Positions 1 through 64,000 of a stretch of 64,000 nucleotides of DNA are shown here, piece after piece. Within the stretch, counting starts at the first letter, position 1, and every line of letters begins with the position of its first letter. The notes below the pieces were generated by a model. That model made no database searches. It was given only the letters and a program-made list of their open reading frames with translations, and was not told where the DNA came from. A program made the position numbers and the translations under genes. Source of the DNA: Kiritimatiellia bacterium (GTDB lineage: Bacteria; Verrucomicrobiota; Kiritimatiellia; RFP12; UBA1067); NCBI GenBank assembly GCA_024405395.1, contig JAKSOW010000001.1, positions 6,277 through 70,276 on the forward strand, in the 5' to 3' direction.

Positions 1-130
1 TCCTATAACTCTGTACCGCATCGGCAAAAAGCGCTGGATCCTGTATTTTGTCCCATGACGCATAGACGAAGATTGCGGCAATCCCAATTCGCAACACGCC
101 CTCAACAACAAGAACAAGCTTCTGCTTCAT
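1..130 (-). CDS. DoxX/MauE-like membrane protein, N-terminal fragment (gene continues past the left edge)
   Basis: The ATG at 130..128 overlaps the stop of the preceding small ORF (ATGA). My reverse-complement translation is MKQKLVLVVEGVLRIGIAAIFVYASWDKIQDPALFADAVQSYR. It is hydrophobic, and the xxLRIxxxxxFxxAxxDKIxDPxxFAxxVxxY pattern resembles DoxX-family N-termini. Confidence 0.5.
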   Translation of the reverse strand, partial: MKQKLVLVVEGVLRIGIAAIFVYASWDKIQDPALFADAVQSYR

Positions 131-318
131 GGCTCATCTCCTGTTTCGGACTCTCCGCTCTGGTGTGTTTCCGGTCCCGTCCACGGTATGCGTTGCTCTT
201 CGTAGACGCGCAGATTGTTGGCGATGCCCAAAAGCATCGCCAACACGATAATCGCAACCACAACAATCCAATTGAATCGCCACCCCCAAAAAGAAATTTC
301 CAGCCTGCTCATGCGCAT
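127..318 (-). CDS. small single-pass membrane protein (hypothetical)
   Basis: This is part of track ORF 127..375. ATGs at 318 and 312 lie just downstream of the protease stop (333). The product MRMSRLEISFWGWRFNWIVVVAIIVLAMLLGIANNL... has one clear hydrophobic helix followed by an acidic tail. Its stop overlaps the next ATG. Confidence 0.35.
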   Translation of the reverse strand: MRMSRLEISFWGWRFNWIVVVAIIVLAMLLGIANNLRVYEEQRIPWTGPETHQSGESETGDEP

Positions 319-332
319 ATTCCGGGACGACT

Positions 333-2015
333 TCACTTCACCACCACGGGCCAGGACATTGCGGGTTTCTTGCATACGGCAACACCTCGACCAACGCCAT
401 CAACAACAAGCCCATTCACCGTAAATTTGTACTTCGCAAGTTTGGTGCGGCCATTATTCGTCTCTAGTGCATAAATTGTGAAAGTGCCCTTGAATATTCC
501 CGTCTTGGCCGCGAACGAAAGCTTCACACCCGCATTGTTCTCAGCTTCTGGATCATACTGAAGCTCCATCTCCTGGGTTTCGCGATTCTTTGCGTATTTC
601 ACCTTACCGGCCTTGGGGAAGGTCCACTTGGCGCCCGCGACATCAAAGGCCGTTCCGTCTGGCGTCAGGCTAGACAACCAATCAAATCCCTCAGAAGAAG
701 ATGCGTCAACGGAAAGGATCGCCGTACCGTTTTCCAATCCTCCGACAATTGCCTTCTTGACGGAATAACCTTCCGTGTGCAAACCATCGCTTTCAAGCAC
801 ATATCCCTGTGCCGGATCATAGTCCACAACAATCGCCACATCGTTCACTGGCGCCTTGAACGAGAGCAGGCCAGAGATTCGATTCCCCTTCGGAGTGAAA
901 GACTTGGCCTTGGCGGCAACCTTCTTGCCATTGGGCAGAATGATGGATCCGGACACCTTGACTTCATTCTTCTTCTGGTTGTATTTCCCAAGCTTCAGCT
1001 GTACAATTCCCGCAACTTCATCACCCGCATCAATGAGAGCGCCCGAAACGGTCACAGCCTTGGTGTAGGCTGTCGTCACGTCAGGAATCGGCGCAGGCGT
1101 GGGATCGTCCTTGGGATCCTGCGGATCTTTGGGGTCAACCACAGGATCTTTCGGCTTAACACTCTTGCGAAACGCCGCAACAATCGCAAAATTGTCCTTG
1201 ACGGTCTTGGCGTTGTTGTGATTGGCGTCACCCATCGGCACACCCTCGAAATCAATGTCCGGATTGGAGAAATAGGGGATCGTCTGCCAAATTTCAGAGC
1301 TTCCGGGTTTTGGCGTATAGGCAAGCAATGTCGCATAGTTGCCGCTTGACGTCGACAGATAGAATGCCGAGGAATAGGCATCATGGCAGGGGCCATCTGT
1401 CCCATCACCATCTCCATATGTGGAAACATCCGCATGACCCGCCCCCAAGAGATGCCCTATCTCATGCGGGACGACATAGCCATCCTCATGGGCAGCAGCC
1501 TCAACACTTGCGATACAGTAGGCATACGTCGAATATAGACTGGGGCTGGGCCACCCCGCATCAAACTCCCAACCAATACCTGCAGCCCCAGCGGCAATCC
1601 GCGTAAGCACGCAAACCACATCAGCACCCACTTTTTCACGGTACTGATGAACCTTATCCCAGTCATACCCATCTCGGACATGACCTTTTCCTGTATTGTC
1701 GCACACCACATCCGTCAGCATCGAAACGACGTCGCCCGTACCCGAGGACGGCACCAGCAATTCGCCTACCGAACGAAAATCACCTGCAGAAGAGATTCCA
1801 GAATTCGCCATGACGCGGTTGAGCTTCTCTACCGAACTGGCCGTAAGCTCCGAAGGCGACACGCCAGCATCACTTAGCCAATCCTGAGCTGATTTGTCGT
1901 ATACAAACAATACGTCAATTGTTGCGGCCATGGTTATGCCTGTTGCCATCAGGATCCATGCCGCCATTATCATTTTCTTCATGTCTTTATCCTTTCTTTC
2001 CCTGCTTGTGATCAT
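333..2015 (-). CDS. secreted zinc metalloprotease, metzincin (reprolysin/M12B-like) with long non-catalytic C-terminal region
   Basis: The zinc-binding motif HEIGHLLGAGHAD (HExxHxxGxxHxD) lies at about nt 1434-1466. The signal-like N-terminus is MKKMIMAAWILMATGITMAA. The ATG at 1982 is preceded by AGGA; the alternative ATG at 2015 overlaps the upstream stop as ATGA. The C-terminal ~250 aa share modules with neighbouring genes. Confidence 0.85.
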   Translation of the reverse strand: MITSRERKDKDMKKMIMAAWILMATGITMAATIDVLFVYDKSAQDWLSDAGVSPSELTASSVEKLNRVMANSGISSAGDFRSVGELLVPSSGTGDVVSMLTDVVCDNTGKGHVRDGYDWDKVHQYREKVGADVVCVLTRIAAGAAGIGWEFDAGWPSPSLYSTYAYCIASVEAAAHEDGYVVPHEIGHLLGAGHADVSTYGDGDGTDGPCHDAYSSAFYLSTSSGNYATLLAYTPKPGSSEIWQTIPYFSNPDIDFEGVPMGDANHNNAKTVKDNFAIVAAFRKSVKPKDPVVDPKDPQDPKDDPTPAPIPDVTTAYTKAVTVSGALIDAGDEVAGIVQLKLGKYNQKKNEVKVSGSIILPNGKKVAAKAKSFTPKGNRISGLLSFKAPVNDVAIVVDYDPAQGYVLESDGLHTEGYSVKKAIVGGLENGTAILSVDASSSEGFDWLSSLTPDGTAFDVAGAKWTFPKAGKVKYAKNRETQEMELQYDPEAENNAGVKLSFAAKTGIFKGTFTIYALETNNGRTKLAKYKFTVNGLVVDGVGRGVAVCKKPAMSWPVVVK

Positions 2016-5000
2016 TTTGCAAACATGTTAAACGGAACCGTAGAAGTCATTCGCTTCCCATTCACTTCTGTCTTGTAGCTGAAATAGCCGCTCGCAAAAG
2101 GCCGTTCTGCAAACTCTCCTGGAAAACTCTCTGCTATACACCCGCAGTCGATCCATCCAGGCGTCAATACTCCGCTAAAGTTCCCTTTGACTTCCTCTTC
2201 TCCAAAGTTAAATGTGGCTTTCCCAGAAACCAAACCTGAAGATGAATTTATCCGGCAAATTGCATCGGGGACTTCTTGACCCATGATTGAACAAACTACG
2301 GATTTCAAATCAAAAAGTCCAAGCCACGATTCAAGGGTAGTACGCTTTGCATAATATATGCCATAGCAGTCCAAGTCGGATGTAAATGCATCAAACTCAC
2401 CCACATGCCGCCATCGTGCGGCTACTCCTCTCACTGGACGAACAACCCGAGCAGTGGTCTCGTCTGCATAGTACTTTTCTCCGTTAGCATGAATTCGCAA
2501 TAAAGCCGAAAGAGAATCTCTCCTTTCCGCATGCAGAATCGGCAAGATTGCGTATTCCGAATCCTCTGGATCAATTGCCAACATTGATTTCGCGCTAAAT
2601 CTCGTACCTGAAGGAAGCGACCCCTTCAACCTAACAGTGCCAGTCTTCGAAACCGAAATCATTGCATATCCGGAACCTGTGAAATTACCGCCTGACACAT
2701 TTTCCACTCCAAATGCCATCGTGTAGTAACCAGCAAACGACCTCAGCTCTCCCATTGCCGAAGATCCAGAGGCACCACCAAACTCAACGCTCAAAACACC
2801 ACTGGCAGATAAGATCAACTTGAGGCTATGTTTGGGGGAAATGAGTTGCGCCGACGCCTCTCCTGAATCAGTATTCATGTATGACCAATAACCACTGAAG
2901 AACTTTGCTTGACTCGATAATTCAACAACCTTGGCCGAAAGTTTACCCGATTTGCTTTGTTTTAGGGTTACCATTCCCACCACATCCGAAGTTCCGTCAC
3001 CTGATGCCTTCACAAGAGGCACCGTCCACAAGCCGCCAACGCCAACAAATTGATTAAACTCACGTGGATCCATGATAGTTACCGTAACCGCCACAACGCC
3101 CGAAGGAATATTGGCATTGCCAATCTTTCTCGTCACCTCATACGAGAAATCAAATATTCCCTTTTTCTTTGCCTGGCCACGCAAACACACGGCTCCCGTC
3201 TGCTCATCAACGTAAAGCCTAAGCCCATTTGGCAATTGCCCCGATTTCTTCTTTACCGTAACCCGAGAGCAACCGTCAACCTCAACAGTTTCTAAAATGC
3301 ACTTCGTTTGGAATCCAACGTACGCGGAGGCCTCCTCATTACCGCTCCCTGGGACAAATTCACAGCTCACCTCCGCTGCATAACAAGAGGAGCCTCCCGC
3401 CACACGAGCAGGCATAGTTCCAGTCAATTTCAATACCGGTCGTAGTGATTGTGCATGTGATTTTCTAACTGCAAATTCCAGGGAATTAGTTCCACAGGCC
3501 ACCACAACTCCGTCTAAGACCAGAGATATCATCACGTCATGCGTGGAAGACACCGACACCGAGAAACTACCTGTTGAGAATCCCCGCAGAATAAACGCTT
3601 CAGCAGCATCACAGATTTGGAAATCAACTTGGGCTCGTCCCCCCGCTACCGACAGCTCCCGTCTAGTTGTGGAGACATAATCAGAAGACTCATCAGCACG
3701 ATTAGCCAATTTCAGAAGATCATCAAGCCGGGCGATGTTTTCCTCTGGATCATAGTAGCGAACATCAGAACCTATTTCACCATTACGGTCTCGCCATGTT
3801 GAGCAACGACCAACAACACGTCCCTTTCCGTCAATCAACAACAGCGTTGGTGTGCTGAGACGAGTCGCAGATGTTTCTGGTGCCTTCCACTCAGAAACTG
3901 AATTTCTGACACTTCGTTCGTGGGCGGCTAACACCAAAGGATCATCAGCATGCAACCCATGGCGAGACAAATATGCAGCACCACTAACCATCTTTCTTTC
4001 ATTCCCTGTATGGATGTGCTCCAAACCCGCGGCATAGGAAAGAAGATGCCCTGCATCTGCGTAAGTGTCGCTCTCTGAGAATGCCTGATCAAACAACACC
4101 AACTGTACCCGATTGTCCTCAAGCCAATCTCGGAATAGATCCGACGCAAAAAGTGATTGTTCCATCCCTTTACAATAGGGACACCATAAGACTCCTGAAT
4201 AAATCGCCAGGATTGCTTTAGCTTTACCCTCGACGACCTTACGACACGCAAGATCATAATCAAGTGTCCAATCCGAATACCTCAACTCCTCTATTGTGCT
4301 TTCCCCCACAAAATATGGATTTGTTGGCGAATTCACCTGGGCATCAACGCAATGCACAAATGAAGAAGAGACCACATCCCCCTTAGAGTCAATAAGAGAC
4401 AGCTCTATGCTCTTTCCTGTGGGAAACTCACATCCCAGAAACTTTTCAAGCGAGAGCGATACGATGGCATTCGTCTGTCCCATTGCCCAATGAATCGCAT
4501 TTGTAACTGGGGGCAGAACATTTCCAGGCCATGCAGCAACCAACAGATTATCGTCGGCAACACCTGGAAGACGCTTCAACGGAATATCAACAAACGACGT
4601 ATTCGACTCTATCTCAAGGCGATCACCCTCTCCGTCTGAGCATTGGAAACCAGCAACTGTACGATTTGTGGTGTAGGACCCGCAGAGTTTCTGAATGCTC
4701 TGTTCCAATTCTATCGCCAACAATTCCAACATTTCTGGATCATGCTCCGCAAGCGCGGAAAGAGACATCGCGGGGTCACGCGGCACAAGCATGCGTCCAG
4801 ATCTTCCAACAAAGCTCTCAGCCAAAGTCTCAACCCCATTCTTTGGCCACCATACACAGATGAACGGGAAACTGGTGAGCCAATTTCCTACAGATTTCGT
4901 GAATCCGGCACTACGAGCGAAATCACAGGCGCCCGTCCCCTCATTTACTTCAATATCCGCGCCAGAGGTACCTTGCACATAACAATAGACATAATCTGAA

Positions 5001-5269
5001 TGCTTCGTTTGCCAAGTGCGAAACGACTCGAGATTGACTGCCGTCTCAAGCTTTTCACACTCGCCACAAGAGGAATTAGCCCAAAACAACACCAGTGGAG
5101 CCTTAAGACTCTGTGCCAGGTTGGTAGCCGCGGTGAACGACTCAAGCCAAACGCCAGTCCTAGTTTCGTTCGAAACCTGGACTGGCGAATCAGCCTGCGC
5201 ATCCAGCGCCACCAAGGCGACAGTCACTGACAGTATCAGCGTGCCGATTCTTGAATGCAATACCGTCAA
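2012..5269 (-). CDS. large exported protein with two thioredoxin-like CxxC domains and an Ig-like segment
   Basis: The track ORF runs to 5419, but its first ~50 codons overlap the upstream gene and show no signal peptide. TTG starts at 5269 or 5260 give ...HSRIGTLILSVTVALVALDAQA, a signal peptide. The CxxC contexts are LVLFWANSSCGECEKLE and LAIYSGVLWCPYCKGMEQ. An Ig-like GQLPNGLRLYVDEQTGAV segment is present. The start codon is uncertain. Confidence 0.8.
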   Translation of the reverse strand: MTVLHSRIGTLILSVTVALVALDAQADSPVQVSNETRTGVWLESFTAATNLAQSLKAPLVLFWANSSCGECEKLETAVNLESFRTWQTKHSDYVYCYVQGTSGADIEVNEGTGACDFARSAGFTKSVGNWLTSFPFICVWWPKNGVETLAESFVGRSGRMLVPRDPAMSLSALAEHDPEMLELLAIELEQSIQKLCGSYTTNRTVAGFQCSDGEGDRLEIESNTSFVDIPLKRLPGVADDNLLVAAWPGNVLPPVTNAIHWAMGQTNAIVSLSLEKFLGCEFPTGKSIELSLIDSKGDVVSSSFVHCVDAQVNSPTNPYFVGESTIEELRYSDWTLDYDLACRKVVEGKAKAILAIYSGVLWCPYCKGMEQSLFASDLFRDWLEDNRVQLVLFDQAFSESDTYADAGHLLSYAAGLEHIHTGNERKMVSGAAYLSRHGLHADDPLVLAAHERSVRNSVSEWKAPETSATRLSTPTLLLIDGKGRVVGRCSTWRDRNGEIGSDVRYYDPEENIARLDDLLKLANRADESSDYVSTTRRELSVAGGRAQVDFQICDAAEAFILRGFSTGSFSVSVSSTHDVMISLVLDGVVVACGTNSLEFAVRKSHAQSLRPVLKLTGTMPARVAGGSSCYAAEVSCEFVPGSGNEEASAYVGFQTKCILETVEVDGCSRVTVKKKSGQLPNGLRLYVDEQTGAVCLRGQAKKKGIFDFSYEVTRKIGNANIPSGVVAVTVTIMDPREFNQFVGVGGLWTVPLVKASGDGTSDVVGMVTLKQSKSGKLSAKVVELSSQAKFFSGYWSYMNTDSGEASAQLISPKHSLKLILSASGVLSVEFGGASGSSAMGELRSFAGYYTMAFGVENVSGGNFTGSGYAMISVSKTGTVRLKGSLPSGTRFSAKSMLAIDPEDSEYAILPILHAERRDSLSALLRIHANGEKYYADETTARVVRPVRGVAARWRHVGEFDAFTSDLDCYGIYYAKRTTLESWLGLFDLKSVVCSIMGQEVPDAICRINSSSGLVSGKATFNFGEEEVKGNFSGVLTPGWIDCGCIAESFPGEFAERPFASGYFSYKTEVNGKRMTSTVPFNMFAK

Positions 5270-6048
5270 TCCATCACAGCCTTGACATACGCCGGGAAGG
5301 TATACGCTTCCGTGATTTTGGTTGCCTTCTGCAACTTGGCGGATATTTTCTTGTTGTACTTGATCTTCCAAGTTCCGAATGCCGAAGACCCTTGATTCAG
5401 CGAGCAAGTCTCCCCACACTCCAGACAGATAGGCCAGCCAGGTGCCGTAGCAGTGACGGCCTCCGTTCCCTCAATCTTCTCACACCAGTTGCAAGTCCCT
5501 GAAGTGGCTTTAGTGGTCACTACCGCACCCGGCAACATCCATCCGGCGAAGCTACCGCTGACAGGTGAAATGATTGAAGAAAGGAGCGTGCATGTATTCT
5601 TATCCTTGAGCACATTGTCCTTCAGAGACCCAAATCCTGATCCAACAAGATAGAATGTACCATCTTCTGAACTCAGAATCCATGTCAGTTCACATTTGGC
5701 GGCGCTTTTGTCAATACGATTGGCAATTGGCCACTCAAGCTTGACGTTCAAAGGTTTCTGACTGGTCACATTCCAGAAGAAGTAACCAAAAGCATTGGTG
5801 CTGCTCGTATAGGGCTCACCTTTGATCAACGTATCGCAGTCACATCCCCAGATCACACCCTTGATTGTGACAGATCCCTGTTTACGATACAACGTACTCT
5901 GATCAGTACGCATATCGCAAGCAACCATCTTGGGAGTTCCCGACTGCGTAACCGTAGTCTTAACCTTAATGTCTACTTCGTAGAACTGAGCATCTGCAGA
6001 AGCTGCTCCACAAAGCAGGAGCGCAAACAACATTACGATTGTCTTCAT
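5266..6048 (-). CDS. exported Cys-rich protein, unknown family (paralog of 13779..14657)
   Basis: The signal peptide is MKTIVMLFALLLCGAASADA. The protein has more than 10 Cys. It shares with the 13779 gene the motifs YEVDIKVKT/YDLTIKLKT, T[IL]KG[VI]IW.C, GTWK[IL]KY[NS]KKI and [FM]PAY.K at the C-terminus. Confidence 0.75.
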   Translation of the reverse strand: MKTIVMLFALLLCGAASADAQFYEVDIKVKTTVTQSGTPKMVACDMRTDQSTLYRKQGSVTIKGVIWGCDCDTLIKGEPYTSSTNAFGYFFWNVTSQKPLNVKLEWPIANRIDKSAAKCELTWILSSEDGTFYLVGSGFGSLKDNVLKDKNTCTLLSSIISPVSGSFAGWMLPGAVVTTKATSGTCNWCEKIEGTEAVTATAPGWPICLECGETCSLNQGSSAFGTWKIKYNKKISAKLQKATKITEAYTFPAYVKAVMD

Positions 6049-6078
6049 TGTCTTACATCCTTTTTCAATTTTACTAGC

Positions 6079-6612
6079 TTAATCAATGGAGAACTCGGAT
6101 GTCCCAAGTTTGCTGGAGGAAGCTGTACCATACCCCTCGCTGCCGTCAAACGTACCACTGATTTTGACCGTGTACTTTTTGAGCTTCATCTTGGTGACAC
6201 CCTTCTTGGTTTCATATTCCTGCACACCATAGACCTTGAAGGATCCCTTGACTGTTCCCTTCTTGCGGTTGTAGGAAAGCTTAAGACCGGCATAATTAGA
6301 GCTTTTGTCCGAATCCTTGAGCACCAACTCGTAATCCCCATCAACCTTTTTCACTTTGACAGAAAGGGCCTTATCGGTTTTCAACTTCTTGCCTGTGAAA
6401 TAGACAGGCTCGCCATCCGGGAAAAGATCAGACTGAATTTCGATTTCATCATCCGAAATATCAAATCCATCATCCAGTGTGAATGTGAATTCGGAATCCT
6501 CATAACTCTCATCATCTTTGTCCTTATTTTTGGCAAAAGCCGAAGAGATCGGCGCAAGCACCAATCCTAACGCCAAAACACCAATTGCTGTCTTTACCCA
6601 TTTCCTGTTCAT
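6079..6612 (-). CDS. small exported protein, unknown function (shares C-terminal module with the metalloprotease)
   Basis: An AGGAG sits 7 nt upstream of the ATG. The signal peptide is MNRKWVKTAIGVLALGLVLAPISSAFA, followed by an acidic stretch. Its GLKLSYNRKKGTVKGSFKVYGVQ...KMKLKKYTVKISGTFDGSEGYG aligns with GVKLSFAAKTGIFKGTFTIYAL...TKLAKYKFTVNGLVVDGVGRG of the 333..2015 product. Confidence 0.75.
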   Translation of the reverse strand: MNRKWVKTAIGVLALGLVLAPISSAFAKNKDKDDESYEDSEFTFTLDDGFDISDDEIEIQSDLFPDGEPVYFTGKKLKTDKALSVKVKKVDGDYELVLKDSDKSSNYAGLKLSYNRKKGTVKGSFKVYGVQEYETKKGVTKMKLKKYTVKISGTFDGSEGYGTASSSKLGTSEFSID

Positions 6613-6639
6613 GATCAGTTCTCCTTTTTTTGTAAGAAA

Positions 6640-7719
6640 TCAATCTTCAGCCCTTTTGGCTTCTACCACCAATTGAAACTCGCGAACTACCTTGGTTGCC
6701 GCCACATCTCTCCCTTCAGCGGTCACGGTAATATTATAACATCCTTTTCGCCAAAGTGTACCAGAAAAAACACCTTCTTCTGAATCCAGCGAAAGTCCGA
6801 ATGGCATACCCTCTGCGCTGAATTTCATCGGCCGCGTTGCCTCTTCAACTTCTAACCGGAACTTGAATTTCTTCCCTACCTTCGCAATGATCGGTTGTTC
6901 TGGAACCGAAAATACCGGCGGCCTACAAGCAGATACATTCCTGAAATTGGCTGTATAGGTTCCCTCAGTCATACCAGAGTCAATGACTAGCTTACGAGCA
7001 TAACCTACACACCTTCCATTAGGATCCATCCATCCCCAAAACACGCTACCAGAATCATCGGCAATTGCCGTGATTACAACTGTACCACGTTCATCCGCAA
7101 GCTCCCCAGAGACTGGATCCATCTCAATTTTTCCACTCCCTCCTGTTTGAGTGAATTTGAAATACTTTGAGTCAGGACTATGCAATATCTCTTTGGGATT
7201 GGATAATTTTGCCGTATAATCAATCAAAATCTTGTCCAGAGCGGAAATCAATTCCATCTGAAGAAATTTATGTCGAATTCCAGGCATCGTTCCACGACGA
7301 CCAGAGAAAGTCCTTTTTACCTCTGTCCCGTCTTCTTTCTTCCAATATACGCAAACTATCGGTATACCAGTTACCTCCTTGAACCCCTCTCGTTGAAAAG
7401 CTTCTGTTTGCTTGAACTGAGGATTCTTGTCATTTATATGTACCATAAAAATCTTACGGTCATCTTGCCACATCTTGAAATCCGTACTATTCATGGATTT
7501 GTTCAAGCGATAACAGAAACTACATTCAGTTCCAGCACTGATAACTAGAATCGGCTTATGAGCTGATTTCGCAACCGCTAGTGCATTAGTGAAATTATCG
7601 CTCCATACACCTGGCGTAACTTCATGTACGATAGGTATTTTGGCGCTTACTTCATCCCGTCCATGACACAAGGCTGTTACTAATAAAAAAATGAATACCA
7701 CGAGCTTACTCATCTTCAT
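6640..7719 (-). CDS. exported thioredoxin-fold (CxxC) + Ig-like domain protein
   Basis: The ATG at 7719 overlaps the upstream TAA (TAATG). The signal peptide is MKMSKLVVFIFLLVTALCHG. The CxxC context is ILVISAGTECSFCYRLNKSM. IPIVCVYWKKEDGTEVKRTFSGRRGTMP is conserved in the paralogs. The Ig-like segment is AEGMPFGLSLDSEEGVFSGTL. Confidence 0.8.
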   Translation of the reverse strand: MKMSKLVVFIFLLVTALCHGRDEVSAKIPIVHEVTPGVWSDNFTNALAVAKSAHKPILVISAGTECSFCYRLNKSMNSTDFKMWQDDRKIFMVHINDKNPQFKQTEAFQREGFKEVTGIPIVCVYWKKEDGTEVKRTFSGRRGTMPGIRHKFLQMELISALDKILIDYTAKLSNPKEILHSPDSKYFKFTQTGGSGKIEMDPVSGELADERGTVVITAIADDSGSVFWGWMDPNGRCVGYARKLVIDSGMTEGTYTANFRNVSACRPPVFSVPEQPIIAKVGKKFKFRLEVEEATRPMKFSAEGMPFGLSLDSEEGVFSGTLWRKGCYNITVTAEGRDVAATKVVREFQLVVEAKRAED

Positions 7720-9551
7720 TAATTCCCTTCTTTCGTAACCAAATCTAACCAATTCGGTATGTAGAGTTCTGCCCCTGGAACCTGTTCAACCCAAGAAGGT
7801 GGCAAATCATAATCAGAAGACAACCGCCCTGCCAGACGACCAAGAATAACCCGCACCTCCATTTTCTTCTGTAAAGACTCATCTATTTTTTTCCATGAGA
7901 ATGGAGGAGAAAGGAAAATCAGTTTTTCAGGGATGCAGAGACCATGATCCTGACGGTTAAACGTTTCAAGGTATTCAGCACCTCTCCATCCAGCAAGTAC
8001 TAACGTTCGTGTCTTATCTGGCAAAGCCGAAAGTTTCCGCACGAACGCAATTGCTGGGGCATTAGTATGGGACTGGAAAAACTGTCGCATCTCCTTGCCT
8101 TGATAAATCTGATATCCGCCATCAAGAACTGCGTCATCGCCTACAATCCACACTTTGGGATCTTCTCCGTTAAGCAAAACGTGATCTGGGAATCCCTTTA
8201 TGGATACCAACTGTCTGCAATTCCTTCCCCATATACCTACCACTACAACGGCACCAAGAGAAATAACCACAGCCATACATACAGCCACCAAAATCACCCG
8301 CCGTCCAAAAGGTCTAAAATCTTTGAACCCAGAAACAAGTGAAAATATCGGCAACACCCAAAGAAGTGGCTCCTCCAACTCATGTGTGAAACAGGCTGAT
8401 ACACCAAAAGCCACAAAGACCGCAAACGGCAAAGATTTCTTGTCGCGAAACGCCCACACCGCAAACAGGAACATGAAAAACAGCCAAGCAAACACATAGC
8501 CAACACGCTCCATACAACCCATCTCTACAAGCCATGTCAAATGGCTATTCTGCAGCTCAGACACCGCCAACGGCGTATCAAAGGACTGATACCAGTCAAC
8601 ATAGGCACGACCCCCATTACCATAGCCCCAACCTGTGGGAGCATCCGCCATCATTCTCGGTACAGCAGCCCACATTGTTCGCCGATCGGTGCGGGGGTCT
8701 TGGGCAAGAAAACCGCTGGTAAACCTAGTTCCACCAAACTTAAATGCAATGCCACCAAGGGCAACCAGCAGCAACAACGCTACCAGAATTCTGCGGAACG
8801 AAAATAAATCCTTGAATTCCCTAAAATGTGGTACAATAAGGGAAACAATACCCAAAACGAATCCGAGAAGACATCCCCGCGACTGCGTAAGGAACAAGAA
8901 GACCAATGACGCCAAGAAAGGGATGACGGCAACCATCCCGAGAATTAACCGACGACCATGAAACAACACCAATGCCACGGATAGGAACATCACCGACAAC
9001 ATCATAAAGATGGCTGCCGTCTTGTTTGGATTGATGAATTCCCCAAAAGGAATCCGGAACCGACCTGATTCTTTCCAGATGTCTACAGAAGTGACATCAT
9101 CCAACATTCCTCTTTGTTTCTGCTCCCAAAGCTTAGGTATGGCTTCATCCGACTGTACAGGCTTGATGCGCTTAACAACCATCTGCTCCCGATCGAAGGT
9201 CATCTTGCGCAACGTTCCATTATAAAACTCAAATTCCGTCTGTCCCCCAGTAAAGTCATCACGCGTACGAACGGTTGTCCGCCCATATTCAGAATAACCT
9301 TCCCACGGATCTTGGGCGAGTAAACGGGAAGGATTCTCCCGATCACGATACAAATAGCGAACCGTTTGGTCGGGTTGGGTCAATCGGCAAACCTCATAAT
9401 TTATCGGGACGAAAGTGGATTCAACTACATTAGTACCCCATTTAGTTGGGTCAGTTCGAAACCCATAGTAGGCGAATGACACCCATGACTGCAACAGAAC
9501 TATTGCAATCATAAAAATACGACGAATTGACCATGACTTAAACATATTCAC
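7719..9551 (-). CDS. polytopic membrane protein, O-antigen-ligase/Wzy_C-like core with extra N- and C-terminal soluble domains
   Basis: The central region has about 10 hydrophobic helices. It includes FLTQSRGCLLGFVLGIVSL, which resembles the Wzy_C/WaaL signature region. A ~170-aa region separates the first hydrophobic segment from the core, and a ~190-aa soluble tail follows it. The start is GTG 9551 or ATG 9545, 2-8 nt after the upstream stop. Confidence 0.7.
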   Translation of the reverse strand: MNMFKSWSIRRIFMIAIVLLQSWVSFAYYGFRTDPTKWGTNVVESTFVPINYEVCRLTQPDQTVRYLYRDRENPSRLLAQDPWEGYSEYGRTTVRTRDDFTGGQTEFEFYNGTLRKMTFDREQMVVKRIKPVQSDEAIPKLWEQKQRGMLDDVTSVDIWKESGRFRIPFGEFINPNKTAAIFMMLSVMFLSVALVLFHGRRLILGMVAVIPFLASLVFLFLTQSRGCLLGFVLGIVSLIVPHFREFKDLFSFRRILVALLLLVALGGIAFKFGGTRFTSGFLAQDPRTDRRTMWAAVPRMMADAPTGWGYGNGGRAYVDWYQSFDTPLAVSELQNSHLTWLVEMGCMERVGYVFAWLFFMFLFAVWAFRDKKSLPFAVFVAFGVSACFTHELEEPLLWVLPIFSLVSGFKDFRPFGRRVILVAVCMAVVISLGAVVVVGIWGRNCRQLVSIKGFPDHVLLNGEDPKVWIVGDDAVLDGGYQIYQGKEMRQFFQSHTNAPAIAFVRKLSALPDKTRTLVLAGWRGAEYLETFNRQDHGLCIPEKLIFLSPPFSWKKIDESLQKKMEVRVILGRLAGRLSSDYDLPPSWVEQVPGAELYIPNWLDLVTKEGN

Positions 9552-9553
9552 GA

Positions 9554-10195
9554 TTATTCGTCATCCTCTTCTTCTTGATTTTCCTCAAGCCATTTCTGAG
9601 CGGTGGCAACATTTTTCCAATCATCACCCGTCACGTATTCATAAGCTTCTTTCGCCGCCGCACGCGCAACACCATTACTGCTGGCAATAAGATGAACGAT
9701 GATATCAATAGACAAAGTAGGACGCAGATCGTTCAGTTGAAATGAAATTGATTCCATAACTTCACGATCACGAACCAACATCATGGTCTCCTCAATGAGT
9801 ACACCCTTTTCATGTTCATCCTCAATATCATTAATTGCCGAATCCCATTGATCCTGTGCCTCTGATCTAACGTCTTCATCGCGGTCAAGCAAAAACGGCA
9901 TCAACGCCCGTACAGATTTTTTTCCAAACCAGCCAATGGATTCAACACAACGCAAGCGAACTACTGCATTTTTCGAATTCTTGAGCTTTTCTACATAAGA
10001 CAATGCCTCCTGAAAATCTTCCTTCTCTACAGCATTCTCAAGATCAGAAACCTGCTTCTCTTCGCTAACCGTACATTCTGATGTCTCTACAACATTCTTT
10101 TGCATTTCCTTATCGGGTTCAGACTTGCCGCAACCGCTAAGTAGACAAACAACAACAGCAATACCGACTATATTCTTCATTTCTATCACCTTCAT
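9554..10195 (-). CDS. HEAT/PBS-lyase-like repeat lipoprotein
   Basis: The ATG at 10195 overlaps the upstream TGA (ATGA). The N-terminus MKVIEMKNIVGIAVVVCLLSGCGK contains the lipobox LSGC. VRLRCVESIGWFGKKSVRALMPFLLDRDEDVRSEAQDQW is HEAT-like. The tail is acidic. It is a paralog of 11688..12614. Confidence 0.75.
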   Translation of the reverse strand: MKVIEMKNIVGIAVVVCLLSGCGKSEPDKEMQKNVVETSECTVSEEKQVSDLENAVEKEDFQEALSYVEKLKNSKNAVVRLRCVESIGWFGKKSVRALMPFLLDRDEDVRSEAQDQWDSAINDIEDEHEKGVLIEETMMLVRDREVMESISFQLNDLRPTLSIDIIVHLIASSNGVARAAAKEAYEYVTGDDWKNVATAQKWLEENQEEEDDE

Positions 10196-11685
10196 GGCAA
10201 TGAGGCCAGAACTGTAACGTTGCCTTGACCCTGAATTTTTATTGTTCCTGTGATTTTGCCAGAATTCAAATCCAGACTTAACAAACCGATGACCACATTT
10301 TTCCCAGATTTCCTGAAAACAGGCAACCAGGTCGTTACGCAATCGGTACTCTCAACCAACACACTCTTGGTATTGATGCGAAGTCTATTTGGAAACGTTC
10401 CCTTTATTGAAACTACACCTGTCTTCGCTGCCGCCTTCTTCATTACCAACTGTAGTTCTGTTTCATTTTCAAGGATAATCTTACGGTCCATAACATAAAG
10501 ACTCGCAGGAGACTTTGCTGTCCAAAGTGTATGAGAGAAACAAATTCTACGCGACACACCATCTGTAGATATGAAATTTCCTATCAGCTGCCCTTCGGAT
10601 GTAACAGCTAACAAAAATGAACATCCCACTCCCGTTCCTGAAATTTCCAATATACCATCCGATGACAAACTTTTCCACCCTTTAGAAACCGCCTTCAACT
10701 TGTTATCGACACCATCATACTGGATTTTTGCCTGTCCTTTCTCCGAGAGTGTTAAGGATATTATTCCTTGCATCTCGCCATCCTCTGACAATATAAATCC
10801 ACTTGTCTTCACCGACTTTGTGATCGTGAAGGCAGAACAGACTTTAGAAACTGGAACCACAGTAATCGTTAGGGTAAATGTCTGACTGCCCTTCTCTATT
10901 CCTACATCGCGTTTTTCAGCCAGAATCCAAGAACTGGTAAACGTACCTGCTTTAGTTGGATTTCCTTTAAACAAAACCCGTTTAGAGACAGAATCATAGG
11001 ATACCTTTATTCCCGAAGGGAGTCTTCCAGAAGCCTTCTTTACCTGCACCATCCCACCTACCGTATTGGTTACTTGAAAGTATTCCTCAAAAGGAATATG
11101 CTGAACTGACTCAACAGTTGCATTCCGAAGCGCAAACGCCGGCATTGGCTGATCCATAGGTGCCGATGGTCTAGGAGAATCTAAAGTAGAGGAAAATGCA
11201 AAGCCCGAATCAACCAAAACCTTCTCAACTGAACTAGTCAACTGCAACGCTAGGGGCCCAAGTTTCACCGGCATGTATCCATCGCGACCAACAAAAGCTC
11301 TCTCAATTATCGTTCCATCTGTTTTTGGCCAATAGATGCAAAACAACGGCAACTCATTAATCCACGGATTAATAGATCGTATGAATTTAAGTCCTGCTTT
11401 TGCATCTGAATCGCCATCATGACATACGCTCATTATTATGCGGTGGTCATAAAGCCATTCCTGAAAATCAGCACTATCTAGTGCTGACTTCATCTGATTG
11501 CACATTGGACATGAGCTACGTGCCCACAATAACAACATAGGAGTGCATGTCTCGTTAGCATAGCTAAGACCCTTGGAAAACCCCGCATTCCACTCACCTA
11601 AACATATCTCTCCCCTAGAAAAAGAAAAAGCCCATACACTGAAAACTAGAATGATATTAAAAGACAGTACCAAAATTTTTTTCAT
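10192..11685 (-). CDS. exported thioredoxin-fold (CxxC) + Ig-like domain protein
   Basis: The signal peptide is MKKILVLSFNIILVFSVWAFS. The CxxC context is MLLLWARSSCPMCNQMKSAL. ELPLFCIYWPKTDGTIIERAFVGRDGYMP is conserved with the paralogs. The Ig-like segment is GRLPSGIKVSYDSVSKRVLFKGNPTKAGTF. The start lies 2 nt after the upstream TAG. Confidence 0.8.
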   Translation of the reverse strand: MKKILVLSFNIILVFSVWAFSFSRGEICLGEWNAGFSKGLSYANETCTPMLLLWARSSCPMCNQMKSALDSADFQEWLYDHRIIMSVCHDGDSDAKAGLKFIRSINPWINELPLFCIYWPKTDGTIIERAFVGRDGYMPVKLGPLALQLTSSVEKVLVDSGFAFSSTLDSPRPSAPMDQPMPAFALRNATVESVQHIPFEEYFQVTNTVGGMVQVKKASGRLPSGIKVSYDSVSKRVLFKGNPTKAGTFTSSWILAEKRDVGIEKGSQTFTLTITVVPVSKVCSAFTITKSVKTSGFILSEDGEMQGIISLTLSEKGQAKIQYDGVDNKLKAVSKGWKSLSSDGILEISGTGVGCSFLLAVTSEGQLIGNFISTDGVSRRICFSHTLWTAKSPASLYVMDRKIILENETELQLVMKKAAAKTGVVSIKGTFPNRLRINTKSVLVESTDCVTTWLPVFRKSGKNVVIGLLSLDLNSGKITGTIKIQGQGNVTVLASLP

Positions 11686-11687
11686 TG

Positions 11688-12614
11688 CTACTCTCCTTCA
11701 GAATTTTGCCCTTCTTCTTTTGAAATCGTTTTATCAAAATTTTTTCTCTCTGGTATATCGTACTCTGTGTCGTTTATGATTTTCATACCAGAAATATCTA
11801 TTTCTGGGTCAAATACCTCTGGGTGAAGAGATGCTCGATAGACTGGTATGTCATCAGATTCTTCTGACAAATCAATGTTCTCATTGACCCAGGCTTGTGC
11901 AGCCTCAAACGTCGTATACTCCTCCCCTGTTAGAAAAGAATAAGACTCAAGTGCTACATCCACAACATCTGGATTCTCACTATTAATCAAGGCTACCACT
12001 GACTCAATCGCCGTAAAAGTTGATAGTTCATTCAAATTAAAAGCGATATCTTCCAACATATCACGGTCTTTAATCACACCCATTGTAGCTTCAATAATTG
12101 TAGCCTTAACACGCTCATCTTCGACTTGACCTAAAGCAGATAACCAAAGATCTTGTGCAGCATCACGAACATTTTCATCCTGATCAACAAGAAAAGGCGT
12201 CAACTCAGGAAGGGCTTCCTCATTAAACCAACCAAGTGCCTCAATGGCTCTAAGGCGAACAATCTCATTTGTGGAATTTCCCATTAGTTTTGCAAGTTCT
12301 TGAACTGTAGTGAAATCCTCGGCATTAAGAGCTTTATCAACTTCATCAAACAACCGTCGATCCTGTGGCGAAACCTCATCAGGAATTTGAGATCGATCAA
12401 CTTTTCGTTTTTCCCGCCTTAATGTATTAACTTTAATGCTCGTATCCCTTATCTCAACTAGTTGCTTAACATTTGCCGGTTTGCGCCTTGATATACGCAT
12501 TCCAGTTCCAGATCTATTAGTTTGCCCCTCAGTCTCTTTATTGGTTGAAATATTGAAAATGAAAATGGCTATCGTGAATAAAATTACTGAAACTAAAAAA
12601 ATCTTAATTTTCAT
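11688..12614 (-). CDS. HEAT/PBS-lyase-like repeat protein with N-terminal membrane anchor
   Basis: The ATG at 12614 lies 1 nt after the upstream TAA. The N-terminus is MKIKIFLVSVILFTIAIFIFNIS. VRLRAIEALGWFNEEALPELTPFLVDQDENVRDAAQDLW aligns closely with the 9554 gene product. The tail is acidic. Confidence 0.75.
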   Translation of the reverse strand: MKIKIFLVSVILFTIAIFIFNISTNKETEGQTNRSGTGMRISRRKPANVKQLVEIRDTSIKVNTLRREKRKVDRSQIPDEVSPQDRRLFDEVDKALNAEDFTTVQELAKLMGNSTNEIVRLRAIEALGWFNEEALPELTPFLVDQDENVRDAAQDLWLSALGQVEDERVKATIIEATMGVIKDRDMLEDIAFNLNELSTFTAIESVVALINSENPDVVDVALESYSFLTGEEYTTFEAAQAWVNENIDLSEESDDIPVYRASLHPEVFDPEIDISGMKIINDTEYDIPERKNFDKTISKEEGQNSEGE

Positions 12615-12615
12615 T

Positions 12616-13692
12616 TTACTTCTTCCTTTTACGCGTTGGGAAAACGATACCTTCTCCATAAGGATATTTGATAATCGCTTTCTTACGCAAATCGCGAATA
12701 GTATTCCCGATAACCTCTTCCTGTCGTTCCTTAATCAATTCACGTTTTATGAATTCAGGATCCTCGTCAAATATTATGGCTGTTCGCCAAACAATGCGGG
12801 CAAGATGGCGAGCAAATACTGTTCCATCACCATTCACATCTTCTTTATCGCCCAAAAATTTTACTATCTCTATCCCATCATCGGTTGTCATAACATCTGT
12901 AATCTCACCAGGCTTTAAACATACTATGCTCTCCCAATAAACTGGGGCTTCCATTGAGAAGTCATCAGCCGTGCAAAAACCCAAGTCACCTCCTGGATTT
13001 TTTTCTTCATCCTGTGAAAAATCATCAGCCAGCTCAGAGAAATCTGCACCAGCCCTTGCCCTTGCCAAAACGTTAGTTGCTTCTGCATAAATGTGAATAT
13101 TTGTCTGCACCATACGCGCATTGTATGCAATCGTTTGCGCCACTTGATTTGAAATTGCTTCGGCAGATACCAGCATTTGAGTTGCCAATGCCGTCTTAAT
13201 GTAGTGCTGGCTCCATAAATCCAGCTCTAGCATCTCTTCAATCACATGACAATTAACACCTTTATCAAAGGAACAAAGTTGTTTGAAAGACATTCCTTTT
13301 TTACCATAGCTTAACGCATATTTTTCCTGAAGCTTCAACCTTTCTTCTTTTGTTGGCACAAAATTCATCCGTTTTGCTTCACTTGCCAACAATGCCATCG
13401 GAAAAAAGTTTTGATATTCTTTCTCCCGAAACCGCGTCTTTAGCATTTGAAACTTATGATCTGCTATAGTACCGACTTTCGCTTTGGCAAAACTCAATTT
13501 TGCCATAATTTGACCCTCATATTGTCCCTTGGTCAACTTTATACCATTGACTTCTACAAGCACCGAGTCAGAGTTGAGGCTACTATATGTTTCTCTCGTG
13601 CCTTTCGCACCATAAACATTGTTTATCCCGAAAGTAAGAAACAACAAAACTATACGAACAATTTTAAATGGAGTATAAGTTTTCATTTCCAC
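12616..13692 (-). CDS. exported SurA-N/parvulin-type peptidyl-prolyl cis-trans isomerase
   Basis: The N-terminus is signal-like (IVRIVLLFLTFGINNVYG). The PpiC/parvulin signature region is GGDLGFCTADDF...LKPGEITDVMTTDDGIEIVKFLG. The preceding helical region resembles the SurA/PrsA N-terminal chaperone part. Confidence 0.8.
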   Translation of the reverse strand: MEMKTYTPFKIVRIVLLFLTFGINNVYGAKGTRETYSSLNSDSVLVEVNGIKLTKGQYEGQIMAKLSFAKAKVGTIADHKFQMLKTRFREKEYQNFFPMALLASEAKRMNFVPTKEERLKLQEKYALSYGKKGMSFKQLCSFDKGVNCHVIEEMLELDLWSQHYIKTALATQMLVSAEAISNQVAQTIAYNARMVQTNIHIYAEATNVLARARAGADFSELADDFSQDEEKNPGGDLGFCTADDFSMEAPVYWESIVCLKPGEITDVMTTDDGIEIVKFLGDKEDVNGDGTVFARHLARIVWRTAIIFDEDPEFIKRELIKERQEEVIGNTIRDLRKKAIIKYPYGEGIVFPTRKRKK

Positions 13693-13705
13693 TGCTATCT
13701 CAAAT

Positions 13706-13744
13706 GTAAAAAGCGGGAGGAAGCACTTTCATGCATCCACCCGC
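13706..13744 (-). terminator. candidate rho-independent terminator after the 13779 gene
   Basis: On the minus strand, GCGGGTGGA pairs with TCCTCCCGC (one T:T mismatch) and is followed by TTTTT. A second perfect hairpin, TTATTCGCC-GAAG-GGCGAATAA, lies at 13757..13778 directly after the stop. Confidence 0.45.
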
Positions 13745-13778
13745 CTTGTCTCAATTATTCGCCCTTCGGCGAATAACC

Positions 13779-14657
13779 TTACTTAGCATACGCAGGCATA
13801 TAGGCAGCAACACCCTTAGTACCATTGGCAATCTTCTTGCTGTACTTCAGCTTCCACGTACCATACGCAGCAAGCAGTTCAGAACCAGCAGATTCGGTAA
13901 GATCGTCACAAACCGCACCGAAATCATCGCAGATACCAACAAGACCAGCCCAGTGATAGTCACACTCACGAATGGTAGGATCACCCGTCACCGAACCGGC
14001 AACACTACCAGAAACGTTCTTGACAACACCCTTCTTGACATCAAACGAACCAAGACCAGCGAGCTTAAGGTCGTAATCACTGAAATCAGCCGTTTCAGCA
14101 TTAAAACCACCTGCCCCATCCGAGACATTACGCCAAGCATAGTCAATCCAACCCATGTCACCATTCTCATCCTTGGCGTACACCTGCTCCTTACCAGCGA
14201 AGTCCCAGACCATGGAAACCTTGTTGGCCTTCTTCTCGTAACGATAAACCTCATCGCCAACAGCCGACTTGAAGTCATTAGCCTTGTATTTCTCAACAGT
14301 CTTACCGCCTTCGACAACAGTCTCCGTAGTGAGGTAATCACCAATCACGTGCTGGAAGCCCTTATCGGTACGCCAAATCACGTACTGGGCACCATCAAAA
14401 TCGCAAGCCGACTTGCAGTTCCAAATGATACCCTTCAGCGTACGCTTACCATTCTTGTAGTAGGAGACACACGTTTTCGTCTCACCCAAGCACGCACTAC
14501 CACCCTTGCACTTAAGGGTCTTGGGAGCGAGCGTCTTAAGCTTGATCGTAAGATCATAAGCCTGACAATCCGAACTCGGATCAATCGTGCAGAGGTCACC
14601 TGCAAAAACACCAATACCAGCAGCTGCAACAGCGGCAGCAATCATCAACTTCTTCAT
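13779..14657 (-). CDS. exported Cys-rich protein, unknown family (paralog of 5266..6048)
   Basis: The best start is the ATG at 14657 (MKKLMIAAAVAAAGIGVFAG, a signal peptide), preceded by an A-rich/GGA region. It shares motifs with the 5266 gene (see that entry). The overlapping plus-strand ORF 13731..14732 is judged an antisense artefact. Confidence 0.75.
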   Translation of the reverse strand: MKKLMIAAAVAAAGIGVFAGDLCTIDPSSDCQAYDLTIKLKTLAPKTLKCKGGSACLGETKTCVSYYKNGKRTLKGIIWNCKSACDFDGAQYVIWRTDKGFQHVIGDYLTTETVVEGGKTVEKYKANDFKSAVGDEVYRYEKKANKVSMVWDFAGKEQVYAKDENGDMGWIDYAWRNVSDGAGGFNAETADFSDYDLKLAGLGSFDVKKGVVKNVSGSVAGSVTGDPTIRECDYHWAGLVGICDDFGAVCDDLTESAGSELLAAYGTWKLKYSKKIANGTKGVAAYMPAYAK

Positions 14658-14899
14658 TTTTTTTCCTTTTTTAACCGGGTAGAATCCCGTGCCTTTACGA
14701 CGGTCGATCGTTTCCCAGATGAAAACCGCTGAGATATTCGGCCGGGCCACACTAGTATACCCGTACTTTTTTACAGGAGCTACCCTGATCTCTCACGCTT
14801 CGGGGCTGCATTCAGTAGCCCAGCACGTAACAATCTTTCGACCATTACTCCTAGGGTACTGGACTAATCCAGCCACCCTTCCACGGGAGAAACGCGCAT

Positions 14900-14928
14900 A
14901 TCATATCAAAAGTCGTTTTGCCTTGCAA
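14900..14928 (-). promoter_or_regulatory. candidate sigma70-type promoter (TTGCAA-17 nt-TATGAT) for the 13779 gene
   Basis: On the minus strand, TTGCAA is at 14928..14923 and TATGAT at 14905..14900, with a 17-nt spacer. This implies a 5' leader of about 235 nt before the ATG at 14657. Confidence 0.4.
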
Positions 14929-15046
14929 GTGGGAAATCAATTTTTTTTTCATTTTCTTTGTCACAACGCCACCAGGTGGATTTGCCTTGTAAGACTATTT
15001 AATGAGCGCACCATACACAATGCAAATGCAAAACTCTCTTGTTCAT

Positions 15047-15076
15047 AAACAGAACAGCTCGTCGGTTGACGAGCTG
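15047..15076 (-). terminator. candidate rho-independent terminator downstream of the bS22-like ORF
   Basis: A perfect 9-bp stem, CAGCTCGTC/GACGAGCTG (15055..15076), has a 4-nt loop and is followed on the minus strand by TTCTGTTT. It lies exactly at the high-GC/low-GC boundary. Confidence 0.5.
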
Positions 15077-15119
15077 CTTGTTGATTGATGCCTTGAAGCA
15101 TCTTATCCTATAATAAGGA

Positions 15120-15209
15120 TTACTTGTTTTTGTGGCGCTGCGCCTTCATGCGCTTGTCGTATTTGTGCTTCGACATTTTTTTCCGCCGTTTTTTCTTGAT
15201 CGAACCCAT
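15120..15209 (-). CDS. 29-aa highly basic micro-protein resembling ribosomal protein bS22 (AURKAIP1/COX24-like)
   Basis: It is below the ORF-track threshold. My translation is MGSIKKKRRKKMSKHKYDKRMKAQRHKNK. AGGAGA sits 6 nt upstream of the ATG. The MGS[IV]xKKRRxxMxKxKH pattern matches my recollection of bS22-type proteins. Confidence 0.6.
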   Translation of the reverse strand: MGSIKKKRRKKMSKHKYDKRMKAQRHKNK

Positions 15210-15279
15210 TTTGTTCTCCTTGGTTGAGGGTTTAAAGCAACTGAGGCCCCTTAGCCCAGATGCCTATTGGCCCGTTGCT

Positions 15280-16149
15280 TTAGAAGATGATCTTGTTGAG
15301 CGGCAGCTCAATGATGCCAGTAGCGCCCGCCGCGCTCAGAACCGGAATCAAATCGCGCACCTGCTTCTCCTCGACAACCGACTCCACCGCGAACCAGCCT
15401 GCGTCATTGAGCTTGTTCACCGTGGGCGCGTGCAACGCCGGAAGCGCCGCCACAATCTTATCGAGCTTCTTCTCAGGCGCGTTGAGCTTGATGAGCACGC
15501 GCTTCTGGGCTTCAAGCGCCGCCACAAGCAACATCTTGATCTGCTCGATCTTCGCACGCTTCGCCTTGTTGGCCCACGCCTTCTTGTTGGCGATGAGGCG
15601 CGTCGTCGACGTAAGGATCGTGTCGACGATGCGAAGGTTGTTCGCACGCAGCGACGAACCCGTCTCGGTAAGATCGACGATTGCGTCCACCAGCTCAGGC
15701 GCCTTCACTTCCGTGGCGCCCCAGCTGAATTCGACATCGGCCTTGACGCCGTTCTTCTTCAGATAACGCTTCACGATGCCCAGGGCTTCCGTGGAGATGC
15801 GCTTGCCCTGAAGATCCTTCACGCTCTTGATCTTGGAGTCGTTCGGAACCGCGAGAACCCAACGAACCGGATTGGACGTGGCCTTAGAATAGTTGAGCTC
15901 GCAGACGTCCTCGACGTCCGAACCATTTTCGTACACCCAGTCCCAACCGCAGATGCCCGCATCCAGGAGACCCATCTCAACATAGCGGCTCATTTCCTGC
16001 GGACGGAGCAGGCGGCACTTGATCTCCGCATCATCAATCGTGGGGAAATAGGAACGCGACGAGCAGGAAACATTAAACCCTGCGCGCTTGAAAAGCGCGA
16101 AGGTCGATTCCTGAAGGCTACCCTTCGGCAGACCAAGAACAATTGCCAT
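15280..16149 (-). CDS. hisG: ATP phosphoribosyltransferase (long form)
   Basis: The 289-aa product starts [25 protein letters not shown]...[26 protein letters not shown], a typical HisG N-terminus. The C-terminal regulatory-domain-length extension is present. Confidence 0.9.
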
Positions 16150-16247
16150 TTACAGTATCTCCATTTGTTCGAAAGCACCCATTATAACATAAAGTGCCTT
16201 GAACCGCAAGTAGTTGCGTTTACAGAATTTTCAGGCGGCAAAAATGG

Positions 16248-16829
16248 TCAAAGAGCCTGCAGCGAACGAAGCTCCGCCATTTCCGCACGACGTGCGCGTG
16301 CCCAAGCCGCCACATCGACTTCGGGCGGCAATGTGGGCGTCACATAAGGCATGCCGCATGTTGCGCAGCAGGCACCTTTGTTCAGCGGAGCACCACAAGA
16401 GGGACATCTCGTCTCAAGCACTTCGCCACAAATGGCGCACCGCTTGGCACCCACGAATGGCGCAGCCATGCCGGCAATCGGGCGGAGAAAAAGACGCCCC
16501 TCCAGCACATAGGGTGCATTCGAAAGGCAATGTGCGGACGGACAAAAGCCAATCAGCGCATCCGCAGGCAAAACCATGGAAGGCAAGGCGGGCATTGCAT
16601 TCTGGACTGCATCAGCCACTTTCTTGGCCGCGGGTTCCAAAGACACGCCCACTTTCTCGGCAAACTTCTTGATTACCTCTTCCGAGAGTTTTGTACCGTC
16701 TCCAGCTTCGAACATTGAAATGGCCGGCTGTTTGCAGCCAAGTTCACGCGCCAACGCGGACTGGGAAATACCCTGTTCGCGGCGTGCCTGGCCGATGCTG
16801 CGGCAAATCTCTGGAGAAATGTTCTTCAC
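16248..16829 (-). CDS. XRE-family helix-turn-helix regulator with C-terminal Cys-rich (zinc-ribbon-like) region
   Basis: The HTH is GISQSALARELGCKQPAISMFEAG. The C-terminal half contains CxxC pairs (CAICGEVLETRCPSCG...CCATCG). Confidence 0.8.
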   Translation of the reverse strand: MKNISPEICRSIGQARREQGISQSALARELGCKQPAISMFEAGDGTKLSEEVIKKFAEKVGVSLEPAAKKVADAVQNAMPALPSMVLPADALIGFCPSAHCLSNAPYVLEGRLFLRPIAGMAAPFVGAKRCAICGEVLETRCPSCGAPLNKGACCATCGMPYVTPTLPPEVDVAAWARARRAEMAELRSLQAL

Positions 16830-16894
16830 GTTACGTCTACTTTCGTCGGACGGCTAATAGTATGCTCTTTTTTCCGCCCAAAAGCAAGCATGAG

Positions 16895-17001
16895 TTATAA
16901 ACAGTTATAAACAGCCTTATAAACAATATGAGTTATAAACAACCTTTCATAACCATGTTTATAACCTACTTATAAACAACTGTTTATAACCTTGTGTATA
17001 A
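16895..17001. repeat. array of eight TTATAAACA-type 9-mers (operator or DnaA-box-like cluster)
   Basis: Forward TTATAAACA lies at 16895, 16905, 16917, 16933 and 16970. Reverse TGTTTATAA lies at 16956 and 16981. A degenerate TGTGTATAA lies at 16993. The segment 16970..16989 is a perfect inverted pair separated by 2 nt. The array sits 65-170 nt upstream of the XRE gene start. Confidence 0.85.
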
Positions 17002-17035
17002 GTTGTATATCCTTTGTTGGCTAAGCAATAACAAT

Positions 17036-17063
17036 GGGGCACATCTACTTGAGATAGTGCCCC
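17036..17063 (-). terminator. candidate terminator hairpin downstream of the methyltransferase gene
   Basis: A 7-bp GC-rich stem, GGGGCAC/GTGCCCC, has a 14-nt loop and is followed on the minus strand by ATTGTTATT. The T-tract is weak. Confidence 0.3.
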
Positions 17064-17112
17064 AATGCGTCCAAAAAAGCCAGACGCTACAGTTTGTGCC
17101 AATCAAACCGGC

Positions 17113-18375
17113 TTATTCGCCTTTGGCCTTGCAGCCTGGATACACAAAGAGTCTGCAATCGATCGGTCCGTTGAAGAACGGCACGCGCGCAATGTAATAG
17201 AGTTCCACAAGCTTCGCAAGATCCGGGTTTCCGGTGATCAAGCCGCCCGTCATTCCCGCACACTTGTCATGCATGAACGTGCCAATGCGCGTATAGATCG
17301 GCTCCAGCTCGGCGGCATCGCCCAGACGAATGCCATACTCGGGATTGAAGAACACCACTCCGTTGGGTGAACTCTTGGAACAGTCAGCCTCAGGGTTCGC
17401 CAAAGGCGGCACTGGCGTGTCGCCAAAATCGCAGGCCTTGAATGTGATGTACTCGTTGACGCCCGCTGCGTGCGCATTGATCTGCGCATTCTGAACCGCC
17501 TCGGGAGAGATGTCCGTCGCGTAGATAGGCGGCAGATTGTCCGTCTTCTCGTTTTCGGCGGCCTCCAGGACCATATCCTTCCAGATTTGCTCGGGCGTGA
17601 CGCCAAAACGCTGACGCGGAGCCGAACGCGGAGCCGTTTCGCCGGGAATGATCTGGTTCCACCCCTTTATCGACATGAAGGCAAAACGGCTGCGCAACGA
17701 GCCCGGCGCACGGCCGATGGCGGCCAGTGCCGCCTCAATGGCCGGCGTGCCGGAGCCGCACATCGGGGAAATGAAAGGCGTCTTGCGATCCCACTTGAGC
17801 GCATCGATGCAGGCGGCCGCCAAGGTCTCCTGCATAGGCGCCGAGCCCGGAATCTTGCGGTAGCCGCGTTTGGAAAGCGGGGAACCGCTTGTATCCAAAT
17901 AGATGATCACACGCCGATCTTCCCAATGCACGAAAACGGCGGCACCAAGGTCATAGTCGGGACCCGAGTCCGGACGCCGCCCCACCTTGCTGCGGATTCG
18001 GTCGGCAATGGCGTCCTTGGTCACAAGCGCCGGCAGACGCGTATCGCGCACGGTGTCATTATGGACAATCGACGAAACCGAAAAATAGCCATCCGCATCA
18101 AAGAGGTTTTCCCAGTCAATGGAGGCCACCTTGTCGTACAATTCGCGGATATGGCGGCAAGTCCCCCGCAGGAGCGGCACCAGGACACGGTGTGCCGTGC
18201 GCAGACGAAGATTAAGGCGCAGCATATCCCGCATGGCACCGCGAACGACAACGGTGTTGTCACTCTTGTCGATCACCTTGTATCCCATGCCCTCAACTTC
18301 CTGAATCGTCCAGGGAGCCAGATGCTTGGCGCACGAAATGATGATGGGATAGTTCTTATCTGTCCACAGTTTCAT
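17113..18375 (-). CDS. THUMP-domain class I SAM-dependent RNA methyltransferase (RlmL/RlmK N-half-like, COG0116 type)
   Basis: The best start is the ATG at 18375, preceded by AGGAG; the track ORF extends further upstream without support. The SAM motif I-like sequence is ISPMCGSGTPAIEAAL. The motif IV-like sequence is FFNPEYG, a variant of NPPY. Confidence 0.8.
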   Translation of the reverse strand: MKLWTDKNYPIIISCAKHLAPWTIQEVEGMGYKVIDKSDNTVVVRGAMRDMLRLNLRLRTAHRVLVPLLRGTCRHIRELYDKVASIDWENLFDADGYFSVSSIVHNDTVRDTRLPALVTKDAIADRIRSKVGRRPDSGPDYDLGAAVFVHWEDRRVIIYLDTSGSPLSKRGYRKIPGSAPMQETLAAACIDALKWDRKTPFISPMCGSGTPAIEAALAAIGRAPGSLRSRFAFMSIKGWNQIIPGETAPRSAPRQRFGVTPEQIWKDMVLEAAENEKTDNLPPIYATDISPEAVQNAQINAHAAGVNEYITFKACDFGDTPVPPLANPEADCSKSSPNGVVFFNPEYGIRLGDAAELEPIYTRIGTFMHDKCAGMTGGLITGNPDLAKLVELYYIARVPFFNGPIDCRLFVYPGCKAKGE

Positions 18376-18479
18376 GGTATCTCCTACTAAAGGGCACCCT
18401 TTGGCCCGATATTTTGGACAAGAGGCATTCCAGAAGCGTTTTTCTTCCAGAATGCCCTTTATTTCAGCGAATATTACTA

Positions 18480-19574
18480 TCAGCTGATGCGCAGCGGCAT
18501 CATAACGTACAGGAACGGCACCGAACACTTGATCAATGCCGGCGAAGAGCCGTTCTTGAGCTCGATGTAGACTTCATCCTCGTCAATGGCCTTCAGCGGA
18601 TCCATCACAAACTGGGGATTGAAGACAATCTCGATCGTCTCGCCGTCATACTTGATCGGCACCGTATCACGGGCCGCACCCACATCGGCGGCGGCTGACG
18701 CCACGGTGAGGCGATTGGACTCAAACGTGAGACGCGTAGAATTGGACTCATCCATCGTCATGACGCTGACGCGGTCAAGGGCCTCCAGCAGAAGCTTGCG
18801 CTCCACGGTGACGCGCTCGGTGCAGCCGGTGGGGATGACCTGACGATAGTTGGGATAGACATCATCCAGAAGCTTCGAGTAGATCTGCGTGTCGCCCAGA
18901 TTGAAGGACACCTGCGAGCGTTCCACGGTGACGCGCACATCGCCATCGGACGAAAGCGAACGCTGAAGCTCGGAGACCACCTTCGTGGGGAGCACGATGT
19001 CCTTCTCCGCATCGGCGGGGAATTCGACCTCATGCTCGACCAAGGCCAAACGCCGCCCATCCGTGGCCACCATGGTGAGCTTCGCGTCCTTGAAGCTCAT
19101 CAGAACGCCCTTCAGGGTCTTGCGCGTATCGTCCTGCGAGGCCGCGTACGAGGTCTTGCGCAGCATTTCGCGAAGCGCCATCTGCTTGATGATGTAGGCA
19201 AACGTGCCGGAATCCTTGGGGAGCTGCGGGAAGTCGGCGACATTCATGCCGGCGATGTTGAACACGGCGGAACCCGCCGACACAACCGCCTTGTCCTCCG
19301 CATCGGTCTCGAGCTCAACGGGGCCTTCCGCCGCCTTGGCGATCGTGGCCGCCAAAAGCTTCACGGGGAGCGTGGTCGCGCCTTCAGCCAGCACTTCGCA
19401 GGGAACGACGCTGCGGATCGAAATGTCAAGATCCGTGGTGGTGAGGAAGAGCTGCTTGTCCTTCGCCTCGATCAGCACATTCTGGATGATCTGCAGTGTA
19501 CCCTTTGACACCACGATGTTCTGAACCTTCTTGAGGCCTTCCAGAAACTTGGAACGTATAATCCTGATTTTCAT
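18480..19574 (-). CDS. dnaN: DNA polymerase III beta sliding clamp
   Basis: The 364-aa product starts MKIRIIRSKFLEGLKKVQNIV...LFLTTTDLDISI, a typical DnaN N-terminus. The gene lies immediately downstream of dnaA. Confidence 0.95.
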   Translation of the reverse strand: MKIRIIRSKFLEGLKKVQNIVVSKGTLQIIQNVLIEAKDKQLFLTTTDLDISIRSVVPCEVLAEGATTLPVKLLAATIAKAAEGPVELETDAEDKAVVSAGSAVFNIAGMNVADFPQLPKDSGTFAYIIKQMALREMLRKTSYAASQDDTRKTLKGVLMSFKDAKLTMVATDGRRLALVEHEVEFPADAEKDIVLPTKVVSELQRSLSSDGDVRVTVERSQVSFNLGDTQIYSKLLDDVYPNYRQVIPTGCTERVTVERKLLLEALDRVSVMTMDESNSTRLTFESNRLTVASAAADVGAARDTVPIKYDGETIEIVFNPQFVMDPLKAIDEDEVYIELKNGSSPALIKCSVPFLYVMMPLRIS

Positions 19575-19860
19575 TGCATGCTCCTGACACCATTTCGCCG
19601 GACAGTCCCGCTGTCAGCGATTCCTAAGATTGTACCTAATATTCCTTCTAAAGTAAAGAATGAATAATACTAATATTAGGTTGTTCAATAACTCCAATAA
19701 CTTCTTCAAGTACTGTAAAATCAAGGCCTGCGTGACTTTTCAGCTGTTCATTTCCCATTCAGTCGGATGTTCAGCGCTGTTGATGATTCGGCGGGCTTTA
19801 GACAACTGTCCACAAGTGGATGGGTTCTGCACAACTTCTCTACAGGGGATGAACAGATTA
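19575..19860. promoter_or_regulatory. dnaA-dnaN intergenic region with AT-rich tract and DnaA-box-like palindrome (possible oriC part)
   Basis: This 286-nt gap has an AT-rich run at about 19621-19725. CTGTCCACA (19806..19814) matches 7 of 9 positions of TTATCCACA. It abuts AGTGGAT to form TCCAC-AA-GTGGA. TGAACA/TGTTCA motifs are also present. Confidence 0.35.
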
Positions 19861-21297
19861 TCATTCGAGGACGTCGGAGATCTGGCGGCCCAGCTTGGAC
19901 ACAATCTGGCCGATTTCCTGCTTGAGGTCGGCCTCGACGCTGATGCGCTTCTGGATCTGCTGCGAACCGTAGAAAATCGTGGTGTGCTTGCGGTCGAAGG
20001 CCTTACCGATCGTCGGCAGCGAATCCGTGGTGAGCTTGCACGCCAGGAACATCGCGACTTGGCGGGGCTGGACAAGGGCCTGGGTGCGTCCGGGCGCCTT
20101 GATGTCCTTCACCGTGACGCCGTAGTGCTCCGCCACCGCATTGATGACCGCTTCCGGCGTAATGCTCTTGATTGTCACTTCCTCCTCTATCATGTCCTTG
20201 AGGAGATATTTCGAGATCTCGATGGTGAGCGGCGTATCGGGATTGACGTCCATGAAGGTGGTTACCCGGTTCAGGGCACCTTCAATGGCCCGCACATGCG
20301 AACGGATGTTTTCCGCAATGTAGTTGAGGATATCGTCCTGGATCAGACGATGGCGGGCCTGCATCTTGGACCTGAGGATCGCCAGACGCGTCTCATACGA
20401 GGGGGATTCGATTTCCACCACCATGCCCTGCTGGAAGCGCGAGATCAGCCTGTCCTCCAGACCTCCCTGGAGCTCCTTTGGCGCCTGGTCGCAGGTCATG
20501 ACTATCTGCTTGTTGTACATGAGCAGACTGCTGATGGTGTTGAAGAATTCCTCCTGGAAGCTCTTCTTGCCGACGATGAACTGAACGTCGTCGATGAGCA
20601 GAAGATCGTATTTCCTGTAGCGGGCGCGAAACGCGGGAAGCGCCGCCCCGGCGAGCGCATTGACGTATTCGTTGAGGAACGTCTCGGACGTGATGTAGCA
20701 AACCGACGCCTCGGCATTATGCTTCATGACATAATGGCCGATGGCCTCCATCAAGTGCGTTTTGCCCAGACCTGTGCCGCCCCAGATGAAAAGCGGATTG
20801 TAGGCGGTCCTTCCAAGCCCCTTCGCAACGGCGGTAGCCGCAGCATGGGCGAAGGAATTTGACGGGCCCCTCACGAAGTTCTCGAACGTATAGTTCTCGA
20901 GGAGCGGCAGAGTGGAAGGCAGTACACGCGCACGCCGAGGCGTCGGAGCTTTGGGAGCCGGCTTTTCCGAATTGGTCTGAACGGGAAGAACGGGCGGAAC
21001 CTCTACGGTTTTCTTGGTTTCCTCTTTCTTGATGACCTCAAAGACCACTTTGATGCCATCCCCCAGACCTGCCGCCCGAATCGTCTCCTCCAGAGCCTTG
21101 GCGTAGAGCCCCGTGAACCAATCCCTCTTCATCTCCGTGGTGACGCCGATCCTGAATTCGCTGCCCACCAGACTCTGAGTGAGGAACTGAGGAGAATGCA
21201 GTTCCCAGCGATTGATTTCCTCAGTCGTTTTCAGGCTCATTCTGTAGCTGGAAGCGATGGCTTGCCAGACAGATGTAAGGTTGCTTGTTTCTGACAT
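19861..21297 (-). CDS. dnaA: chromosomal replication initiator protein DnaA
   Basis: The Walker A motif is GGTGLGKTHLMEAIGH. The Walker B region is LLLIDDVQFIVGKK. The C-terminal DNA-binding signature is FDRKHTTIFYG. Confidence 0.95.
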   Translation of the reverse strand: MSETSNLTSVWQAIASSYRMSLKTTEEINRWELHSPQFLTQSLVGSEFRIGVTTEMKRDWFTGLYAKALEETIRAAGLGDGIKVVFEVIKKEETKKTVEVPPVLPVQTNSEKPAPKAPTPRRARVLPSTLPLLENYTFENFVRGPSNSFAHAAATAVAKGLGRTAYNPLFIWGGTGLGKTHLMEAIGHYVMKHNAEASVCYITSETFLNEYVNALAGAALPAFRARYRKYDLLLIDDVQFIVGKKSFQEEFFNTISSLLMYNKQIVMTCDQAPKELQGGLEDRLISRFQQGMVVEIESPSYETRLAILRSKMQARHRLIQDDILNYIAENIRSHVRAIEGALNRVTTFMDVNPDTPLTIEISKYLLKDMIEEEVTIKSITPEAVINAVAEHYGVTVKDIKAPGRTQALVQPRQVAMFLACKLTTDSLPTIGKAFDRKHTTIFYGSQQIQKRISVEADLKQEIGQIVSKLGRQISDVLE

Positions 21298-21435
21298 GAT
21301 CTTGTTGTCCTAGTGGACACTATTTAACCATATTTCCCGAACAAAACCACGCAAAAGAAATGAAAAGAAATGAACAAGTTGTGAACAGATACCTGTTCAT
21401 AGCTTAATGCAGGCTTTGCCTATCTGACTTGCGGA
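21298..21435 (-). promoter_or_regulatory. dnaA upstream region: extended -10-like TGGTTAAAT plus three TGAACA/TGTTCA sites
   Basis: The minus strand reads ...CTATGAACAGGTATCTGTTCACAACTTGTTCATTTC...ATATGGTTAAATAGTGTCCACTAGGACAACAAGATCATG. The TGn-extended -10 lies at 21322..21330. Confidence 0.35.
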
Positions 21436-23775
21436 TCAGTGGAAGAACTTCCGCATTTCCTCTTCCGTGTGGCAGGCGAGCAGATCCTGAGCCCCATTTT
21501 CGCTGCGAAGCTTCGAGCTGATGTAGGCCATCAGCTGGAGATAAGGCGACTGGGCCGTCTCAGGCGCCAAGGTCAGCACAATGATCTGAATGACCGAATG
21601 ATCAATGGTCTCATAGTCCGCGATGATGCCGTTTGAGTTCTCCGTGTTGTCCACGATGGCCACTGCACCAACGATCTCGTCCACGGCATCGGTACGGCCA
21701 TGCGGCACGGCAATGCCATGGTCCAATCCTGTTCCCATGGATTCTTCACGTGAGAAGACGGCCTCCTGGGCAGTCTGCACATCCTTGACGTGGTTCCCCG
21801 TTGCGTTCTTGACGGCCAGAACAAGTTCCTCAATTGCCTCACGCTTCGAATTGGCCTTGAACTTGGGCAGCATCACGAAGTTCTTGAGGTTCTTGGCGGC
21901 AGATCCAAGCACCTCCTTCTTGTCGTCCTGCTGGATGATGAGCTTTTCGATTGTGCCCTTCTCCTGCACAGGCTTGGAAATAACCTGAGCCAGCTTGTTC
22001 ATCTGCGAGACGACTTCCATCCAGGCCTGACGCACGACCGCCTCTTCCTCCGGCGTGCAGAACACCTGGATCTCCTTGCCCGTGCGCGTAATGGAAATCT
22101 CAATCGAATCCATCGACACTTCCCAGATGTCAAGATTGATTTCACGCGCCAGACGGCAGGTGAAGAAACCTTCTCTACGGAATTCGTCAACCAGCTTTTT
22201 GGCCATGATGGCGGCGACCTGCATGTCAGGCAGCTCGAAGATTACCGGACGCGACTCCTGCATGTTTTCCTTCTGCTTGCGCACGCCCTTGCGGTCGCTC
22301 TTGAAGAGCGCCACCAAGGCAGGCGGGGCAACAACGGTCGTGATGAGCGTCATGAGGATGCCGATGCCGAAAATCTCCTGCGACAGATAGCCGTTCGAAA
22401 GACCAAGGCCGGCGATGATGAGCGCCACTTCGCCACGGGGAATCATGCCCGTGCCAATGCGCACGCCGCCCAGCAGATTGAATCCGCAGAACATGGCGGG
22501 AATGGCACAGCCCGCCACCTTGGCGAAGACGGCCAACACGGTGTAGATGGCGCCAAAGTAGAGAACCGGCTTCGACATCAACGCCGAGCAGTCCACCATC
22601 ATGCCCATGACGCAGAAGAACACGGGAACGAGGAACGTGTAGACGGGAGCCAGCGTTTCCTGGATCATGTGCTTCAGGTCCGTGCGCGAAAGGGCCAGAC
22701 CCATGACGTAGGCGCCAATGATCATGGCCAATCCCATGAACTCGAAGAACCCGGCGAGAATCAGCGAGAGACCAAATGCCAAGGTGGCGATGGCCTGCGG
22801 ATTCTTGAAGAGCTTGAGCAGCCAGGAGATCTTGCGGGCGAGAAGCACGCCCACCAACGTGGCGCCCAGCCAGACGCCGAAGGCCTTGATGGCGACAATG
22901 CCGATGGCGCCCCAATTGACGCCGGCACTGGCCTCTCCGCCCTTTGCCGCCGCAGCCATCGTCGCCGCGATGACGCCGTTGCCGATGGCCAGGACAATCA
23001 GACCCAGAACGTCGTCAATCACAGCACCGGCCATGATCGAGACGCCCTCTTCCGAATCCATCTTCTTGCGCTCCGAAAGGATGCGTGCGGTGATGCCCAC
23101 CGAAGTGGCGGTCGACATGATGCCCATGTACATGGGGGCCGCATCCATCATCGCCTGAGCCAGCGGCATGGAGGAAAGCGCACCGAACTTAGCCGGGAAG
23201 AACTGCGGCAGCAGATAGACGGCACAGAGGTCGCCGAACAGGAACGACACGATAACGCCGCCCAGGCCAACCATCAGGCCGACGAACGAATACTTGAGGA
23301 AGAGCTTGAGATTGGTCTCAAGGCCCGAAAGGAAAAGAAGAATCACGGACGCCAAAGTGGCGATGCCGTACAAGGCGGGGCTTGTGGCGTCGAACATGAC
23401 GTTGTGGCCAGCCATCGTGCCGAACATGGCCGTGGCCGCCCCACCCGCCGCCTCGTTCATGGCCCGCAGAGCGGCACCGTTGAAGAGACCGTATTTGAAG
23501 AGACCATCGCCAAACCCGATGCCGCCCAATGCCCACGGGCCAATGACAATGCCGGCGGCAAGTTCGCCAAGGATCGACGGCAGCTTGAAGAAGGAGATGA
23601 GGGTGCCGCCGAGTTTGGCGGCGAAGATGATGATGCCGATCTGCAGCACCAGGAACATCATTTCCTCTACACGGGGCAAACCAAAATTCGGGTAAGCGGG
23701 AGCAGCCTCATGCGCAAACACGCCCATCGCAACCAGTGAAAACGCGATGGCAAAAAACAGTTTCTTGTTTTTCAT
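21436..23775 (-). CDS. CPA2-type cation/proton antiporter fused to a C-terminal PTS EIIA(type 2, PtsN/Fru-like) domain
   Basis: The N-terminal ~470 aa are polytopic, with the Kef/NapA-like sequence ILGELAAGIVIGPWALG. The C-terminus GTGLDHGIAVPHGRTDAVDEIVGAVAIV matches the EIIA-2 phosphorylatable-His region. Confidence 0.85.
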   Translation of the reverse strand: MKNKKLFFAIAFSLVAMGVFAHEAAPAYPNFGLPRVEEMMFLVLQIGIIIFAAKLGGTLISFFKLPSILGELAAGIVIGPWALGGIGFGDGLFKYGLFNGAALRAMNEAAGGAATAMFGTMAGHNVMFDATSPALYGIATLASVILLFLSGLETNLKLFLKYSFVGLMVGLGGVIVSFLFGDLCAVYLLPQFFPAKFGALSSMPLAQAMMDAAPMYMGIMSTATSVGITARILSERKKMDSEEGVSIMAGAVIDDVLGLIVLAIGNGVIAATMAAAAKGGEASAGVNWGAIGIVAIKAFGVWLGATLVGVLLARKISWLLKLFKNPQAIATLAFGLSLILAGFFEFMGLAMIIGAYVMGLALSRTDLKHMIQETLAPVYTFLVPVFFCVMGMMVDCSALMSKPVLYFGAIYTVLAVFAKVAGCAIPAMFCGFNLLGGVRIGTGMIPRGEVALIIAGLGLSNGYLSQEIFGIGILMTLITTVVAPPALVALFKSDRKGVRKQKENMQESRPVIFELPDMQVAAIMAKKLVDEFRREGFFTCRLAREINLDIWEVSMDSIEISITRTGKEIQVFCTPEEEAVVRQAWMEVVSQMNKLAQVISKPVQEKGTIEKLIIQQDDKKEVLGSAAKNLKNFVMLPKFKANSKREAIEELVLAVKNATGNHVKDVQTAQEAVFSREESMGTGLDHGIAVPHGRTDAVDEIVGAVAIVDNTENSNGIIADYETIDHSVIQIIVLTLAPETAQSPYLQLMAYISSKLRSENGAQDLLACHTEEEMRKFFH

Positions 23776-23875
23776 CTATAATGCCTTTTGTTTATGAACC
23801 AATATTTTCCCAAAAAGACGTGATTTTGGCAACCCTTTTATTTGACGCATAACGCATCATGTTCTACGGATCATC

Positions 23876-25843
23876 TTAGTGATGTCCCCTTTTGATGATG
23901 ATGGCCAGAACCGAAATGTCGGCAGGATTGACGCCCGGAATGCGGCCCGCCTGTGCCAAAGTCTCCGGACGATACTTCTTCATCTTTTCCCGGCTCTCAT
24001 ACCTGATGGCCGGACACTTGTCGTAATCCAGCCAATGGGGAATCTTGATGTTCTCGTCGCGCTTGGCCCGTTCGGCGGCAATGTTCTCCTGGCGAATGTA
24101 GCCGGCGTAGTGGTGACGGATTTTCACCTGTTCAACCACAGGATCAGGAACCTGAATGGAAGAGCCGCCGATTTCGATCTCGGCGTTAGGGTTACCGTCA
24201 GGCTGAACAGACAATACGCGTTTCAGCTTTTTGTTGTCCTGCTCGATGGTGTTGATCATATCGGCAAACGATTTGGTTTCCTCCCGAATGACCTTCGGCA
24301 GAATGCCTACCCTTTCCGCTGCTTCCTGCAGGCGGTAGCGGGCATTGTCCTGACGCAGGATCAGGCGGCGCTCGGCACGTGATGTGAACATGCGATAAGG
24401 TTCATCGGTTCCCTTGGTGACCAAGTCATCGATCAATACGCCAATGTACGCATCCTGGCGGCTGATCACAAGCGGGCTTTCATGCTTGACCTTGAAGGCG
24501 GCATTTATTCCCGCCATGATGCCCTGGGCGGCAGCTTCCTCATAACCCGTTGTCCCGTTGATTTGGCCGGCAAAGAACAGACCGGATATACGCTTGGATT
24601 CCAGCGAATGCGTCAGCTCACGGGCGTCAATTCCATCATACTCAATGGCGTAGGCATACGCAAGGAATTCGGCGTGCTCCAGACCTGGAACGGAATGGAC
24701 CAGTTCTTCCTGAACCTGACGAGGAAGAGAGTTGGATAGACCATTAGGATAGATGATCTGCCCTGCACGATCTTCGGGTTCAAGGATGACATGATGACCA
24801 TCAACACCCGCGAATCTGACTATCTTATCCTCAATCGATGGACAATACCTGACGCCCGTTCCACTTATCATTCCACCATAAAGAGATGAATCCTTAAGAT
24901 GCGAACGTATGATTTCATGGCTGATTGGCGTTGTATGGGTTGCCCAACAGATAGCTTTAGCGGAATTCAAAGGCCACGGAGCGAACAAATCCGCATTGTT
25001 CCACGTGGAACAGTCCGTTGAACTGGATTCTGATGCGGAATTGGCATTGTTCCACGTGGAACAAAGACCAGAAATGGGTTCAGATGAAGCTAAATCATGG
25101 TTGTTCCACGTGGAACAATTGATTCCGGGTGTTAAACCATGGGAAAGGAGGTATCTGGTTCTGAGGGAGAAATAAGGCGGATTATCCTCTCCTTCCTGCG
25201 GTGTACACACCGAAAAGTCGCAGCTTGATGCCTTTAAGCGTGGCGGTGTACCTGTTTTAAGCCGAATAAGCTGAAAACCGAGTTTGGAAAGCGAATCGGA
25301 TAGCTGATTGACGGCTGGCCGCCCATCTCCGCCAGATTCCGTGCATTCCTTGCCAATGAATATCCGCCCTCGCAAAGCCGTTCCGGAGGTTATCACCAAA
25401 GCCTCACAGTTGATCAGTCCGTTCTTCTCGGTTCTGATTCCGGTTACGGTGTCATGATTGGTTATCACCTCAAGGGCGGCATCCTCGATCACGGTCAGGT
25501 TTTTGGTGCTGTTGACAACCAACTGCATGCGCCGTGTGTATTCGCTCTTGTCGCATTGTGCTCGTGTTGCCTGCACGGCTGGACCACGGCTCAAGTTCAA
25601 TGTCTTTTCCTGGAGCGAAGTGAGGTCGGTGTTGAATCCCATTTCGCCGCCCAACGCATCCAACTCAAACACCAGATGACTTTTGGCAAGTCCGCCAATG
25701 GAAGGATTGCAGGGCATACGCGCAATGGCAGACTTGAGCCCCGTAACCAAAAGGGTGTCAATGCCCATGCGTGCAGCGGCCAATGCCGCTTCGGCTCCGG
25801 CATGGCCTCCACCAACCACAACAATTGAAAAATCTGTTTTCAT
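23876..25843 (-). CDS. mnmG: tRNA uridine-5-carboxymethylaminomethyl modification enzyme MnmG (GidA), with an internal repeat insertion
   Basis: The FAD motif is [19 protein letters not shown]. Other conserved stretches are [12 protein letters not shown] and [19 protein letters not shown]. The segment between PPYFSLR and ICWATHTT is about 68 aa long. Confidence 0.95.
24997..25117. repeat. three perfect copies of the 16-nt palindrome TGTTCCACGTGGAACA inside mnmG
   Basis: Copies lie at 24997..25012, 25048..25063 and 25102..25117, with spacings of 51 and 54 nt (in frame). Each encodes CSTWNN in the mnmG frame. The sequences between the copies are unrelated to each other. Confidence 0.9.
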
Positions 25844-25933
25844 TGCAGATATTATAACATGCTTTAAGACAAAATATAAGAGATAACAGATAAAAGATAA
25901 ACGAGGGCCTCTGCTTTTCTCGATGAAATCTTT

Positions 25934-26174
25934 AAGACAGGATTTACAAGATTAACAGGATTTAGAAGCCTGACCGATTGAGATAATTAATGTGGCGATT
26001 GCAAGTCGTGGTCGGTGGGTTCATTGAAACCAGTCCTGTCTGTTTAATAGGCGTAGGTTCAGGTAGGACAACATTGACGATGCCGCCGCTAATGAGATAT
26101 TGCAGTATCCTCAATAAATAAAGCAACATCGGGGAAATCCTGTTAATCCTGTTAATCCTGTCGGAAATCAGGAT
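25934..26174. repeat. inverted clusters of ACAGGATT(T/A) / (A/T)AATCCTGT 9-mers flanking ~165 nt
   Basis: ACAGGATTT lies at 25937 and 25955. Three contiguous copies, AAATCCTGT-TAATCCTGT-TAATCCTGT, span 26135..26161. AAATCAGGAT follows at 26165. The arms GACAGGATTTACAAGATTAACAGGATTT and GACAGGATTAACAGGATTAACAGGATTT (reverse complement of the right arm) are near-identical. Confidence 0.7.
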
Positions 26175-27191
26175 CTGCTCTGTCAGTCCAGTTCTCAGTT
26201 AGTTTCCGTTAAGATTTTGACTGAAAAGCCCGCCAGTAGAATTCATCAGTCAAAAACCTGAATCGCCTAAGCAATCAAGGAAAGGGGCTGGAAAAATCCC
26301 GGAATCATGAGCGTCATATTCACCTCGACAAAGGAGTGCGTGATTTGAGAATTGAGGGCTAAAAGGCGAATGTGTCTTGTCCAATCATATCGAAAACATC
26401 GCGATTGAATTGTCCGGAAGGGTTCATTCTCAATCGTTTTCCGTGGCCGCCAGATGGCGGTTTCCGTGTCCTTCCATGGTCTTCTACCTGGCGAAACAAC
26501 ATTATTCAACATATCAAATAACTTCTGGCTTTTTGGGAAAATGCAGATGCATTTGCCATACTGGAGATCCTCTCGTTCCGCTAAAACTTCAATGATCAAA
26601 TGATCCGATGAGATTCACTATCAACAGTTATTCACATTTATGAAACGAGCGATTATGCGACAAACAGAAGAGGCCCAAGTACGGGAAACCTTGATTTTAC
26701 GGGCTTTTATGCTTGTGCCGAAAAAGTCAACAGAAAGATATGCAAAATACTGTCATAATTATGAACTACTTATGAACAGGTTTTAGGCAACGGTTCAGAA
26801 CTATTGACAGGTGATTTCTGCAATGTAATTCACATTATCGGCCCATAAGCATGGAAGGGCCGAATGTTATGACGGAAACGGAAAGGAAACCCCTTATGAT
26901 CTGGGGTGTGGTCGTCAAAACGGAACTCACCGTAGAGCATCATCCCCTGCGGCAAGGCTCAGTACCTGAAGCATGGGGATTTGGTATCAGAAGCAGGAAT
27001 TCGTAGTATCTGAGTCAAATGAAACGGTATCTGAGATGAATTCCATTGTCTGGGTAGGATTGCAGTACATGTTCCATGACTGTTTCATTTGGAATGTCGG
27101 AAAAGGGGCTGAAAGCGTCTCATCTCAGAGTGTAATGCGTTATGCGTCAAATTGGCGGCAACGGAGCAGTTGCGAATACAACAAATTAAAA

Positions 27192-27221
27192 TTGTATACA
27201 TATTAAAGGATATGCTATACT
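27192..27221 (+). promoter_or_regulatory. candidate promoter TTGTAT-18 nt-TGcTATACT for the beta-helix gene
   Basis: The extended -10, TGCTATACT, lies at 27213..27221 within an AT-rich tract. An AGGAGG RBS lies at 27241, and the ATG is at 27253. Confidence 0.4.
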
Positions 27222-27252
27222 TTAAGCATCGTCAACCGCAAGGAGGAAAGAA

Positions 27253-28620
27253 ATGGGTCTTGTCAATAAAGTAGCTTGCATGGCATGCGCCATGTTGGGA
27301 GTCGCCGTGACCGCAGAAGCTGCGGACATCTATGTTTCGTTGGATGCCGGAAAGAACAAGAATCCCGGAACGAAGGAATCTCCGCTCAAGAATCTCTGGA
27401 AGGCGCTCGAGAAGGCGGAACATGGCGATGTCATCCATGTGGCCGAGGGCATCTATCCCGGCAAGATGAAGCAGAGCTGGTTCAAGATCGACAAGGCCGT
27501 CTCCATCATCGGCGGCTATGCGAAGGACTTTTCGGCCCGTCAGCCGCTCGTCCACAAGACGATGTTCCAGGCGCTGAACGACAACAACGACAAGAAGGGC
27601 AATGGCCTTGGCGTGTTCCACGTCGAGTTCGACCACACCAAGCCCGAGCCCGACGGCGTCAACATGGTTTTCGACGGTCTCATCTTCGATGAGGGCTTCG
27701 CGAATTCCTACCATGAGACCAAGGGCAAGCCCGAGGGGTTCGACACCGGCATGTGGCTGGAGGGCCCGGCATGGAACAAGAACCGCGACAAGTTCCCGTC
27801 CCCCAATCGCTATCTCGTCTATTCGGCTACGCAGAACCGTGCCACGGGCAATGTGACGTTCAAGAACTGCTCGTTCGTCAACTCCGGCAACATTGCGCTC
27901 AACTTCACGTGGTACAAGGGCAAGGTCACGGTCGAGAACTGCGTGTTCTGCAACAACCGCATGATTGGCGCCAACGTGCTCTGCTCGTCGGCGGTGCCGA
28001 TGGACGGCCCCAACAAGCCTCGTGCCGGCTGGAAGCCCGTCGTCGAATGGGAGTTCGCGCACAACACGGTGCTCTTCACCTGGAGCCGCCTCAACGATCT
28101 CGGCGACATGGGCTTCGGCATCCGCAACAACACGGGCGTCAAGGCCAACATCCATGACAACGTGATCGGCCTGAACGTCCTCACGGGCTTCGACAACACG
28201 AAGGGTGCCGGCAAGACGAAGATCACCAACCTCGACAACAACATCTTCTTCCTCAACCGCGAAAGCGATGTCCAGATGACGGTCTCGCCTTCGATCGCCA
28301 AGGTTCGTGTGGATGGCTTCGAGGATCTCGAGGGCACGGATGGCATCGAGTCCATCGAGGACAATGCGGACCTCAAGGATCCGTCCGTGTTCAAGGGCCG
28401 CCTCAATGCGAAGTACCTGAATTCCTTCCTCTCGATGAAGTACTCCGAGAAGACGAAGCTCGACGAGGGCAAGTGCAACGGGCTCCGTTCCGTCCTGGGT
28501 CTGCCGCTGCAGGGCACGATCACGACTAAGTGCGACATGTTCTGCAACCGCTATCCGCTTGAGGATGCCCTCAAGCTCTTCGGTGCGATCGCCGGCAAGG
28601 GTGCGCAGGACATCAAGTAA
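27253..28620 (+). CDS. exported right-handed parallel beta-helix protein (DUF1565/pectate-lyase-fold-like)
   Basis: The signal peptide is MGLVNKVACMACAMLGVAVTAEA. The sequence ADIYVSLDAGKNKNPGTKESPLKNLWKALEKAEHGDVIHVAEGIYPG is the usual N-terminal cap of DUF1565-type beta-helix proteins. Repeated N-rich turns such as VTFKNCSFVNSGN and VENCVFCNN follow. Confidence 0.8.
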   Translation: MGLVNKVACMACAMLGVAVTAEAADIYVSLDAGKNKNPGTKESPLKNLWKALEKAEHGDVIHVAEGIYPGKMKQSWFKIDKAVSIIGGYAKDFSARQPLVHKTMFQALNDNNDKKGNGLGVFHVEFDHTKPEPDGVNMVFDGLIFDEGFANSYHETKGKPEGFDTGMWLEGPAWNKNRDKFPSPNRYLVYSATQNRATGNVTFKNCSFVNSGNIALNFTWYKGKVTVENCVFCNNRMIGANVLCSSAVPMDGPNKPRAGWKPVVEWEFAHNTVLFTWSRLNDLGDMGFGIRNNTGVKANIHDNVIGLNVLTGFDNTKGAGKTKITNLDNNIFFLNRESDVQMTVSPSIAKVRVDGFEDLEGTDGIESIEDNADLKDPSVFKGRLNAKYLNSFLSMKYSEKTKLDEGKCNGLRSVLGLPLQGTITTKCDMFCNRYPLEDALKLFGAIAGKGAQDIK

Positions 28621-28765
28621 GATGGCGGGAATGTCCTTCACGAACGCCGCCCATTTCATTTGAGTTGTGCAGTGGGCGTGACGGCTGCCCGTCGGGGCAG
28701 CCGTCAACAGTTTGGGGTCGTGGAGATAAAGCGCATGAGGGCGCAATCCCCAAGAGGATGGCGAG

Positions 28766-30853
28766 ATGATAGTAGACAAAGTGAAATGGGGCGCAGGCTG
28801 TCTCATTGAAATCGCCGTGCTGCTGGCGGTTAGCGTGGTGTTCACCCAGGAGCAGCTGAACGCCTGCATCAGGTTCATGGTCATCCTCGCGATTCCGTCG
28901 TGGCTGCTGCGGCACTTTCTCTTCACGGAGCGCACGCCCGATTGGCTGCGCATGCTGTTCGGTCCCATGGGGCTGCTGCTGTGCGTTGTCCTGGGCTACT
29001 TCATTCCAATCTCGGTTTCGAACGCGGCGGATCCCGAAAACGTGGGCGGCAAGGCGGCGGAGACCGTCGAAACCAAAAAGGATGCCGAGCCGCCGGAATC
29101 GGCCGAGGCTGTGCTCGCCCAGCTTGATGATCTCGTTGGCCTTGAGGGCGTCAAGGCCGAGGTGAAGAAGATCGTCAATCTCGTCAAGATCAACGAAGCC
29201 CGCAAGGCCCAGGGCCTCAAGGTGCCGCCCATGACCTACCACATGGTCTTCACCGGCAATCCCGGAACGGGCAAGACCACGGTGGCTCGCCTCGTTGCGC
29301 GTGCGTTCGTGGCGTTGGGCATCATCGGAAACAGGACGATCGTCGAGGTTGACCGCTCGTCGCTGGTCGGACGCTACATGGGCGAGACGTCGGTGAAGAC
29401 GAACCAGAAGATCGATGAGGCCATGGGCATCAGGCCCAGGTTCGACAAGTCCGGCAAGCCCGTCGAGCTGACGGCCGAGCAGCGCATCCGCGAAACGGAA
29501 AAGGCCCCGGGCGGCGTGCTGTTCGTCGACGAAGCCTATCAGCTCGTGAACGGCGACAACGACGACTACGGCAAGGAGGCGATTGCCACGATACTCAAGC
29601 GGATGGAGGACAACCGCGACAAGCTGATCGTGATCGCCGCCGGCTACACGGATGAGATGCGCGACTTCCTGGACGCGAACTCCGGTCTTCGCAGCCGTTT
29701 TGCGCGCACGATCGAGTTCGCCGACTACACGGCCGTCGAACTCGCGAAGATCTTTCGGTCGATGGCCAAGAAGAACCAGTTCACGCTGGCGGAGGATCTG
29801 GACAAGGGCCTGGGGGCGGCCATCGAGAAACTCACGAAGAAGCGCGACCGCACATTTGGCAACGCCCGTTTCATCCGTCAGCTCTTCGAGGACGCCACGG
29901 GCCGCCAGGCCAACCGGCTGGCCGAGGCGGGGAAGATGGACGCCGCTGCGCTCACCACGCTCACGCTGGCCGATCTTGGTCTGAAGGAGAAGAAGGAAGA
30001 CGTGCGTGCGCCCACGATCGAGGAAGTGCTGGCCGAGCTCGATTCGCTCACGGGCATGCAGCCCGTCAAGGACGAGATTCGCCGCCTCATCGCCTCCTGC
30101 CGAGCCAACAAGCTGCGTGAGGAGAAGGGCGTTGAGGGCAATGTCACGATGAGCTACAACTTCGTCTTCACCGGCAACCCCGGCACAGGCAAGACCACCG
30201 TGGCCCGCATTCTCGGCAAAGCGTTTCGCGCCCTGGGGATTCTTGATCGCGCAAACTTCGTGGAGACGGATCGCTCGGGACTCGTCGCCAAGTACGAGGG
30301 GCAGACGGCTCTGAAGACGAACCGCCTGATCGATTCGGCCAAGGGCGGCATCCTGTTCATCGACGAAGCCTATCAGCTGAATCAGGGCGAGAACGACCAG
30401 TTCGGCTCCGAGGCGGTCGCCACGCTCCTCAAGCGCATGGAGGACTCGCGGGGATCGATGGTCGTGATCATCGCCGGCTACAAGGAGGAGATGAAGAAGT
30501 TCATGGCGATCAACTCCGGTCTCGAAAGCCGGTTCAACCGCACAATCGAATTTCCCGATTTCACCACCAAGGAGCTGGGCACCATCTTCCGCAGCATGGC
30601 CAAGAAGGGGAAGTACAAACTCTCGGCGGACGTGGAACACTGGTTGAATCCCTACATCGCCATGCTCACGAAGAAGAAGAGCAAGGCCTTCGGCAATGCG
30701 CGCTGGGTGCGCAATCTCTTCGAGAAGTCGGTCGAGCGCCAGTCGCTGCGCATCGTCGACCTGAAGGATCCCTCGGCCGAGGAGCTCGTCACGTTGCGTC
30801 TGAAGGATGTTGGCATTTCGCTCAAGGATCCCAATGCCTCGGCTGAGGACTAG
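28766..30853 (+). CDS. membrane-anchored tandem AAA+ ATPase (CbxX/SpoVK/EccA-type modules)
   Basis: The N-terminal ~90 aa contain 2-3 hydrophobic helices. There are two modules with the Walker A sequence FTGNPGTGKTTVAR (nt ~29251 and ~30166). The Walker B sequences are LFVDEAYQL and LFIDEAYQL. GYxxEM and SRF motifs typical of the CbxX/SpoVK group are present. Confidence 0.85.
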   Translation: MIVDKVKWGAGCLIEIAVLLAVSVVFTQEQLNACIRFMVILAIPSWLLRHFLFTERTPDWLRMLFGPMGLLLCVVLGYFIPISVSNAADPENVGGKAAETVETKKDAEPPESAEAVLAQLDDLVGLEGVKAEVKKIVNLVKINEARKAQGLKVPPMTYHMVFTGNPGTGKTTVARLVARAFVALGIIGNRTIVEVDRSSLVGRYMGETSVKTNQKIDEAMGIRPRFDKSGKPVELTAEQRIRETEKAPGGVLFVDEAYQLVNGDNDDYGKEAIATILKRMEDNRDKLIVIAAGYTDEMRDFLDANSGLRSRFARTIEFADYTAVELAKIFRSMAKKNQFTLAEDLDKGLGAAIEKLTKKRDRTFGNARFIRQLFEDATGRQANRLAEAGKMDAAALTTLTLADLGLKEKKEDVRAPTIEEVLAELDSLTGMQPVKDEIRRLIASCRANKLREEKGVEGNVTMSYNFVFTGNPGTGKTTVARILGKAFRALGILDRANFVETDRSGLVAKYEGQTALKTNRLIDSAKGGILFIDEAYQLNQGENDQFGSEAVATLLKRMEDSRGSMVVIIAGYKEEMKKFMAINSGLESRFNRTIEFPDFTTKELGTIFRSMAKKGKYKLSADVEHWLNPYIAMLTKKKSKAFGNARWVRNLFEKSVERQSLRIVDLKDPSAEELVTLRLKDVGISLKDPNASAED

Positions 30854-30932
30854 GCTCGTTGTGCGATAGGATGAATTTTAATAGTTGAAAACAAATCGGC
30901 ATGCGGTCATCCGCAGAAAGGCAGAAAGAAGA

Positions 30933-32099
30933 ATGGCAGTTACAGAAACGACAACCGTGTCCTGGGGTTCACGGCTTGGAAGCTCCATCAAGGGCGTGCT
31001 CTTTGGGTTGGTGCTTTTTGGCGTGGGCTTCCCCGTCCTCTTCTGGAACGAGGGCAATTCGGTCAAGACGGCCAAGGCGCTGGACGAGGGCGAAGGCGCC
31101 TGCATCCCCGTCGAGTCGAATGCGAAGATCGATGCGGAGATGGAAGGCCAGCTCGTGCACATGACGGGCATGGCGGACACCAAGGACGTGCTGACGGACG
31201 ACGCCTTCGGCATCTCCACGACGGCCATCGCCCTCTCCCGTGAGACGGAGATGTACCAGTGGGAGGAGGAGAGCCACACCACCGAGAAGAAGAACATGGG
31301 CGGCAGCGTCACGAAGACCACCACCTACACCTACAAGCAGGTGTGGTCGAGCCGGGCGATCGACTCCAGCAACTTCAAGGAAGCGGGCCACGACAACCCG
31401 GGCTTCATCGAATTCCCCTCCGAGGACAAGCGGGCGGCCAACGTCTCGTTCGGCGCTTTCCAGCTGAACGAAAAGCAGATCGGCCGCATCGGCTCCGCCC
31501 AGGCCTATCAGCTCCCCACCGGCTTCGTGTGCAAGGTTGCGCGCGTGCAGTATCAGGGGCAGTACATTCTCGTGCCGAACAAGGCCACCCGCGAGAACGC
31601 GCTCAACAACCGTGACGTGGCGTCGCAGCCGCGGGTGGGCGACATGCGCGTTTCCTTCAAGGTGATCCAGCCCCACAAGATCTCCATCGTCGCCAAGCAG
31701 CGGGGGAATTCCTTCGTGGGCTATCTGGCGAAGACGAAGAAGAAGGTGGACCTGCTGCAGGATGGCGTCGTCGATCTGCCGGAGATGTTCGAGGCGGCCC
31801 GTGATGCGAATGCGCTCCTGACCTGGCTGCTGCGTCTGGGCGGATTCCTCCTGATGTATGTCGGCCTCAGCATGGTCTTCAGGCCGCTGTCGGTTCTGGC
31901 GGATGTGCTGCCGATCCTCGGCGACATCGTTGGCATGGGCACGGGTCTCGTGGCCGGCGTCATCGCCCTCGTCTGCGCATTGGTGACAATCGCCATTGCC
32001 TGGATCTTCTACCGTCCCGTGCTGGCGATTGCGCTGCTCGTGGCGGCGGGTGCGCTGGTCTTCTTCATCATCAAGAAGAAGGCCGGGGCCAAGAAGTAG
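30933..32099 (+). CDS. TMEM43/DUF1625-like membrane protein
   Basis: WGSRLGSSIKGVLFGLVLFGVGFPVLFWNEGNSVKTAKALDEGEG matches my recollection of the DUF1625 N-terminus. The C-terminus has a cluster of hydrophobic helices. The start is ATG 30933 (MAVTETT...) or the upstream ATG at 30885. Confidence 0.65.
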   Translation: MAVTETTTVSWGSRLGSSIKGVLFGLVLFGVGFPVLFWNEGNSVKTAKALDEGEGACIPVESNAKIDAEMEGQLVHMTGMADTKDVLTDDAFGISTTAIALSRETEMYQWEEESHTTEKKNMGGSVTKTTTYTYKQVWSSRAIDSSNFKEAGHDNPGFIEFPSEDKRAANVSFGAFQLNEKQIGRIGSAQAYQLPTGFVCKVARVQYQGQYILVPNKATRENALNNRDVASQPRVGDMRVSFKVIQPHKISIVAKQRGNSFVGYLAKTKKKVDLLQDGVVDLPEMFEAARDANALLTWLLRLGGFLLMYVGLSMVFRPLSVLADVLPILGDIVGMGTGLVAGVIALVCALVTIAIAWIFYRPVLAIALLVAAGALVFFIIKKKAGAKK

Positions 32100-32130
32100 T
32101 CTGCGTCTGTCGCAGCATAAGGACTGATGG

Positions 32131-34035
32131 ATGTCGATCCGTTCCTTTAGGCGACTGATCATGGTGCTGGGCCTCGGCGTTTCTGCCGGGGCCCTCTCGC
32201 TCCACGGAGAGGTCGTAATCGAGAATGCCGCCTGCCGCCTGGTCATTTCCGATGCGGCGGAGGCCACTTCCCTTGTCGTGAAGGCCACCGGCGAAGAGTG
32301 TCTGGCGACGGATGTCGCCATTCCCTTCGCGTCGATTCTCCAGAACCGGCCCTACGACAACGAGCTCAAGCTGATCTACCCGGCCAAGTCTTGGCGTGTC
32401 CCCGCCAATCGGGTGACGCAGGAGGGCGACCTGCTCAAGCTCCGCTTCCGCGATGAGTTCTTCGTGCTGAAGGTTCGCGTGCGCCTCACGGATGACTACA
32501 TCGCCTTCACGCCCGAGGGCACCGACTACGAAGTGCCCGACTTCGGCGACAAGCGGCCGACGGAAATCGACGGCATCGAGTTTCTTCGCCTGCCGATCCG
32601 CTCGCGCACGCGCTATGGCAAATGCGCCAATGTCGCCTGGGACGAAAAGGCGGCGCTTGCCGTGATGGCGCTTGATCCCGCCACGGAAGTTTCGGGCGAC
32701 GTTCCGGAGGGCACGCGCAACTGGCGGCGGTTTGCCGCAGGCGCCGATGCGCGCATCGGCCTCTGGGAACATGGTGCCGCGCTTTTCGCCTGCCGTTCCG
32801 CGGAGTTCCTCGATCACGTTGATGCGCTTGAGCGCGACTACGATATGCCCAGGGGCGTGAAGATGCGCCGCGACCCGCTGCATCGGGCAAGCTACTGGTT
32901 CATGTCGGACATCTCACCTGCCAACATGCAGGAGCACATCGCCTGGATGAAGAAGGGCGGCTTCCGTCTGGGCGTCATTTCGTACACGGCCTTTGCGCGC
33001 ACCTGCGGACACTTTGACTGGCGAAGCTCCTACCCGAACGGAATGGATGACCTGAAGCGCGTGACCGGCGAAATGCGGAAGGCGGGCATCACGCCCGGCA
33101 TTCACATCCACTACTGCAAGGTGTCCACCAACGATCTCTACGTCACGAATGGCCGCCCGGATCCGCGGCTGGCCACGGCAAGTGAAGTCACGCTGGCGCG
33201 TGCCGTCGGCCCGGGCGACACGGAGTTCTTCGTGGAGGGCAATCCCGACGTCCTGCGCATGGAACGCGGGCGGCGGCTGATTCTCTTCGGGAACGAACTC
33301 GTCTCCTACGAAGGCGTCTCCTCGACACGCCCCTATCGGCTGACGGGCGTGGTGCGTGGTCTGCATGGCTCGCGGGCTGTGGCGCACGCCGCCCACGAAT
33401 ACGGCCGTCAGCCCGACGTCGATGATTGGCCCTATTTCATCCGCATCGATCCCCGGACGGATATCCAGGACGAAATCGCCGACCGCCTGGCCGCTATCAT
33501 TGACGGTGCTGGATTCGAGTTCATCTACTTTGATGGGGCGGAAGATGTGCCGCCGCCTTTCTGGCACTATGTCCCGATGGCCCAGCAGCGGGTCTGGAGC
33601 AAACTCAAGCGAAAGCCGCGGGCGGCCGAGGGCGCGCTCAAGAGCCATTGGGGCTGGCACATGCTCAGCCGCGGCAACGCCTTCGACTCCTTCATTCCGG
33701 AGCGGACGCGCAATGCCGCCGAGACCTACATCATCCCCTGCGCACGCGATGGGGCCGACGACTTCTCGGCGGTGAACTTCGGTTGGGTGCGGCCTTACTA
33801 CCCTGGTGAACGTCTCTGGCATCCGGCCACGAGTTTCCTCGTGAAGAATGCGCCGGTCAGCGTCACTCGGGGAACGACGGCGGAGGATCTCGACTACTTG
33901 TGTCAGGCGGCCGAACAGTGGAAGTGTCCGCTTTCGGTGAAGGGCGTATTGGGCGTCTTCCGGCAACATGCCGAGGCGGATGCACTCATGTCCGTGCTGA
34001 AGAAATGGGAGGACGAAAAGTGGATCACAAGGTGA
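32131..34035 (+). CDS. exported protein of unknown function (possibly TIM-barrel glycosidase-like)
   Basis: The signal peptide is MSIRSFRRLIMVLGLGVSAGALSLHG. I recognise no diagnostic motif. Segments such as GITPGIHIHYCKV and GFEFIYFDGAEDV suggest alternating beta/alpha units. Coding is supported by its length and by the weak antisense alternative. Confidence 0.65.
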   Translation: MSIRSFRRLIMVLGLGVSAGALSLHGEVVIENAACRLVISDAAEATSLVVKATGEECLATDVAIPFASILQNRPYDNELKLIYPAKSWRVPANRVTQEGDLLKLRFRDEFFVLKVRVRLTDDYIAFTPEGTDYEVPDFGDKRPTEIDGIEFLRLPIRSRTRYGKCANVAWDEKAALAVMALDPATEVSGDVPEGTRNWRRFAAGADARIGLWEHGAALFACRSAEFLDHVDALERDYDMPRGVKMRRDPLHRASYWFMSDISPANMQEHIAWMKKGGFRLGVISYTAFARTCGHFDWRSSYPNGMDDLKRVTGEMRKAGITPGIHIHYCKVSTNDLYVTNGRPDPRLATASEVTLARAVGPGDTEFFVEGNPDVLRMERGRRLILFGNELVSYEGVSSTRPYRLTGVVRGLHGSRAVAHAAHEYGRQPDVDDWPYFIRIDPRTDIQDEIADRLAAIIDGAGFEFIYFDGAEDVPPPFWHYVPMAQQRVWSKLKRKPRAAEGALKSHWGWHMLSRGNAFDSFIPERTRNAAETYIIPCARDGADDFSAVNFGWVRPYYPGERLWHPATSFLVKNAPVSVTRGTTAEDLDYLCQAAEQWKCPLSVKGVLGVFRQHAEADALMSVLKKWEDEKWITR

Positions 34036-34613
34036 TGGACATCCGCACCATGTTTGCGACGATGACGCCCGAGCAGATTCGGGAAGTGTCGCGTGAACGG
34101 GAACTGGACGAATGGCGTGCGGTGAATCGCTTCTGCGGCAAGTGCGGGGCGGCGATGCAGCCGCATGCCAATCCGGCGGAGCGTGCGTTCGTGTGCCCGA
34201 CCTGCGGGTACATGTCCTATCCCAAGCTCTCGCCGGCGGTGATTGCCCTGGTGGTGCGCGACGACAAGATCCTGCTGCAGCGGAACACGCACTACAAGAC
34301 CGCGAACTGGACGCTGGTGGCGGGCTTCGTGGATCCGGGCGAAAGTTTCGAGGAGGCCGTTCGCCGCGAAATCCATGAGGAGGCGTCGCTGGAAGTTGAG
34401 AACCTGCGCTACTTCGGTTCACAGACCTGGCCATTCCCCTCCAACATCATGGTGGCGTTCACGGCACGTTACGCCGGCGGTGAACTCAAGCCAGACGGTG
34501 AGGAAGTCGTCGAGTCGGGCTGGTTTGACCGCGACCATCTTCCGGCGATTCCCTACAAGGGCTCCATCGCCAGAAGGATGATCGATGCGTGGCTGGCAGG
34601 TGAAATCACCTGA
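34035..34613 (+). CDS. nudC: NADH pyrophosphatase-type Nudix hydrolase
   Basis: The start ATG overlaps the upstream TGA (TGATG). The zinc ribbon is CGKCGAAM...CPTCG. The Nudix box is GFVDPGESFEEAVRREIHEEASL. The downstream sequence QTWPFPSNIMVAF is as in NudC. Confidence 0.85.
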   Translation: MDIRTMFATMTPEQIREVSRERELDEWRAVNRFCGKCGAAMQPHANPAERAFVCPTCGYMSYPKLSPAVIALVVRDDKILLQRNTHYKTANWTLVAGFVDPGESFEEAVRREIHEEASLEVENLRYFGSQTWPFPSNIMVAFTARYAGGELKPDGEEVVESGWFDRDHLPAIPYKGSIARRMIDAWLAGEIT

Positions 34614-34646
34614 AAAAGCGGCTTGTCCCAATGGGGAGGATTTTGA

Positions 34647-36392
34647 ATGGCGCACATTGAAAGATGGATTGTCGGGTTGGCGCTTGTGGCATGTGGGATG
34701 GCTCAGGCCATGACGTGTGCCACAAAGGGCGACTATCTGGATCTGATGGAGGCGGCGGTCTCCGCCTATGACGATGCGCACATTGCCGCCTACGTCGAGG
34801 CCGCCGATCGCGATGGCGTGCAGGAGCATGGCTTCCCGCGTCTGGTGGCGAATGTCGGCGTGCTGGTGGCGAACGGACGCCTGTCCGAAAGGCGCGATCT
34901 CTTCCGGCGCATGATGACGATTGCCTGCCGCGATGCGGCGAAGGGCAAGATGCCGCCGAAGTCGGGCGGCAACGAGTTCTCGGTGAAGGAACTGGTGGTT
35001 GCGCTCGTGGCCCTGGAGAAGTCGGGCACGTTCCCCAAAGCCGAGACCGACGCCTGGCGCAAGGCGTTGACATCAGTCGACGCGAAGCGCTGCTATTCGA
35101 AGCTGCCGAAATGCGGGGCGAAGCTCGCCAACAACTGGTGCATCTTCGGCTGCGCAAGCGAACAGGCGCGTCTTGCCGCCCGTTGCGGCGGTGATGCGCA
35201 GCACATCGAGATGTATGTCGCCGACCAGCTGCGTTGGTTTGACGAGAACGGCATGTACAAAGATCCCAATCAGCCGGCCGTCTACGACTTCGTGACGCGT
35301 CTGCAGTTTGCGATGGTTCTCCACTATGGCTACGACGGGCCGTCTCGCGAGAGGTTGGAGGGGCTCATGGCCAAGTCGGCCGAGCCCACGTTGGCGATGC
35401 TGTCGGCCTGCGGCGAGATCCCCTACGGTGGGCGCTCCAATCAGTTCCTCCACAACAACACCTTCTATTCGGCGCTCTGCGAATGGTATGCCGCAGGCTT
35501 CGCGAAACGGGGCGATCTCCGTCAGGCCGCCCGTTTCCGCCGAGCCGCGAAGAAGTCGGTTGATGCGGTGCGCGAGTGGCTGGCCGTCAGGCCGATGCGT
35601 CACGTGAAGAACCTCTATCCGCGGAAGTCCGGCAAGGAGGTCTATTCCAGGGAAGCCGACATGGGCTGTGAGCGCTACGCCTATTTCAACAAGTACATGG
35701 TGACCATGGGCTCCTGGGCGATGAGCGCCTGGCTCTTTGCCGAGGATGTGGCCAAAGAACTTCCGGAGGAGGCCGAGGTCGCGGCGTCTTCGTTCCGGAC
35801 TTCTGACGACTTCCATTTCTTCTTCCTGAAGGCCGGCGACTATTCGGCCCAGTTCGATCCCAATGCCAACAGGACCTACGATGCCGATGGCCTGGGCCGA
35901 ATCTGCCGCAAGGGCGCCCCGGCGGCAATCTGCCTGTCGGTGCCGTGTGCGGTGAACCCGCACTATCGCATCGAGACGCCCAACGACGCTCCGCTCACCA
36001 TCGCCCCGGTTGCGAAGGGCGACCTCCAGCTTTCCTGCACGCGCTTCGGCAACGACGACAAGTCTGCCTGGGCCGACTGGAAATCGGCCGCCGGCGAATG
36101 GAGGAACACCCTCACCGGGCAGGGACTGGAGATGACGCTTGAAGGCGCTGGCCCCGTGGCGCTCGCGTTGCCTGCCTTTGCCTTCGATGGCGAATGCGAA
36201 ACGCGAATCGACTGCAAGGACACGACCCTTGCGATTGCCTACAGGGGCTGGCGCTGCGTGTACACGGTCAAGGCGGGAACGATCGTGGACACGGGACGGG
36301 TGGCCTGCAACCGCAACGGACGCTATCGCCGCTTTGAGTTACGTGGCGATGGACGCGTGGCCGCCTCGGTCACGATTGAGCGCATCCGCTAG
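34647..36392 (+). CDS. exported protein of unknown function
   Basis: The signal peptide is MAHIERWIVGLALVACGMAQA. The N-terminal half looks helical and the C-terminal half beta-rich, a layout seen in some polysaccharide lyase/hydrolase folds. I recognise no motif. Confidence 0.65.
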   Translation: MAHIERWIVGLALVACGMAQAMTCATKGDYLDLMEAAVSAYDDAHIAAYVEAADRDGVQEHGFPRLVANVGVLVANGRLSERRDLFRRMMTIACRDAAKGKMPPKSGGNEFSVKELVVALVALEKSGTFPKAETDAWRKALTSVDAKRCYSKLPKCGAKLANNWCIFGCASEQARLAARCGGDAQHIEMYVADQLRWFDENGMYKDPNQPAVYDFVTRLQFAMVLHYGYDGPSRERLEGLMAKSAEPTLAMLSACGEIPYGGRSNQFLHNNTFYSALCEWYAAGFAKRGDLRQAARFRRAAKKSVDAVREWLAVRPMRHVKNLYPRKSGKEVYSREADMGCERYAYFNKYMVTMGSWAMSAWLFAEDVAKELPEEAEVAASSFRTSDDFHFFFLKAGDYSAQFDPNANRTYDADGLGRICRKGAPAAICLSVPCAVNPHYRIETPNDAPLTIAPVAKGDLQLSCTRFGNDDKSAWADWKSAAGEWRNTLTGQGLEMTLEGAGPVALALPAFAFDGECETRIDCKDTTLAIAYRGWRCVYTVKAGTIVDTGRVACNRNGRYRRFELRGDGRVAASVTIERIR

Positions 36393-36400
36393 CGTTCCGC

Positions 36401-37756
36401 TCAGAGCTTGACGAAGACGCACGTCACGAAGATCAGCCCGATCAGGATCGGGGCCGCATAGCGCATCAGCACGCGGTAGAGTCCGTAGACGCGGAAGGGG
36501 TGCTCGCCGTCGGCGGTGATTTCGCGGCGAATGAACTCAGTCCCGATCACCCAGCCCACGAAGACGACCGTCAGGAATGCGCAGATCGGCATGAGGATGT
36601 TGTTGGTGACGTAGTCGGCCTTGTCGAGGAATCCCAGCGACCAGGCGCTGGGGATGGCGGCCAGCAGCGTGTAGGCCGCCACGACGAGGGTGCCTTTGCG
36701 GCGGCTCCAGTGCAGGCGGTCGCACACCGAGGCCACGCAGGTCTCGGCAATCGAGATGCAGCTGGTGAGCGCCGCGAAGAGGCAGAGCGCGAAGAACGCA
36801 AGCGCGATGACGCGCGTGCAGGGCATGGCGGCAAACACCTTGGGCAGCGAGACGAACATGAGTCCCGGCCCGGCGGACCGGGCCAGCTCTTCGCCGCCGA
36901 AGGCGAAGGCCGGGGGAATCACGATCACGCCGGCGAGAAACGCCACGAAGGTGTCGCAGATGCCGATGCGCAGGGCGGCCTTGGGGAGATTGGCGCTGCG
37001 GGGCAGGTAGGAGCCGTAGGTGATCATGATGCCCATCGCAAGGGAAAGCGAGAAGAACATCTGGCCCATGGCGGCGAGAATCGTCTTGGCGCACAGGAGC
37101 GGCGAGAAGGATCCGTTCACGCTGAGGCGGCTGAAGTCGGGGATGAAGAAGTACTTCAGGCCTTCGCGGGCGTTGGGCTGAAGGGCGGTGAAGAGGGCGA
37201 TGCCCACCGTCAGGATCAGCAGGGCGGGCATCAGGATCTTGTTGGAACGCTCGATGCCTTTCTTCACGCCCATGAGGATGAACGCGAAGCAGGCCCCGCC
37301 AAAGGCGCAGCAGAAGGAGAAGGCCTGGCCGAAGTCGCCGACGAAGCCCGAGAAGAAGGCGTCGTTGGCCGGATTGTCGGCGGCGGTCTCCGCAAGCGAG
37401 GCGAAGAAGTACTGGGCGAAGTATTTCGTCACCCAGCCGCCGATGACGCTGTAGTAGGGCAGAATGCCGAAGGGCACGAGCGTGCCGAGTATTCCCACAA
37501 TCACCCATTTGCGGTTGAGGGTTCGGAAGGCCTCAACGGGGGAAAGCTTCGTGGCGCGCCCGATGGCGATTTCGGTCATCAGCAGAAACACGCCGAATCC
37601 GAAGAAGAGAATCAGGTAGGCGATGAGGAAGATGCCGCCGCCATAGGTTGCCGCACTGGCGGGGAAACGCCAGAGGTTGCCCAATCCCACGGCCGAGGCC
37701 GCCGCCGCCAGGATGAAGCCAAGTTGCCCAGACCAGTTTTCACGCGTAGAATCCAT
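36401..37756 (-). CDS. sodium-dependent neurotransmitter:sodium symporter (NSS/SNF) family transporter
   Basis: The N-terminus WSGQLGFILAAAASAVGLGNLWRFPASAATYGGGIF is the NSS signature. The protein is polytopic throughout. Confidence 0.9.
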   Translation of the reverse strand: MDSTRENWSGQLGFILAAAASAVGLGNLWRFPASAATYGGGIFLIAYLILFFGFGVFLLMTEIAIGRATKLSPVEAFRTLNRKWVIVGILGTLVPFGILPYYSVIGGWVTKYFAQYFFASLAETAADNPANDAFFSGFVGDFGQAFSFCCAFGGACFAFILMGVKKGIERSNKILMPALLILTVGIALFTALQPNAREGLKYFFIPDFSRLSVNGSFSPLLCAKTILAAMGQMFFSLSLAMGIMITYGSYLPRSANLPKAALRIGICDTFVAFLAGVIVIPPAFAFGGEELARSAGPGLMFVSLPKVFAAMPCTRVIALAFFALCLFAALTSCISIAETCVASVCDRLHWSRRKGTLVVAAYTLLAAIPSAWSLGFLDKADYVTNNILMPICAFLTVVFVGWVIGTEFIRREITADGEHPFRVYGLYRVLMRYAAPILIGLIFVTCVFVKL

Positions 37757-37853
37757 AGGGGGCGGATTATATCACTAAACAGGGTATCCTGCAAGCGACC
37801 AGACAAAACAATTGCGTCCGCGGTCTGCGATTTGGTATCATTGAAGATGAGAA

Positions 37854-40800
37854 ATGGGAAACTATGGTCTCAAATCCGGTTTGGGTGGCCGCCTTGCGGC
37901 TGCCCTCTGCCTGTTTGCGACGGCGGTGCACGCCGCCTCCGCGACCTTTTCCCATGATGCCAATGCCACGGTGGCCGATTCCCGGCGCCTGACGGAGGCC
38001 ACCACGATTGCCGTCGCCAAGGATGCGCGTGTCGTCTACTCCGGCGTGTTGTCGGGGCCCGGCTCGTTGCGGCTGACGGGTGGTGGCACGCTGGTGCTGA
38101 CGGGCGCCAACACGTTCACGGGCGGCGTCACGGTTGAGGCGGGCTACCTCGTGTGCTCCAACGCCTTGGCCCTGGGCACGGGCACGGCAACCATCATGGG
38201 CCAGCGGGACGACTATTCGGGCCCCTGCGAGATTGGCTTCTGGGGTGTTGGCCCCGGCCGTTCGGATTCGGTGACGTACGCCAATCCGATTCGCGTGACG
38301 GGCTCCTCGACGGCCCTCTATCCGGCGCTCTACTTCTTCGGGCAGAACTGCGTCCTGAACGGCAGCGTCACCGCCGAGCAGGACCTTGTCTTCTACGAAG
38401 ACCACAATGCCGCCAAATCCATCAATAGCGCCAACTGGGACCGTTATCAGCATGTGCTTTCGGCCACCTTCAACGGTCCGGTGACCGCCGCCGGAATGAT
38501 CGGCTATCGCGGCATGACGCGCTGGGCCTTCAACGGCAAGGTCACGACCCCGCTTTTCCACACGGCGCTCACGCGCCCGAAACGTCCGGACGACATTGAC
38601 TCGACTGACGGCAACAACAATGCCCATGGCGCCTTCCTGCTCAATGCGGCCAACGCCATCGGCGAATTCAGGAATGCGCGTTCGCCCGTTTACCTGGGCG
38701 TGGAGAATGCGCTTGCGGGCTCGGTCCTTTCCTGGGAGAAGAACACCTCGCTCTGCACGGTGGGCTTCTTCTACAGTCAGCTTTACGGCGGCAGCTACCG
38801 CAACCAGCGTGTGGCCGGGCTTTCCAGCGTGTCGGCACCCGTGGCGGCCAGCTACGATTGGCGGGTTCATGGCGCCTCTTCGGCGAATCGGTTTGTGCTG
38901 GCGGGCACAGGCGCAGCGGCGGAGACTTTCGCGGCCAGTGCCGCCCTCACGGGATCGATGTCCTTCATTGTGGATGCGAGGCCCGACTACTCGCAGACGC
39001 TTCAAGACCGCCACCACACGTTTTCGGGCACGCTCGCCGTCTCCAACGGAACCCTGAACGTGGAACGTGGTTCGTTCTCCAATGTGACGGCGCTTGTGGT
39101 GGGCGCACACGGCACCCTGCGCCTCGACACGCCGCTCTCGGGCGGGCAGGTCTTCCCCAAGCTGTCTTCGCTGGAGATCGTGAAGGGCGGTGTGCTGGCC
39201 GTGCCCGAAACCATGCTGCTCACCACGAAGACGCTCATTGTGAACGGCACGAAGAAATCGCCCGGTCTCCATTACGCCGAAAGCGTGCCCGGCTTCACGG
39301 GGGCGGCGATAGTCTGCCTCAATGCCGACGGCTCCATGCCGGTGGTGGGCGATCTGACGGGCGCTCAGACGATCCGCGAACCGTTTGCGGCTCTGGGTGA
39401 CCGCATGTGGCGGCTTGCCGCGGGCGAGACGCTCACGTTTGAGGGAACGCTTCGCCGTGTCGAGGGCATGGTCACGGTGGTGAGCCCCAAGAACACCGCC
39501 AATCCGGCACGCGTGGTGCTCAAGGGCACCAACTCGATCGACGGGGCGCTCGTCACCACGGCGGCGGTGCTGCAGGTCTCCGGTCTGCTGGCGAACTCCT
39601 TGCGTCAGGACCAGGGCCAGGCCGCCAATCGCGGCGGGAGTGTGGTCACGGTGGATGGCTATCCGGGGGGCGGCTATCTTTTCGTCTCCAATGCCGTCAT
39701 CGAAAAGCCGGTCTATCTGCATGGCTCGGGCTATGGCATTCTGAGGAGTGCCGCCGCCACCACCACCATCCTGAAGGGCCACGTCGCCTGGCCCACGCCC
39801 TGGCCCGGCTTTACGGCGGCGAAGGATTCGGAGATCGTCTTCGAGGGCGGCTTCACGAGTGGCCACACCCTGCGCACAAACGGACAGGGCACATTCCGTG
39901 TGCGCAATACGCCGGTGACGGCCACGGCGAGCGTGGGCTGGAACATCGGCGGCGGCACCGTGGCGTTGGATGTGTGCGGCAACAAGTTCAGCTATCTGTG
40001 CGCCGGGCACTACAACGGCGACACGGCGGCGATTGTGTGCAACGCCGATCGGGCCTTTGACGTCACCGCGAACGCGGGCCTGGTGAACGGCTGCTGGTGG
40101 AACGATGGCTACAGCGGATTCTCGGTGATGACGTCTGGCTCCGGAATCGTGGACCTGAAGGGCACGGTGCAGCAGGTGAACAAGTACGCGGGCAGCAGCC
40201 GTTCGACCCTGCGGGGCGAGGCGGGCGCCCGGCTGGAGATTCTCCAGCAGACGCCGGACTCGCGGCTCAAGGCCCCCGAGCTCTACTTCGCGTCCGCGAT
40301 CGAAGGCGAGGTGACGGTGGCGATGTACGGCCCCGGCAGACTCGTCCTCACCAACCGCGTATTTGAGACGACGGGCGGATTGGAGGCCACGAACGGCATT
40401 GTGGAGATTGCCCGGGGGGCGCGTTGGCTGGGCACGGGTGACGTGACCTTGCGTGGCTCGGCCAGGCTGGTGCTGCATGAGCGCGACCAGCTGGCCCCCT
40501 CGGTGCATCTGCGGATCGGTGAGGCGGCGAAGATCGAGATTCCCGCCGGCACGTCCCTGACGGTAAAGACCGTGGACGTGTGGGATGGCACGGGCTGGCT
40601 GCCGCTGAAGACGGCCGGCAGCCATGCGGCGGGCGACGGCGGTATGCTTGCGGGATTCATCACGGGCGGCGGCACGCTGAACATTGTTGGCGAAGAGGTC
40701 GCCGCAGGCGTGGCGATGCCGCTGGAGTGGAATGTCACCTATCCGGTGGATGTGCCGTATGAGGTGGAGATCGACACGGCCAAACTTCATGCGCTGGGCG

Positions 40801-43800
40801 GCATTGCCGCCAACACGGGCTTCCGTGTGTTCGCCACCGTGGCGGGCGCCATGCGCGAAGTGGGCGTCAGCTGTCTGGCGGGACGCGTCCCCGGCAGGGT
40901 CGCCCTGCGCTTCTCGGTGCCGGCCGGGACGACGGCCCTGACGTGTCGGGCGGGCGTGGGGCGGCTGGAGCTGCTGGACGCACAGACGGCCGACAATCTC
41001 TTTGCGGGCGTGTTGGCGTCCGCCACGGGATGGGTATGCGACAAGACCGTTTCCTGTGCTGTGCGCACGAATGGTCTGTCCATCGCCTCGACGGGTGCGG
41101 GCAACTATTATGCGAAGTGCAGCGTGCCCGTGCCCGCCGATTGGCGGGGCAAGAGCGTGCGCCTGGAAATCGACGCCACGAGCGAGAGCGTGCTGCCGTG
41201 GGGCGGCTTCATCCGCCTGTGGCAGTATGACGCCAACGGCACGCGCCTGCCCGAGAGTGTCTCCGATGTGCGTTGGACGAGTCACATGCGCCCGCCGGAG
41301 AAGCTCGCCCAATATCGCGAGAATGGCCGCATCCATCCAGACTGTGCCACCGTGGAGGCGCGTTTCGAGGTGCGGGGCACGTCGACGGCCTTTGACCTCT
41401 ATGGTCTGCCGCTGGCGGATGAGGAGGACACGAAGGCCCGCCTGCTGGTTTCGCGTCTGGTGCTGCGGCGGGCGGCGGAATTGCCGTTCCCGAAATATGA
41501 CGACCGCTTCTTCTCCGCGGGCGTCTCGGGGGATGCGGGCGATACGGCGCTTCGCCTGGGCGGCGAAGACCACAACGGCTTCTTCTACGCCACGCACAGC
41601 CAGGCGGTTTGGAGCGAGGGAATGGATTCGCGTGATGAGGCGCAGAATTTCTTCCCGGCGGGAGATGGCACCGTCGAGGCGTGGTTCAGGGCCGATGCCT
41701 GGCCAAGCAAGGAGACGTATCTCTTCCAGGGGTTCCAGGGCTACTCGGCCCAGAAGTCCGCCAATGGGCGAAGCGAACTCTTCTCGTTGCGGTACACGCA
41801 TTCCTCGAAGCGCCTTTACCTTTATATGAAGGATCGGCAGAACACGGTGTTCTCAGCGCAAGCCACACAGGCGCTGCCGGTGGGCGAGTGGGTGCACATC
41901 GCCGCCCAGTGGAGCGTCAACGGCCAGGCCAGGGTCTTCGTGAACGGCAAGGAGGCGCTGGCACGCGACATCACGGGCTTCAGGCCGGTTGACCTCAGTG
42001 CCGAGCAGTATCCCGATGAGGAGATTGTGACGGAGTTCTTCCTTGGCTCGACTTCCGCCTCGGCCCGCAACACCGAAACGGCGGAGAATGCGGGCGCGCC
42101 TTTCTTCCAGGGGGCCGTGGATCAGCTGCGCGTCTCCACGGGCACGCGCTATGCGGGCGCGTTCACGCCGGCCAGACGTCATGTGCCGGATGCCGCCACA
42201 CGTGCGCTCTTCGCGTTCGACCGATCCTACGATGGCGAGTCGGGCGGCGGATGCCGATTCATCCGCGGTTCGATCCGCTCGTTTGCGGACCGTGTGCGGC
42301 ACACGCTTGACCTTGGCGGCAATGAGGTTCCGTACTGGCCCGCCGAGATCCTGCCCGAGAACGACCACCGCCAGGTCCTGAACATCGACAACTATCCCGA
42401 TCTGCCGACGGTGGACGAATTCCTCTCGGCCCGCCGAGCCACAAATGCGGTCTTCGATGTCTCCCCGGGCGCCACGTTCACGTTGAATCTTCCGGGCACG
42501 GTCTACCGCGACTACGTGGAGATCGCGAACACGGGAACATCGCCGCTGCTCTACCCCACGGTCGTCAACGCCGGCGAGATCGATCCCCGCAGCTTTGGCG
42601 ACATCCGCGACACGCTGGGGCTGGCCGAGCTGGATGATCGGGCATGCGCCAACAAGATTTTCCAGTTCGTGCTGGGCGCAAGCGACTACTTCATGAACCA
42701 CAGCGCCTTCTTTGCGCCCGGCACCGACACGCCGGGCGATGTGGAGTACCAGGCACTCATGATGCTCAACGGCTACTGCGGCTTCGAGTGCGGCCCGCTG
42801 AACAGCATGACGAAGAATCTCTTCACCTGTTCGGGCGGGCTGCCCTCTTCGCAGACGGGCGGCTATGGCCACAGCTTCGAGCAGGTGTTCTATGACGGCA
42901 AGAACCACATCTACGATCTGTCGGCCCAGAAGTTCTTTCCCGCGATGGACAACGAGACGGCGGCCTATCTTGAGGAAGCGGGCGATCAGCCGGGCATCTT
43001 CCACCGGATCGGCGGCAATCCCGACCACTTCATCCGCAAGTCCCGCCGTGGTGCCGATGCGTCTTCGCCGTCGTTCAGCGAGAAGGTGGCGATGAGCCTC
43101 AATCCTGGCGAGCGCCTGCGCGTGTGGTTCGACAATGACGGCGAAGGCAACGACCTCCAGTGCAGCAAGAGCTCCGTGCAGAACGATTCCGCCCTCCACA
43201 AGGAGAACTACGACGACCGCTGCCATGCCGTTGCGGGATCGGCCGGCAGCATCTGGCGTGTGCACCGCCACTTCCCGCACTACGGCAATGGATTCCTCGT
43301 GTACGAAGGACCGGTGGATGTGGCGAATCCCGCCTTTGCCGCCTCGACGAAGTCCTCTGCCGTCTATGCGGTGAAGAGCTGCTATCCCATCACCGCGGCC
43401 GAGTACTCGGCCAAGCTGCAGGATGGCACCTATGCGCCAATGCAGCTCTCCACCGACAGGGGCGCAACCTGGCGTGCGCTGCCGGCTGGCAAGGTGCGCT
43501 ATCCCGTGCGTGCGCGCACCGAATACCTTGTGCGGGCGATGGCAGATCCCGCGAAGGTCGTGCGTTTCTCGGCCATCACCGAGGTGCAGGTGAACGTGCG
43601 CATCTTCACGGGCGGCGTGCACGCCGGGGCCAATGCCCTGACCTTCAAGGCCAATGGCGGAGAGGCGGCTCGCGTCACGCTGGGCTGGCGTGAGCCGGCG
43701 AAGCGCCTGGAGATCCGGGGCGGCGTCTATTCGGGCACGATCCCCGGCAGCGAACGGCAGCTCGTGCTGCTTGATCCGGCCAGCACGCTGACGCTTGACG

Positions 43801-46800
43801 TGGCGGGGGCCTCCGAGCAGGCGGTTGTGCGTGCCTATGGCGGACTGTCCGCCACGCTGGCGGATGGGCGGCTCACGCTGGCGGCCGGAACGTTGGCGCG
43901 TGGCTTCGGGGCCGTGGACGTGATCGACGGCGATGCCGTCAAGCAGTTCACCGTGCTGGTGCTGGCGAATGCGCGCCTGGCCACGGCGGCGAATGGCGGG
44001 CTTGTGCCCGCGGGCACGACGCATCTGCTGCAGCCCGATGTGGAGCGCGTGCAGCCCTGCCTCAACTTCACGAACGCGGCTTCGTCGGCCACCGTCGGCT
44101 TTGCCGAATTGCCGGCGGGCAAGTACGCGGTTCTGCCGCTCGACCGTTTTGAAAGCCATCCGGCCGTGGTGGGGAGCGCACCCCTGCTTGTGTCGGTGCC
44201 GGGCATTGCCGGCAGCTTCAAGATGAGCTATGGCGCCAACGGCACCTGCACGTTCCTCAAGGCCCAATACGGCAAGGCGGGCGTCACGAAGCGCGCCAAC
44301 TTCAAGTGGGGACACGTCACCACGACCGAAGGCAACTCCTACTACTCGGGCCAGATGCGCGTGTTCGACGTGCCGCAGGCGTTCTCGTCGTTGGCGGTGT
44401 CGTGCAATGCCACGGTCACGAACGGCGTTGAGCTGGCGGCCGTGCTGGTGGCGCCCTGCGACAGGGCGGGCGAAACCGAAGAGCTCTACTGCGATCTCCT
44501 GAAGGTGCTCTGCGGCTACAACTGTCAGCCGTGGCGCGTGAACGCCGGCACAGAGGCGGCGAAGGGAACGCTGACGCTGCACCCCACCTACGTGAACTGC
44601 AGCGTCGACTTCGAGTACGCCGAGGACATCGCGGGCCTGGCGGTCGAATACCGGGCCGCGGGCGCGAACGCCGCCTGGAGCCGTGCGCCGCGCTTCCCGC
44701 GCTTCACCGACAAGTGCGAGAACCGCGGCTCCATCCTTGATCTTGCCGAGGACACGGCCTACGAGGTGCGGATCGTGACGCCCGGCGGTGCCGTGCTGGC
44801 GCACGACACGTTCCGCACCTGGCGGAGCGACGTGCCGGTGGCGCGCACGGTGACGATCGACCCCGCCACCAGCTCGGTGCCGATCACGATCTCCGCCCGT
44901 GGCACGGAAGACGGTTGGATCCGCTATGTGCTCAAGCCCGGCAGCGTGCTCACGAACAGGACGGTCTCGGTTGGCGGCAGTTCGGCGGCGGTGACGTTTG
45001 ACGTGACGGGCGCAAGGAACGTGCTTCTCGACGACATGCGGCTGGTGGGCGGCGCACGCTACGTCATCCGCGTCACGAATTCGCAGGGCGTGCGGATCCG
45101 CAACTGTGACCTCTCCGGCTGGGGACGCGTGGGCGTGCCGCGATATGATCTGCCGGAAGGCGGAAAGTTCTACTACGACTACAACGGCACGACCAAGGCA
45201 ATCAACGGCGACCCGGCCATCTACATCGGATCGGGCGCGTCTGCGGTCACGGTGGAGCGCTGCTATGTGCACGATCCCCGTGGGCACGCCAACAGCTGGT
45301 ACTACTCGCATCCGGCCGGTCCGCAGGCGGTGATGATGTTCCGCCCCGACCATTCCGTCGTCTTGCGCTGGAACGACTTCTGCGGCGGCGATTGGCACCG
45401 CTACAACGACGTCGTTGAGGGGGATGGAAACTTCTTCGCCAACGGCGGCTTCAACCGCGATGCCGACGTCTACGGCAACTACATGGCCTTCTCGCAGGAC
45501 GATGCGATTGAGCTCGACGGCGGACAGCGGAATGTGCGCTGCTTCGACAATCGCTTCGAGTACAACTACTGCGGCGTCTCCGTGCAGGGCTGCATGACGA
45601 GCCCCTCCTACGTCTACCGCAATCTGTTCTCCGGGATGTGCGACGTCTTTTCGCTGAAGGGCCAGACCCTGAAGACCTCCACCAACACCTCGGGCGTGGA
45701 CGCCGTCACCTACGTGTGGGACAATTTCATGTGGGGCGGCGGATCGGGCACGTCCTTCCCCAATGCGAGCAAGTACGACTGGACACTTGAGGTGACGGGC
45801 AATGTGCTTTGCGCCAACCAGAAGATCTCCAACTTCGGGATTGCGACCGCCCGCAGCGTGAATGAAGGCAATGTTGAGGGTGCCCAGGTCAACGAAGGCC
45901 AGCTCGACGCCTCCTTCCCCAGGCGCAGTCTGCCGTTCGTCCTTGACCGTGCGCGCCTCACGGGACCGCGGGTGGTGGGCGGCAAGGCGGGGGCGTCGCG
46001 GCCCCTCGGGTCCGTTGACGTCGGGGCGGCGGTGTTCCGGTGGGAGGGCGCGAATGGCGTGACGTCGCACTGGCCGTTTGTCTGCACCGCCCCCGTCGCG
46101 ATTTCCACCAACGCCGTCTGCACCTACGATCTGCGGCGGGATCTCGTCTTTGCCGCCGATGTCTCCTCTGGGCCGTTGCCGTTCGTCAAGACGGGCCCGG
46201 GCGCCATGGTGCTCGCCGGCGACACGGATGGCACGGCCTTCAGCTTCGGCACTTCCCAGACGGGCAATGGCTATCCGGCGTTGCCGGGCTATGCGACGCG
46301 CTTCTTCCTGCCCGCGGACGGCTCCATGCCCACCACGGGCTTCGCCGGGATCTTCTCGCTGATGGACGGGCGGTTCGTCGTGAACCGCGGGCGCATGACG
46401 GTGAAGCAGACGAGTTCGCGGGCGTTCATCGGCGGCTGGACGGCCGATGCCGGCGAGACGGAGAAGGATGTGGCCTTTGAGGTGAATGGCGGCAGGGTGG
46501 ACTTCAACACCATCGTCTACCTCGGCCATCGCCACGGCCTGCTCAACTTCAATACGCCGAATGGTCCGGCGAAGGCCTGCCTCAACGTCAACGGCGGAAC
46601 GTTCTTCATGGGTTCGTCGAAGAGTTTTGTCATGGGCAGCTATGACGTCCCCTCGGGGCGTGTGCTCAACAGCGACCTTCGGCTAAACGTGGGCCGGGAT
46701 GGCGAGTTCGCCATGTCGCCGCAGTACTATGCGCCGTTCAGCGTTCCGCAGCGTCGTGGACAGGCCGCCGCCATCACCGTGAACGGCGGTCGTTTCCGCA

Positions 46801-48383
46801 GCAACGTGGTGCTTGTGGGCACCGCCGCCAGTGCCGACGACGTCACCGCTCCAGTTTCGGTCACGGTGGCGAATGGCGGCGAATTCCGCTGCGAATCGTT
46901 CACCAACAATCTTCTGCAGAAAACCTCCGCGTCTCCGCTCACGATTGTCGTCGGCGAGGGCGGGGCGTTCCTGGTGGACCACTTCGCGAATCTTCCCGGC
47001 GGCATCGTCGACATGACCGTGGACGGCGGCATTCTGGGCAATGCGCAGATCAACGGGCGGCAGCTGGGCGCGCGCAAGATTCTTGCGGCCGCAAACTTCG
47101 CGAAGCTGGCGGTGGGGCCGAAGGGCATGACCGTTCGGGCAAAGGGGAAGACGCCGGCGGGCGAGGCGATCACCTGTGTGGTCGGCACGCCGCTTTCCGG
47201 CTCGGGCCCGATCACGATTGACGCCGACCGCGGCAACAGGGTGGAGTTCGCGGACGGCAGCGCCTTTGAGGGCCGCCTGGTGATGAACGCCGGTGCGTTG
47301 CGCATTCCGGCGGGGATGACGCTCACGGCCGACGACATCTCCGGGCTGGACGCGCTTGAGCTTGAGGGCACGCTCGTCTGCCAGGTCGCCGATGGCGCCA
47401 AGATCTCACTGAATTGTCCGGTGACGGGTGGCGGCCGGATCGTCAAGACGGGCGGCGGCACGTTGCGCCTGGCCGCCCATGTGGCGGCAGACGTCCTGGA
47501 GGCACGCGAGGGCGTGGTGGAGGTGGGGGCTTCCTTCAATGCCGTTCGCCGGGTGCGCTTCGGACGCGGCATCGTGAAGCTCGCCGCCAAGGAGGCCCTG
47601 TCGCTCGCGGAACTGGAATGGACGGATCCTTTGGCGGCAATGGACACGTGCGCCTATCTGGACCTGAATGGCTTCGCCAACACCAATGGCGTGCTCGTCT
47701 CGGTGACGCCCGCTGCGGCGGACGGACACTTCTGGGTGAAGAACAGCGGGTCCGGTACGGTCGTGTGGACGCTCGTCAATCGTGCACCGGGCACGAATGT
47801 TGCCTATCTGGCCACCGCCGAACGCGTGCGCGTGAACATCAAGCGCGTTTCCGTCCCGAGCCCCCGGGGCACGCAGATCATGAGCAATCTGGTGGTGAGG
47901 GCCAATGGCTATGGTTTCACCGCCGCCTGCGAGAACTATGTGCTGGCGGGCGATTGCCATTTCCCCAACCTTGAGAATCTGCAGTTCAACAGCGGGGCGA
48001 AGACTGTGCTCGAGTTCGCGAACCCGAAGCCAGACGCGTTTCCGTCGCTGCGGCAGATCGTCATCGACAGCCACACGCTCACGCTCAACGACCGGGCCCT
48101 CGCCTCGCTGTATGCCCGGCGGCGGAAGTGGACGTACTCCAGCAATCAGGCCTCCAGCCTTGTGCTGCCGCCGAACAGCCGTCTGGTTGCGGCCGCCTGG
48201 ATCGAGCGTGGCGTCTCGCCCAGCGTGAATCACGCCAAGGGCGTGTACGGCCCCGAACAGTATGCCGAGGGCTGGCCCAATCGCACGCTCAAGCCCGCCT
48301 CGGCCGGCATTCGCGTGCTGTCCTCCGGTCCGGGGGCGGTGACGCTGCCCGACGAGGCCAACTTCATGTTCTTCATGCGATAG
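37854..48383 (+). CDS. giant (3509 aa) exported multidomain surface protein
   Basis: The signal peptide is ...LAAALCLFATAVHAASA. PATR-type repeats such as GGGTLVLTGANTFTGGVTVEAGYL occur at the N-terminus and again near the C-terminus (GGGTLRLAAHV). The LamG_3-like sequence is DGTVEAWFRADAW...GEWVHIAAQW...GAVDQLRVS (~41560-42150). A Cys-His-Asp core lies at ~42770-42920. An FN3-like region plus a beta-helix (VIRVTNSQGVRIRNCDLSG...) lies at ~44530-45850. Confidence 0.85.
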   Translation: MGNYGLKSGLGGRLAAALCLFATAVHAASATFSHDANATVADSRRLTEATTIAVAKDARVVYSGVLSGPGSLRLTGGGTLVLTGANTFTGGVTVEAGYLVCSNALALGTGTATIMGQRDDYSGPCEIGFWGVGPGRSDSVTYANPIRVTGSSTALYPALYFFGQNCVLNGSVTAEQDLVFYEDHNAAKSINSANWDRYQHVLSATFNGPVTAAGMIGYRGMTRWAFNGKVTTPLFHTALTRPKRPDDIDSTDGNNNAHGAFLLNAANAIGEFRNARSPVYLGVENALAGSVLSWEKNTSLCTVGFFYSQLYGGSYRNQRVAGLSSVSAPVAASYDWRVHGASSANRFVLAGTGAAAETFAASAALTGSMSFIVDARPDYSQTLQDRHHTFSGTLAVSNGTLNVERGSFSNVTALVVGAHGTLRLDTPLSGGQVFPKLSSLEIVKGGVLAVPETMLLTTKTLIVNGTKKSPGLHYAESVPGFTGAAIVCLNADGSMPVVGDLTGAQTIREPFAALGDRMWRLAAGETLTFEGTLRRVEGMVTVVSPKNTANPARVVLKGTNSIDGALVTTAAVLQVSGLLANSLRQDQGQAANRGGSVVTVDGYPGGGYLFVSNAVIEKPVYLHGSGYGILRSAAATTTILKGHVAWPTPWPGFTAAKDSEIVFEGGFTSGHTLRTNGQGTFRVRNTPVTATASVGWNIGGGTVALDVCGNKFSYLCAGHYNGDTAAIVCNADRAFDVTANAGLVNGCWWNDGYSGFSVMTSGSGIVDLKGTVQQVNKYAGSSRSTLRGEAGARLEILQQTPDSRLKAPELYFASAIEGEVTVAMYGPGRLVLTNRVFETTGGLEATNGIVEIARGARWLGTGDVTLRGSARLVLHERDQLAPSVHLRIGEAAKIEIPAGTSLTVKTVDVWDGTGWLPLKTAGSHAAGDGGMLAGFITGGGTLNIVGEEVAAGVAMPLEWNVTYPVDVPYEVEIDTAKLHALGGIAANTGFRVFATVAGAMREVGVSCLAGRVPGRVALRFSVPAGTTALTCRAGVGRLELLDAQTADNLFAGVLASATGWVCDKTVSCAVRTNGLSIASTGAGNYYAKCSVPVPADWRGKSVRLEIDATSESVLPWGGFIRLWQYDANGTRLPESVSDVRWTSHMRPPEKLAQYRENGRIHPDCATVEARFEVRGTSTAFDLYGLPLADEEDTKARLLVSRLVLRRAAELPFPKYDDRFFSAGVSGDAGDTALRLGGEDHNGFFYATHSQAVWSEGMDSRDEAQNFFPAGDGTVEAWFRADAWPSKETYLFQGFQGYSAQKSANGRSELFSLRYTHSSKRLYLYMKDRQNTVFSAQATQALPVGEWVHIAAQWSVNGQARVFVNGKEALARDITGFRPVDLSAEQYPDEEIVTEFFLGSTSASARNTETAENAGAPFFQGAVDQLRVSTGTRYAGAFTPARRHVPDAATRALFAFDRSYDGESGGGCRFIRGSIRSFADRVRHTLDLGGNEVPYWPAEILPENDHRQVLNIDNYPDLPTVDEFLSARRATNAVFDVSPGATFTLNLPGTVYRDYVEIANTGTSPLLYPTVVNAGEIDPRSFGDIRDTLGLAELDDRACANKIFQFVLGASDYFMNHSAFFAPGTDTPGDVEYQALMMLNGYCGFECGPLNSMTKNLFTCSGGLPSSQTGGYGHSFEQVFYDGKNHIYDLSAQKFFPAMDNETAAYLEEAGDQPGIFHRIGGNPDHFIRKSRRGADASSPSFSEKVAMSLNPGERLRVWFDNDGEGNDLQCSKSSVQNDSALHKENYDDRCHAVAGSAGSIWRVHRHFPHYGNGFLVYEGPVDVANPAFAASTKSSAVYAVKSCYPITAAEYSAKLQDGTYAPMQLSTDRGATWRALPAGKVRYPVRARTEYLVRAMADPAKVVRFSAITEVQVNVRIFTGGVHAGANALTFKANGGEAARVTLGWREPAKRLEIRGGVYSGTIPGSERQLVLLDPASTLTLDVAGASEQAVVRAYGGLSATLADGRLTLAAGTLARGFGAVDVIDGDAVKQFTVLVLANARLATAANGGLVPAGTTHLLQPDVERVQPCLNFTNAASSATVGFAELPAGKYAVLPLDRFESHPAVVGSAPLLVSVPGIAGSFKMSYGANGTCTFLKAQYGKAGVTKRANFKWGHVTTTEGNSYYSGQMRVFDVPQAFSSLAVSCNATVTNGVELAAVLVAPCDRAGETEELYCDLLKVLCGYNCQPWRVNAGTEAAKGTLTLHPTYVNCSVDFEYAEDIAGLAVEYRAAGANAAWSRAPRFPRFTDKCENRGSILDLAEDTAYEVRIVTPGGAVLAHDTFRTWRSDVPVARTVTIDPATSSVPITISARGTEDGWIRYVLKPGSVLTNRTVSVGGSSAAVTFDVTGARNVLLDDMRLVGGARYVIRVTNSQGVRIRNCDLSGWGRVGVPRYDLPEGGKFYYDYNGTTKAINGDPAIYIGSGASAVTVERCYVHDPRGHANSWYYSHPAGPQAVMMFRPDHSVVLRWNDFCGGDWHRYNDVVEGDGNFFANGGFNRDADVYGNYMAFSQDDAIELDGGQRNVRCFDNRFEYNYCGVSVQGCMTSPSYVYRNLFSGMCDVFSLKGQTLKTSTNTSGVDAVTYVWDNFMWGGGSGTSFPNASKYDWTLEVTGNVLCANQKISNFGIATARSVNEGNVEGAQVNEGQLDASFPRRSLPFVLDRARLTGPRVVGGKAGASRPLGSVDVGAAVFRWEGANGVTSHWPFVCTAPVAISTNAVCTYDLRRDLVFAADVSSGPLPFVKTGPGAMVLAGDTDGTAFSFGTSQTGNGYPALPGYATRFFLPADGSMPTTGFAGIFSLMDGRFVVNRGRMTVKQTSSRAFIGGWTADAGETEKDVAFEVNGGRVDFNTIVYLGHRHGLLNFNTPNGPAKACLNVNGGTFFMGSSKSFVMGSYDVPSGRVLNSDLRLNVGRDGEFAMSPQYYAPFSVPQRRGQAAAITVNGGRFRSNVVLVGTAASADDVTAPVSVTVANGGEFRCESFTNNLLQKTSASPLTIVVGEGGAFLVDHFANLPGGIVDMTVDGGILGNAQINGRQLGARKILAAANFAKLAVGPKGMTVRAKGKTPAGEAITCVVGTPLSGSGPITIDADRGNRVEFADGSAFEGRLVMNAGALRIPAGMTLTADDISGLDALELEGTLVCQVADGAKISLNCPVTGGGRIVKTGGGTLRLAAHVAADVLEAREGVVEVGASFNAVRRVRFGRGIVKLAAKEALSLAELEWTDPLAAMDTCAYLDLNGFANTNGVLVSVTPAAADGHFWVKNSGSGTVVWTLVNRAPGTNVAYLATAERVRVNIKRVSVPSPRGTQIMSNLVVRANGYGFTAACENYVLAGDCHFPNLENLQFNSGAKTVLEFANPKPDAFPSLRQIVIDSHTLTLNDRALASLYARRRKWTYSSNQASSLVLPPNSRLVAAAWIERGVSPSVNHAKGVYGPEQYAEGWPNRTLKPASAGIRVLSSGPGAVTLPDEANFMFFMR

Positions 48384-48386
48384 GGG

Positions 48387-49271
48387 ATGCAGACGAGAAT
48401 GAACAGGATCTTCATGATGGTGGTGGCCGCAGTTGGCCTGGCGCATGCCACGGTGGTCGACCCCGGTGCCGGCGTTGCCGTGAACCTGGGCACGCTCACG
48501 GGCATGGAGAACGTGGAGACGTGCTCCGGCATCGTCACCGCCAGGCTTGGCAACGACTTCGGCGGCACGCTGAAGGCCTCGGGCGGCACGTTGGCGCTTA
48601 CGGGATTTGGTGCGCCCACGGCGCTTACGGTGCGAACGAAGTGGACGGATGCCGATGCGCCGCGTTCCCTGCCGTTCACGGTGCGCAAGAATGCGGAGTT
48701 CGACTGGTTTGAGGTGGAGCCCGCGGGCGGCATCCTCTCGCCTGGCACCGAGACGGAGTTCACCGTGCTGCTCAACACGGCGGTGATGACCAATCGCCAT
48801 TTCTATCGCGGGGCGTTCTTCGTGGCGGCCACGAATGGCCTGTCTCGTCCGGTGAGCGTAAGTGTGGAGACGGACTTCGTGCCGCCGTTTCACGCCGAGC
48901 GCCCTGGCGACATCGCCCTCTATGCCGATGTCGCCCATCCGGCTTCCGGCTCGGCCGAGGCGGGAGAGGCGGAATATGCCTTTGACGTCACCGTGGCCAC
49001 GAACTACTATTTCATGATCCACGGATCGGCGATGACAAAGCAGACGATTGCCGCCGCCGTGGACGGCGACTCCTATGCGAACAGCGTACAGCAGGTGATG
49101 TACTATCCCATTTGGACGATGATCGCCCCAGGCAAGGCCTTTGGCGACTACATGCGCGCCTATCCGCTGACGGTCGGGCGCCATGTGATCCGCATCAAGG
49201 CGGACTATGCCGCCTTCCCCTATGACGGGGTGGTGCTCACCACCAATCCCACCTCCTTCGAACCACGGTGA
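48387..49271 (+). CDS. exported protein, Ig-like + jelly-roll/CBM-like (hypothetical), coupled to the giant gene
   Basis: The start is 3 nt after the giant gene's TAG. The signal peptide is MNRIFMMVVAAVGLAHA. FDWFEVEPAGGILSPGTETEFTVLLN resembles BACON/Ig-like modules. The C-terminal YYFMIHG...GRHVIRIKADYAAFPYDGVVLT looks CBM-like. Confidence 0.65.
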   Translation: MQTRMNRIFMMVVAAVGLAHATVVDPGAGVAVNLGTLTGMENVETCSGIVTARLGNDFGGTLKASGGTLALTGFGAPTALTVRTKWTDADAPRSLPFTVRKNAEFDWFEVEPAGGILSPGTETEFTVLLNTAVMTNRHFYRGAFFVAATNGLSRPVSVSVETDFVPPFHAERPGDIALYADVAHPASGSAEAGEAEYAFDVTVATNYYFMIHGSAMTKQTIAAAVDGDSYANSVQQVMYYPIWTMIAPGKAFGDYMRAYPLTVGRHVIRIKADYAAFPYDGVVLTTNPTSFEPR

Positions 49272-49328
49272 ACAAATTGTGAATACCGCAAAATCGTTCA
49301 TTATTGTGAACAATGAACCGAAACGGGA

Positions 49329-49344
49329 GGGCTTATGGTATACT
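49329..49344 (+). promoter_or_regulatory. candidate extended -10 promoter GGGCTTATGGTATACT upstream of the 2015-aa gene
   Basis: The TGn-TATACT element lies at 49336..49344 in a low-GC 266-nt gap. The same 12-mer, GGGCTTATGGTA, recurs at 57762. It would give a leader of about 190 nt. Confidence 0.35.
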
Positions 49345-49536
49345 ATTCGAGCTTCTTGGACACGGCATCGGGAGTTGAAGGAAGAAATGTGGTCATATTT
49401 AAGCAGATTACGGAGCTCGGTTCGGGAAATGAACCGTCGGACGAAATCGCACGGAGAACGTGTAACCTTAAGGTGAGACGCACGTAGACAAGACAAAAGG
49501 GCAAATTCAACGATTTAAAGGAAGGCAAGGATCCCA

Positions 49537-52500
49537 ATGAGTTTGACAATCAACGATTTCCGCAATGTCCTCGGCAAGGTGAATGATGGTGACGTCGTCT
49601 TCGGACGGACCGCGGCTGGCCTGGAGGACAAGAACGCCATCGAAAAGGCCAATTACGGCGGCACAATCGCCAAGCTGTTCCGCAACTACCGCACTGTGGT
49701 CTCGGATCCTGCCCGCAACCGCGAGATCCGTCAGGCCTTCATGAGCGCCATCGAGAATTCGCGGGAAGGTCGTGCGGCTCAGGCGGAGACGCTGAACGCC
49801 ATCCGGCAGCAGCTTGGCCTCGAGCCGGCGGACCAAATTGCCGCCCGACCGCTCACCCGACGCGACGTGCAGGCGATCCTGGAGCGTCTTGACGCCGACG
49901 TGAAGGTGCACAAGCTGGTTGTTAAGGAATTCGCCTCGCTCGCCAACCGCGGACTTTATGACGCCAACATGCTGAATGAGGTCACGGCGATTCTGGATGA
50001 ACCCCAGATGCGGACGATCAAGGCCTACAAGTCGCTTCTGCCGAAGAACTATCTGGGCCTGACGTCGGACGCCGCCACCAAGTTCGTCAAGAACAACATC
50101 AACGTGATCCGTGCCAATGTGGCCGGCGAGCTCTACATGCTGCTGCGTGAAGGACGTTTGAAAAATCCCGCCGCCCGTTTGACGCGGTATGACGTCGAAC
50201 TGACCGTCCGCCAGGTCGTACGCGACATCATGAAGGCCTATGCGGCGGGCGTTCCGGCACAGTCGAGCGTGACGCGCCTTCCGAAGGTGCCTGAGCAGCC
50301 GCAGGAACTGGATGCGAATCTTAAGGCGCGTTTCGACGTCCAGCCTGGCGAGGAGGGGGGCGGGACCAAGGCGGTGCCCAAGCTGAAGGCTATTCTGCCG
50401 GTGATTTTCGGTGATGCCGGCGAGGCTCCCGAGAATGGCCTCAGCTACGCCAAGCTGGCGGCCAAGGGGCTCTCGGCCATGCTGATGGACGACCTCTCGC
50501 GTCTGTTGGTGCGCCTTTCCGACGAAAACCACCACAACCTGAATGTCGTGAGCGACCAGGCCAACGCCGTGGCCGGTGGTCTGCTGGGGGTCGATCTCGC
50601 CGAGCTGGCCGCACTTGATCCTGCGGACCTGAAGAAGCTCGGCCGTCGGATTCTGCGTGAACTCGCGGGCGCAGGCGTCGATCTGGCTGCGCTGCCGCCT
50701 GGGGCGCTTCTTCAGCGGGTGGGCACGAAGATCCAGGAGGCGCTCCACCCCGCCGCGACCGACAAGCTGATCGCCGACCGTGTCGCGAACCTCTTCCCGA
50801 ACGCAACGAACGAGGTGAAGGAGAACGCCACGAAGGCGATCAAGGAACGCCTCGCAGGGGCGACGGACATCCAGAAGATGTCGGTGGCGGCCTACCGCAA
50901 GGCGGTGTTCAAGGCAGCTCTGCAGGGCGTGGCGGTGCCCGCCGAGGCGGATTCAAGCGTGCTCGACGAAATCGCACGCGATGTGGAGATGTCGATGAAC
51001 GAGACGGCCGAGACGCGTCGCAATCGTTTCATCGAGATAGGAAGCGACAAGGCCTGCAGCATGTTCTTCGCACTGTTCTCCGTCCACAAAGATGAAACGA
51101 AGGAACTTCTCGGCATGCTGTTGGCGCTCGTGGTGAAGTTCGGCCCAACGCGTTTGTACGAGGCCGGGATTCTTGAGAATGACCAGAGTTTCGGGGTCAA
51201 GGACGTGACAGGTAACGCAGCAAAGGAGGAGTTGTTGGTGTCGCGCATCCGTACGCTTGCCAACGAACTGAGCACCGCCGATGCGCGTTTGGTTGCCGAC
51301 TACGTGAAGTGTGGTGCCGCAGCCGCCGACAGTGGCATCCGCCTTGGCTTCGCCAATGCCTGGACGGACAAGCCGAAAGGGTACATGCCCGTGTTGGAGG
51401 CCTTCCGAGAGGGGCTTATCGATTTCGCGAATCTCAATCCTGTCGCCTGCCGTCGTCTGCTGCCCATATTCGTGAGTGTGTTCGCCGTGCAGGGCGGCGA
51501 AGAGACCAGTGGTTATGTCGAGCGCATTCCTCTGAACGAGTCGGATGAGGCCGTCGCTAATGGCGAAGATGTGGAGACGATCCGCGTGATCTATCCCGAG
51601 GTGCGTACGGCCCAGCTGAAGATGGGGAGCGACCTCTCGCGGTTCAGCATTGGGGAGCCGGAGCCTGATATGCGCAAGCGTCAGCTCTTCAACGCACCCG
51701 GCGCCCGATTCTCGTTGTCGTGCGGCTTCGGAACGGTTGACGTGGCGGCGATTCTGAAGCTTCTTTCGGAATGCGGCATCGATCCAGCTCGCCTCAACGA
51801 GCCTGAGACCTACCGGCAGTTCCTCGTCCTGCAGCATCTGGCGTCCGCCAACGGCTTCCACCTTGAGGGGCTCAAGGAATGGAGCGAGCGCACGGTGGGC
51901 AAGCCGTTTGCCGAGATCCACCTGATTGACATCGCCAAGCTGCTTGTGAAGCAAGGTGACGCGGACGCCGTGATCAAGGACAAGATGGACGACTACGGCA
52001 TCTTCTCCGGCAACAAGCCCAAGGTGGCGAACTTCGTCCGCGGACGCGTCACGCTGCAGGAGGCGAAGCTGTCCAAGGAGGAGATGGTGCAGCTTCGTCA
52101 GGCGCTTCTGTCGCTGACGGGCGCAGACGCCACCGTCACAACAAAGGTGATGGGCTATGACGTTACGCTCAGCCGCAGCGTGAACGGCACGCTGACGGGT
52201 GTCTTCGACGGGATGCCGTTCGCCTATCCGCGTCCGCTGAACGAGCTGGTGGCCGAGATCGAGAACGCGATCGTCGCCCAGGCCGGCGAATATTCGGTGG
52301 ACGACGTGAAGGCCATTCTGCCGCAGATCGAGAACGGCGTGCCTGTGGGGATGCCGATTGGCCGTGCCCGCGAGCTCGCCGTCGGCGTGCTCGCCGCCAA
52401 GCTCGGTGAGCTGCCCGTGACGTTCAGTGCCTTCTCCACGGTCGATCTCGTCACGAAGGCCGTAGCCGCCCTTGATGGCCGCTTCACGAAGGCGAACCTG

Positions 52501-64000: not shown

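Follow-up and report, generated by a model that had tools for sequence, protein, structure and literature searches.

The closest described systems are bacterial proteins of the transglutaminase family PF01841, among them the transglutaminase of Streptococcus suis (4XZ7), a PF01841 member (PMC10318531) with Cys-302 as active-site residue (PMC5612097), and TgpA of Pseudomonas (6G49). Two structural-genomics proteins with a transglutaminase-like fold, the putative cysteine protease 3ISR of Cytophaga hutchinsonii and BDI_1141 of Parabacteroides (3KD4), are without assigned function. LapG (BTLCP; MEROPS C93, PF06035) is a small, separate periplasmic protease, which releases the giant adhesin LapA in trans. 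The fold is shared by the cytosolic eukaryotic PNGases (Png1/NGLY1), while animal-type transglutaminases (TG1-7, factor XIII) carry the accessory domains Transglut_N and Transglut_C. Kiritimatiellia and Lentisphaeria are known mainly from metagenomes and are studied for their degradation of complex glycans. A literature search retrieved no description of a transglutaminase-like protein for Kiritimatiellia and nothing for TglA of S. pyogenes.

The window (the whole stretch of 64,000 nucleotides analysed here, from a Kiritimatiellia bacterium) contains a giant gene, in the product of which a highly diverged and previously unannotated transglutaminase-like domain with an intact Cys-His-Asp centre is found. 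The domain constitutes a new family inside a known superfamily, and residues ~1540-1760 are probably catalytically competent (papain fold, clan CA). The gene, its product and the gene directly downstream are arranged as follows:

37854..48383, plus strand: giant gene, 3,509 aa (ORF list and translation)
Residues 1 to ~28 of the giant protein: Sec-type signal peptide (by inspection)
Giant protein up to residue ~950: PATR-repeat region
38076..38153, plus strand: PATR / autotransporter-associated beta-strand repeat, residues 75-100 (Pfam PF12951, E 3.1e-07; NCBIfam TIGR02601, E 1.1e-09)
40701..44543, plus strand: conserved ~1,280-aa module with LamG and transglutaminase-like domains, residues ~950-2230 (BLASTP, alignment A5)
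41652..42137, plus strand: LamG / concanavalin-like lectin domain, residues 1267-1428 (Pfam PF13385 Laminin_G_3, E 4.3e-14)
42471..43133, plus strand: transglutaminase-like domain as modelled, residues 1540-1760
~42606-42968, plus strand: equivalent of the PF01841 core, residues about 1585-1705
Residues 2240-3509 of the giant protein: C-terminal beta-helix/repeat region
45066..45587, plus strand: putative right-handed beta-helix region in the C-terminal block, residues 2405-2578 (Pfam PF13229, weak)
48387..49271, plus strand: gene of a 294-aa secreted protein directly 3' of the giant gene, conserved partner

The PF13229 match (E 2.5e-04) reached 21.1 bits and lies below the gathering score of 25.9. 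An orthologue of 3,496 aa (P0016) shares 59% identity in an alignment extending from residue 14 to the end of the giant protein. In another relative (P0057), the block matching residues 2240-3149 is located at the N-terminus instead (BLASTP). In the NCBI record MCQ2389808.1, the sequence begins inside the giant protein, at residue 1257.

The segment from residue ~950 to 2230 aligns to nearly the full length of 50+ proteins of 1,230-1,350 aa (BLASTP). In these relatives, the module makes up a secreted protein of its own (~1,300 aa; HRT28295.1 is one such homologue), in which a signal peptide is followed by the motif LEWN..PYEVE, the counterpart of which is found at residue ~953 of the giant protein. 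The latter is a fusion of the module with the PATR-repeat and beta-helix regions, which are encoded by separate neighbouring genes in relatives. The module consists, in this order, of an N-terminal beta-rich part, the LamG lectin-like domain, which is invariably located upstream of the transglutaminase-like domain, the latter domain itself and a C-terminal beta-rich part. When the profile of a whole-module alignment of 44 sequences (A5) was compared to the PDB, the LamG domains of pappalysin and pentraxin were matched; beyond such LamG/pentraxin-type matches, none was obtained for the N-terminal, linker and C-terminal parts of the module. The named carriers belong to Kiritimatiellia and Lentisphaeria, and most matches are unnamed metagenome proteins. 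The family comprises >100 clusters at 50% identity, typically of ~1,300 aa and labelled 'hypothetical' or 'LamG domain-containing'. The present result provides these numerous, otherwise uncharacterised proteins with a probable catalytic centre. At least some giant PATR-repeat surface proteins of these bacteria would also carry a putative enzyme domain, beyond a structural or adhesive role.

A standard Pfam scan overlooks the domain. The direct PF01841 HMM search, which had been proposed as a check in the original prediction, was negative: neither PF01841 nor any other transglutaminase or peptidase family was matched at E<=10 by the giant protein, its 367-aa region or 13 close homologues, PF06035 (BTLCP/LapG) was not matched by the giant protein or its region, and an NCBIfam scan of the giant protein yielded no transglutaminase or peptidase family. 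The sole marginal Pfam matches on the region, MCH cyclohydrolase (E 0.05-0.13) and Cas9_PI_C (E ~0.2), were taken as chance. Searches of the PDB sequences with the single sequence and with the profile of the close-family alignment (A2) gave nothing relevant or the same MCH chance match. The domain was recovered with a profile of its relatives and with structure prediction from a deep alignment. In an exhaustive search, the A2 profile detected 127 proteins at E<=1e-3, and six of its distant matches (P0112, P0114, P0118, P0126, P0133 and P0135) score above the PF01841 gathering score on the aligned stretch. Comparison of A2 to an alignment of the PF01841-positive relatives (A4) with hhalign resulted in a probability of 99.3% and an E-value of 5e-20 over 198 columns, with Cys, His and Asp in register. 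The profile of a broader alignment (A3; 80 sequences, 21-67% identity) matched 4xz7_A, the S. suis transglutaminase, at E 7.8e-05 with Cys, His and Asp aligned, and 3isr_A at E 0.4. Judged by these transitive profile searches, the giant protein is homologous to the transglutaminase-like superfamily without being matched by PF01841 directly. To read 'no significant profile match' literally as a refutation would have wrongly dismissed the finding.

Compared to the bacterial PF01841 proteins 4XZ7 and 6G49, sequence identity is ~14-17%, and the family of the giant protein, in contrast to these, is not directly detected by the PF01841 model. Here, the domain belongs to the 1,280-aa module with its LamG domain, which is embedded in a giant protein with PATR repeats. 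The family of the giant protein has a CxxxC pair, of which the nucleophile is part, and, ~65 residues before it, a conserved DPRS motif.

The segments YQALMMLNGYCGFECGPLNSMTKNLF (residues 1632-1657, from base 42747) and GGYGHSFEQVFYDGKNHIYDLS (residues 1669-1690, from base 42858) are in frame in the ORF 37854..48383 (plus strand). They contain the codons on which the original prediction of a thiol-enzyme centre was based, exactly as described, namely TGC at 42777 (Cys1642), CAC at 42870 (His1673), GAC at 42894 (Asp1681) and GAT at 42915 (Asp1688). The only invariant columns of A3 are C107, H134 and D149 (80 out of 80 sequences each), corresponding to Cys1646, His1673 and Asp1688, which are also invariant in A5. 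The residues of the predicted active site are:

42789..42791, plus strand: Cys1646, predicted nucleophile; first residue of model helix 107-121; aligned with the 4XZ7 Cys
42870..42872, plus strand: His1673, predicted general base; directly before model strand 135-141; aligned with the 4XZ7 His
42915..42917, plus strand: Asp1688, predicted third member of the triad; end of model strand 144-149; aligned with the 4XZ7 Asp
42777..42779, plus strand: Cys1642, subfamily-specific; CxxxC pair with Cys1646; in the loop before the model helix

The transglutaminase-like thiol-enzyme domain as such, which had been proposed from the sequence, is borne out by profile homology, the invariant triad and the fold model. 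The histidine had been placed correctly, and of the two aspartates offered, Asp1688 is the conserved one, while Asp1681 is retained in 47 of the 80 sequences only. The nucleophile has to be moved by four residues from Cys1642 to Cys1646 (codon 42789). It is highly improbable that Cys1642 acts as the nucleophile, possibly with Asp1681 as the acid: its surroundings, GYCGF, resemble the G.C..F context of some transglutaminases, but this context is specific to the family and different from the conserved motif, and Cys1642 is present in only 42 of the 80 sequences; distant relatives with an otherwise retained site have Gly, Pro, Leu, Ala or Tyr in its place. It is Cys1646 instead which starts the helix and is aligned with the 4XZ7 Cys as well as with the Cys of the GYGxC motif in the PF01841-positive relatives. 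A disulfide between the two cysteines of the CxxxC pair is conceivable, and the exposed thiol of a secreted protein may be prone to oxidation. Cys1646, His1673 and Asp1688 are clear targets for mutation.

The spacing of the residues, which had been regarded as a transglutaminase signal, is not informative by itself. The pattern C-x(19-59)-H-x(7-24)-D occurs 22 times in the giant protein compared to 20.8 +/- 5.2 times in shuffled sequences. A coincidental triad in a large protein with an unrelated fold would be compatible with this count and with the lack of a direct Pfam match; however, the triad is lifted beyond chance by its conservation in homologues, and together with the fold matches and the hhalign result this invariance rules such a coincidence out almost completely.

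The AlphaFold2 model of the transglutaminase-like domain has a pLDDT of 92.3 and a pTM of 0.87. A first run with a shallow alignment (400 aa, 14 sequences) had reached a pLDDT of 52 overall and of 28-56 in the core. The model shows a predicted papain-like core: an alpha-helix begins with the nucleophile, and His and Asp are carried by two neighbouring beta-strands. Judged by this topology and by the alignment to 4XZ7, the three side chains may lie within hydrogen-bonding distance of each other. A fold search with the model retrieved solved structures with a transglutaminase-like fold, including LapG, 3ISR, 3KD4, PNGase (3ESW, 2F4M/2F4O), protein-glutaminase and PeiW. The TM-scores are low (~0.35), because the superposition covers only ~110-140 core residues. 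The flanking domains differ from those of 3ISR and 3KD4. In contrast to LapG, which acts as a separate protein, the domain is internal to the giant protein. Inactive transglutaminase-like folds (menin, XPC/Rad4 and protein 4.2) are also among the structural matches, which would be in line with a pseudo-enzyme, i.e. a fold kept for binding or as a scaffold, for which menin, XPC/Rad4 and band 4.2 are precedents. Triad residues are no longer complete in the known inactive members, though, while all three are the sole invariant columns across the 21-67% identity range covered by A3, and a loss of activity is therefore considered improbable.

In analogy to characterised members of the fold, the thiolate of the catalytic cysteine, activated by the histidine, which in turn would be oriented by the aspartate, may attack the amide carbonyl of a substrate and form a thioester acyl-enzyme. 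The latter would then be resolved, either with water (the reaction of proteases and amidases) or with an amine (transamidation, i.e. cross-linking). Extracellular hydrolysis of an amide bond in a protein or glycoprotein appears somewhat more likely than cross-linking. A true cross-linking transglutaminase (EC 2.3.2.13-type), which would use Gln-Lys isopeptide bonds to link the giant protein with itself, the envelope or proteins of a host or matrix, is regarded as fairly unlikely. The accessory domains Transglut_N and Transglut_C of the animal enzymes were not found by Pfam, and the flanks are LamG and beta-rich regions instead. The distance from Cys1646 to His1673 is 27 residues compared to 58 in TG2 (C277/H335), and hydrolases and putative proteases make up most of the bacterial fold matches (LapG, 3ISR, 3KD4, PNGase, protein-glutaminase, PeiW). 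The designation of the protein as 'adhesin-like' and the cross-linking or cleavage of host substrates, as suggested in the original prediction, are speculation.

As for the hydrolytic reaction, a glycan-associated amidase resembling PNGase may be considered. Its LamG domain would serve to bind a glycoconjugate, and an amide linkage, sugar-peptide or other, would be cleaved by the thiol centre during foraging on polysaccharides or glycoproteins. PNGases are among the fold matches, the distance of 27 residues from Cys to His is the same as in yeast Png1 (C191/H218), and the lectin-like domain upstream provides a glycan-related domain context. The genomic context is of the same kind: genes of carbohydrate-active enzymes flank all five related loci examined, namely GH28 and GH95 (L001), GH42 (L005), GH141/AXE1/GH20/GH27 (L008), GH29 and a rhamnogalacturonan-lyase-like gene (L011) and a glucuronoyl esterase (L012). 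A distant relative (P0154) is encoded directly 3' of a GH2 beta-mannosidase, and a scan of the neighbouring ORFs revealed a GH20 gene downstream of the giant gene in the window. This neighbourhood signal has a high background, since genes of this kind abound in Kiritimatiellia genomes in general. Furthermore, PNGase is not matched at the sequence level, and the Zn-binding CxxC pairs of the eukaryotic enzymes are absent from residues 1540-1641, where Cys1598 is the sole cysteine. The protein described here is secreted and bacterial, in contrast to the cytosolic PNGases. An amidase of this type is regarded as unlikely. The same reservation applies to the wider proposal that the module represents a new class of secreted glycan-directed thiol amidases/transamidases of Kiritimatiellia and Lentisphaeria, which would act on glycoconjugates, e.g. 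in cleavage or transfer reactions at amide linkages such as the sugar-peptide bond, in concert with the glycoside hydrolases, esterases and lyases encoded in the flanks of every locus examined. If it were true, a Cys-His-Asp accessory enzyme for the use of polysaccharides or glycoproteins would be displayed on a PATR-repeat surface fibre.

A connection to a 'thiol-redox island' in the window, as put forward in the original prediction, did not emerge, as none of the 18 neighbouring ORFs scanned is an evident thiol-redox gene. The 294-aa secreted protein encoded directly downstream of the giant gene was not assigned to any family in a Pfam scan; it shares 59% identity with the product of a 294-aa gene located directly 3' of the orthologue in L008. 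Two long minus-strand ORFs underneath the giant gene (41853..46535 and 37767..41801), neither of which has a Pfam match, were rejected as shadow ORFs. The GC3 of the giant gene (0.84) is like that of the other genes in this part of the window and is mirrored by the GC1 (0.85) of the minus-strand ORF 41853..46535, the one checked.

The giant protein is encoded by a single very long ORF in the window (37854..48383, + strand, 3,509 aa; residue numbers refer to this protein). The two peptides in which a transglutaminase- or cysteine-protease-like catalytic triad had been proposed, YQALMMLNGYCGFECGPLNSMTKNLF (residues 1632-1657) and GGYGHSFEQVFYDGKNHIYDLS (residues 1669-1690), are both in frame, and the four codons named there are correct: TGC at 42777 (Cys1642), CAC at 42870 (His1673), GAC at 42894 (Asp1681) and GAT at 42915 (Asp1688). 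The bare pattern carries little meaning by itself; the giant protein has 22 occurrences of C-x(19-59)-H-x(7-24)-D, compared to 20.8 +/- 5.2 in residue shuffles. The protein's sole classical transglutaminase-style G.C..[FYWH] motif, GMCDVF (residues 2594-2599, 45633-45650), lies just past the beta-helix region and outside the transglutaminase-like domain, and is probably coincidental. Neither of the two long minus-strand ORFs had family matches, and both were treated as shadow ORFs, since the GC1 (0.85) of 41853..46535, the one checked for composition, mirrors the GC3 (0.84) of the + gene.

With Pfam, only three features were found in the whole giant protein:
Residues 75-100, PATR repeat
Residues 1267-1428, Laminin_G_3 (E 4e-14)
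Residues 2405-2578, Beta_helix (weak match)

NCBIfam added only an autotransporter-type beta-strand repeat. A word-indexed search yielded 13 homologues (41-56% identity), four of which carry a source name, all labelled Lentisphaeria MAGs. Neither the triad-bearing region itself nor any of these homologues matched a transglutaminase or peptidase family, even at E<=10, and no PDB sequence was matched with the single sequence or a shallow profile. The direct PF01841 search suggested in the original prediction was therefore negative in the giant protein, the region and the 13 homologues, which, taken literally, is the outcome named there as counting against the domain.

When 1.8 billion representatives were searched exhaustively with an HMM of the aligned 13 homologues, 127 proteins were retrieved at E<=1e-3, including 92 at E<=1e-30, with a tail of shorter proteins (E ~6e-07 to 7e-04). 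On their matched stretch, these shorter proteins carry PF01841 (Transglut_core) above the gathering score, for example P0135 (Pfam E 8e-10), P0133 (1e-09), P0114, P0112, P0118 and P0126 (199-606 aa for these six). In a profile-profile comparison, the close-family alignment matched that of the distant PF01841-positive proteins with a probability of 99.3% (E 5e-20, 198 columns). Transitive homology establishes the fold and superfamily membership of the domain. The distant relatives share the motif NxYGYGxC...GH.v.Ev.Y.g.WH..D, in which the Cys aligns with Cys1646 rather than Cys1642.

Exactly three columns are invariant in an alignment of 80 sequences (21-67% identity to the window protein), namely query positions C107, H134 and D149, corresponding to Cys1646 (codon 42789), His1673 and Asp1688. 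Conservation of the candidate residues in this alignment was as follows:
Cys1646, 80/80
His1673, 80/80
Asp1688, 80/80
Cys1642, 42/80 (elsewhere mostly Gly, Pro, Leu, Ala or Tyr)
Asp1681, 47/80

The kind of domain originally predicted was essentially right, but Cys1642 had wrongly been assigned as nucleophile instead of Cys1646; of the two Asp residues offered, Asp1688 holds and Asp1681 does not. When the whole module (about 1,280-1,290 aa) is aligned across 44 sequences, the same three residues are again invariant, as are DPRS (residues 1577-1580, 42582-42593), which precedes the nucleophile by approximately 65 residues, and Glu1753 (43110-43112) in the C-terminal LxPGExFR strand. Asp1577, Arg1579 and Ser1580 are present in 68, 57 and 74 of the 80 sequences, respectively, and Glu1753 in 72, the remaining eight being gaps. 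DPRS and Glu1753 could be part of a site for a metal or the substrate.

The core was modelled poorly in a first AlphaFold run (400 residues, 14 sequences). For the 221-residue domain (residues 1540-1760), use of the 80-sequence alignment gave a mean pLDDT of 92.3 and a pTM of 0.87. Helix 107-121 of the model starts exactly at Cys1646, His1673 directly precedes strand 135-141, and Asp1688 ends the next strand (144-149). A Cys at a helix start, a His before a strand and an Asp at the end of the next strand define papain-like and transglutaminase-like cores. The triad is intact and invariant, with its members in canonical secondary-structure positions; from topology and alignment, the three residues would be juxtaposed. 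The top Foldseek matches in the PDB were 3ISR, 3KD4, TgpA (6G49), TglA (9CRN), 4XZ7 and PNGases, the first seven with a probability of 1.00. The 80-sequence profile matched 4xz7_A (E 7.8e-05), with all three of Cys, His and Asp aligned, and 3isr_A (E 0.4). The Streptococcus suis transglutaminase, whose structure is 4XZ7, is listed among PF01841 members (PMC10318531), with Cys-302 as active-site residue in the numbering of the paper (PMC5612097); the stretch of 4XZ7 that aligns contains no other Cys than the aligned one.

The domain is probably an active thiol enzyme, which would act outside the cytoplasm and attack an amide substrate to give a thioester acyl-enzyme. Hydrolysis appears somewhat more likely than cross-linking, since hydrolases make up most of the bacterial structural neighbours (LapG, PNGase, protein-glutaminase, PeiW and putative proteases), although the best PDB sequence match is described as a transglutaminase. 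Cys1642 is subfamily-specific and forms a CxxxC pair with Cys1646; that this pair could give redox control is pure speculation. A link to a thiol-redox island, as suggested earlier, is without support, no thiol-redox gene being evident among the 18 neighbouring ORFs scanned. The adhesin and host-substrate ideas likewise found no support.

Residues ~950-2230, the LamG plus transglutaminase-like module, align (BLASTP) to nearly the whole length of dozens of proteins of ~1,230-1,350 aa, in which an N-terminal signal peptide is followed by LEWN..PYEVE, a motif found at residue ~953 of the giant protein. Signal peptides are recognizable by sequence in both the giant and the stand-alone proteins. 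Laminin_G_3 was present in all six full-size members scanned (1,285-1,373 aa), two of the matches being just under the Pfam gathering score. At two loci of relatives, L001 (4765-11921) and L012 (1474-9022), a gene for a PATR-repeat protein (1,073 or 1,222 aa) is directly followed by the stand-alone module gene (gaps of 14 and 22 bp). Since these genes are separate and adjacent there, the window protein is a fusion of genes that are neighbours elsewhere, a gene fusion/fission pair. The block that is C-terminal in the window protein (q2240-3149) is instead N-terminal in the related protein P0057. The same fusion is seen in a 3,496-aa orthologue (59% identity).

The public record of the giant protein (MCQ2389808.1, 'LamG domain-containing protein', Kiritimatiellia MAG, 2,253 aa) starts only at residue 1257, an internal Met, and makes no mention of a transglutaminase domain. 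The deposited model appears to be short by 1,256 residues (1-1256, window 37854-41621), because the orthologue aligns from residue 14. The remaining named members, which come from Kiritimatiellia or Lentisphaeria, bear the labels 'hypothetical protein' or 'LamG domain-containing protein'. The family is new and unannotated, lies inside a well-known superfamily and occurs here in an unusual fused architecture. Sigma-factor-like matches were recorded in a paralogue in the P0103 locus (L011 589-5031, P0102-like, 1,480 aa; Sigma70_r4_2 and Laminin_G_3) and in the 234-aa fragment P0013, where Sigma70_r2 is joined to the start of the transglutaminase-like domain; either the fusions are genuine, or they reflect errors of gene calling or assembly.

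Directly downstream of the giant gene, a secreted 294-aa protein without a Pfam family is encoded (48387..49271, +). Its counterpart (59% identity) directly follows the orthologue on another metagenome contig (L008 20503-21387), and it is likely a functional partner of the giant protein. Carbohydrate-active enzyme genes flank all five related loci examined:
L001, GH28 and GH95
L005, GH42
L008, GH141-like, AXE1, GH20 and GH27
L011, GH29 fucosidase, rhamnogalacturonan-lyase-like and GH42
L012, glucuronoyl esterase

Furthermore, one distant PF01841-positive relative is encoded directly after a GH2 beta-mannosidase, and in the window the giant gene is followed ~10 kb downstream by a GH20 gene. This neighbourhood is a lead only, because the lineages concerned are generally rich in such genes.

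A second giant ORF (49537-55584, +, 2,015 aa) has an ABC1/APH-type atypical kinase domain (residues ~1472-1551) as its sole Pfam signal. Base composition changes sharply along the window: the first ~16 kb have 44-50% GC and a GC skew of -0.18 to -0.21, compared to 60-66% GC and a slightly positive skew from 28 kb onward (28000-64000). The low-GC part, which encodes a Wzy_C O-antigen-ligase-like ORF (7719..9551, - strand), could be a surface-polysaccharide island gained by horizontal transfer, or the MAG contig could be chimeric.
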